Source: a virus
Reading direction: 5' to 3' (one strand)
Length of the DNA stretch: 36,745 nt
IMG/VR virus record: IMGVR_UViG_3300045988_158810
The translations under genes and the position numbers were made by a program. The notes beneath the pieces were generated by a model. The model was not told the DNA's origin. It was given only the letters and a program-made list of their open reading frames with translations, and did not search any database. This document shows positions 1-36,745 of the stretch, piece by piece; position 1 is the stretch's first letter; every line of letters starts with the position of its first letter.

Positions 1-55
1 GAATGAGAACAGAAGAACAGATAAAAGCGTCACGCATTAGATACTATCTGAAGAA
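1..55. repeat. Terminal direct repeat (identical to 36691-36745): assembly overlap of a circular/closed genome
   Basis: The first 55 nt (gaatgagaacagaagaacagataaaagcgtcacgcattagatactatctgaagaa) are repeated exactly as the last 55 nt. The ORF ending at 36696 overlaps by ATGA an ATG that corresponds to position 3. Confidence 0.85.
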
Positions 56-158
56 CAAAGAAGTCATGAAGTATGCCCGTATATATCGGGTTGGCCTCGC
101 TGAGGCGCGCAAAAAGTTAGTGGAGGAGCAGAATGCAGTATCCGGAAAAACCTTTTGA
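3..158 (+). CDS. small hypothetical protein (51 aa) spanning the contig junction
   Basis: ATG at 3-5 lies inside the terminal repeat and forms an ATGA overlap with the stop of ORF 36403..36696 on the circle. Translation MRTEEQIKASRIRYYLKNKEVMKYARIYRVGLAEARKKLVEEQNAVSGKTF; not in the ORF track (<60 aa). Confidence 0.35.
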   Translation: MRTEEQIKASRIRYYLKNKEVMKYARIYRVGLAEARKKLVEEQNAVSGKTF

Positions 159-639
159 ACACAGGGATGCCGTGCTGGGGATTTCGTTCCCTTTGGTGGC
201 GATAGACTATTACCCCGCCGTGTGCGGGAAACCCTCGCCCGCGCTTCAGAAACTTAGGCCTATCCTGAAACGCCTCCATGACAGTCTCAAGGTAGACCGG
301 CTCAGTGTCGGAGAAAGCAGAGCTATCAAAGCCGCGTGCGATGGCGCAGCGGATAACGGAGCGATCTACGATACAACGGAGCCGAAGGATGAGCAGCTGC
401 GCGGCTGGCGCGTCATCTGGTTTGTCGCGGAATACGCTTTTGGTGACGCGTGGGTCATGGCCCCCAGCTGGAGGGATAAGAACATGCCTATCTGGAGAGA
501 GGCAAAAACCATTATCGACCGTGTCACCCGGTCGATGTATCAGCACCACCCCGCGGAAGAGGAAGAGGCGTGTAGGATATGGTGCTGCCACGCATCGCCG
601 TATAAAAATCGCAGGCTGGAGGGCATATGGAAGAGCTGA
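133..639 (+). CDS. hypothetical protein
   Basis: 168-aa ORF packed co-directionally in the plus-strand early operon between the junction ORF and the integrase; no recognisable motif. An alternative frame 305..676 also exists. Confidence 0.35.
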   Translation: MQYPEKPFEHRDAVLGISFPLVAIDYYPAVCGKPSPALQKLRPILKRLHDSLKVDRLSVGESRAIKAACDGAADNGAIYDTTEPKDEQLRGWRVIWFVAEYAFGDAWVMAPSWRDKNMPIWREAKTIIDRVTRSMYQHHPAEEEEACRIWCCHASPYKNRRLEGIWKS

Positions 640-779
640 TATCTGCACTGGAGTTGGCCATAGCACGGGTCGATGAGCTTCTTGACAAAGAAGAATGCGG
701 CTTCGTTCACAACAGGCTGGAGAGAGTGAAGTTCAACCTGGTGGAGGCCATCCTCCTGCTTCTCAAGGAGGAGAAATAA
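627..779 (+). CDS. small hypothetical protein (50 aa)
   Basis: ATG with upstream GGAGGG. Predicted helical peptide MEELISALELAIARVDELLDKEECGFVHNRLERVKFNLVEAILLLLKEEK. Its stop overlaps the next start (TAATG at 777-781). Confidence 0.3.
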   Translation: MEELISALELAIARVDELLDKEECGFVHNRLERVKFNLVEAILLLLKEEK

Positions 780-1003
780 TGGACTTCCCCACAGAGTCAA
801 GCCTCTTAAGCGCAATCGGACGCCTGCGTGCCATCCGGAAGCGCCGGCTGGAGATAAGGAAGGAGGACGCAGCTCTTGAGGCGGAAGAGAATGAGATCCT
901 TGAAGTTGGGGCCGCTAGACCACTTCGAAGAAAAACGATAAGTGCGTCTGATGCGGCGGCCCTCATCCGGGAAGGAAAACTCCGTGAGCGTTTATCGACG
1001 TAA
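779..1003 (+). CDS. small basic/coiled-coil protein immediately upstream of and overlapping int (candidate excisionase or regulator)
   Basis: Internal ATG of track ORF 695..1003 preceded by a strong RBS AAGGAGGAGAAATAATG. It overlaps the integrase start by ~20 nt, a typical xis-int arrangement. No clear HTH motif was recognised. Confidence 0.4.
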   Translation: MDFPTESSLLSAIGRLRAIRKRRLEIRKEDAALEAEENEILEVGAARPLRRKTISASDAAALIREGKLRERLST

Positions 1004-1967
1004 AGACGGCCGTTTTGTCTGCAAATTCAAAGAAGGCAATAGTTGGAAACAGAAGAGCTTCCGCACCCGAGAGGAGGCGGAAGCCCTTCAAAAGGAAAAA
1101 AGCTATGACGAACGAAGTAATAACAGGCTCACCGTATCAGAGTCAATTCTTCTGTTTCTGTCGCGCACGAAGCATGCCAGAACCACAGAAGACTACTACG
1201 CACTCGTTTTGTCGCGCATGGGGGACAGTATGGCCACAAGATACGTAGACAGCCTGACACGCCGTGACCTGGAACACTTTAGGGACGTATTGCGTCAGAA
1301 ATGGCACCTTTCGGCGTATTCCATTAATCGCCACGTGCAGAAACTCCTCGCGGCGTGGCGGTGGTGTGCGAGTGAAGACTTCCTTGAAACTGTCCCGTGG
1401 GAGAAGTACAGGCATCTGCCCGAGGACCCGCACGGGCATTGGTGCGGAAGTTTTGACGACTTCCGCAAGGTGTATGCAGTGTGTGCTCCCGCGCTCCAGT
1501 GGGCCATACGCACATGCCTTGCCCTGTGCCTGCGTCCGGGCAAGGAAGTCATTAATCTGAAATGGCGGGACGTGGACCTTGTGCACGGCAGGGCCTCGGT
1601 CTGGATGCCCAAAACGCGCCGGCAGAAGGTTGTTTTCTGTCCGCGCTGGTGGCTGGACGAGGCCAGGCAGAAAGCTCAGGGAAGGAACCCGGAAGAACCT
1701 GTCTGCCAGTCGCCACACGGGAAACCGTACTCCACGATAAAATACTTTTGGCATACGGCCTGCGAGAAAGCCGGCGTTGTCCAGTTCCCTATGTACACCG
1801 TCCGTCACATGGCAGCCAGCCTGATGCTGGAAGCCGGAGCGGACATAGCCGCCGTCGCCGCGCAACTGGGGCACAAGAATATCACCACGACAGGGGCGTT
1901 TTATACCCATGCCGTGGCGGGTGCTCAGGAGAGAGCCGCGCAGGATTTGCCGGCCCTCCCCTCATAA
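984..1967 (+). CDS. int: tyrosine recombinase / phage integrase
   Basis: Catalytic C-terminal residues in order (…R…HxxR [VRHMAAS]…LGHKNITTTGAFYTH with the terminal Y). N-terminal SVYRRKDGRFVCKFK…SFRTREEAEAL resembles an AP2-like arm-binding domain. A GTG at 984 with GGAAGGAAAA RBS is preferred over the track start at 942. Confidence 0.9.
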   Translation: MSVYRRKDGRFVCKFKEGNSWKQKSFRTREEAEALQKEKSYDERSNNRLTVSESILLFLSRTKHARTTEDYYALVLSRMGDSMATRYVDSLTRRDLEHFRDVLRQKWHLSAYSINRHVQKLLAAWRWCASEDFLETVPWEKYRHLPEDPHGHWCGSFDDFRKVYAVCAPALQWAIRTCLALCLRPGKEVINLKWRDVDLVHGRASVWMPKTRRQKVVFCPRWWLDEARQKAQGRNPEEPVCQSPHGKPYSTIKYFWHTACEKAGVVQFPMYTVRHMAASLMLEAGADIAAVAAQLGHKNITTTGAFYTHAVAGAQERAAQDLPALPS

Positions 1968-2115
1968 TTGGTGCAGAATGGTGCAGTTTTTTAGGCTAAG
2001 TGACTGAAAACAGGGCATAAGGCGCTAAATAGACTGTCCCAGGAAAGGAATACGTATTTAGCGCAAATTCAATAACTTACAACACGTCCTGCACCATAAG
2101 TATGGTGCAGGCCGG
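1968..2115. promoter_or_regulatory. candidate attP / Int arm-site region (GGTGCAG repeats and palindromes)
   Basis: Tandem tggtgcagaa/tggtgcagtt at ~1970-1989. A perfect palindrome cctgcaccataagtatggtgcagg at ~2088-2112. A second inverted repeat ggcgctaaata…tatttagcgc at ~2020-2066. All lie directly downstream of int. Confidence 0.4.
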
Positions 2116-2132
2116 AAAAGGCCGCCGCATAG

Positions 2133-2167
2133 AGCCCCGAAAGATAGTTCCTTTCGGGGCTTTTCTT
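2133..2167 (+). terminator. rho-independent terminator (possibly bidirectional, between convergent int and late operons)
   Basis: An 11-bp stem agccccgaaag / ctttcggggct with a 7-nt loop, followed by TTTCTT. Confidence 0.65.
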
Positions 2168-2169
2168 GT

Positions 2170-2277
2170 CTACTCGTCAGCGTCAAGCATTGCCTGCACG
2201 GCCGCTCTCCAGCGGGTGGGAACCTCGTCAATTGTCATACGGCCCGTTTTGATCATCCTGTAGTAAATCTTAGCCAT
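2170..2277 (-). CDS. XkdX-like small phage protein (35 aa)
   Basis: MAKIYYRMIKTGRMTIDEVPTRWRAAVQAMLDADE. Its size, position at the 3' end of the tail-fibre module and the pattern ..Y..g..T.deVP..W…V… match XkdX-family mini-proteins. Its start overlaps the Tfa stop by 8 nt. Confidence 0.45.
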   Translation of the reverse strand: MAKIYYRMIKTGRMTIDEVPTRWRAAVQAMLDADE

Positions 2278-2788
2278 TTTTCGCCTCCAGTTTGGCAATC
2301 CGCTGTTCAAGTTCAGCCGCATAGGCGGCAAGGTCAAGGGCGGCCGCGTCCGATTCTTCTTTGTCGGAGGCGGAAGTCATGCCCAGCTCCGCAACTGCCG
2401 CCTCAAGGTCGGGCACTCGGGCCGCCTCGGCCTCTGCCTGTTTGCGCCGTTCTTCTTCAGCGGCCTTTTCTTCTGCTGTCTGCTCGGGGCGCGTCAGCGA
2501 TGCTCCTTCAGGGAGCGGCCCCAACTCCTTCATCTCCACGGGGGAGCTGTTGTACGGTGCCCTTTTCGGCCAATACCGGGCTCCCCGGTGATCTTCTGTC
2601 TCAATCCACCCGAATCCGTTCCAGACGGCAATGTAGCCAGTGCGTTTTGCCGGAGGCTCTGTGAATGTGGCGTTAGCCGGAAGAAGGTACACTTCACGCC
2701 CTTCCATCCGAGACCTTACGGGGTCAGGGAAGCATGGTACCGGTTCAAGGAACTCATGCGTAGTTGTTGAATACATGTATGCTTGCAT
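2270..2788 (-). CDS. tfa: tail fibre assembly protein (Tfa / Caudo_TAP-like chaperone)
   Basis: LLPANATFTEPP…GYIAVWNGFGWIETEDHRGARYW matches the conserved core of caudoviral tail-fibre assembly proteins. It sits immediately downstream of a tail-fibre gene. Confidence 0.7.
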   Translation of the reverse strand: MQAYMYSTTTHEFLEPVPCFPDPVRSRMEGREVYLLPANATFTEPPAKRTGYIAVWNGFGWIETEDHRGARYWPKRAPYNSSPVEMKELGPLPEGASLTRPEQTAEEKAAEEERRKQAEAEAARVPDLEAAVAELGMTSASDKEESDAAALDLAAYAAELEQRIAKLEAKNG

Positions 2789-2796
2789 TAGGCCTC

Positions 2797-3486
2797 CTAT
2801 TCATACCGAATGCAGGGGAGAAGGCAGAGGGCCGGCGGCTGTACCGTATTAGAATTGCCGTAAATTGAGTTGTAACTACTCGCTCTAAATGTGAACGCAC
2901 CACCGGAAGTTGCGCCTGAATTGTTCGTCAACTGTGCAGGCGTTCTATAAGAATTGTGTTGTTGTTTAAGCGTCATCGCACCAGACGTACCTTGTATAAT
3001 ATTTGCCTGTTCTGCGCCGTGCAGGGTAAAATCGCCTTGTATATCGGGCGCCCCTGCGTCAATGGCTGTGCCTACAGACGTAGATCCCCACGGGACCTTG
3101 CCCATCAGGTTGGGCAATAAGAATATGTCTGGATCGCTATATCGCGGATCTTCGATTTTGAGGCTCTCATCAAGGTATCGTGGCGTAAAAGTCTTCCCAA
3201 TTGCGGCGAATAGAGCGACGTAATTAGATGTGCCCACGGCAGCGCCGTTGCAGACCAGCCACCCCTCCGGAGGCGTGAACATAGCAAACCAGCGGATCTC
3301 ACCGATGACCGCTCCACGCCGCAATGAGTTGTCTGCGCTGTCGAGGGCGTCACACTTGTTTTTAAGCGCGGCCATCACTGACCGGATAGCGTTGTTAATG
3401 TTTTTGGCCGGGCAGTGCTCGGCAATATTGATGCCGTCAACCGTGGTATTTTCGTCGGCAACGGCCGACCAATCGGATACACTCAT
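2797..3486 (-). CDS. tail fibre protein B (phage tail collar domain)
   Basis: Conserved fibre N-terminus MSVSDWSAVADENTTVDGINIAEHCPAKNINNAIR. Collar-domain motif GEIRWFAMFTPPEGWLVCNGAAVGTSNYVALFAAIGKTF. Its N-terminus is paralogous to ORF 4716..5372. Confidence 0.75.
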   Translation of the reverse strand: MSVSDWSAVADENTTVDGINIAEHCPAKNINNAIRSVMAALKNKCDALDSADNSLRRGAVIGEIRWFAMFTPPEGWLVCNGAAVGTSNYVALFAAIGKTFTPRYLDESLKIEDPRYSDPDIFLLPNLMGKVPWGSTSVGTAIDAGAPDIQGDFTLHGAEQANIIQGTSGAMTLKQQHNSYRTPAQLTNNSGATSGGAFTFRASSYNSIYGNSNTVQPPALCLLPCIRYE

Positions 3487-3737
3487 CTTTCCGCCTCCGG
3501 TAATTGTGTCCGGCTCTTTTCACTCTCATACGCTTTCCGGCAATGCTCGCTCTGCCAGAAGAGGAGCCCGTCAATCATTCTGCGTGGCCACTCTCGGGCA
3601 CCGTCCACATGCCAGCGCCACGCATGGGCGGACAGGGTTTCATCGGCCCACGCCTTCTCACAGAAACAGCATGACACGAAGACATTTCCCAGTTGGTCAA
3701 GCGCAATAGCCAGCTGATGAAGGTTATGCCGTAACAT
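3483..3737 (-). CDS. hypothetical Cys/His/Trp-rich small protein in the tail-fibre module
   Basis: Internal Met start giving a 14-nt overlap with the upstream gene; its stop overlaps the fibre B start (ATGA). Contains CCFCEKAWADE…HAWRWH. Function unknown. Confidence 0.35.
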   Translation of the reverse strand: MLRHNLHQLAIALDQLGNVFVSCCFCEKAWADETLSAHAWRWHVDGAREWPRRMIDGLLFWQSEHCRKAYESEKSRTQLPEAER

Positions 3738-4371
3738 CTGCGTAGCTGATAACAATAGCATCCACCTCTTCTTTGGTCTTGCATGCTTCAATCTGGGAAC
3801 GCAGGGCCCACTTCCTAGCGTACAGATTGTTTCCGTAGCTGATGAGCTCCAGCTGGATTGTTTTCAGCTGTTCAAGCGTCATATTGATCAGCTGATTGTC
3901 ATAAGTCATGAACCCGACCACCTCACGCCCCGTAGCCGTCATCGCCGTAATCAGGCCGTCTACATTCTGTTTAGCTGTGGTGTTGGCATTGACCGTGTAG
4001 CCGGTGGAAGACTTGATACTCACAGAAGAAGAAACTTTGGCCTCTTCCATGGCACGGTTGAGCTCAGCCAGCTTGCGGGCCTTCACGTTTTCAAGTTTGT
4101 TGTACTCGGATTCCTGTTCGGCTTTTTCAGCCTCCCGTTTCGCCTTTTCCGTCTCCCAGAACTGCACATAGGGGGCAACGGCGCGGTCATAGTCGGCCGC
4201 CGTGAGAGGCTCACCCGTGAAGCCGTCCAGCTCAAGTGTTCCGCTTCCCTCATGCCACTGAATGGCGTGTACTTTTTCGTGTCCAGCTACGGGCGGAAAC
4301 TTGAACTGCATAGGGACCCCGCCCACGGAGATAACGCCATCTCCGGGAATTACCGTGACATGTTCTTCCAT
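3724..4371 (-). CDS. tail-fibre-associated protein (possible DUF4376-like fibre chaperone)
   Basis: Position between the two fibre genes. C-terminal helical segment DNQLINMTLEQLKTIQLELISYGNNLYARKWALRSQIEACKTKEEVDAI resembles fibre-assembly-associated domains. Coiled-coil middle region. Confidence 0.4.
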   Translation of the reverse strand: MEEHVTVIPGDGVISVGGVPMQFKFPPVAGHEKVHAIQWHEGSGTLELDGFTGEPLTAADYDRAVAPYVQFWETEKAKREAEKAEQESEYNKLENVKARKLAELNRAMEEAKVSSSVSIKSSTGYTVNANTTAKQNVDGLITAMTATGREVVGFMTYDNQLINMTLEQLKTIQLELISYGNNLYARKWALRSQIEACKTKEEVDAIVISYADVTA

Positions 4372-4374
4372 TTT

Positions 4375-4716
4375 TTACCCCTTTATTGCCTTCATTGTGT
4401 TTGTGTGATTAGCCTGCACGAGGCGGGGCTTCCCGCTGGCGAGCGTATAGAACTGCTCCCGCAGGGCACGGCCCTCTTCGATGTTTTCACATCGCGCGGC
4501 GCTCACCTCGGCCCCCACCTTGGAGATTTCCCCGGCAAGCATGCCGGTGACATTCGCCTGCTCCATTAGGAGCATGGGAGTGAGTGTAAAAGCGCACCCC
4601 TCAAAGGAGGCGTTCACACTGTCCTTGCTCCCGCTGTAGCTCATCCAGAGTTCGCACCCGCCGTTTTTGTTGTGCTCGGGGCACTCGCCAAAATTCCTGA
4701 AAGGGCATCCCGCCAT
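4375..4716 (-). CDS. hypothetical Cys-rich protein downstream of fibre A
   Basis: 113 aa with five Cys in the first 45 residues (CPFRNFGECPEHNKNGGCELW…GCAF). Its start overlaps the fibre A stop (4716). Confidence 0.4.
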   Translation of the reverse strand: MAGCPFRNFGECPEHNKNGGCELWMSYSGSKDSVNASFEGCAFTLTPMLLMEQANVTGMLAGEISKVGAEVSAARCENIEEGRALREQFYTLASGKPRLVQANHTNTMKAIKG

Positions 4717-5372
4717 TACACTCTCTCCGCTAAAATAGTATCAAGATAGTTCACGTTGAAGTCTATGCTATGGGCATGGGCGTTGTTCCATGTCCCGTGC
4801 CCATGGGAGCCGTTGCCGCCGTTCCAGCCCACGGCATCCCCGTAGTAGTTGCCGGAGCCGTTCTGCCCACCATAACGGGCCACGGCCCACGCGTCCCAGC
4901 CGCCGCCGCCAGCGTCGACAAAGAGTTCCCAGAGGCCGTGAGTGTGGGACGGGATTTGTGCGAGAGAAAGCGTTGTTTCATAAACGCCCATAGAGATACT
5001 GTTGCTTGTGGTTCCTCTGCCAGCCGTAAAGCACTCCGTGAACGTTCTTCCTGTTGTCCTGTTCCCGGGCGTTCCGGACGTCAGCCGCAGTGCGCAGTTG
5101 TCATAATCGGTAATTTTCTTCCATCCGGAGGGCGCGGCTCCCTGCTGGAAGAACATGCGGCATCCGGAAGGAAAATATTTATCGAAGTTAGTTTGCGCGC
5201 TGGAAACGGCCGCCGCAATATCAGCGGTTACATCCTCACGATACGCGGCGAGGTCCGCCATGAGTTGGCGGATAGCGTTGTTGACATTGGACGGAAGACA
5301 CCCTTCCGCTACGTTAATACCGCTGATGCTGGTGTTGTTGTCGGCCGTTGTGCTGTAGTCTGATACGGGCAT
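4716..5372 (-). CDS. tail fibre protein A (paralogue of fibre B with a different C-terminal domain)
   Basis: N-terminus MPVSDYSTTADNNTSISGINVAEGCLPSNVNNAIRQLMADL aligns to fibre B's N-terminus. Gly/Trp/His-rich C-terminus (GGGGWDAW…GWNGGNGSHGHGTWNN). Follows the large virion proteins. Confidence 0.7.
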   Translation of the reverse strand: MPVSDYSTTADNNTSISGINVAEGCLPSNVNNAIRQLMADLAAYREDVTADIAAAVSSAQTNFDKYFPSGCRMFFQQGAAPSGWKKITDYDNCALRLTSGTPGNRTTGRTFTECFTAGRGTTSNSISMGVYETTLSLAQIPSHTHGLWELFVDAGGGGWDAWAVARYGGQNGSGNYYGDAVGWNGGNGSHGHGTWNNAHAHSIDFNVNYLDTILAERV

Positions 5373-7712
5373 TTACTTCTCCTTCTTCTTCTTGCCTTGC
5401 CGCATATACCCGAGAAGCCCGCCGCCGGCGGCTCCCCTTGCCATGTTCTCCGTGGTTCTCCGGAGATAGGGCCCCGCGTCAGGGTATTCCAGTCTGTGGG
5501 GAGCTGCATTCCGCATAAGGTTCACGCCGTACATGGGAGACAGAAGCCCGCGTTCTACTTCATCGAAAACAGCGGTGTTGCGGTTGTCAAGAAGACGGTC
5601 AATTGACGGGCCGATAAGCGGAATTTTTGAAAATGTCGGGGCGATTGTATTCCCCAGGCGCCCCTGTCCGTACAGGTTGCGGGCGGTAGGCGAACCGACA
5701 GTTGCGCCGAGCTGGTCATTGCGGGCAACGCGGCTCATATCAGCCTGAAGGTTCCGCAGGTTGTCGTACTCTTCCGGGGTAAACGCAGAGGTGCCGTTCT
5801 CATAAGGGCTGCGTTCAGCCGTCCCGAGGTCAACGCCTCTCTGGAGGGCGTAATTGTCGCCGCTCTTGCGCAGCGTCTGCCTGAACGCGGCCTCGCGGCC
5901 ATTCAGGTCGCGCCCGGCGGTCTCTATCGCCTGCAAATCCCTGTCCACTTCCGGCATATACCGGAGCGCGTTTTCGTAGTTTTGGCGGAACCGCGCAAGG
6001 TTATTCGGGCTGATATTCCCGTTCTTGTCGATTGCGGCGCCGCGGGCAAGGTTCTGTACGTAGCCGGTAATCGCGTTCCTGGCTTCGGTGTCATCATAAA
6101 ACGCCCGCCCAAAAGCGTCCATAGATTCACTCCCGGCAGGCCCTTTCCGGAAGTAATTCCCCGGGATTGCGGAAGTGTCGATTGCGCCGCCGTACAGCTT
6201 ACTGCCTTTGCGGGACATGGGCAGGTTTGCCCCCTGCTCGAAGTTTTCGCCGAGCGCGCGGCGGTTCATGCGTGCGGTCAAAAGATTCTGCACCCCTTCA
6301 GGGGTAAGGCCGGAGGCAGCGTTAAGTTCTGCCGGGGCCCCGCTTGCCTCCTTTATATAGTCGTCGATATTGCGCTTCATCATATCGGCAATCCGGCCAG
6401 TCTTCCGGTCGCCTGACACGGCCGACTGATAGCCAAGGTCGCCGAGCTCGGAGCGCATTGCCTGAAGGTCGCGCCATGTGGCGGGGGTGCCGGTTTGGGC
6501 GTAAGCATCAACTGTCCGGTAGAAATTCTTGGCCTGAGCGGGCATAAGGTCACGTTCGATAGGGGACGTCCCCAACGAAGCATTGAACTTATCAAGAAGG
6601 GGGCCAAGCGAGAACCGGGCCGTCCCCTCGGGGTCTACGGCCTGATAATCGCGGTTCACGCCTTCACGTGCCGCCTGATAGTTCTGATCGTAGCGTTCGC
6701 GCAGTATAGGGCCTGCCTCACTGGCGCCCATGCCCGCTGGCATTTTGTCCGTGAGCGCCTGCCTGTCAGTTTCCAGACGGGACGCGGCCGCATCGCCAAC
6801 TTCATTTGCGAGGGCTTGTTGGGCTTCACGCTGCTGTATCCTGCGGTCAGAGAACTTACCAGAATTCACGCCGCGGCTTGCGGCGATTTTTTCAAGGGCG
6901 GAAATGCCGCCGTTGTTGGCAACCTGCCCCAGAGTAGGATCGCTTCCCGGGATAAGCGGCCCAAGGGCGGCATTGTCCATACCGGAAACCTGCCCGGCAT
7001 ACGGGCCCGCGGCGTCATTGAGCACCCGGCCGGCAATCGCCCGGCGCCCGCTGTCCGTGAAGGTGCGGGCAATATCGCGCACGTCCCCGAGGGGCGCGGC
7101 GAGAGAGATTGCCCCCAGACGGGCCGCCGGAGCGGCGAACACGGGAAGAAGACCACCCGCCACGCCGGCCGCAGCTCTCATGCCGGGGGAAGCGTCATTC
7201 TGGGTGGCGAGTTCAGAAGCCGCACCGGCACCGGCACCGCTTGCCATCTGCATACGCGGGGCATCTGTCAGGAAGCGGGAAAGCGCTGGTGCGGCTTGGG
7301 ACAGGGCCTTGCCGGCCTTAAAAGCACTGTTGAGCATTCCGGCGGGCGTACCCATTTCTATTGCGCCGGTGCCCGCCGCATGGGCCATCTTCTCTTCGTT
7401 GCTTTCCGGATTGGGCAGCCCAAGAGCATTCGCAACATCCACGCCGGGGTTACGGAACCGTTCATAGTTGCCTGTAAGCAGGCCGCTTCCGAGATTTGCA
7501 AGATAGTTGGGAAGCCCCGTAACACCGCCAAGCAGGCCCTCAATACCCGTGCGGGCCGCCAGCCCGGCAAACCGCTTCAGGCCTGTTGCGGGCTGTTGGG
7601 CGGCAGAACCGGAAGCCCCCACGTGCTGTTTCACGACTTTTAGAATTGTGTCGCTGGGCGTGCCGTCGGGAAACTGAATTGTATCCCCGTTGGGGAGATC
7701 AACAGTCGTCAT
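5373..7712 (-). CDS. large virion/internal (ejection-type) protein, Ala/Gly-rich (779 aa)
   Basis: Position in the morphogenesis operon directly upstream of the fibres. Low-complexity A/G-rich composition typical of podoviral internal/ejection proteins. No enzymatic motif recognised. Confidence 0.5.
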   Translation of the reverse strand: MTTVDLPNGDTIQFPDGTPSDTILKVVKQHVGASGSAAQQPATGLKRFAGLAARTGIEGLLGGVTGLPNYLANLGSGLLTGNYERFRNPGVDVANALGLPNPESNEEKMAHAAGTGAIEMGTPAGMLNSAFKAGKALSQAAPALSRFLTDAPRMQMASGAGAGAASELATQNDASPGMRAAAGVAGGLLPVFAAPAARLGAISLAAPLGDVRDIARTFTDSGRRAIAGRVLNDAAGPYAGQVSGMDNAALGPLIPGSDPTLGQVANNGGISALEKIAASRGVNSGKFSDRRIQQREAQQALANEVGDAAASRLETDRQALTDKMPAGMGASEAGPILRERYDQNYQAAREGVNRDYQAVDPEGTARFSLGPLLDKFNASLGTSPIERDLMPAQAKNFYRTVDAYAQTGTPATWRDLQAMRSELGDLGYQSAVSGDRKTGRIADMMKRNIDDYIKEASGAPAELNAASGLTPEGVQNLLTARMNRRALGENFEQGANLPMSRKGSKLYGGAIDTSAIPGNYFRKGPAGSESMDAFGRAFYDDTEARNAITGYVQNLARGAAIDKNGNISPNNLARFRQNYENALRYMPEVDRDLQAIETAGRDLNGREAAFRQTLRKSGDNYALQRGVDLGTAERSPYENGTSAFTPEEYDNLRNLQADMSRVARNDQLGATVGSPTARNLYGQGRLGNTIAPTFSKIPLIGPSIDRLLDNRNTAVFDEVERGLLSPMYGVNLMRNAAPHRLEYPDAGPYLRRTTENMARGAAGGGLLGYMRQGKKKKEK

Positions 7713-9506
7713 TTAGTTCTCCAGAAGCTTTTTGGTTGCTGGGTCATAGCGGTAATGGCGTCCGCCTGAAGGAGCGGCGGCGGCGGGATTGGCGTTAGTT
7801 CTGGTAACGCGCTCCGGAGCGGGGGGAACTACAGAAGGGAGTGTCTTGCTGTACTTTTCCCACGCCTGCATAGCCGCGAACCGATCACCACCATTTTTGC
7901 GCATCTGGTCAAGCAGAAACAAATCCATCTCTTTGCCGCGGGTCGCGATGTTAAGCATATAATTGGCCATCCAATCATTGCCTGCAGGGGAATTCTCAAG
8001 GCTCGCAAACGTTTTTTTGGCACGTTCGGCGTCACCTTCTGTCTGCACACCTTTTTGTTCCATAAGAACGTTAAGCACGTTTTTGTTAACTAAATAGTTG
8101 AGGGCGTCAGCATCCCGGACATCGTTAGCGCCGATAAAGTTCCCCGAGAACCCTATTTTATGCAGGAACTGATTGACGAGGTCTATTTTATCCTGCAATG
8201 GGCCGGATTTTAAGTTGGGGAGCAGGGATTTTAGCGTTTCGACATTTGTTATCATATCGTTTTTCGCGGATACGTCGCTAATGAGACTATCGTAAAAATC
8301 AGCGCTTTTTTCTGCCAATTTCTGATTAAACATGTATCCAGGGCTGGCTTTAGCCCGCTCGAAATCGAATTTTTCTCTATCGAGAGCGTTCTTTTCCTGC
8401 TGCTGCTGGAGGCCGGCAACACGTCCGGCCGCCGCGCCGTAATCTCCGGGTAAAGACGCGGCCGCCATAATATTAGGCGAGACGCCGCCCGTTCCGCCGC
8501 TGTACGGCGTGCCGGTTGCGCCCTGTGCCTGCTGGCCCCCGCGGTAGTCCACAGACTTATAACCCGCCGGAACGGGTTTCAGCCCAACGGCCATGTCAAA
8601 TTCATCAGCCGGAACGTACTTGTAGGAGCCTTCATTTTTGGTGATTGCCTGCATCAGCCTTTTCATCGTCTGCGGGTCGTTGAGATTAAGCGGCTGATTG
8701 GGATCAACGCCCATCATGGCCGCCGTATCCTTGATGAGAGCGGAAGTGTCGTTCTCGTTGGACGGGCTCCAGCGGGAGATGATAGCGGCTACAGTTGGAT
8801 TTTTCGCATAGGCGGGAGAAAGGAGGTTGGCGCGCATGCCTTTGAGGCCGTCAAGAATGGTAGGATACACGCGTATCTGGTCTTCGTAGTTCCCTACGTT
8901 GCCGGGGTTGTTGGTTATAGCCGCCTTGTCGAGCGGCGCGCCGTCAGGTCCCGCCGGACGCTGGCTTTTAGGCGGGAGTGTGCTTGCGGGCATTGTCGGC
9001 CCGTCAGGGATACGGGGTATTTTCAGGGGGTCCATATCGGCGCCCTGCCCGCTTCCGCCTGTAAGACCGGGGAGCCCCATCAGTCTGCCCCACATATCCC
9101 GGTCCGCGGCTTCGCGCTGTGCCTTTTGCTGGGCAATGCCCAATCTCTGCTGGTTAAGCTGAAGATTCCCAAGAGATATTGCGTTGGCAAGCCCCCTGTC
9201 TTCTCGGGACGCCTCCCACTGCGCACGGGCTAAAGCGTCCTGTGCGGCCACGCGGTCACGCTGGAGGCCGTACATTCCGGCGTTGCCAAGAGCGCCTAAA
9301 GCATCCAGTCCGCCGCGGCCAAGGAGCTGCCCGAAACTTCTTCTGCCGTTATTATTGGCAAGCATGGACAGGGCCGTTACCCCTGCAAGGAAGCCGGGGT
9401 TGCCGGAAACGACATCAGCCATGGACATGTTCTTGGGGGCGGGCTGTCCGCCCCACATGCCGAGAAGGCCGCCCGGCGTCTGTCCGTTATCGTATGGGTA
9501 CGCCAT
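7713..9506 (-). CDS. large virion/internal (ejection-type) protein (597 aa)
   Basis: Translationally coupled (TAATG) to its neighbours. Gly-rich N-terminus and coiled-coil segment. The conserved-looking block AITNNPGNVGNYEDQIRVYPTILDGLKGMRANLLSP has unknown function. Confidence 0.5.
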   Translation of the reverse strand: MAYPYDNGQTPGGLLGMWGGQPAPKNMSMADVVSGNPGFLAGVTALSMLANNNGRRSFGQLLGRGGLDALGALGNAGMYGLQRDRVAAQDALARAQWEASREDRGLANAISLGNLQLNQQRLGIAQQKAQREAADRDMWGRLMGLPGLTGGSGQGADMDPLKIPRIPDGPTMPASTLPPKSQRPAGPDGAPLDKAAITNNPGNVGNYEDQIRVYPTILDGLKGMRANLLSPAYAKNPTVAAIISRWSPSNENDTSALIKDTAAMMGVDPNQPLNLNDPQTMKRLMQAITKNEGSYKYVPADEFDMAVGLKPVPAGYKSVDYRGGQQAQGATGTPYSGGTGGVSPNIMAAASLPGDYGAAAGRVAGLQQQQEKNALDREKFDFERAKASPGYMFNQKLAEKSADFYDSLISDVSAKNDMITNVETLKSLLPNLKSGPLQDKIDLVNQFLHKIGFSGNFIGANDVRDADALNYLVNKNVLNVLMEQKGVQTEGDAERAKKTFASLENSPAGNDWMANYMLNIATRGKEMDLFLLDQMRKNGGDRFAAMQAWEKYSKTLPSVVPPAPERVTRTNANPAAAAPSGGRHYRYDPATKKLLEN

Positions 9507-10357
9507 TACTTGCCGCCTCCCTTTCCGCCGCTGTCTGTCTCGGTAGTGCTCTCACCCTGCCCGCCGTAGGAGCCGCCAACAAGATTAAGATAGTTCTGCA
9601 GGGCTGTCATATCCCGCTGCTGATTATAGTTCCAACGGTCAACGTCGGCATCAACTCTGCTCTGGTTGTAGTCGTCGAGCGAAGAACCCGCCTGAGCCAG
9701 CTGCGCCGCATCCGTATATGCCTGATTGCTCAGAGACTGTGCGGGGCTTGCCGCGGCAATCTGGGAGTTCACGCCCTGATTGTAGGCGTTCGCGGCATTG
9801 CCCGCCGCGCTCACGGCCTGATTGTAGGCGTTGCTGTACATTTCGTTAGCCAGGTTCTGGTCAGCGTCCGCAACAGCGTTAGCCTGCGCGCCGCTCCCGA
9901 ACCGGCCCGCCTGAGAGAAATTTCCATTAATTGCCGCGTTCGCTTTATCAGCCGCATGGTCGTAAAGGCTGTCTATGTACGGGTTCGTAGACTGCGCGTA
10001 CTGATTGAGCGCGTTAAGCCCCGTGTTGCCAGCCATAGCCGAGCCGTTCAGTATGTTAGCCATACTGGAAGCGGCATTGTCGATATTCGCGTCACCGCCC
10101 GTTGCGCGGGCGTTAATCATGTCGCGGGCTGTAGTCGTGTACCCCGATTCATCCGCTACCGTAGAATTAGGGTAGTAATCACCTGCGAGGCCGCCCGACT
10201 CATAGAGCCGCGCCGCTTCGGGGAATACGCCTTTGACTTCTACACCCTGAGAATTTTTGCCCCCGATAAGATAGGGGATTTGGGCCCCCCAAGGGGCCGC
10301 ACTGCTGGTGGTGGTGGATTCTCCACCGCCGCCTTTTCCGCCTCCGCCGCCACCCAT
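9506..10357 (-). CDS. virion internal protein, Gly-rich termini (283 aa)
   Basis: Begins MGGGGGGKGGGG and ends GGKGGGK. N/A/Q-rich helical middle. Lies within the structural operon. Confidence 0.45.
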   Translation of the reverse strand: MGGGGGGKGGGGESTTTSSAAPWGAQIPYLIGGKNSQGVEVKGVFPEAARLYESGGLAGDYYPNSTVADESGYTTTARDMINARATGGDANIDNAASSMANILNGSAMAGNTGLNALNQYAQSTNPYIDSLYDHAADKANAAINGNFSQAGRFGSGAQANAVADADQNLANEMYSNAYNQAVSAAGNAANAYNQGVNSQIAAASPAQSLSNQAYTDAAQLAQAGSSLDDYNQSRVDADVDRWNYNQQRDMTALQNYLNLVGGSYGGQGESTTETDSGGKGGGK

Positions 10358-10371
10358 GACGACACCTCCAT

Positions 10372-10926
10372 CTATAAATCAAGTCCCGATACCGGGACGG
10401 TCATCCTTGTATGTTCTGTTACTATACCGTCAATATTTTGACGCCTGCTGTAGATGTAGCACGAACCGGGAACGCGCGCCACCTCATGGCCGCCCATCAG
10501 GCGGGCCGCCTTCAATGCAGGCCCGTTAGTGGCCGGCGTCGAACCAAGCACCCGTTCAAGGGCAAAAGTCCCGTCTTTTTTCGCGTAAAGCCATTGCGCG
10601 AGCATGCCCACGCATACAGCAATGGGGAGGGGCATGCCCTCGTATCGTCTAACCCCGCATGGGAGAACACAGAAGTGCCCCCACGCTGTTTGCCCGTGCA
10701 GGCTGTTCAGGGCGCACATTGCCAGAAGTTCTCCGTCCAGCAAAACGAACCACGGCAGGTTGCTCCCGTTCCGGCACCACCGGACAAAGTCCGGCAGAGA
10801 GACTTCCGGACGGTCATAGAAGAACTTTTCAAGCCGCCCGGAGGCTTTTGCTTTCTCCCAGAAGAAAGCAAGGCCCCGGTTGCTCACGTCGTCAATAAAC
10901 TGATACTCAAGCCCCATTAGAACCAC
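10372..10926 (-). CDS. hypothetical protein within the structural module (possibly enzyme-like, weak GNAT-like resemblance)
   Basis: A 184-aa globular, Cys/Trp-containing protein, unlike the flanking low-complexity virion proteins. No firm motif. Confidence 0.35.
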   Translation of the reverse strand: MVLMGLEYQFIDDVSNRGLAFFWEKAKASGRLEKFFYDRPEVSLPDFVRWCRNGSNLPWFVLLDGELLAMCALNSLHGQTAWGHFCVLPCGVRRYEGMPLPIAVCVGMLAQWLYAKKDGTFALERVLGSTPATNGPALKAARLMGGHEVARVPGSCYIYSRRQNIDGIVTEHTRMTVPVSGLDL

Positions 10927-11414
10927 TTCCCGAGGTTATACGCTGTACGCTCAAGCCATCCGGCTTCAGGGCCGGGCATAGTATTACCGTTGCGGTCATA
11001 GTACGTGGGATTTGTGCCGGGCGGCACTGCCTCCCCCGTATAAGGCATGTACAGCGTCCTGTTGAGGTGCAGGCCGTACTCGGGGCGAAGGCCGGAACGC
11101 TCCATAGCCGCCTTATCTTCAGGCGTCATCTGCGCGGCTCCTTCAGCGGCCTGTTGTGCCGTCCCCTGCCGCTGGAAACGCGGGTCGGGGACGTTCACGC
11201 TCATATATGCCGGGCCCCCCTGACCCATGAAATAGAGAAGCCCCCCGAGACCGGCAAGGTCAACGGGCGGGTCGTTGGGGACTGATACAGCCGGGGCCTG
11301 TACACGGGGGATAGCGCCGCCCGCGCCTGCGGCCGCGGTAGTTTTGCCCGCCGGAGATTTGTAAAGTCCGCCAAACTGAGGCGTATTGCTTCTGGAAAAA
11401 CCGGAACCTGCCAT
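10917..11414 (-). CDS. virion protein (165 aa)
   Basis: ORF in the structural operon; its end overlaps the next gene's start. Confidence 0.4.
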   Translation of the reverse strand: MAGSGFSRSNTPQFGGLYKSPAGKTTAAAGAGGAIPRVQAPAVSVPNDPPVDLAGLGGLLYFMGQGGPAYMSVNVPDPRFQRQGTAQQAAEGAAQMTPEDKAAMERSGLRPEYGLHLNRTLYMPYTGEAVPPGTNPTYYDRNGNTMPGPEAGWLERTAYNLGKWF

Positions 11415-11806
11415 TAGAACAGACCTCCAAGAAGACCGTTAAGAGCGCCCATGCCGGCACCTACAGCGGCGCCCGTGGGGCCGAAAAGAGAGCCAACCGC
11501 GCCGCCCATACCGGCATTGCCGAGTACCTGACTTTGACCGGACGTGAGCTTTCCGTTCCCGTTCATCATCCCGAGAAGCCCGCCGATGCTCCCCACCGTG
11601 CCCATAACGCCATTCAGGCCGCCGCCCTGCTGCGTGGCCATGCCGGGAGCCTGCATCTGTTGGAAGCCGGCGCCGCCTCCCTGCTGAGTAACAGGGGGCG
11701 TGACTGTCCCGGCGGGACGGGAATACTGCCCCGTCGTGGCCGCGCCTATCTGCCCCTGCTGGAGCCCGTTCTGCCTGAGAAAGGGATTATTGTACTGTGT
11801 CATCAT
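11414..11806 (-). CDS. Gly-rich small virion/internal protein (130 aa)
   Basis: Highly G/A/M/Q-rich (GGLLGMMNGNG…GAGMGALNGLLGGLF). ATGA/TAATG coupling with its neighbour. Confidence 0.45.
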   Translation of the reverse strand: MMTQYNNPFLRQNGLQQGQIGAATTGQYSRPAGTVTPPVTQQGGGAGFQQMQAPGMATQQGGGLNGVMGTVGSIGGLLGMMNGNGKLTSGQSQVLGNAGMGGAVGSLFGPTGAAVGAGMGALNGLLGGLF

Positions 11807-11819
11807 TTTTTAGTCTCCT

Positions 11820-12122
11820 CTAACTTCCGAAGATCAGCCACGCCCAGGAACCCGTGCCGGCGCCGGAAATGGTAAAAGTCATTTCCCCGCGGGTCATTAA
11901 AGAAAGGTGCCATTTCATGCCCGCCGCGTCCGCGTTGAGAGGGACGAGCATCGCCACACGACCGGCACGGCACCGCGGATCCCTGACTGTCTTATCACCG
12001 GCGCCAGCCGTGAAAGAGCCCGTATTGAGCGTTTCACCGGCGATAGCGCCGTTAACCGTGAGCGCTAAGGCCGTCATCTGTTCGGGTGTAGCCTTCGGGT
12101 AAACAGCAACCTGCCTCGCCAT
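11820..12122 (-). CDS. small virion protein (100 aa)
   Basis: ORF in the structural operon, coupled to the 494-aa gene. Confidence 0.4.
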   Translation of the reverse strand: MARQVAVYPKATPEQMTALALTVNGAIAGETLNTGSFTAGAGDKTVRDPRCRAGRVAMLVPLNADAAGMKWHLSLMTRGEMTFTISGAGTGSWAWLIFGS

Positions 12123-13606
12123 TACATTCCCCCTTCAGGCTCTATCAGAGCCTCTACCCCGTGAGCGTCACGCCATGCCGTACCGCCGCCCGGTATAACT
12201 ATACGTGCTAACAGATAGTTGGTGCTGATATGCTGGTAACATACGCCGTCCCTGCTTTGTGAACGGAGAGGCCCGTATTTCGGCTGCTCCTGCTGTCTCG
12301 TTCTGTATATGGGAAGCGCTTTTGCGTCTCCGCGGTCCACGAGCGGGCGCAGGCCGTGAACCATCATGCGGTCACCGCCGATTTCCTGTGTCTCTATGAC
12401 TGCTTCAAGCGGTTTCCCATTCAGGACGCCCATGTACCCTTCAGAATCGAAGCACCCCATCAGAGAACGGCCGGGCATGAATGCCGGTACGTCCAGCGAA
12501 CCAAAGGGGAGCGCGTCCAGTGTGCCGTATTTATCGAGGTCATCAAGCATTTCGCCGCGGGCGTAATCGCCGAAAAGTGTTTGGACAGAAATGACACCGT
12601 ATGACCACTTATCGAGGTCGTAGGAATAGATCAGCACTCTGTCCAGTACGCCGGCTTCCGCCACTTTGGAGGGGAACGCCCAGATGCAGATACGGTTTAC
12701 AGGGTCATGCCAGCCGGTGATTTCGGAAATTCGGGTATGTTCAACCTGCGAGAAGAACCACGTATCGATACGCTCATTTCCGAGGGCCTTAGTGGAAGTC
12801 CCGTCCGTGATGTACCAGCCATCATCAGAAAGGTAGATGCACCCCACACCAAAGTTGACGGGGCTTTTGGGTGCAAGGAGCCCGCGCACGGCGTCAATCT
12901 GTTTGAAGTTGAAAATATAGGGCGGCCCTACGTAGGCCATACGCTGAACAGCACGTTCAAGGAAAACAAGGCCGTCAGTCTGTCCTACGGCGCCCATAAC
13001 GGCCATAACACGGCCGCCTTCCGGGAAATGCTGATAGTCTGACTGCTTCGCGGCGGCGTCATCGGTGCCGGGCTCCGGCCACGTGTCGGGGTCATCCATA
13101 GCTGACCACTGGATGCGCTGCCTGTTGCCCGTCAGGTCACCGAGTACAAGAAATTCCTTCACAATGGCCATGCATTGGGCTGTCGGCGCGTTCGAGACAG
13201 CGGAAAAATCCCCGAACCCGCCCGAGACGGTGGACTTATATAAGCTCGTCCCGTAGAGCATATACAGAGACGGGCCCCAGTTTGCGAAAACGCGGTTGGT
13301 GCTGACTGTCTCCGTGGTGAGCTTGGCAACCCATTCACCGCCCTGCAGGGCGTACACGGGGCCGGTGGAAGAAGCGGCGAGCGTAAGCAGGTCTCCGTTG
13401 ACGTCGCGGAGCGTACAGGCCGCAAGGCACCGCCCGCCCGGAAGCTGGGGAAAAGAGAGGCGGGACACGCCCGGCAGGTATCTGTACCCGCGCTTGCCTG
13501 GGATGACATTGCGGGCTTCCGGAGCCTGCTGGCCGTTGAGAAGCACATCGTCCGGTTCCCACGCCCCGAATTGCAGGAGAACCTTTTTAGCCTGGCTACT
13601 ACTCAC
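12122..13606 (-). CDS. tail hub/tubular-type structural protein (494 aa)
   Basis: Size and position relative to the portal, capsid and ejection-protein genes resemble P22 gp10-like or podoviral tail tube proteins. No motif-level support. Confidence 0.4.
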   Translation of the reverse strand: MSSSQAKKVLLQFGAWEPDDVLLNGQQAPEARNVIPGKRGYRYLPGVSRLSFPQLPGGRCLAACTLRDVNGDLLTLAASSTGPVYALQGGEWVAKLTTETVSTNRVFANWGPSLYMLYGTSLYKSTVSGGFGDFSAVSNAPTAQCMAIVKEFLVLGDLTGNRQRIQWSAMDDPDTWPEPGTDDAAAKQSDYQHFPEGGRVMAVMGAVGQTDGLVFLERAVQRMAYVGPPYIFNFKQIDAVRGLLAPKSPVNFGVGCIYLSDDGWYITDGTSTKALGNERIDTWFFSQVEHTRISEITGWHDPVNRICIWAFPSKVAEAGVLDRVLIYSYDLDKWSYGVISVQTLFGDYARGEMLDDLDKYGTLDALPFGSLDVPAFMPGRSLMGCFDSEGYMGVLNGKPLEAVIETQEIGGDRMMVHGLRPLVDRGDAKALPIYRTRQQEQPKYGPLRSQSRDGVCYQHISTNYLLARIVIPGGGTAWRDAHGVEALIEPEGGM

Positions 13607-14122
13607 TCAATATCCCCCCCCCGTCTGTTGCGAAAATGTACCGGTGCGCACCCATACGCCGGCGGGGCGCTCATCTTCCGTCCACACACCCGCAGCACGG
13701 TCTTCCGGAGACCATGCCCAGCCGCGGAAGGTGAAGCGCAGCTGCTGTCCCGTTCCCCAGTCATCAGGGCAGGCAAAAAAACGAACCCTGATATAACTGA
13801 AGGTTTCGCCGCTTATGGCCTCAGCTGTTCCCGCATACACAAGACCGCGTCTGTAGGTGAGATTGCCGCCTGACAGAATGGCACAGGGTGAAACAGCGTC
13901 GCCGGGCACCCACGCCCTGCGAACGAAGAACCCGCCGCCAGTCTGTGCATGCCCTTCAGGGGCATACCGTCTTGCGCGTACAAGCCTCCCATCCTCCCCC
14001 GATACGGCATTGAGCACGGCGGCATCTCCGGCGATATAAGAATCGTCCAGTGAGACGGTTCCCATCCCGTCTATGTCCGCTCCAAAAAGGCGGTCAAAAT
14101 CGTCAAGGGTGAAGTCGCGCAT
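13607..14122 (-). CDS. structural protein (171 aa from the internal Met start)
   Basis: An internal ATG forms an ATGA overlap with the upstream gene's stop at 14122. The track ORF extends to 14212 but would overlap the upstream gene by 91 nt. Confidence 0.4.
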   Translation of the reverse strand: MRDFTLDDFDRLFGADIDGMGTVSLDDSYIAGDAAVLNAVSGEDGRLVRARRYAPEGHAQTGGGFFVRRAWVPGDAVSPCAILSGGNLTYRRGLVYAGTAEAISGETFSYIRVRFFACPDDWGTGQQLRFTFRGWAWSPEDRAAGVWTEDERPAGVWVRTGTFSQQTGGGY

Positions 14123-14496
14123 CAGTCTATGGTGAGCTTCAGGTCGCCGGCATGCACAATAATTGTGTCGTTGGCTGATAATTCTTTTGCCGTGGACAGG
14201 GAGCCGTACCACACAAGGTTTCCGCCCGTAGCGGCGTCATACACGCCCCACGCAACCACCGTTCCCCACCCTGCCGTAGCCGTTGGGAACTCGATAGCGG
14301 CGGCGTTGGTCATACTGGAAGGGGCGCCAGATACCGGCACCGCAAATGTAATAGCCTGTCTGGCATACGCGCCGCCGCTCACTTCCGTTCCGGCAGAACT
14401 GTCAGTGGGCGCAGCAGTCAGCACGCCGAGGTAGTATGTCTTGGCACTTTTGACCAACCCGAGCACATACGTTTCACCGTAATTCGTCAGGCTCAT
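14122..14496 (-). CDS. small structural protein (124 aa)
   Basis: MSLTNYGETYVLGLVKS…, a Gly/Ala/Thr-rich beta-type protein in the head-tail joining region. Confidence 0.45.
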   Translation of the reverse strand: MSLTNYGETYVLGLVKSAKTYYLGVLTAAPTDSSAGTEVSGGAYARQAITFAVPVSGAPSSMTNAAAIEFPTATAGWGTVVAWGVYDAATGGNLVWYGSLSTAKELSANDTIIVHAGDLKLTID

Positions 14497-14497
14497 T

Positions 14498-15148
14498 TTA
14501 TGTCCTCCTCATGGGCCGCATGCTAATATCTTTAGGGTAGCGGGCCTGCGTCTCCTGCTGGCTGATGTCCGCCACGGCCTGCCTGTAATACTGAGCCCAC
14601 ATGTCAACCGGCACGCTCCCGCGGGTAAAAACCGCGGATTCCACGAGCGAGCCGTAAAGGTACAGGTCAGGATGCCGCAGCAGGATTTCATTATCAGGCT
14701 GTTCATCCCCGAGCGGGGGAATTTCCGCGTAGTAGGTCAGCTGGAGCTTGCCCGCCTGATCAGGCGTTGGCAAAACGAACAAGTCATTGGCTTCGATGGT
14801 GAAACAGTACGGCCGGCCCGTCTTCTCCAGTAAAAGCGCGTATTCGTCGGGAGAGGCATACCACAGATTAACGCTTCCGTTCCCGTCGGGGGGCGTCCAG
14901 ACAATATCCCTCATCTCAAGAAACACGTCCCACTGCCCGGGCACCCGCTTCATCGGGAGGGGCATTTGGCCCTGTCCTTTAGGAAGAGAGGCGTGCGCCC
15001 TGTGCTCCATCGCCCTAAGGCGCAGTGTCCGGTTCCCGCGCTGTTCCCACAGACGGATGAATACGGGGATACGGTCAGACAGATCCTCGCGCCCGAGGTA
15101 GTCGGCAATCGCCGCCTTCAGGCCCTCATAAGTTGTCAGATCAGCCAT
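14498..15148 (-). CDS. head-tail adaptor/connector-type protein (216 aa)
   Basis: Position after the capsid gene. N-terminus MADLTTYEGLKAAIADYLGREDLSDRIPVFIRLWEQ resembles phage adaptor or head-completion proteins. Confidence 0.45.
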   Translation of the reverse strand: MADLTTYEGLKAAIADYLGREDLSDRIPVFIRLWEQRGNRTLRLRAMEHRAHASLPKGQGQMPLPMKRVPGQWDVFLEMRDIVWTPPDGNGSVNLWYASPDEYALLLEKTGRPYCFTIEANDLFVLPTPDQAGKLQLTYYAEIPPLGDEQPDNEILLRHPDLYLYGSLVESAVFTRGSVPVDMWAQYYRQAVADISQQETQARYPKDISMRPMRRT

Positions 15149-15169
15149 TGAACAACTCCCATTTCACAA

Positions 15170-15499
15170 CTAGACAACTTCATGAGTTGTCCGAAACGCT
15201 GCGTTCGCCGGGTCGTTGAGGAACTTTCTCATGTCGTCGGGGTCGTTGAGAATATCCAGCCCCTGCGCTTTTGCTATGTCCACAGCGGCTACAGGGATGC
15301 TCGCCACCCTGCGGAACGTGGGGGCGAACCGGAACCCCTTAAAGTGGTCACGGTCACGCGCGGCCTTATTCAGGCGCAGAATGTCCGTAACGTCCTGTTC
15401 CCGGAAGAGGCGGAAGTCGTCCGTCACATAGTCCGTCACGCCGTCATTGCGGCGCTCAAGGATCTGTCCGGCTTTCCCCTGCTGGAGATTGACGCTCAT
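15170..15499 (-). CDS. small head protein (110 aa from the internal Met)
   Basis: Internal ATG with GGAGGAT RBS. The track ORF's TTG start at 15598 would overlap the capsid gene by 56 nt. Confidence 0.4.
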   Translation of the reverse strand: MSVNLQQGKAGQILERRNDGVTDYVTDDFRLFREQDVTDILRLNKAARDRDHFKGFRFAPTFRRVASIPVAAVDIAKAQGLDILNDPDDMRKFLNDPANAAFRTTHEVV

Positions 15500-15542
15500 G
15501 TATCCTCCAAAAGGGGCCCGCCCAGAGGCAGGCCCCGCAAAA

Positions 15543-16493
15543 TTAGGCAGCCTTAAGGTCAGCCAGTACTCCGGAAGAGGCCTCGTTGCGGGCCTCAAGC
15601 GTAGCTTCTGCCACGATAAAGCCCTTCTCGGAATCGCCGGTTACGGCGAGACGCTGTTCCTGGAACGGACGCAGGTACGCCACCTTCCAGTATTCAGGGT
15701 CAAGAACGAAGGCGCAGGCCTTAGAATAGGTCACATATGCCTGCACCCTGTTCGGCACGAGCTTAAGAGAACCGAAGTCGGAGACGTACACGTCAATAAC
15801 GGCCGTAGCCTTCTTCATCTCCGCCTTTTCCATTTTGGTGCTTCCGCCGGTCAGAACCTCAGACATTTTTACGCGAATGTCAGGGGCCATCATAATTGTA
15901 TTCGGGTTGCCGCCAGTATTGTAAATGCTGGTGAGCAGGGCCTTCAGCATGGCTTCAGTCGGGACACGGGCCGTACCGGCCGCGCAGGCAGCGGAAGAAG
16001 TAGCGGCCGTGCCGGAAGCACCACCGGCAAAGTTGGTGGTAAGCCAGCAGGGAAGGCCCGTCATCAGCCTGCCGCTTGTGCTTTCGCCGGCAGCCAGCTG
16101 ATTGCTCAGAAGGGCGAATTCGAGGTCCTTCTTAATCTCTTTCATCCGAAGGGCCATCTGATGAGTGTACTGCTTGGTTACGCCGTTCTGAACAACAGCC
16201 TGCGCAGTACCGGAAACGTTCACGGCCTTCATCAGGATCTGGGTTTTGTTGCTCAGCTCCGTCGTGTTGGAGCCTGCGAAAGTGGTAACATCAATGCCTT
16301 CTTTCTGGGCATTAGAGCCGGGGGCCGTCAGGGCGTCCGTCTGCCATTCGTGCAGGGTCTGGGACGCGGTAGTACGGCCGCACATAGTCAGGAACGGCGT
16401 ATCCGTAGGGGACACGTCAAAAATCAGTTTAGAGAGATCGCGGGGCTTGCCGTTGACGTTGGCATCCTTAACCTGTCCGCTAACTACAGCCAT
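15543..16493 (-). CDS. major capsid protein
   Basis: A 316-aa protein immediately downstream of the scaffold gene, with a strong RBS (GAGGAGGAT). Composition typical of coat proteins. Confidence 0.6.
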   Translation of the reverse strand: MAVVSGQVKDANVNGKPRDLSKLIFDVSPTDTPFLTMCGRTTASQTLHEWQTDALTAPGSNAQKEGIDVTTFAGSNTTELSNKTQILMKAVNVSGTAQAVVQNGVTKQYTHQMALRMKEIKKDLEFALLSNQLAAGESTSGRLMTGLPCWLTTNFAGGASGTAATSSAACAAGTARVPTEAMLKALLTSIYNTGGNPNTIMMAPDIRVKMSEVLTGGSTKMEKAEMKKATAVIDVYVSDFGSLKLVPNRVQAYVTYSKACAFVLDPEYWKVAYLRPFQEQRLAVTGDSEKGFIVAEATLEARNEASSGVLADLKAA

Positions 16494-16508
16494 ATGTTTT
16501 ATCCTCCT

Positions 16509-17504
16509 CTAGTCCATGGCCGCGAGGGCGGCCGCAAGTGCATCTGTACTGTTCGGGTTTTTGTGGAAATTGGCGAACGCCTGTTTCTGAACGGAAGCGG
16601 TATCATCCCTCACGCCGGAAGGGGCCTGTACCTTGGGCGCCTCCGCGACTTTCTGCGCGGCGGCGGCGCGGGCTTTCGCCATCTGGTCATAGAGCATTGC
16701 CTTTGTGACAAGCTCAAGCTCGTACCCCTTGGACAGGCTGTTGATAGCCTTGTCCGGAATGCCCGCATCCTTCATATACTGGTAGACCTCAGCCGTATAC
16801 TTCTTGCCGTCGTAGCCGTCCCCGATAAGGGCGCGGATTTTGGGCTCGACGGTCTGATACTCGGCGGAGAGGGCCTGCTGGTACTCCTGCGCCCTTTTGG
16901 CTTCTATAGCCTGCGCGGTCTGCCGGATACGGGCGCCGAGCGCCTGTACAGCGTCTGTGCGCTTCTGCACTTCACGTGCCATGCGGATATACTCAGACGG
17001 GTTCTGTTCGCTCAGGGCCTGCCAGTCGATACCGGCATACTCAGCCTTTGCCAGCTCGTCTATGAGCTGATTGGCCTGCCCGAGCAGGGTAGCCGCGGCG
17101 TTGATCTGATTGTCGCGGTCTGCACGCTCATTAAGAACGGTCTGCCGCTCCTGTGCTATGGCCTGTGCATGGGCTTCAGCCATGGCATGCACGGCCGAAC
17201 GGGCGTCAGGTGCAAGTTTTCCCCAGGTATCGGCGTTGAACCCTTCCGGCATGGGGACTTCTGCCGGTTCAACCGGAGCGGCCGGCTGCCCCTGCCCTTC
17301 TCCTTCCCCGTTTTGTCCGGCGTCATCGGGCTGTTCGCCCGGATTGGGCTCGTTCTCTTCACCGGCATTATCGCCGGCGGCGTTATCATCCCCGTTCAGG
17401 GCGGAAACAATATCGTCCACACTCTCAAGCGGGGACGGTTCAGCGGGAGCGGGGGACGTGGTGCTATCGATGGCCGTATTCGCGGTCTGATCGTCATTCG
17501 CCAT
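16509..17504 (-). CDS. scaffolding protein
   Basis: Highly acidic, Ala/Gln-rich coiled-coil protein (NGDDNAAGDNAGEENEPNPGEQPDDAGQNGEGEG…) located between the portal and capsid genes. Confidence 0.6.
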   Translation of the reverse strand: MANDDQTANTAIDSTTSPAPAEPSPLESVDDIVSALNGDDNAAGDNAGEENEPNPGEQPDDAGQNGEGEGQGQPAAPVEPAEVPMPEGFNADTWGKLAPDARSAVHAMAEAHAQAIAQERQTVLNERADRDNQINAAATLLGQANQLIDELAKAEYAGIDWQALSEQNPSEYIRMAREVQKRTDAVQALGARIRQTAQAIEAKRAQEYQQALSAEYQTVEPKIRALIGDGYDGKKYTAEVYQYMKDAGIPDKAINSLSKGYELELVTKAMLYDQMAKARAAAAQKVAEAPKVQAPSGVRDDTASVQKQAFANFHKNPNSTDALAAALAAMD

Positions 17505-17507
17505 AAA

Positions 17508-17789
17508 CTAACCTCTACATAATTTTTTGATTTTATTCAACATATTGAGGAACACGCTCTCCTTGGTAGAGAAAGCCACGTCCTCGATTGTGCGGAGAAG
17601 GCAGGCCTGTACTCTGTGGAGGGCCTGTAAGTCACGCCACAGGTCTTCACGCTCCTGTGGGGACAGTTCCCCCTTCCAGCGGGAACATATGCCATACTCC
17701 ACCTTCTTTACGGCCCCGATAAAAACGGGACTGGAAAGGATGCGGTACGCCGTTTCCGCGTTCTCTCTGTCTTTCTGTGTGACGGTCAT
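17508..17789 (-). CDS. small head-assembly-associated protein (93 aa)
   Basis: ATGA overlap with the portal stop. Confidence 0.4.
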   Translation of the reverse strand: MTVTQKDRENAETAYRILSSPVFIGAVKKVEYGICSRWKGELSPQEREDLWRDLQALHRVQACLLRTIEDVAFSTKESVFLNMLNKIKKLCRG

Positions 17790-19885
17790 ACGGATTGCTC
17801 CTTAATGTCGGTAAGGCCAGAGCCTCTTTGCCCCTGCATGAGGCGGGCGTAGTCGAGCTGTTTTTCCAGCTGCATTTCCTGCGCTTTCAGGGCGGCGTTC
17901 GCCTGTACCTTAGCGGCCTGCACAGAAGTGTCAGACTGCACTTTGGCGGCTTTCCCGGAGGCGTCGTTCTGCGCCTGCGCCTGCTTAATCTGCATGTCGA
18001 GCTGCGCTTTCTGGAGCGCGGTTTGCGCCTTGACCTTTGCCGCGGTGAGCGGGTCCATGTTTTGCCCGGCCTGCTTCTGGAGGAGAAGCTGCTGTTCAGC
18101 CCGTTTGGCGTCCTCTTCCGTCCCGAAGAAGCGTTCCGGCGCTTCCAGTCCGGCCGCTTCCACCATCTTATGGCAGGTGTAGATTACGTTGCTCAGACGC
18201 ACGGGAGACGCCGTACTCAGCTGCGCGATAAAGGACTGCTGGGTCTGGAGTATCTGCTGATAGGTGGCAAGCATTTTCTGCCGGCTTCCCGTGCCGAGCC
18301 CCACGGCTACGGATATATCCATATCCGGATCCCACTTGCGGGGGTCAAAGTCCATGAAGCGGCCCTTAAGGCGCACCTGCACTGTTTTGTTGTGGTAGCG
18401 GTGCAGGAGGTTCAGCACGTAGCGGCCCAGCGGCTTGAAGAACATTTCCGCGTACACCCTAGCGATCATCTCGAGACGCTGATTGATAGCCTCTTCCATG
18501 ATAGACGCTCCCGTGGCGGTCTGCTGGAGGGTATCCGCGTCAAGGCTTTGTGTGCGGGACGTTACACCGGAGCGGCGCTCTACAAGCTGATCCGTGAGCT
18601 GGAGGCCCTGTACGGCCTCATTCGCCGAACTGTTCACGGGAAGCGGGGTGATAGAGGCGCCTCCACGCACACGATGCAGGGCGCCGGGCTTGCGTGCAAG
18701 AAGCGAATCAATATCCACCCAGCCCGTTTGATTGGGCCCGTAGTCAACCACGAGTTCGCCCGAGTTAGCAAAGCTCAGGGCGTCCAGATACGAGCGTGTC
18801 AGGTCTGTACGCAGGTCCTGCACGTCGGCCACGAGGTCAGCAAGGCAGAGCCCCACCACCTGATGCGGCATAGGCACGGAGCAGGCCGCGAAAAGCGGGG
18901 CACGGTATAACGGCCACTCTTCGACGGAAAGGACCTTCGTATCCGAGCCATCGCCCACGTAGACAACCTTAGCCTTCTCGGCCATGCCGTCTCCGTTCAG
19001 GTCGACGTCAAGCCACGCTTCATAGACTTTGAAGCGCCTGTTTTCAAAACTTTCTGTTTCATCCGTGCCGTCCGTGGCGGAGTTGACGCTTTCCCCTATG
19101 CTCTTTTCCTCGGGGTCATCATCTTCTCCGTAAACGGGAAGATCTTCCAGCGTCTCACGGCTGTACCCCTCCTGCATGAGCTGCGTGGCCGTCCTGACCT
19201 CCCAGTGAGCTATGAAGCGCGCATGCTCCACGTCCTCAGCGTCCGAGGACACGATGACATTCTCCGAAGGTACAGGGTCAAGGCGCACGTCATGCGTGAC
19301 GGTCTTTGTCCGGACGGTCACGGTGCAGGCCATACCGCCAGGCATAGACGGGTCGGGGTACTGCTCCACTTCTGCCATTCCCCCGCGGGCTTCCGTATCG
19401 GCAATCATAGCCTGTGCTTCCTGCACGGAAAGGCCAGTGAAGCGCTCCATAGTCTGATGCTCTTCCCGCGGCGCGTGTGCGAGGCACCACCCTACGCGCT
19501 GATACAGGCCATCCTTCAGTGTGTCATGGATAAGCCGGAACATCGAGCGGCCGAAGACGACTTGGTTAACGTACAGCGTGGCGTCAGCGGCGGCCTGCTC
19601 CTGTGCGGGCGTGCGGGGCTCAAAGCGGACAATCTCATCCCCACCGGCGAACACGCGCATAAGTCCGGGCATCGCCCATTCTACCGTTTCCATCACGGTA
19701 CGGTCTACGTATGTAGAGAGGCAGCGTTTCTCCCGGTCATCGTCCACACTGTAGCCGTAGCCGAGATAGCGCTTTTTGAGCTTCGCGCGCTCACTGGAGA
19801 GCTGCCCGCCCGGCGTGCCGAGCGCAGAAGTACTCTCCCGGATGATAATTTTGCGAACCTTGTCTTCTGTGTCTCTGTTCAGCAT
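17786..19885 (-). CDS. portal protein (P22-like, long helical C-terminal barrel)
   Basis: About 700 aa directly after terL. C-terminal ~120 aa is a K/A/Q-rich helix (…KVKAQTALQKAQLDMQIKQAQAQNDASGKAAKVQ…) like the P22 portal barrel. The Met start at 19885 is taken to avoid the 139-nt overlap with terL of the track ORF. Confidence 0.7.
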   Translation of the reverse strand: MLNRDTEDKVRKIIIRESTSALGTPGGQLSSERAKLKKRYLGYGYSVDDDREKRCLSTYVDRTVMETVEWAMPGLMRVFAGGDEIVRFEPRTPAQEQAAADATLYVNQVVFGRSMFRLIHDTLKDGLYQRVGWCLAHAPREEHQTMERFTGLSVQEAQAMIADTEARGGMAEVEQYPDPSMPGGMACTVTVRTKTVTHDVRLDPVPSENVIVSSDAEDVEHARFIAHWEVRTATQLMQEGYSRETLEDLPVYGEDDDPEEKSIGESVNSATDGTDETESFENRRFKVYEAWLDVDLNGDGMAEKAKVVYVGDGSDTKVLSVEEWPLYRAPLFAACSVPMPHQVVGLCLADLVADVQDLRTDLTRSYLDALSFANSGELVVDYGPNQTGWVDIDSLLARKPGALHRVRGGASITPLPVNSSANEAVQGLQLTDQLVERRSGVTSRTQSLDADTLQQTATGASIMEEAINQRLEMIARVYAEMFFKPLGRYVLNLLHRYHNKTVQVRLKGRFMDFDPRKWDPDMDISVAVGLGTGSRQKMLATYQQILQTQQSFIAQLSTASPVRLSNVIYTCHKMVEAAGLEAPERFFGTEEDAKRAEQQLLLQKQAGQNMDPLTAAKVKAQTALQKAQLDMQIKQAQAQNDASGKAAKVQSDTSVQAAKVQANAALKAQEMQLEKQLDYARLMQGQRGSGLTDIKEQSV

Positions 19886-21171
19886 ATGGATAGCCTTGCC
19901 CCCTGCCTCAGGGGCTCCATCGCCCCCGTATCGGTACGGATGAAGCCTACAGCGGCGTACCTCATGGCGTCCGCCCCGTGTGAAGTCCAGTCGTGGAGGG
20001 GCTGCGTGCGGAAACACTGATGCTCCTCGTCATACTCTCTCTGATACCCCCACAGAGCGGAAAGCCCCTGCGCGCACTTATCCTTGTCAATGTATGAGCA
20101 CGCCAGCACCTGCCGGACGCTCTCTATGCCGTCCATGACCGGAAGCTGAGGTGCGGCGGTAAAGCCTATGCCCAGCCGGCGGGCCGTCTCAAGGCGGGTT
20201 ACACCCGTGCCCAGCTCCCGCACGGCTATGTCATGGGGCGCTATGTGCTGCCCGTAGCGGTAGCCCTTCTTGGCAAGCACTTCCGCATAGTGCGCCAGAC
20301 CTTCGCCCGAGGCCTCGTAGTAATCCACAAAGCGGTACTGTCCGCGGGTAGTCCCATCACTCACCCACTGGAAGAACCAGATCGCGGTACTGTCTGCCAT
20401 GCCGAGGTCCCACGCCGTGTGCACAAGCAGGGTCGGGTCTACCGGCACCGGGCCGATACGCCCAGCGCTTTCCGCCTCCTGAAGGATCCTGCCGTAGTAA
20501 GAGCCCTGGGCAACGAGCAGGGGGTTCCCCTCCCACACGCAGTCGTACTTGTCGGGGTCCGTCTTCTTGCAGTGTTCCATCTCAGCGCGGAGCACGTCCG
20601 GGAACCACGGGTTATCCCGATATGTCACCTTGCGCACGTAGGAGCCGGGCGGCGGTGTGTGCACAATGAAGCGCTGCCAGACGGGAGCGTGCACCCGGTT
20701 CGGATTGAAGGAGATCCAGATCTCCGATCCAGCCGTGCGCATGGTAGGGATGAGGAGGTCAAGCGACTTCTCCGATACCGTCTCGGCCTCTTCAATCCAG
20801 CAGTGCGTTAGGCCTTCATATGACTTAATCTTCTCCGGAGACGTCCGGAGGCCCGAGAAGATAAAGAGCGAGCCATTACGGCCGCGTATCTCGGCGTCGG
20901 TAGAGGTGTAAAAGTCGTCCATGCCGAGGCGCTGTATCTCATCGTCGAGCAGGCGCTTCACGCTGTCCCTGATGCTGTTCTGCACCTCACGGGCGCAGAG
21001 ACACCGGATAGGACGGCGGCGCCCCTCTATCAGCAGAGCCGAAGCGAAAGCGCGGCTCTTGCCCCCGCCACGGCCGCCGTAGAAGACCTTGTACCTGTGC
21101 GGCTGGAAGAGCTCCTCGAACGCCTCCGGGAAGAAGGCGTCTACGCGGTGCACTACTCTGTCGCTGCGCAC
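19879..21171 (-). CDS. terL: terminase large subunit (PBSX/Terminase_3 type)
   Basis: Walker A motif FYGGRGGGKS near the N-terminus. 430 aa. Position between terS and the portal. Confidence 0.9.
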   Translation of the reverse strand: MRSDRVVHRVDAFFPEAFEELFQPHRYKVFYGGRGGGKSRAFASALLIEGRRRPIRCLCAREVQNSIRDSVKRLLDDEIQRLGMDDFYTSTDAEIRGRNGSLFIFSGLRTSPEKIKSYEGLTHCWIEEAETVSEKSLDLLIPTMRTAGSEIWISFNPNRVHAPVWQRFIVHTPPPGSYVRKVTYRDNPWFPDVLRAEMEHCKKTDPDKYDCVWEGNPLLVAQGSYYGRILQEAESAGRIGPVPVDPTLLVHTAWDLGMADSTAIWFFQWVSDGTTRGQYRFVDYYEASGEGLAHYAEVLAKKGYRYGQHIAPHDIAVRELGTGVTRLETARRLGIGFTAAPQLPVMDGIESVRQVLACSYIDKDKCAQGLSALWGYQREYDEEHQCFRTQPLHDWTSHGADAMRYAAVGFIRTDTGAMEPLRQGARLSIC

Positions 21172-21536
21172 TTTTTCGGCCTCCCGGCGCGTTTATGCGG
21201 CCGTACGAAAGTTACACGGATCGCCTGTTCGGTCTTTATCGGCTCCCCGTCGGGGCCGGAGCACTCTATGCGTGTCGTCTCACGGTAGCCAAGGCGCGTC
21301 TTCAGGAGAAAAATCATCATCCGGACATCGCCGTCCATGGCCATCTGATAGGCTGTTTTCGCGAGGCCTTCCGCGGCCTCGGCCATGCCGGCGTCAAGGT
21401 CGTCCCTGTAGTACTTGACCAGAGTACCCGTCGTCACGCCGATCTGTACGGCTATGTCGTGCTGCCGTACGCCATATTTTGCGAGCGCGCGGACTATCGC
21501 CCGCTTCTCATCCGTAGGTACATGCTCATCTCTCAT
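21153..21536 (-). CDS. terS: terminase small subunit (HTH)
   Basis: 127 aa with an N-terminal HTH-like segment (KRAIVRALAKYGVRQHDIAVQIGVTTGTLVKYY). Immediately upstream of and overlapping terL. Confidence 0.6.
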   Translation of the reverse strand: MRDEHVPTDEKRAIVRALAKYGVRQHDIAVQIGVTTGTLVKYYRDDLDAGMAEAAEGLAKTAYQMAMDGDVRMMIFLLKTRLGYRETTRIECSGPDGEPIKTEQAIRVTFVRPHKRAGRPKKCAATE

Positions 21537-21826
21537 TTTCCGTACATTCTCCTGATAATCCGGAATCTAATGGCATCCAGCAGCATGCCGCCGCTGTTCC
21601 CGGCTATCCCGCACAGGCCCACCAGGGCTATGTCGGGGACTTTATCCGCGAGGAGCGAGAAGGCCAGCACGCCGCAGAAGGCTGACACGACTATCTGCGT
21701 AAGCAGGTCGAGCCAGCCGCGCACGCCCTTCCTCATGACACGGACGATCCCGCCCACAAGGCCGAAAGCGGCGCCGAGGGCGCAGAGCTTCATCAGCTCC
21801 CACCATCCGCCGAGGTCATGCATCAC
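21533..21826 (-). CDS. holin (lambda S-like, 3 TMD)
   Basis: A 97-aa membrane protein whose TM segments (…ALGAAFGLVGGIVRVMRKGVRGWLDLLTQIVVSAFCGVLAFSLL…) and C-terminal charged tail (LLDAIRFRIIRRMYGK) parallel lambda S. ATGA-coupled to terS. Confidence 0.6.
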   Translation of the reverse strand: MMHDLGGWWELMKLCALGAAFGLVGGIVRVMRKGVRGWLDLLTQIVVSAFCGVLAFSLLADKVPDIALVGLCGIAGNSGGMLLDAIRFRIIRRMYGK

Positions 21827-22364
21827 GTCCGCCTCCCCGCATTTTTTTCAGGTAAGCGTCTTTGGACGCCGAGCCGAGACTGGAGCCGAGGTAGTACTGC
21901 ACCACCGCCCCGAAGGCCGAAGCGAGCGTACCGAGGAGCATCAGCCCCGCATCTCCGAGCTCGGCTTTCCCGCCGTGGAGGACGACCCAGAGCATCACAA
22001 AAAAGCCCACGGTCACTATGCACGCCACTATGGAGGTTGCCCACGTGGCGCCGTGGCCTGCCTTGGCCAGCTCGACTTCTCTGTCGCGTGCGCTCATCCT
22101 GTCGGTGAGCTCTGCCTGCACCTGGTCACGCTGCCATTGGAGGAGCTGCGCCTGCTGCTGGATCTCCAGATCCTTCAGCTTCAGAAGTAGGTCAGGGTTT
22201 TGTGCTATGGTGCGCTGCACGGCCTCGGGGTCAGGCTCACACCCGAGCGCGGAGGCTATCAGCGAGCCGGCCGCCCCGGCGATAGCGCCCACGGGGCCGC
22301 CGAGGACGCTGCCCAGCACGGGGGCCGCCTTGGCTACGGCACGGCCGACATCCGCCCACTCCAT
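21816..22364 (-). CDS. lysis-associated membrane protein (candidate second holin/antiholin or spanin-like)
   Basis: Gly-zipper N-terminus, coiled-coil middle and C-terminal TM hairpins (ATWATSIVACIVTVGFFVMLWVVL…). ATGA-coupled to the endolysin. Confidence 0.45.
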   Translation of the reverse strand: MEWADVGRAVAKAAPVLGSVLGGPVGAIAGAAGSLIASALGCEPDPEAVQRTIAQNPDLLLKLKDLEIQQQAQLLQWQRDQVQAELTDRMSARDREVELAKAGHGATWATSIVACIVTVGFFVMLWVVLHGGKAELGDAGLMLLGTLASAFGAVVQYYLGSSLGSASKDAYLKKMRGGGRDA

Positions 22365-22989
22365 CAGAGGAGCTCCTGCAGGAGGCGCCCTTCCGCGGCA
22401 CGGCGCCCCAGGTACTCACCGCCCCAGCCGTCACGGTCAAGGAGCGCGGCAGACGCCTTTTCCCAGTCACCGCGGCGAAGGGCCGCCAGAGTGACGGGCG
22501 CACGACGCTCAGCACCACGCACCCCGCACTGATAGAGGAGAGAGAAGACGACGGCCTGCGCCTGCCACGGGAGAGCGGCGTAAGGACGGGAAGGCGCGCG
22601 CCTGTCCCACCACGGCACGACGACGTCATCCATGTAGCCGCGGTGCTCGGCATCCGTGAGCTCACGCGCCTGCTCCACCGTGAGGGTGAGCGGGCGGTTG
22701 CGCAGTACGCGGAGAGCCGACGTTGGCCTATATATAAGGATATAGCATCTATCGTGCCATCGGACACGCCCCAGCGTCTCAGCTGGCTGACAGTCTGCTG
22801 CCCGAGGTCTACACCCACGCCCACGGTGACGCCGGAAGCGCCCATAGCCTCGTAGTCTGTCACGGGGCGGTCGCCCGTGTAGTTCGCCGTCCCGCCGGAC
22901 AGGCGCCGGCAGGGGATATAGCCCCTGCACGTCAGGGCCCCCTCTACCGTCTCGAGCCACTTAAACACCCTATCGTACTGAATCGACAT
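22364..22989 (-). CDS. endolysin, GH24 P22/lambda-type lysozyme, reading frame interrupted around 22700-22745
   Basis: The N-terminal half (MSIQYDRVFKWLETVEGALT…GVTVGVGVDLG…) is in the frame of track ORF 22237..23007. The C-terminal half (LTVEQARELTDAEH…LPWQAQAVVFSLLYQCG…RRAAEGRLLQ, alignable to P22 gp19) is in the frame of ORF 22364..22960. The switch coincides with an AT-rich patch. Confidence 0.6.
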
Positions 22990-23126
22990 TTTTGTAACTT
23001 CCTGCAATCAATTTTCTACATTTTTGTAACTTTTTATAGGAAACATGTCAAAAAATTGACACTTGCGCAAGGGAAATTTTTTCAAAAAAAACACACAACG
23101 CAATGAAGTTCGGTATCATTGCGCAG
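22990..23126 (-). promoter_or_regulatory. AT-rich regulatory region upstream of the lysis/packaging genes (candidate late promoter)
   Basis: A 14-nt direct repeat catttttgtaactt occurs twice. A palindrome cttgcgcaag is present. A minus-strand TTGACA-17-TACAAA-like element is present. AT-rich, in contrast with its surroundings. Confidence 0.3.
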
Positions 23127-23351
23127 TTATGATGCAGAATTGTATTCCTCAAGCAGCTGAGCGATCTCTTCATCATCCAGGGTATCTCCCCAGCTGCCAA
23201 TGGTTCCAAGGAGATCAGACAACCCACCACAGGCTTCAGCCTCGTCATATAAAGCCTGTGAAATAATGTGCGAGAGGGGCCGGGGCTTTTTCGGAAGATG
23301 GTTCAGCGCCTTCCATATTTCGTCAACTATTTTTGCTTCGTACATTCCCAT
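23127..23351 (-). CDS. small acidic hypothetical protein (74 aa)
   Basis: ORF immediately upstream of the lysis genes; acidic C-terminus (DTLDDEEIAQLLEEYNSAS). Confidence 0.4.
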   Translation of the reverse strand: MGMYEAKIVDEIWKALNHLPKKPRPLSHIISQALYDEAEACGGLSDLLGTIGSWGDTLDDEEIAQLLEEYNSAS

Positions 23352-23533
23352 TCTCCTTGTGTTTGAGATTCCAGCCAGGCAGCCATGTTTTCGTAGAAGG
23401 CTCTGTAGGTGCGCTCCCCCAGCCTGATGATGGGAGCGCCCCTGGCGTATCAGGTGCGGACCGTGTCCCTGGAAACACGAAACCTGGAGGCGATTTCAGT
23501 CAGCCCGATAAGGATTTCCTTCTCTTCACTCAA
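23327..23533 (-). pseudogene. AlpA/MerR-like HTH DNA-binding protein interrupted by an in-frame TGA at the conserved Trp position
   Basis: TTG start with GGGAGGAG RBS. MSEEKEILIGLTEIASRFRVSRDTVRT-[TGA]-YARGAPIIRLGERTYRAFYENMAAWLESQ. Both halves match the AlpA-type HTH consensus (…vS..Ti.rW…G.fP..i.lG.R…), and the stop sits where the conserved W is expected. Confidence 0.5.
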
Positions 23534-24299
23534 GACTCAGCTCCTCCCTGGCATACTCCCAGAGCGTCATCCCCAGAGATGTGTGCGTTGTGTCGGGAAG
23601 TGTCTTCAGCCAGTCAAGAGACGGATTACCCTCATTCTCCTGTCCGCCGCCTATCTGCAGGCAATTGACGAACCGGCATCCACTGCTTCCGCCGGCGCCG
23701 TACCCAGTGAAGTCTATTCCCCTCCTCTGCCCGCTCACCCATGAGGGACGGGAGAAGATGTCTCTAATGCCGCCATCGTTATAGGCTTCGCCCAGGTGAT
23801 TGAGGTGATCCACAATCCAGTCTTTGCGGGAAAGGTTGTGAGAACGCGAGAACACACAATTTGTGGCAGTCAGGCAGGCACTGTGATGGGCCCATGCTCC
23901 AAAAGTGCGGACATCAAAACATCCCACGCCCCAGTCGTGCACCCAGCACTGGCTCATATCAGCGATAACGCCGTCCTGCACCTCAGGGCACCGCCTCCCG
24001 CACCTGACGAAGGCGCAGTTCCGGAGGGTAAGGAGCCCCCCGGCCTGATCCTCTGCCGGGTAGTCCCCATTGCCTCCGAGAATAGCCTTTTTACACCCGA
24101 TGAACACGCACCGCTGAATGGACACACGGGCGCCTTTGATGCAGTCAATAGCCTCGTCCTGATCCTCAAGCGGGACTGCGGTAAGATCGAAGACGCAGTC
24201 GCGGATGAGTGTGTCACCATCTCCTCCCCAGACCTGCACGCAGTCGCCGCCCAGACCGAATGTGGGGGCTGCGTAAGTCTTCCCCTTGATACTCCTCAC
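23526..24299 (-). CDS. right-handed parallel beta-helix repeat protein (PbH1/pectate-lyase fold), GTG start
   Basis: Repeated beta-helix rungs: IRDCVFD, IQRCVFIGC, LRNCAFVRC, ATNCVFSRS, CRFVNC. 257 aa with an RBS GGGAGGAAG. Located outside the virion module. Confidence 0.55.
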   Translation of the reverse strand: MRSIKGKTYAAPTFGLGGDCVQVWGGDGDTLIRDCVFDLTAVPLEDQDEAIDCIKGARVSIQRCVFIGCKKAILGGNGDYPAEDQAGGLLTLRNCAFVRCGRRCPEVQDGVIADMSQCWVHDWGVGCFDVRTFGAWAHHSACLTATNCVFSRSHNLSRKDWIVDHLNHLGEAYNDGGIRDIFSRPSWVSGQRRGIDFTGYGAGGSSGCRFVNCLQIGGGQENEGNPSLDWLKTLPDTTHTSLGMTLWEYAREELSLE

Positions 24300-24470
24300 T
24301 TACACTCTTCCTCCCGTTCCATGCTTCACTCGATCCGCTTCCTCGGCGCGTTTCGCGTCGTTGAAACGGTCAAGGGTGCCAACCAAATAGCCCGTAATAC
24401 GGCGGATGCGCTCGAACTTCACGCCTTCGCCAACAAAACGCGTCTTATTCGGTATGCAGATACTTTTCAT
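24300..24470 (-). CDS. small hypothetical protein (56 aa)
   Basis: MKSICIPNKTRFVGEGVKFERIRRITGYLVGTLDRFNDAKRAEEADRVKHGTGGRV. Fills the gap between the Lar gene and the beta-helix gene, and its stop abuts the beta-helix start. Not in the ORF track (<60 aa). Confidence 0.3.
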   Translation of the reverse strand: MKSICIPNKTRFVGEGVKFERIRRITGYLVGTLDRFNDAKRAEEADRVKHGTGGRV

Positions 24471-24684
24471 TTTTCAACTCCTTCACGATTTTCAAAAGTT
24501 GCCGGTTGCAGTGACGGCACATTTTCCGGCACAGCGTCTCCCAGCCGCGCTCAGCTTCTGTATCATCACCATCGACACTTTCGGGTCCCGACATCCCGCA
24601 TGAGGGGCAGGCGACAGTCCGCCCGCCTCCGTCAGTATCAGCCAGATAAACCCCGGGGCACCCGCAGTACGGACAGGAGTGCAC
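24445..24684 (-). CDS. lar: Lar-family restriction alleviation protein (zinc ribbon)
   Basis: N-terminal CPYCG plus a second CPSCG pair and the …EAERGWETL segment align to the Lar family pattern (CPFCG…ECtnCG…eAi.aWN). Confidence 0.5.
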   Translation of the reverse strand: MHSCPYCGCPGVYLADTDGGGRTVACPSCGMSGPESVDGDDTEAERGWETLCRKMCRHCNRQLLKIVKELKNEKYLHTE

Positions 24685-24809
24685 GGGGACTAACTCCCGT
24701 CCCCGGACATCAGGGACCAGAGGAATACGGCCGCCATGAGGAGCCAGAGGACGAAAACGACGCTGAAACCGAGTCCCAGAAGAAAAATGAAAACAATGTC
24801 CATGATACT

Positions 24810-25139
24810 TTACTCCTGTCTACTCTTTTCCCAGTCTCCGCGGCAGAATCGCCACGCCACACACAGGAGGTCAAGCGCCTCATCCATGACGCGTTCCTCC
24901 CCCTGATTCTTATTCAGGGCCTGACAGAGTTCCCCGTACTCCTCCCCGATGACGCCCACACCCTGATAGATGCCGTCGGCAAAGTCGGGATGTTTCTTTT
25001 CCGCTTCACTGACGCGGGCAGAGAGCCGCCTATACATCTCCTCATTCCCGATACCCACTACGTGCATTCGCCGGAGATTCCGGTTCTTCTCCCGTAAAAG
25101 CGCTGCCTGCCCGTCGATAAGTATATCTCCCATACGCAC
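24810..25139 (-). CDS. MazG-like nucleotide pyrophosphohydrolase (putative)
   Basis: EExxE/EExxD-type helical motifs (VIGEEYGELCQALNK…EERVMDEALDLLCVAW) characteristic of all-alpha NTP-PPases. Confidence 0.4.
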   Translation of the reverse strand: MRMGDILIDGQAALLREKNRNLRRMHVVGIGNEEMYRRLSARVSEAEKKHPDFADGIYQGVGVIGEEYGELCQALNKNQGEERVMDEALDLLCVAWRFCRGDWEKSRQE

Positions 25140-25142
25140 CTC

Positions 25143-25523
25143 CTACATCGTCTTCGGCTGGATGCCGTGCCCGAAGGGGTTCCCCGTCGAGGGGATATCT
25201 TCCGTCTTCAGGTTCGGGACTGCCCCGTAGTCCACACCGCCTACGCGCTCGCATCCGGACATGCCGGAAGCACACTCAGCACCGCAGGCGGCGTATCCGG
25301 CAATGTCTACCCAGGAATCTGCGTGGCGGGGGTTCCCCTCCACGCGGGCGAGCTTCAGGAGGATCATCATGGCGGCCACATCCGCGGTGGAGATGTCGCA
25401 CCCGGTATAGCGGCTCCAGAGGGCCGCTATAAGTCCGAAGCTGTCTTCAGGGGCCCCGTACTCACGGGCCCTGTCTGTAAGAACCGCCTTAGCGGCCGCA
25501 TCGAGGCATTCTTTCCTGGTCAT
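25143..25523 (-). CDS. conserved phage protein (DUF6378-like)
   Basis: Internal Met start with GGAGAG RBS. Conserved pattern CLDAAAKAVLTDRAREYGAPEDSFGLIAALWSRYTG…DVAAMMILLKLARVEGNPRHADSWVDIAGYAA is seen widely in phage genomes. Confidence 0.45.
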   Translation of the reverse strand: MTRKECLDAAAKAVLTDRAREYGAPEDSFGLIAALWSRYTGCDISTADVAAMMILLKLARVEGNPRHADSWVDIAGYAACGAECASGMSGCERVGGVDYGAVPNLKTEDIPSTGNPFGHGIQPKTM

Positions 25524-25581
25524 ATTCTCTCCTACGTGCTTTCCACACATTTTCCGAATAACTACAAGGGAAACTAAAAAA

Positions 25582-25941
25582 TCACTGCGCAGGCCCATAC
25601 GCCACCGTATCCATGTCCGATACCTCTCCCGTGGGTGAGTATCCGCCCGCACGTCTCAGGCGGGCCCAGCACCGCGGGCATCTGTAGTCTGTGGTAGGGG
25701 AGCCGCAGTCGTGGCAGCGACGCATGTACCGGGAATTTCGTTTGTATAACGCCTTGTTGCCCTGCGGTATGTAACTCTTACCCTGCGGCTCAGGGAAAAA
25801 CTTGATGTGCGTACGTATGTAGTACCGTACTGCATCCGGATGTTTATGTATGGCCGCGCCAATGCTCCGGCAGCTTTCTCCCGCGGCATACATCCGTGCA
25901 GCTGTCTCTATCTCATCCTTAGTCCACCCTCTCATGCCCAT
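25582..25941 (-). CDS. GcrA-like HTH protein with C-terminal zinc ribbon (candidate late-gene regulator)
   Basis: WTKDEIETAARMYAAGESCRSIGAAIHKHPDAVRYYIR resembles the GcrA N-terminal HTH. C-terminal CHDCGSPTTDYRCPRCW. Start chosen at the Met with GGAGGGGAG RBS. Confidence 0.45.
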   Translation of the reverse strand: MGMRGWTKDEIETAARMYAAGESCRSIGAAIHKHPDAVRYYIRTHIKFFPEPQGKSYIPQGNKALYKRNSRYMRRCHDCGSPTTDYRCPRCWARLRRAGGYSPTGEVSDMDTVAYGPAQ

Positions 25942-26332
25942 AGCTCCCCTCCATGTATCTGATGACTGTATCCCTGGCATCCTGCCATCCGTGGCACACG
26001 GCCACCCCGTAGCCGGCCCGTGACAGGAGCTCCCCGACTATCTTTTGCGCGGTGCTGGTGGCGCCGCCTTTTGCCTTCTTCATCTCGATAAAAAGCCCGT
26101 GCAGGCCGCCAGCCGGGTAAGCAAGGAAGACGTCCGGCACGCCTGCCAGTACGCCTTCAGCTTTGAGCCTCGCACCGGTGACGGCCGAGCGGGCGCCGCC
26201 ATTGGGCACGGCGAACATGAGCGCCGCCGGGTACTGGGATCTGTACATGTCCCACCATCTGAAGAGCGCCTGCTGCTCACGGCTTTCTGATGCTTGCCCT
26301 GCTGTATTCACACGATTAACAATTTTCATCAC
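25919..26332 (-). CDS. VRR-NUC domain nuclease
   Basis: QQALFRWWDMYRSQYPAALMFAVPNGGARSAVTGARLKAEGVLAGVPDVFLAYPAGGLHGLFIEMK matches the VRR-NUC core (E…PNgG.R…GvpDl.l…G.lfiE.K). Confidence 0.8.
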   Translation of the reverse strand: MMKIVNRVNTAGQASESREQQALFRWWDMYRSQYPAALMFAVPNGGARSAVTGARLKAEGVLAGVPDVFLAYPAGGLHGLFIEMKKAKGGATSTAQKIVGELLSRAGYGVAVCHGWQDARDTVIRYMEGSYGHERVD

Positions 26333-26339
26333 ACGAATA

Positions 26340-26625
26340 ACCTATTTATTATATAAATAATAAAAAAATATATTTTTTATATAAAATTTAATAAGGCAGA
26401 TATGTTGTTCAATAAGGCATCAATAATGCATCTGTAAGTATCTGTTTTTACTGGATAAGGCAGATAAGGCAGATAAGGCAACCTATACCTTTTTATCATG
26501 CTCTGTGTTTCTTATAGCCAGCCCCCCACCCTTAAAACCTGCCTTATTTGCCTTATCCAGTAATTTCAAATAGTTACATGTGCATTATTGGTGCCTTATT
26601 GCTGCCTTATTGCTGCCTTATTGAA
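26340..26625. repeat. AT-rich block plus iteron array (5x ATAAGGCA and 5x TGCCTTAT in mirror arrangement), candidate replication origin
   Basis: AT-rich, DUE-like segment at 26340-26400. ATAAGGCA at ~26391, 26412 and three tandem 9-mers gataaggca at 26454-26480. Complementary TGCCTTAT at ~26540, 26549 and three tandem 11-mers tgccttattgc at 26592-26624. Sits directly downstream of the primase gene. Confidence 0.6.
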
Positions 26626-26654
26626 TTGATAACCAGCTGTTTTTATTCAACATT

Positions 26655-28856
26655 TTACTGTTCCCCTTCCTTTTCTTCTACCAGACAGAAAAGGTCAAGC
26701 GGTTTTTGTGATTTTGGCGTTTTTTTCCACGCGGGGATTACCCGCAGGCGGTTCATCTGGATGAGCTTGTCGCGAACGTCCTTCGCCTGCTTGGGGGTGG
26801 CGCCCTTCAGTGCCTTCTCAATGACGTACCAGGGCGCGCCCGGCTTATCCTGCTTTCTGGAGGCCTCGCGTTTCCGGTAGCGGGTGATGGCGTTTTGGGC
26901 GTCAAGGCACCACTTTTCAAAATCGGAAGCGTGGACGTTCTGCTCTATCTGCTTCACGAGCCGGGCGGAAAGCGTCCGCACGAGAAGCCACGCCCAGGAC
27001 ACGTCAGGGAGTGTCACCTGGTCCGTCAGTACGTCCGCGCCGCACCGGGAAAGCGCGTGTATGAGCGCGATTTTGATCGTGTGCTCAGCGGCGCGCCCCC
27101 ATATAGCAGCGGCGGCCGCCTCTTCGCCGTCATCACCGCCGCCGGTAAAAGCCAGCGTATCGCAGTCATCCATGATGGTATGGACGAGCCGCCGCGCGTC
27201 ATCGGCGAAGGGTATGACGTGGGGGCGGGCCATAGTCTCAAGGCTTACCCCGCCGGACGGCGTTTTTTCGGGCGTCTGCTCGCCGCCGGGTATCGTCCAG
27301 ATAGCGGAGAGTGCGGCCTGCAGTTCCGGCGGTATGGTCATGTCGGGGCTGTAGTTGCGCGGTGCCAGTTCCGGCGCCGTCCGCTCGAACACGAGAAGAC
27401 GTGCCAGAAAGCCGTTCGTTGTCTCGCCTTCCTGAATAGCGCCCCAAAACTCCTGCGGGACGCTCAGGCCCAGCAGGCTCAGCGCCTGCCACGCAATAAT
27501 CTTGTTGCGGTCGGTGTCTGCATACGTTTTCACGTATGGGGACGCGTAGCAGCTGAATAACTCAGTCAGGAGCTTGGCTATGCCGGCGCGCGGGCTGTTC
27601 GGGTTTTTGCAGGCCTTGAGGAAAAGGCCGAGTTCGTCAAAGACGAAGCACAGACGATGGCGGCCGGTCTGCGCTATCGTGTTGATTATGGCTGCGTCGG
27701 AAGCGACGTCCATGCCGCCCAAAGCATCGCCGCCGGTGACGGCCTTGAGCAGGCGGGTGACGGCCTGTTTGGGGGCGTCCTTGCCGGACGCGGAGCGGCC
27801 AAGGACGGCACAATAGACATTTGTCGTCAGGCCGGTTTCAGCCTTGATGCGCTGGCCGGCAAGTGTGCCGAGAACGGCGATTGCGCCAGGCAGAGAGTAT
27901 TCCGGCGCTGTACGTGCAGAGGCGCGCGCCGTGTAGTCCATGATGGCTTCCAGCAGCCCTCCGGGATGCAGAAGCTCATCAGGAAAAGCGGCGTCAGCCT
28001 CATCATCTACCGGCTGGAGTTCAAGGCCGGACATATCCGTAGCCAGGGCGTCAGGGCTGTCTGTCTTCCCCAGCGGATGATTGCGCTGATGGGTCTTGTA
28101 GATACCGCCCACGATACCGACTACTTCACGCGCCTTCAGGGGCGGCGTGCAGATGTCGCTGTTCTTCTCCAGCGTGAGTTTCAGCGCCCGGTCAGGCGGG
28201 CACCCGCTCCCGATAAGCGCGGCGGCGTAGGACAACAGGGTATTATGTCTGTTCCCCTCCAGCACCTCAGAATACTTGGCCCGAATATCGGCTATCCGCT
28301 CATCCAGACCTGATAAGTCTATGGAGCTGGCAGGCTTCAGGATGGCAAACTCCGGCGCGTACTCCCATACGCCGGGGAACTCGACGTCAGCGGTGTAGAT
28401 AACGCCGCTTTCGTGGACGGAGCCGGGGGCGACGGCGTACTGTCCGTCGCTGCGCAGTTCCGCGTGTACCCCGTCCTTGCGCGGGTCGATCGCCTTAAGG
28501 TCATCGACGTATTCAGGGCCGGGATGATGATAGTAGAGATGCCACCCGCGGGACGTCTTAACCTTAACCGGAGTAGTCGGGAGGTGGAGCTGTGCCCACT
28601 TGTAGGCGGCTTCATCGTCACAGTCGAACACGACCAGATCCGAGACCACCCCGGCAACGCACCCCCAGTTGCAGCCAGGAAATTTTTCGGCCCACTTTAG
28701 GATCTGCTCAGTGTCAGCGGCCTGCGTTTGGTACGGAGCCCACTCAGAGAGCTGCGATACTTTCGTTCCCCTTCGTAGGGGCACCATAGAGAAGCCGCAC
28801 TTCTCTGCCAGATAGACGGCGATTTCCGCCGCGGGTTTTCCTTCAAAAGGATTCAT
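26655..28856 (-). CDS. bifunctional primase-polymerase (Prim-Pol N-terminal domain) / DNA primase-helicase (D5/P4-type C-terminal region)
   Basis: N-terminal …GCNWGCVAGVVSDLVVFDCDDE…TSRGWHLYYHH…DGQYAVAPGS fits the PrimPol domain. A Walker-A-like GRSASGKD lies in the C-terminal helicase region. 733 aa; ATGA-coupled to the cro-like gene. Confidence 0.8.
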   Translation of the reverse strand: MNPFEGKPAAEIAVYLAEKCGFSMVPLRRGTKVSQLSEWAPYQTQAADTEQILKWAEKFPGCNWGCVAGVVSDLVVFDCDDEAAYKWAQLHLPTTPVKVKTSRGWHLYYHHPGPEYVDDLKAIDPRKDGVHAELRSDGQYAVAPGSVHESGVIYTADVEFPGVWEYAPEFAILKPASSIDLSGLDERIADIRAKYSEVLEGNRHNTLLSYAAALIGSGCPPDRALKLTLEKNSDICTPPLKAREVVGIVGGIYKTHQRNHPLGKTDSPDALATDMSGLELQPVDDEADAAFPDELLHPGGLLEAIMDYTARASARTAPEYSLPGAIAVLGTLAGQRIKAETGLTTNVYCAVLGRSASGKDAPKQAVTRLLKAVTGGDALGGMDVASDAAIINTIAQTGRHRLCFVFDELGLFLKACKNPNSPRAGIAKLLTELFSCYASPYVKTYADTDRNKIIAWQALSLLGLSVPQEFWGAIQEGETTNGFLARLLVFERTAPELAPRNYSPDMTIPPELQAALSAIWTIPGGEQTPEKTPSGGVSLETMARPHVIPFADDARRLVHTIMDDCDTLAFTGGGDDGEEAAAAAIWGRAAEHTIKIALIHALSRCGADVLTDQVTLPDVSWAWLLVRTLSARLVKQIEQNVHASDFEKWCLDAQNAITRYRKREASRKQDKPGAPWYVIEKALKGATPKQAKDVRDKLIQMNRLRVIPAWKKTPKSQKPLDLFCLVEEKEGEQ

Positions 28857-29053
28857 GACTTGTCCCCGCGGGGGGTGATTGTCAGGTGATAGCCGATACT
28901 CGACAGGATGTTGCGGGCTACGGCCATTTTGACGTTTTTCCCCTGCATAGCTCTGTAGAGTGTCGCCCGGCTGACTTTAGCGCGCTTGGCGAGTGCGCAT
29001 ACTGTTTCCCCGGAACGGCTGATGTAGTCATGGATAAGTCTGTCATATTTCAT
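28853..29053 (-). CDS. Cro-like HTH regulator (XRE family)
   Basis: 66 aa with an HTH (ALAKRAKVSRATLYRAMQG). Divergent from cI across an operator-containing spacer. Confidence 0.6.
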   Translation of the reverse strand: MKYDRLIHDYISRSGETVCALAKRAKVSRATLYRAMQGKNVKMAVARNILSSIGYHLTITPRGDKS

Positions 29054-29146
29054 GGACGCATTGTCTCATATTATAGACAATGTGGCAACCCCATAGTCTC
29101 ATGATTCGTTGTTTCACTTCTGAGACAAAAAAGGTAAGGAGTATCT
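29054..29146. promoter_or_regulatory. cI/cro divergent promoter-operator region
   Basis: A 24-bp palindrome cattgtctcatattatagacaatg at ~29059-29082. A second inverted repeat gtctca-N19-tgagac at ~29096-29126. Shared half-site TTGTCTCAT. RBS aaggtaaggag precedes cI. Confidence 0.6.
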
Positions 29147-29767
29147 ATGAAAACATACGATCAGATTGTTGCCTGTTTGCGCCGTGCGGCTGATATCGCC
29201 GGCGGGAAGTCTGAACTTTTACGCTTTTTAGGCGCGAAGAAAGCTACATTTTACAGGGCTATGGATGATGACAATCCCGCCCTGCCAAGCCCGGAAGTCC
29301 TTTGTGAGTGGCTTGACAAGCTGCATATTTCCTTTGTGTCTCCTGGGGAGGAGATGAAGCAGTTCGAGCTTGTGCCGCGTGTCAGGGCGGTAGCAGGGGC
29401 CGGTGAAAGTCTGGAGACGGACGATCATATAGATGGTTACTACGCTTTCCGTGACGATTTTTTCCGGAAAAACGGGATTCACCCCAAGAAGTGTGCCATG
29501 CTATTAGTTCGCGGTGACAGTATGGAGCCGCTCATCAGGGATGGTGATTTCATTTTGGTTGACCAGGGGGACAAGGATCCGCAGGACGGATTGATTTATC
29601 TCTTGGGCGTATCAGGGGCGTTGATGGTGAAGCGGCTTTTCCGGCTTCCGACAGGGTGGCGCCTCCATTCAGAAAACCGGAGTTACTCACCTATAGATCT
29701 ACAGGGGGATGAGCTAGATTCTTTCCGTGTCTTTGGCCGCGTTCGGTGGTTCGGGCGGGTTCTTTAG
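29147..29767 (+). CDS. cI: CI-like repressor (N-terminal HTH plus C-terminal S24 LexA-type peptidase)
   Basis: The S24 motif GDSMEPLIRDGDFILVD…VKRL is present. N-terminal DNA-binding region. 206 aa. Confidence 0.85.
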   Translation: MKTYDQIVACLRRAADIAGGKSELLRFLGAKKATFYRAMDDDNPALPSPEVLCEWLDKLHISFVSPGEEMKQFELVPRVRAVAGAGESLETDDHIDGYYAFRDDFFRKNGIHPKKCAMLLVRGDSMEPLIRDGDFILVDQGDKDPQDGLIYLLGVSGALMVKRLFRLPTGWRLHSENRSYSPIDLQGDELDSFRVFGRVRWFGRVL

Positions 29768-29782
29768 CTGGAGGGTATAATA

Positions 29783-30184
29783 ATGGTAAGGGGAATACTG
29801 TTCCTGTTCGCTGTGTTATTTTTGTTTTGCGCGCCTGCCAGCGCGCAGCAACCCATTCAAATAACTCTGCATTTGTCTAAGCAGCTTCCCGGGGTAAGTC
29901 TGTACGGAGATCTACTGGAGCAAAAGCCTTCTGACAGTTTTGGCACCGTAAAAGTAAGTGTTGTGACGGATGGGCGTGCCGCACGCGTAGCATGGAACGG
30001 CATCGAGTATCACGGGGTAGTAATCACCTCCGGGAGAGGAGAAAGTCATATCGTTTATCCCGACGAGTACGGGCTGGATGTCATCACGCTTTATCCCAGT
30101 GGCATTTGCGGGGTAACAGCGCAGCGCGTTTCCGCGACAACGGGGAAGCCAAATATTCTGGCGGTTCCTTGCGTGTATAATTGA
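29783..30184 (+). CDS. secreted protein with signal peptide, co-transcribed with cI (lysogeny-expressed moron)
   Basis: N-terminal MVRGILFLFAVLFLFCAPASAQQ signal peptide with an AXA cleavage site. GGAGGG RBS. 16 nt downstream of the cI stop. Followed by a terminator. Confidence 0.5.
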   Translation: MVRGILFLFAVLFLFCAPASAQQPIQITLHLSKQLPGVSLYGDLLEQKPSDSFGTVKVSVVTDGRAARVAWNGIEYHGVVITSGRGESHIVYPDEYGLDVITLYPSGICGVTAQRVSATTGKPNILAVPCVYN

Positions 30185-30207
30185 GCAGGTTTTTGAGCCA
30201 TTTTTTT

Positions 30208-30240
30208 TAAGTCCGTCTTTTTAGGCGGACTTTTTTTATT
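30208..30240 (+). terminator. rho-independent terminator ending the cI operon
   Basis: Hairpin aagtccgtc-ttttta-ggcggactt followed by TTTTTTTATTT. Confidence 0.65.
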
Positions 30241-30276
30241 TTTTCTGTCTCTATTTTGAGAAAAATAAGTTGACGT

Positions 30277-30310
30277 ATTGTCTCATAAGTGAGATTCTGT
30301 CTTTGCCAGC
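30277..30310 (+). promoter_or_regulatory. candidate CI-controlled early promoter with a third operator-like site
   Basis: TTGACG followed by gtattgtctcataagtgagattctgtct. It contains the same ATTGTCTCAT half-site as the cI/cro operators and a palindrome tctcataagtgaga. Confidence 0.45.
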
Positions 30311-30494
30311 GGGGAGAAGAGCCGCAGAAAGGAACCTTCCGAGGCCCCGAGTAAGCAAAGGCTCTACCCACCAAAGGCCCCGTCTGTCCGGCAGGGACGG
30401 CCTGAACCATAAGGTAAGTCGGCATAGCCGCACACTGCCTTACCAGTAAGGTACGAAGAACGAGGGACACGAGGACGGGATAAGGAGGCATAAA

Positions 30495-30725
30495 ATGTAC
30501 ACAGCCACAGAACGTTTTTCCGACGCAGCCGCCCTGCTCTCCGTTATCGAGAGTCGCACAGTCCGTGAAGGCCGCAAGGCCTTCGCATGGCAGATGGCCA
30601 TGCAGGCACGCCGCACCCGCCGCGAGCGCATCATCGAGATAATCACCACCACGATTGCCGCCGTGGCATGGGTAGCCTGCGTCCTCATCACAAGCGGAAT
30701 GTTTTTCGTCGTGGGCACAGAATAG
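30495..30725 (+). CDS. small membrane protein (basic N-terminus, single C-terminal TM)
   Basis: Strong RBS TAAGGAGG. C-terminal IIEIITTTIAAVAWVACVLITSGMFFVVG transmembrane helix. First gene after the early promoter and leader. Confidence 0.4.
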   Translation: MYTATERFSDAAALLSVIESRTVREGRKAFAWQMAMQARRTRRERIIEIITTTIAAVAWVACVLITSGMFFVVGTE

Positions 30726-30734
30726 GGCAAAAAA

Positions 30735-31031
30735 ATGAAATATCTTTTCTCAAAAAAAATTCGTATCGAAGACTTCACTCGTTTTATCGAAAGGCACGCC
30801 GGAGAGTTCGTCAGTGAGCAATCGCTTGAGAGCATTGTCAGTGCCGCAAAAAAAGAAGTGTGGAGATTGACTGTCGGTAATGATTTTATCCCAGACTCAA
30901 GCGTCCTTTCAGACGGCATCACGCAAAGTCTAATCTACGACATAGACGCTGTCGTGTGCTATCCGGATGATGCCGAAGAATACAGCAAATTTGGCAAAAA
31001 AATCATCAGGGTAAAAGCATTGAATAGCTAA
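30735..31031 (+). CDS. hypothetical protein in a low-GC island
   Basis: A 98-aa ORF with markedly lower GC (~44%) and A-runs compared with the ~62% genome average. No motif. Confidence 0.4.
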   Translation: MKYLFSKKIRIEDFTRFIERHAGEFVSEQSLESIVSAAKKEVWRLTVGNDFIPDSSVLSDGITQSLIYDIDAVVCYPDDAEEYSKFGKKIIRVKALNS

Positions 31032-31250
31032 ATTTCCCGCCCGGAGTGGCCGGAGCGGGGACGCGGTACGCCGAAAGCCGCGTAAGGGAACGGGGGGCCG
31101 GAGCAGTAACGAGAAGAGATTGCCCGGCCCCCTACCAAGCAAATTTCCACTTTTCCCACCTCAGGGCACGGGGCGGGAAGTCATGCGGTTTCCTCCCGCA
31201 CACAGGACAAAGGCGGGGCGATGAGCCCCGCCGCAAAAGGAGAAAATATT
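31032..31250 (+). other. GC-rich structured non-coding segment
   Basis: Contains the hairpin cgcggtacgccgaaagccgcg. The direct repeat ggccggagc occurs twice. An 8-bp stem ggcggggc/gccccgcc is present. No credible ORF; the next gene starts with a strong RBS at 31251. Confidence 0.35.
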
Positions 31251-31625
31251 ATGGTCATAAACTGCACTCCCCATGAAGTGGCTATATACAGCACCGCCGA
31301 TTGCTACATGCGTGATGGGTGTCTCTATCTTCGGGATGACGCGGAAAAATTCCCCAAGCCCTTCCGCACGTTCCCGGCCGCCAAGGAGCCTGCACGCGTG
31401 ACCTTCGCACAGGACCACGCAGGCATGGCGGAAGGGATCCTGATTTATCGCTGGTTCACGGAGGATATTGTCAACCTTCCCGAACCGAAGCCGGGAACGC
31501 TTTATATCGTATCTAAAAAGGTTGCTCAGGCATGCCCGGAGCGGGAAGATCTCATCTTCCCAGGAACCATGGTCCGCGACGCCGACGGTCATATCGTCGG
31601 ATGCATCGACTTCTCCAGAGTGTAG
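31251..31625 (+). CDS. hypothetical protein (124 aa)
   Basis: Internal ATG with AAAGGAGAAAATATTATG RBS. The upstream part of the track ORF is occupied by a stable hairpin. Confidence 0.45.
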   Translation: MVINCTPHEVAIYSTADCYMRDGCLYLRDDAEKFPKPFRTFPAAKEPARVTFAQDHAGMAEGILIYRWFTEDIVNLPEPKPGTLYIVSKKVAQACPEREDLIFPGTMVRDADGHIVGCIDFSRV

Positions 31626-31646
31626 GGGCGAAACAAGGAGTAAAAA

Positions 31647-32057
31647 ATGTCCACAATAGAAAATCTTCTCAGGGAAGGGCTTACGCTCAAGCAGGAGATA
31701 GACGCCAGCCAGCAAAAGCTCCGGGAGATTAACAAACAGATTGCCGAGCAGGCAGAGTTCAAACCCGGTTCTTCCACCGGCCATATCGCCGCAGGCAACA
31801 TCATGGCGAAGGTCACGAAGCGCCAGAATGTGAAGTGGGACCAGGACGCGCTTGCCGTAGCGCATAAAAAAATGGGTACAGAGCTTTTTGCCAAGGCCTT
31901 CACGTATAAATTCGAACCGATTAACGCCCGCCAGCTCAAAAACTGGCTTTCTTCCGGGGACGTCCCCGACGAGGCGAAGCACCTTATCCTTGAGGCGCGT
32001 ACCGTGACGGAAGGCGCTCCGTCCGTGGTGTATGAGGAGGCTAGCGATGCTGACTAG
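31647..32057 (+). CDS. Gp157-like protein (Sipho_Gp157 family), partner of Sak4
   Basis: A 136-aa coiled-coil N-terminus immediately upstream of the AAA_24/DUF669/helicase genes. This is the canonical position for Gp157. Confidence 0.4.
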   Translation: MSTIENLLREGLTLKQEIDASQQKLREINKQIAEQAEFKPGSSTGHIAAGNIMAKVTKRQNVKWDQDALAVAHKKMGTELFAKAFTYKFEPINARQLKNWLSSGDVPDEAKHLILEARTVTEGAPSVVYEEASDAD

Positions 32058-32793
32058 GATTACTCCGCAGTCCGCGGACCGGATTTGTGCCCTCATTCTT
32101 GGGGCTTCCGGTATCGGGAAAACGTCACAGCTCAGGTGCCTGCTGGGGCAGCGCTTTAATCCCGCTTCCGGAAAGTGGGAGAAAGACGCGGCGGCCGTCC
32201 CGGAAAAGGTCCTTGTCCTCTCCGCGGAAAGCGGCCTTCTCTGTGTGCGTGATTTCGTGGCGTCAGGCGCAGTTGAGGGCTTCGAGATTCGCAGCCTGGA
32301 AGAGTTCAAGGAGGCCCTGTTGTACTGCCGCTCCCCCGAGTTCGCGGAAGGCAAATATAAGTGGGTGTTCATTGACAGTCTCACAGAGATTGCCGCCCGC
32401 TGCGTGGAGAGCCTTCAGCGCAAATACCCCAAGAGAGACGATACATTTAAGTTGTGGGGTGAATACAGTCAGACCATGACAGACCTTGTGAAAGCGTTCC
32501 GGGACATGCCTATGTGCTCAGTCGTTTTTACCTGCCTGACGACGCAGGAACAGGACGAGTTCAAGCGCCGGTACTACGCCCCAGACATCGACGGGAAAGC
32601 CGTAAAATCGCGCCTCCCCTCGTTCTTCGACGAAGTTCTCTACATGGACAGAACCACAGGCGAAAACGGGACCTCGTATGTCGTCTTCCAGACCACAGAG
32701 CCAGCCGGCCTTGCAAAAGACCGGTCCGGCAAGCTGGCTCCCGTTGAAGAACCTAACATACTCAAAATTAAGAACAAAATCATCAGCAAGTAA
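32047..32793 (+). CDS. sak4: Sak4-like AAA_24 ATPase (RecA-like single-strand annealing/recombination protein)
   Basis: Walker A ALILGASGIGKTSQ and hhhhD…T motif VFIDSLTEI. Start at the ATG with GAGGAGG RBS. Confidence 0.8.
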   Translation: MLTRITPQSADRICALILGASGIGKTSQLRCLLGQRFNPASGKWEKDAAAVPEKVLVLSAESGLLCVRDFVASGAVEGFEIRSLEEFKEALLYCRSPEFAEGKYKWVFIDSLTEIAARCVESLQRKYPKRDDTFKLWGEYSQTMTDLVKAFRDMPMCSVVFTCLTTQEQDEFKRRYYAPDIDGKAVKSRLPSFFDEVLYMDRTTGENGTSYVVFQTTEPAGLAKDRSGKLAPVEEPNILKIKNKIISK

Positions 32794-32804
32794 GGAGATT
32801 ACTC

Positions 32805-33269
32805 ATGGATATGCCTTTTGACCTCTCAAACGTCCGTACCGTTGGCGCTGGCACCATTCTTCCTCCCGGAGATTATGAGATTGTGATTAAGAACGCCGAA
32901 CCGAAGCAGACCAAGGACGGCGAAACGTACATCAATTTGTGGTACTCCGTTGTCGGGCCCACGCATACGGGCGCGATTGTTTTTGAAGCGCTCCACCTCT
33001 GGAGCGGGAACACCACCCGCACGGAGATCTCCCTGCAGCATTTGAAGAGTATCCGTGAGGCGTGCGGGCTCAATCCCAATGTCGGCGGAACTACCGACGA
33101 GCTCATCAATAAGCGCCTCCGCATCAGGGTTGGCGTCCGCGAATATAACGGCGACCAGTACCAGAGCTTCAAGAGGTATGCCCCGTGCGTTGCCGCAGCC
33201 GCGGCGGCCGCCAGTACTGCCAGTGTTCCCCCGCAGGGCGGCGCCGCGCCGGCCGGGATGCCGTGGTAA
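32805..33269 (+). CDS. DUF669 phage protein (SSB-like partner of Sak4)
   Basis: …ILPPGDYEIVIKNAEPKQTKDGETYINLWYSVV…AIVFEALHL… followed by an Ala-rich acidic tail. Typical DUF669 position between Sak4 and the helicase. Confidence 0.6.
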   Translation: MDMPFDLSNVRTVGAGTILPPGDYEIVIKNAEPKQTKDGETYINLWYSVVGPTHTGAIVFEALHLWSGNTTRTEISLQHLKSIREACGLNPNVGGTTDELINKRLRIRVGVREYNGDQYQSFKRYAPCVAAAAAAASTASVPPQGGAAPAGMPW

Positions 33270-34897
33270 CGCTCAGGCCATACCAGGAAGCGGCCCTGCA
33301 GGCTGTGTTACGTGATATGCGCACGCATAAAAACGTCCTCCTGCAGGCCGCCACGGGCGCGGGGAAAACGATTATGTTCTCAGCCATTACCCGTCTTTTT
33401 GTGGAGAAATGGGGCCTGCATGTCGCTATCCTCGCACACCGTGAACAGCTTGTCCGTCAGGCGGCCGACAAGCTCCTGAAGGTATGGCCGGAAGGCGAGG
33501 ATAAGGTAGGCATAGCCTGCCACTCTGTGACGTCATCTGTAGACGTCAACCGGCAGGTGGTGATTGGCTCCCCGCAGACGCTGGCACGCCGCCTTGGCGA
33601 GCTGCCGGAACAGCAGCTTCTTATTGTCGACGAGTGCCACCGCCTGCCGCCGGCGGGCAAAAAAAGCCAGTACGCCGTGCTCATCACCCGGCTGCGTGAG
33701 TACTACCCCGATATGCGTATGCTGGGAGTGACGGCTACGCCCTACCGCCTGGGACACGGCTACATATACGGAGAAGACTGCCGCGAGCCAAAAGAAAATT
33801 GGTTCGACACGCTGTCCTATTCAATCGGCATTGACGACCTGCAGGATGAAGGCTTTCTGGCTCCGCTCAAGGGCTACGGGTGCACGGAGCCCGACCTCTC
33901 AGGCGTAAAAACGTCCAAGGGTGAGTACGATTTGGGTGAGTTGTCCGCTGCTATGTCCCAGGCTGTTCACGTCGGAAGCGCCGTTGAAGCGCTGAAGAAG
34001 TACGGTAAAGGCCGCCGTCATGTGGTGGTGTTCGCCGTGTCTATCCAGCACGCCGAGATACTCAGGGACGCTTTCCGTGCCGCAGGGTATCGCGCCGGCG
34101 CGGTGCATTCAAAAATGCCGCACGACGAGAGACAGAAAGCGTTGGCCGCGTTCGATAACGGCGAGCTTGACGTTATCTGTAACGTGGGCGTGCTCACGGA
34201 GGGGTGGGATTGTGTCTGTGTTGACTGCATGGTCATGTGCCGGCCGACGAAGAGCACAGCCCTGTACGTCCAGATGATAGGGCGCGGGTTAAGGACGTCG
34301 CCCGGAAAGACTGACTGCCTCCTGCTGGACCTTTCCGGAAATTGGAAAGAACACGGCAATCCTGCTCATCCGCGCGTCCGCTGGGCTAAACCCGGCGGGC
34401 GCGTACAGCAGGAGAAGAAGGGGCCGGCTGAACCGGAACTCATTCAATGCCTGGAATGCGAGGCGCTGATTCCGCAGTCGGCTATCGTCTGTCCGTTTTG
34501 CGGCGCGCCGCAGAAGCGTATCTGTGACCGCGTTCCGGTCATGGAAGAGCTGAAAGACGCAGAAAACAGCGTTCAGAAAGTCAGGCTGATTGCCACGCCG
34601 GCATTCAATCCATCGTTCACGTCGAGAAGCGGCAATCACATGCTCAGGGTGGACATGTGCGGCCAGCTGGAAGACGGGCGCCCCGTGTCCTTCTCGGAGT
34701 TCCTTGACCTTGAGGGCGAGGCGTCCGCTTACGGGCAGAGTAAAGCCCGCCAGATATGGAACGGCATCACGCAGACCGTCCCGCCCGCCACTCTGGAAGA
34801 AGCGGCTTCGCGGATTGACGAGCTGAAAGGCAGTTTCCCCTCGGAACTGTGGGTGCGCAAACGGGACAAGTACTACCACGTAGTGAGGTGGGCATAA
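33263..34897 (+). CDS. DEAD/DEAH-box SF2 helicase with C-terminal zinc ribbon
   Basis: LRPYQEAALQ, Walker A AATGAGKT and DEAD-type motif LIVDECHRL. C-terminal CLECEALIPQSAIVCPFCGAP. GTG start chosen after the DUF669 stop. Confidence 0.8.
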   Translation: MVTLRPYQEAALQAVLRDMRTHKNVLLQAATGAGKTIMFSAITRLFVEKWGLHVAILAHREQLVRQAADKLLKVWPEGEDKVGIACHSVTSSVDVNRQVVIGSPQTLARRLGELPEQQLLIVDECHRLPPAGKKSQYAVLITRLREYYPDMRMLGVTATPYRLGHGYIYGEDCREPKENWFDTLSYSIGIDDLQDEGFLAPLKGYGCTEPDLSGVKTSKGEYDLGELSAAMSQAVHVGSAVEALKKYGKGRRHVVVFAVSIQHAEILRDAFRAAGYRAGAVHSKMPHDERQKALAAFDNGELDVICNVGVLTEGWDCVCVDCMVMCRPTKSTALYVQMIGRGLRTSPGKTDCLLLDLSGNWKEHGNPAHPRVRWAKPGGRVQQEKKGPAEPELIQCLECEALIPQSAIVCPFCGAPQKRICDRVPVMEELKDAENSVQKVRLIATPAFNPSFTSRSGNHMLRVDMCGQLEDGRPVSFSEFLDLEGEASAYGQSKARQIWNGITQTVPPATLEEAASRIDELKGSFPSELWVRKRDKYYHVVRWA

Positions 34898-35716
34898 ATG
34901 GAAATTGAAAACCCCATGGCAACGGCCATGTACGAGGCCGCTTCCAGGTACAGGAAGGAACAGCCCAATCGCTCATATCTTGGTATGAGTATAGCCGGCG
35001 ACCCGTGCCGCCGCAAAATATGGTATCAGTTCAGGGGCTATACGCAGAAGTCCATAGACGGCCGCGCGCAGATGATTTTCAGCCTTGGCAGTGCCGTTGA
35101 GCAGGAAGTTTTGCGCTGGCTGAAAGGCGCTGGCTATCACCTCCGCGACGAGCAGGAAGAGTTTTCCCTGCTTAAGGGGTTTGTCCGCGGGCATTGTGAC
35201 GGCGTGATTGATGACGTGAAGGGAACGCGGCCCCACATTCTGGAGATAAAGAGCGCGTCCGCTACACGCTTCAAGATGTTCAAGGCTTCCGGCATTGCCG
35301 CCGTGTCGCCGGTGTATGCCGCGCAGCTCCAGCTCTACATGGGGTGCTCAGGCTTTGAGCGCGGCGTGTGGGTGGTCATGTGCAAGGACAACTGCGAGCT
35401 CTACATTGAGCGCGCTCACTTTGACCGGAAGGCATACCTTGACCTTCAGGAGCGCTGCGCAGCGATTATTGGCAGTGACGATCCGCCGGAGAAGGCATTT
35501 CAGGAGGGGGCCCGCGAGTGCTCTATGTGCCCCTATGAGGGACATTGTTGGCACTTTCCTTACGTGCAGGAGACGCCTACCTGCGGAACGTGTGCCTTCT
35601 GCCGGTTCAATGGGCTTACGCCGCACTGCGACCAGTACGACCACGACATAACGAAATGGGGCATGTCATGCCCGAAATGGGTATTCCGTGACGGCGTGGA
35701 TAGGGTGCCCTTCTGA
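34898..35716 (+). CDS. PD-(D/E)XK exonuclease, Cas4/RecB-like with Fe-S cysteine cluster
   Basis: Nuclease core GHCDGVIDDV…ILEIKSAS (D…ExK). One N-terminal Cys plus C-terminal CSMCPYEGHC (CX2CX5C), as in Cas4/AddB. ATGA-coupled to the helicase. Confidence 0.65.
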   Translation: MEIENPMATAMYEAASRYRKEQPNRSYLGMSIAGDPCRRKIWYQFRGYTQKSIDGRAQMIFSLGSAVEQEVLRWLKGAGYHLRDEQEEFSLLKGFVRGHCDGVIDDVKGTRPHILEIKSASATRFKMFKASGIAAVSPVYAAQLQLYMGCSGFERGVWVVMCKDNCELYIERAHFDRKAYLDLQERCAAIIGSDDPPEKAFQEGARECSMCPYEGHCWHFPYVQETPTCGTCAFCRFNGLTPHCDQYDHDITKWGMSCPKWVFRDGVDRVPF

Positions 35717-35808
35717 AGAAAACTTGAACTCTTAAAGAAAACGCTGGGAGCCAGCGTCATAAGCATACAACGCGATTGGCGGCTTACGCCGCTGAAAAGG
35801 AGACGGAA

Positions 35809-36399
35809 ATGATAGTAGACGTTTTGAAGGTTGACGGAATTAAAGAAGCGCTCTTGGGTATGGGGCTGTCCTATGGGCTGACTTCCAATAAAAATATAAT
35901 CTGTATGGAAGACGCAAAGCTGGCAGACCGTCTCACGAAAATCTGTGCGAAATGTGCTCAGCGTGGGAACGGAGAAGACAAGTTCCTGCGTATGATTCAG
36001 ATTTGGGCGGACGTTACCGCCCCGCGGTTCTGGTGGGCGGAGTTCGACACGTACAAGGTGGGGACTGTGTCCCTGTCTGAGAGCACGATGCACACTCTGG
36101 GTAAGCGGCCCCTTGAGCAGGAAGATTTTGAGGAGAGGCTGCCTTTTGTCCTCCTTGCTTTGCTCAATGCGCGCACATGCACCCCCGGGTACACGATTGA
36201 AGCGAAAAAAGAGTTGCTCCCGGAAAGCTTCCTCCAGCGCCGGATTGTTAATTTTAACTACGCCGTGTTCGCGAACATGATCCGCCAGCGCCGCAATCAC
36301 AGGCTCCCGCAGTGGCATTACTTTCTGAATAAAATCTATTACGCCCTGCCTTTTCCGGAATTTTTACCGCCGCTCACTGTAGAGAAGGGGAAGGAGTAA
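35809..36399 (+). CDS. hypothetical protein (weak ThyX-fold-like segment lacking the RHR motif)
   Basis: ATG with AAGGAG RBS. Segment VTAPRFWWAEFDTYKVGTVSLSESTMHT loosely parallels the ThyX …FRHR…S.RY region, but the catalytic residues are not conserved. Confidence 0.4.
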   Translation: MIVDVLKVDGIKEALLGMGLSYGLTSNKNIICMEDAKLADRLTKICAKCAQRGNGEDKFLRMIQIWADVTAPRFWWAEFDTYKVGTVSLSESTMHTLGKRPLEQEDFEERLPFVLLALLNARTCTPGYTIEAKKELLPESFLQRRIVNFNYAVFANMIRQRRNHRLPQWHYFLNKIYYALPFPEFLPPLTVEKGKE

Positions 36400-36402
36400 G
36401 CC

Positions 36403-36696
36403 ATGACTTTTGATGAATGCCTGAAATTCTTGAATAACCACCAAGAAGAACTTTCCTCAGAAATGCCTTACCTGGGCATAATCGAGATCATGATAGGTAC
36501 GACATACCGCCAGTTGCGCGCTAGAGGAATGACCCGCGAGAGGATTATGCAGCTGATGCTTTGGGGGCTGTTCTATTTCGTCCAGAAGGAAAACATTCTC
36601 ACGGATAAAGACGAACGGGTAGTTATCGAGGCCATGCAGGCCGCGAAAGCCAACGCGTATTTCGTTTCGGGGCATCGCGAAGAGGAAGAAGAATGA
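36403..36696 (+). CDS. hypothetical protein (97 aa) with poly-Glu C-terminus
   Basis: ORF ending …GHREEEEE. Its stop overlaps (ATGA) the start of the junction-spanning ORF. Confidence 0.45.
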   Translation: MTFDECLKFLNNHQEELSSEMPYLGIIEIMIGTTYRQLRARGMTRERIMQLMLWGLFYFVQKENILTDKDERVVIEAMQAAKANAYFVSGHREEEEE

Positions 36697-36745
36697 GAAC
36701 AGAAGAACAGATAAAAGCGTCACGCATTAGATACTATCTGAAGAA

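Follow-up and report, generated by a model that had tools for sequence, protein, structure and literature searches.

Introduction

In phages Mu, P1 and P2, a constant fibre N-terminus is combined with exchangeable tips, each with its own assembly protein, and the G segment of Mu inverts. SP6 and K1-5 are podophages with two tailspikes, which are borne on a separate adaptor protein. In T4, the short tail fibre gp12 and the gp37 tip are known for a collar domain and HxH metal sites, and the chaperones are gp57A and gp38. In Pa223, a Pseudomonas podophage (Bruynoghevirus), six gp60 trimers are each attached to one loop of the hub, and the tip of gp60 has been likened to gp37 (bioRxiv 10.1101/2025.06.11.659172). 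The DUF4376 proteins gp27 of V22 (a myovirus) and gp9 of A5 (a schitovirus), both Alteromonas phages, serve as fibre chaperones; gp27 is required to produce active V22 fibres, while the A5 fibre folds without its chaperone (PMC7289586, PMC10579305). According to the account of Zheng et al. (2023) given in PMC11445570, Ralstonia phage GP4 carries three fibre types.

Here we describe a locus with two fibre genes in a 36,745-nt stretch of viral DNA (IMG/VR record IMGVR_UViG_3300045988_158810), called the window below. We consider it probable that positions 2170-5372 encode a co-expressed dual set of receptor-binding fibres with their own helper proteins, placed distally in the virion operon. Such a set would share with GP4, SP6 and K1-5 the constitutive presence of more than one receptor-binding protein on one short tail. 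The Pa223 study modelled one tail-hub fibre gene and also saw a capsid spike and a needle on the tail, whereas the window has two fibre genes.

Virion Type and Organization of the Locus

The virion genes of the window were SU10/GP4-like, with a portal, capsid and adaptor of the SU10 type (PF23899, E = 1e-144; PF17236, E = 3e-88; PF24175, E = 4e-26) and a homologue of gp80, "fiber I" of GP4 (PF23140, E = 1e-32). A 494-aa protein had homologues in the PDB, namely chains whose deposited name is "nozzle gp16" (8zkk/8zkm) and 9nwi_Y (513 aa, six copies; E = 1e-6). The latter chain was taken as the Pa223 hub because the preprint gives the same length and copy number; if that is right, the hub gp59 (PDB 9NWI) is a homologue of the nozzle. 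No tube or sheath family was found among the ORFs scanned with Pfam and PHROG. The sole tape-measure match, phrog_2276 on residues ~123-308 of a 597-aa protein, was one of five overlapping matches there, the others being to endolysin and injection transglycosylase. Judged by this gene content, the phage is a temperate SU10/GP4-like podophage without a baseplate. The order adaptor, nozzle, three large internal proteins and fibre genes recurs in a cultured phage of Paracoccus, vB_PmaP_KLEP18-1.

All fibre and helper ORFs were confirmed on the minus strand. The features of the locus are as follows:

4716-5372, minus strand: fibre A, 218 aa (ORF)
5238-5372, minus strand: position-1 anchor module, fibre A residues 1-45, MPVSDYSTTADNNTSISGINVAEGCLPSNVNNAIRQLMADLAAYR (BLASTP and hhalign)
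4375-4716, minus strand: 113-aa accessory gene (ORF)
3724-4371, minus strand: 215-aa gene, DUF4376 (ORF)
3483-3737, minus strand: 84-aa accessory gene, ATG start (a TTG at 3791 would make 102 aa)
2797-3486, minus strand: fibre B, 229 aa (ORF)
3352-3486, minus strand: position-2 anchor module, fibre B residues 1-45, MSVSDWSAVADENTTVDGINIAEHCPAKNINNAIRSVMAALKNKC (BLASTP and hhalign)
2887-3039, minus strand: hypervariable stretch of fibre B, about residues 150-200 (~50 aa), between nearly invariant blocks (alignment A3)
2270-2788, minus strand: Tfa-like gene, 172 aa (ORF)
2170-2277, minus strand: mini-gene, 35 aa as in relatives, MAKIYYRMIKTGRMTIDEVPTRWRAAVQAMLDADE (listed originally as 55 aa, 2170-2337)
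2131-2163, no strand assigned: GC-rich hairpin of 13 pairs, directly past the last gene

Neighbouring genes overlapped or were separated by at most 8 nt, and GGAG-type ribosome-binding sites preceded most of them, the start of the 84-aa gene being weak. Both fibre genes are complete and on the same strand, as the earlier note had stated, and they lie within one translationally coupled operon. The strong hairpin is likely the terminus of this late operon.

A Shared N-Terminal Module, Probably an Anchor

The two fibres had been described as paralogues with a common N-terminus, and the similarity was far from chance level: BLASTP gave 38% identity over 84 aa (E = 4e-13), and hhalign of the A and B family alignments gave 98% probability (E = 2e-13), limited to columns 1-90. 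Past residue ~90 no similarity was detectable. The tips therefore do differ, but to say that the fibres "diverge completely" into "unrelated C-termini" is slightly too strong, because the similarity continues along the neck and takes in the first strand and a P-x-G-W motif, which opens the collar-type domain at residue 84 of A and residue 76 of B. The DNA of the shared part was only about 60% identical and no long repeats were found in the DNA comparison. The paralogy is old and kept at the protein level, and the duplication is not recent.

The common module comprises about 45 aa. A search with the position-2 module alone gave 1,147 cluster representatives, in nearly all of which it occupied residues 1-45, and single-fibre phages carry it as their sole anchor. 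It matched no Pfam family and no PDB chain. The earlier note had named this N-terminus "baseplate-attachment"; as the SU10-type portal, capsid, adaptor and nozzle are those of a podophage without a baseplate, the module is instead most likely a tail anchor. Because it has no solved or curated relative, any docking partner named for it is a guess. The GP4 fibres are borne by an Ig-like adapter ring of 15 copies, whereas the fibres of the window have their own paralogous anchors. The extreme N-terminus of Pa223 gp60 is unlike the module, and its alignment with fibre A begins only at profile position 36. In KLEP18-1, gp22 ("putative tail fiber protein") begins with the module (E = 1e-23); it is the only KLEP18-1 protein with this anchor, and the tips of that phage are unrelated to A and B.

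Fibre A and Its Helper Genes

Fibre A consists of the anchor module, a helical neck and a tip domain with three HxH motifs (SHTHG 141-145, SHGHG 189-193 and AHAHS 198-202), with a variable stretch at about residues 146-181. P81, G83, W84, H143 and H145 were invariant in the family alignment. The family profile (alignment A2) matched the C-terminus of the Photorhabdus Pvc13 fibre (PDB 9qgo_A, E = 2.8e-17, profile positions 51-214) and Pa223 gp60 (PDB 9nxk_A, E = 9.3e-7, profile positions 36-192), and fibre A also matched phrog_5795 ("tail protein"). Residues about 32-195 of gp60, a 215-aa trimeric fibre (PDB 9NXK), are homologous to fibre A. Fibre A itself did not match PF07484 Collar at the cut-off of 24 bits, and weak matches to it occurred in 6 of 50 relatives of the family (best E = 5e-5). 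The PDB relatives 9qgo and 9nxk were each deposited as three chains, and the fibres of the window may likewise be trimeric. AlphaFold2 monomer models of the two fibres were poor (pLDDT 60 and 46, with the tip region of A below 50), so the folds proposed for A and B are taken solely from sequence homology.

The 113-aa protein has four conserved cysteines (C4, C12, C21 and C41) plus H15 and had no match in Pfam, PHROG or NCBIfam. It belongs to a small family of 42 clusters, whose members are all about 110-120 aa long, and its gene lies invariably downstream of an A-type tip, in podovirus and myovirus contexts alike. The 215-aa protein matched PF14301 DUF4376 (58.2 bits against a cut-off of 25, residues 96-206) and phrog_1348, and its gene keeps its position after A-type tips among the relatives; by its family it probably acts on fibre A as an intermolecular chaperone. 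Its counterparts in L004-L006 and L010-L012 retain the N-terminal ~75 aa but have PF16778 Phage_tail_APC in place of the C-terminal half. The 84-aa protein is rich in Trp, His and Cys and belongs to phrog_3342, of unknown function (E = 6e-16). Its gene accompanies the DUF4376 version in most loci and is missing in L013, L017 and all APC-type loci; the SU10-like phage L047 has a 61-aa homologue.

A fibre gene followed by a DUF4376 chaperone gene is also the arrangement in V22 and A5, where the pair is common to different morphologies, and the A cassette likewise spans different phages: an A-type tip followed by a Cys protein of ~115 aa and a DUF4376 protein was found in L003 (a P2-like myovirus), L047 and L049, as in the window. 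The V22 and A5 tips differ from that of A, however, and descriptions of those phages mention neither a 113-aa Cys protein nor an 84-aa protein. Their chaperone dependence was tested by experiment, whereas that of the window is predicted from conserved gene position.

Fibre B and Its Helper Genes

Fibre B is built of the anchor module, a neck, a tail-collar domain, a hypervariable insert and a conserved C-terminal strand. The collar domain, which had been recognized earlier, was clear (PF07484, 46.3 bits against a cut-off of 24, E = 4e-12, residues 62-100). The protein matched sixteen PHROG tail-fibre families and PDB 8hqz_d ("L-shaped tail fiber assembly", E = 2.4e-7); matches to T4 gp12 were weak. 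The two fibres thus recall T4 in different ways, B by its Collar domain and gp12 match and A by three HxH motifs like those of the metal-binding tips of gp12 and gp37. They differ from T4 in being much shorter and in virion type and chaperones, and the HxH motifs of A are putative metal sites.

More than 100 full-length relatives of fibre B were found, at 60-87% identity. In the hypervariable blocks of alignment A3 the fraction of the majority residue was 0.00-0.50, against 0.8-1.0 elsewhere. Clusters at 90% identity contained 3 members for fibre B, in contrast to 285 for fibre A, 238 for the 113-aa protein, 290 for the Tfa-like protein and 367 for the nozzle. Fibre A is well conserved among close relatives, a property that it shares with Pa223 gp60.

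The 172-aa protein matched phrog_105 ("tail fiber assembly", E = 7e-12), phrog_7290 (E = 6e-7) and phrog_1807, and no Pfam family at E <= 10, PF02413 Caudo_TAP included. Its gene lay downstream of the B-type fibre in all dual loci whose contig extends there, and the siphovirus Ralstonia phage Dina has a similar pair of a B-like fibre and a "tail fiber assembly" protein (gp38/gp39). This Tfa-like protein is probably the chaperone of fibre B. The claim that each fibre has dedicated chaperone genes therefore found family support for the DUF4376 and Tfa-like proteins, while the 113-aa and 84-aa proteins were linked to it by neighbourhood. The mini-gene, called "XkdX-like" before, did not match PF09693 Phage_XkdX even at E <= 10; its product belongs to the CD1375 family (NCBIfam NF040910, E = 2.6e-13, with 49.5 bits where the cut-off is 22.5, over residues 1-33 of 34 profile positions), and it is also annotated at 35 aa in L004-L006.

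Position-Specific Anchors and Cassette Exchange

We compared 21 dual loci, namely the window and 20 related contigs, each with two anchor-bearing genes. The lineage comprises uncultured temperate podophages, some of them from human-gut samples. The mean identity of the anchors was 86% within position 1 and 79% within position 2, but 55% between the positions (maximum 66%), and the two variants stayed distinct whichever tip was attached. Tips were swapped at both positions: the first carried an A tip in 17 of the 21 loci and another tip in 4, and the second carried a B tip in 13 and another in 8. Helper genes accompanied their tips into other podoviruses as well as into myovirus and siphovirus settings. 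The second position was split, in three related contigs, into a 63-aa stand-alone anchor followed by several tip genes of ~150 aa, the first of which was toggled by a G8/G9 run. The union of a constant N-terminus with swappable tips and their own assembly genes is a feature that the window shares with Mu, P1 and P2.

Based on these results, we suggest that two short, probably trimeric tail fibres are produced jointly in every lytic cycle and incorporated into the virion. Each would be fixed to the tail, in the nozzle/adaptor region, by its ~45-aa anchor, followed by a short helical neck and a C-terminal tip that may bind a receptor. The anchors are old paralogues, and each variant is confined to its own place, the first or the second fibre gene; as the variants are tied to gene position, there are probably two non-equivalent docking sites. 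The A cassette unites a conserved HxH tip of the Pa223 gp60/Pvc13 type with the four-cysteine 113-aa protein, the probable DUF4376 chaperone and an optional 84-aa protein, and the B cassette unites its tip with the Tfa-like protein and the CD1375-family mini-protein. Tip and predicted folding helpers transfer between phages as a single cassette. Fibre B, with its collar domain and ~50-aa hypervariable insert, would be the fast-evolving determinant of specificity.

Alternative Explanations

The most serious competitor, although we consider it unlikely, is that A and B compete for the same six docking sites, giving a random mix on each particle or a mixed burst, that is, bet-hedging. In its favour are the clear homology of the two anchors, the single anchor-bearing gene of more distant relatives whose flanks span 10 kb or more (L026, L028, L034 and L038-L040), and the hub of the Pa223 type, each subunit of which offers one loop for fibre attachment. 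The same hub, with no obvious site for a second fibre set, also speaks against two separate docking sites. Shared sites would, however, be expected to lead to gene conversion or free swapping of anchors between positions; none was seen, and the variants were distinct by position in all 21 loci. Quite improbable is a branched fibre, one fibre binding the tail and the other hanging on the first. Branching is known from the anchor-branch depolymerase sets of Klebsiella phages and from LtfA/LtfB of T5-like phages, and the second fibre gene of KLEP18-1, gp23, lacks the anchor module, so that it needs another attachment, possibly to gp22. In the window, A and B both have a full anchor, the same module is the only anchor of single-fibre phages, and fibres of 218 and 229 aa have no spare domain as a branching platform.

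It is very improbable that one fibre, most likely B, is a non-virion collar-domain accessory or lysogenic-conversion gene ("moron"). Fibre B does lie at the operon end beside a tyrosine integrase (PF00589, 942-1967), where the GC content is slightly lower (54% at 2-4 kb versus about 58-60%), and one source labels it "microcystin-dependent protein". Yet it has the fibre anchor, a strong ribosome-binding site and a 4-nt overlap with the upstream gene, a Tfa-like gene downstream, a hypervariable insert between invariant blocks as is typical of receptor-binding proteins, and a place that is constant over 13 loci; cultured phages have relatives of it that carry a tail-fibre annotation. Hardly credible is that the fibres are switch-controlled alternatives, made one at a time or with an actively mutated tip, by inversion, phase variation or a diversity-generating retroelement. 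The G8/G9 toggle in the three contigs with a split second position and the hypervariable stretches in both tips would suit such control. Against it, both genes are intact, coupled and on the same strand, only short imperfect inverted repeats were found and none flanked the fibre genes, and the only recombinase among the named and large ORFs was the tyrosine integrase, with no resolvase and no serine invertase of the Gin/Cin/Hin type. A homopolymer tract was noticed in neither fibre gene, outside any dedicated scan. We rejected the fibres as retroelement targets: no second copy of either hypervariable stretch that could serve as a template was found within the window, no reverse transcriptase turned up when the named and large ORFs were scanned for families, and the stretches vary by insertions and deletions, unlike adenine-directed mutagenesis. 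Mu differs from the window, in which no invertase was found among the scanned ORFs, no inverted repeats flank the fibre genes, the orientation is not opposed and each fibre is a complete gene, both predicted to be expressed. The earlier view that this is not a G-segment-type switch was borne out, and the locus does look like a constitutive dual receptor-binding arrangement, given the two-fibre layout in 21 dual loci and the one coupled operon.

Biological Meaning

That the dual set means "two receptors or two hosts" is inference; two receptors with a division of labour are favoured over two hosts because A is conserved and B is hypervariable. A wider combination appears rather doubtful as a whole: two fixed, non-equivalent sockets, one for a conserved and one for a hypervariable fibre, would take tip-helper cassettes independently, the 113-aa protein would be a new assembly factor of HxH tips, e.g., a metal-delivering co-chaperone working with DUF4376, and the anchor of the split variant would be a free-standing adaptor.

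Dual fibres are a fairly ordinary phage route to recognizing two surface structures. Since phages with multiple receptor-binding proteins and the swapping of tips with chaperones are well documented, the locus adds an example and not a principle. It does describe a very widespread, uncurated fibre anchor of ~45 aa (more than 1,100 cluster representatives), and one podophage lineage that keeps two position-specific variants of it, for a conserved and a hypervariable tip. A clean candidate for a new factor in fibre assembly is the 113-aa protein with its four cysteines, and the complete tip and helper cassettes defined here could guide host-range engineering or receptor prediction.

Organization of the Fibre Locus

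Seven closely spaced ORFs run along the minus strand of the window from 5372 to 2170, with neighbouring genes either overlapping or separated by at most 8 nt:

4716-5372, minus strand: fibre A, 218 aa
4375-4716, minus strand: 113-aa gene
3724-4371, minus strand: 215-aa gene
3483-3737 (counted from ATG), minus strand: 84-aa gene
2797-3486, minus strand: fibre B, 229 aa
2270-2788, minus strand: 172-aa, Tfa-like gene
2170-2277, minus strand: mini-gene, with a true product of 35 aa as judged by gene calls in relatives

A GGAG-type ribosome-binding site was found ahead of most of the seven genes, the start of the 84-aa gene being weak, and a 13-pair hairpin lies directly after the mini-gene, which is the last gene. 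The N-terminal similarity of A and B that the earlier note had claimed was found to be above chance. The two proteins aligned with 38% identity over 84 residues (E = 4e-13), and the alignments of their families matched with 98% probability (E = 2e-13) in columns 1-90 only. The common stretch comprises the first ~45 residues (the anchor module), a helical neck, and the first strand and P-x-G-W motif of the next domain. Past this motif, neither the protein nor the family-alignment comparison detected any similarity; thus, the claim that the C-termini diverge completely holds beyond the P-x-G-W motif, but the neck, first strand and motif are still alike. The DNA identity of the common part was only ~60%, and long repeats, including long direct repeats, were absent. 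Therefore, the recent duplication for which a DNA comparison had been proposed was rejected, and the paralogy of A and B is old and kept at the protein level.

Tips of the Two Fibres

The family profile of A matched two solved trimeric fibres, namely 9QGO, the C-terminal host-binding part of Photorhabdus Pvc13 (E = 2.8e-17), and 9NXK, the 215-aa tail fibre gp60 of the Pseudomonas podophage Pa223 (E = 9.3e-7). Pa223 carries six gp60 trimers, with one hub loop for each, and their tip has been likened to T4 gp37 (bioRxiv 10.1101/2025.06.11.659172). Fibre A contains three HxH motifs, and the stretch between the first and second of them is variable in its family.

Fibre B exceeded the Pfam Collar cut-off. 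Its PDB matches were 8hqz_d, which was deposited under the name "L-shaped tail fiber assembly", and T4 gp12, the latter being weak. In the large family alignment of B, residues 1-150 and 203-229 were nearly invariant, while residues ~150-200 were hypervariable, with insertions and deletions. Clusters at 90% identity held 238-367 members each for A, the 113-aa protein, Tfa and the nozzle, but three for B, and the mean pairwise identity in 13 complete dual loci (those with two anchor-bearing genes) was 0.83 for A and 0.66 for B. The small cluster and lower pairwise identity point to B as the probable fast-evolving specificity determinant, A being comparatively conserved. The structure prediction proposed for both fibres was carried out and yielded poor models: AlphaFold2 with family alignments gave a mean pLDDT of 60 (A) and 46 (B), with tips below 50, in runs on monomers, for which low values are expected with intertwined trimers.

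The Anchor Module and Its Two Positions

Using the 45-aa anchor of B as a query, 1,147 representatives of 50%-identity clusters were retrieved. In nearly all of the 150 matches listed of these 1,147, the anchor occupied residues 1-45, in proteins of 48-641 aa. The domains that it precedes include collar domains and pectate-lyase-like spikes, besides many other tips. Cultured phages with genomes of 33-43 kb likewise carry it in fibre genes; their hosts are Paracoccus, Pelagibacter, Microcystis, Rhizobium and a Methylophilales strain. Searches of PDB and Pfam with the anchor returned only spurious matches, to Kelch repeats of designed proteins and to a capsid family below threshold, and thus no Pfam family and no solved relative.

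Related loci were fetched from metagenomes and IMG/VR and mapped by profile searches. Two anchor-bearing genes were present in 21 loci; more distant phages with ample flanking sequence had a single one. The anchors at position 1 were mutually 86% identical and those at position 2 mutually 79%, but identity between positions was only 55% (maximum 66%), and in the 21 dual loci the anchor variant was tied to gene position regardless of the tip. Position 1 carried an A-type tip in 17 of the 21 loci and another tip in 4, and position 2 carried a B-type tip in 13 and another in 8. The cassette exchange that the earlier note had proposed to look for in relatives was therefore observed, at both positions. 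That both positions swap tips while their anchors stay distinct is the main argument that the two anchors are probably not interchangeable.

The second position is split in three related contigs (L001 9891-11422, L018 9959-11233 and L023 10001-11492). There, the anchor module and a tail ending in DIDAAYDALETEYKANGGTL make up a conserved 63-aa ORF that stands alone; behind it come two or three tip genes of ~150 aa and Gp10_C type, each opening with a similar helix. This split variant suggests that the anchor is able to act as a separate adaptor protein. The first tip gene contains a G-run (L018 ~10310, L001 ~10200, L023 ~10310). This run is G9 in L018, where the gene is in frame, and G8 in L001, where the frame is lost; in L023, it is 4 nt shorter. 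The difference could be phase variation or a homopolymer assembly error.

Helper Genes

The dedicated chaperones proposed to follow A gained family support in part: the 215-aa protein is a member of DUF4376, while the 113-aa and 84-aa proteins matched nothing in NCBIfam or Pfam and received no structural assignment. In Alteromonas phages V22 and A5, the fibre chaperones are DUF4376 proteins, and the fibre-chaperone pair there, as in the A cassette, crosses virion types, being common to a myovirus and a schitovirus (PMC7289586, PMC10579305). In seven loci, a Phage_tail_APC domain stood in place of the DUF4376 half, the N-terminal ~75 residues being kept; the 84-aa gene was absent from these seven loci and also from L013 and L017. 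Neither the 215-aa protein nor the Tfa protein had a meaningful match in PDB.

The 113-aa protein was always present behind an A-type tip in the loci compared. Homologues were found in the P2-like myovirus L003, where three A-type tips lie in tandem and are joined to another N-terminus, in the SU10-like phage L047, whose fibre has 441 aa, and in the phage L049, whose fibre has 382 aa. Four cysteines and one histidine are conserved in the 113-aa protein, and its link to the tip's HxH metal sites is a speculation. In L003 (7372-9246), the three tip genes (208, 208 and 204 aa) are followed by a single helper set of 118-aa, 214-aa (DUF4376) and 92-aa genes, so that the three paralogous fibres appear to share one set. 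In L021/L022 (9022-9519), a 165-aa P-loop protein (GIPASGKST motif) separates the first fibre gene from its chaperone gene, an unusual passenger within a fibre cassette.

Behind B, the gene called Tfa did match phrog_105 (E = 7e-12), but had no Pfam match. In L021, which has another tip at position 2, the C-terminal half of the Tfa-like gene is retained and the N-terminal half is changed. The mini-gene had been described as XkdX-like; its 35-aa product did not match Pfam XkdX and instead passed NCBIfam NF040910 (CD1375 family), small proteins of unknown function. Every complete dual locus retains the gene as the last one of its B cassette. A B-like fibre and its assembly gene also occur in the siphovirus Ralstonia phage Dina.

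Phage Type and Genomic Setting

The window is nearly all of a ~37-kb contig of a temperate virus. Its genes include those for a tyrosine integrase (942-1967), an S24 repressor and a terminase, replication genes, and those for a portal, capsid and adaptor of SU10 type. A 494-aa protein (12122-13606) has homologues among PDB chains, the 8zkk/8zkm chains deposited as "nozzle gp16", and also matches the 513-aa six-copy chain 9nwi_Y, which we take to be the Pa223 hub because its length and copy number fit the preprint. Family scans of the named and large ORFs of the window found no tube or sheath families, and the sole tape-measure match was to a 597-aa internal protein, under overlapping endolysin and injection-transglycosylase matches (residues ~123-308). 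The gene order (adaptor, nozzle, small genes, three large internal/ejection proteins, fibres) is colinear with that of the cultured Paracoccus phage vB_PmaP_KLEP18-1. The phage is a podophage, and therefore the N-terminus cannot be a baseplate-attachment part, as it had been labelled.

No nucleotide match to GenBank phages was obtained by megablast of 2000-9600, and two scans of GTDB species-representative genomes, with the 283-aa ejection protein and the B family alignment, gave no confirmed locus. The only host hints were one MAG label, "Desulfovibrio sp.", and human-gut sample names; no tRNA gene or tRNA attachment site was found in 1-36745. Adjoining the SU10-type adaptor gene (14498-15148), a 124-aa protein (14122-14496, minus strand) matched Pfam PF23140 "Podophage GP4 fiber I protein gp80" (E = 1e-32) and PDB 8jou_a (E = 1e-3), and may be a third fibre-like component besides A and B. 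The large protein directly upstream of fibre A (5373-7712, minus strand) had no family match and is presumably an internal or ejection protein; its length differs greatly between phages that are otherwise closely related, with 779 aa in the window, 900 aa in L001 and only 494 aa in L004/L005.

Two Proposed Receptor-Binding Specificities

We propose that A and B would be made together and mounted on the tail via their paralogous anchors, giving two receptor-binding specificities. The contrast between conserved A and hypervariable B suggests one common and one strain-specific receptor. The position-specific conservation of the anchors favours two separate sockets on the tail, whereas the Pa223 hub, each subunit of which offers one attachment loop, speaks for a competition of A and B for one socket. 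A branched fibre, as well as B being a non-virion protein, is weakly supported. So is a genetic switch between the fibres: no inverted repeats of note and no template repeat were found in the window, and neither invertase nor reverse transcriptase among the ORFs scanned. An inversion switch (inverted repeats, invertase) and a diversity-generating retroelement (template repeat, reverse transcriptase) were rejected on these grounds, in agreement with the earlier note, which had excluded a switch of the Mu G-segment type. No homopolymer tract was noticed by eye in either fibre gene of the window.

SP6/K1-5 are multi-fibre podophages, as the window phage probably is. The same applies to Ralstonia phage GP4, which is described as having three fibre types (PMC11445570). 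Multi-fibre podophages, short gp60-type fibres and collar-domain fibres are already known, as are Tfa and DUF4376 chaperones and cassette exchange between virion types. What is modestly new is confined to the uncurated anchor, with its two position-specific variants, and to the 113-aa protein.
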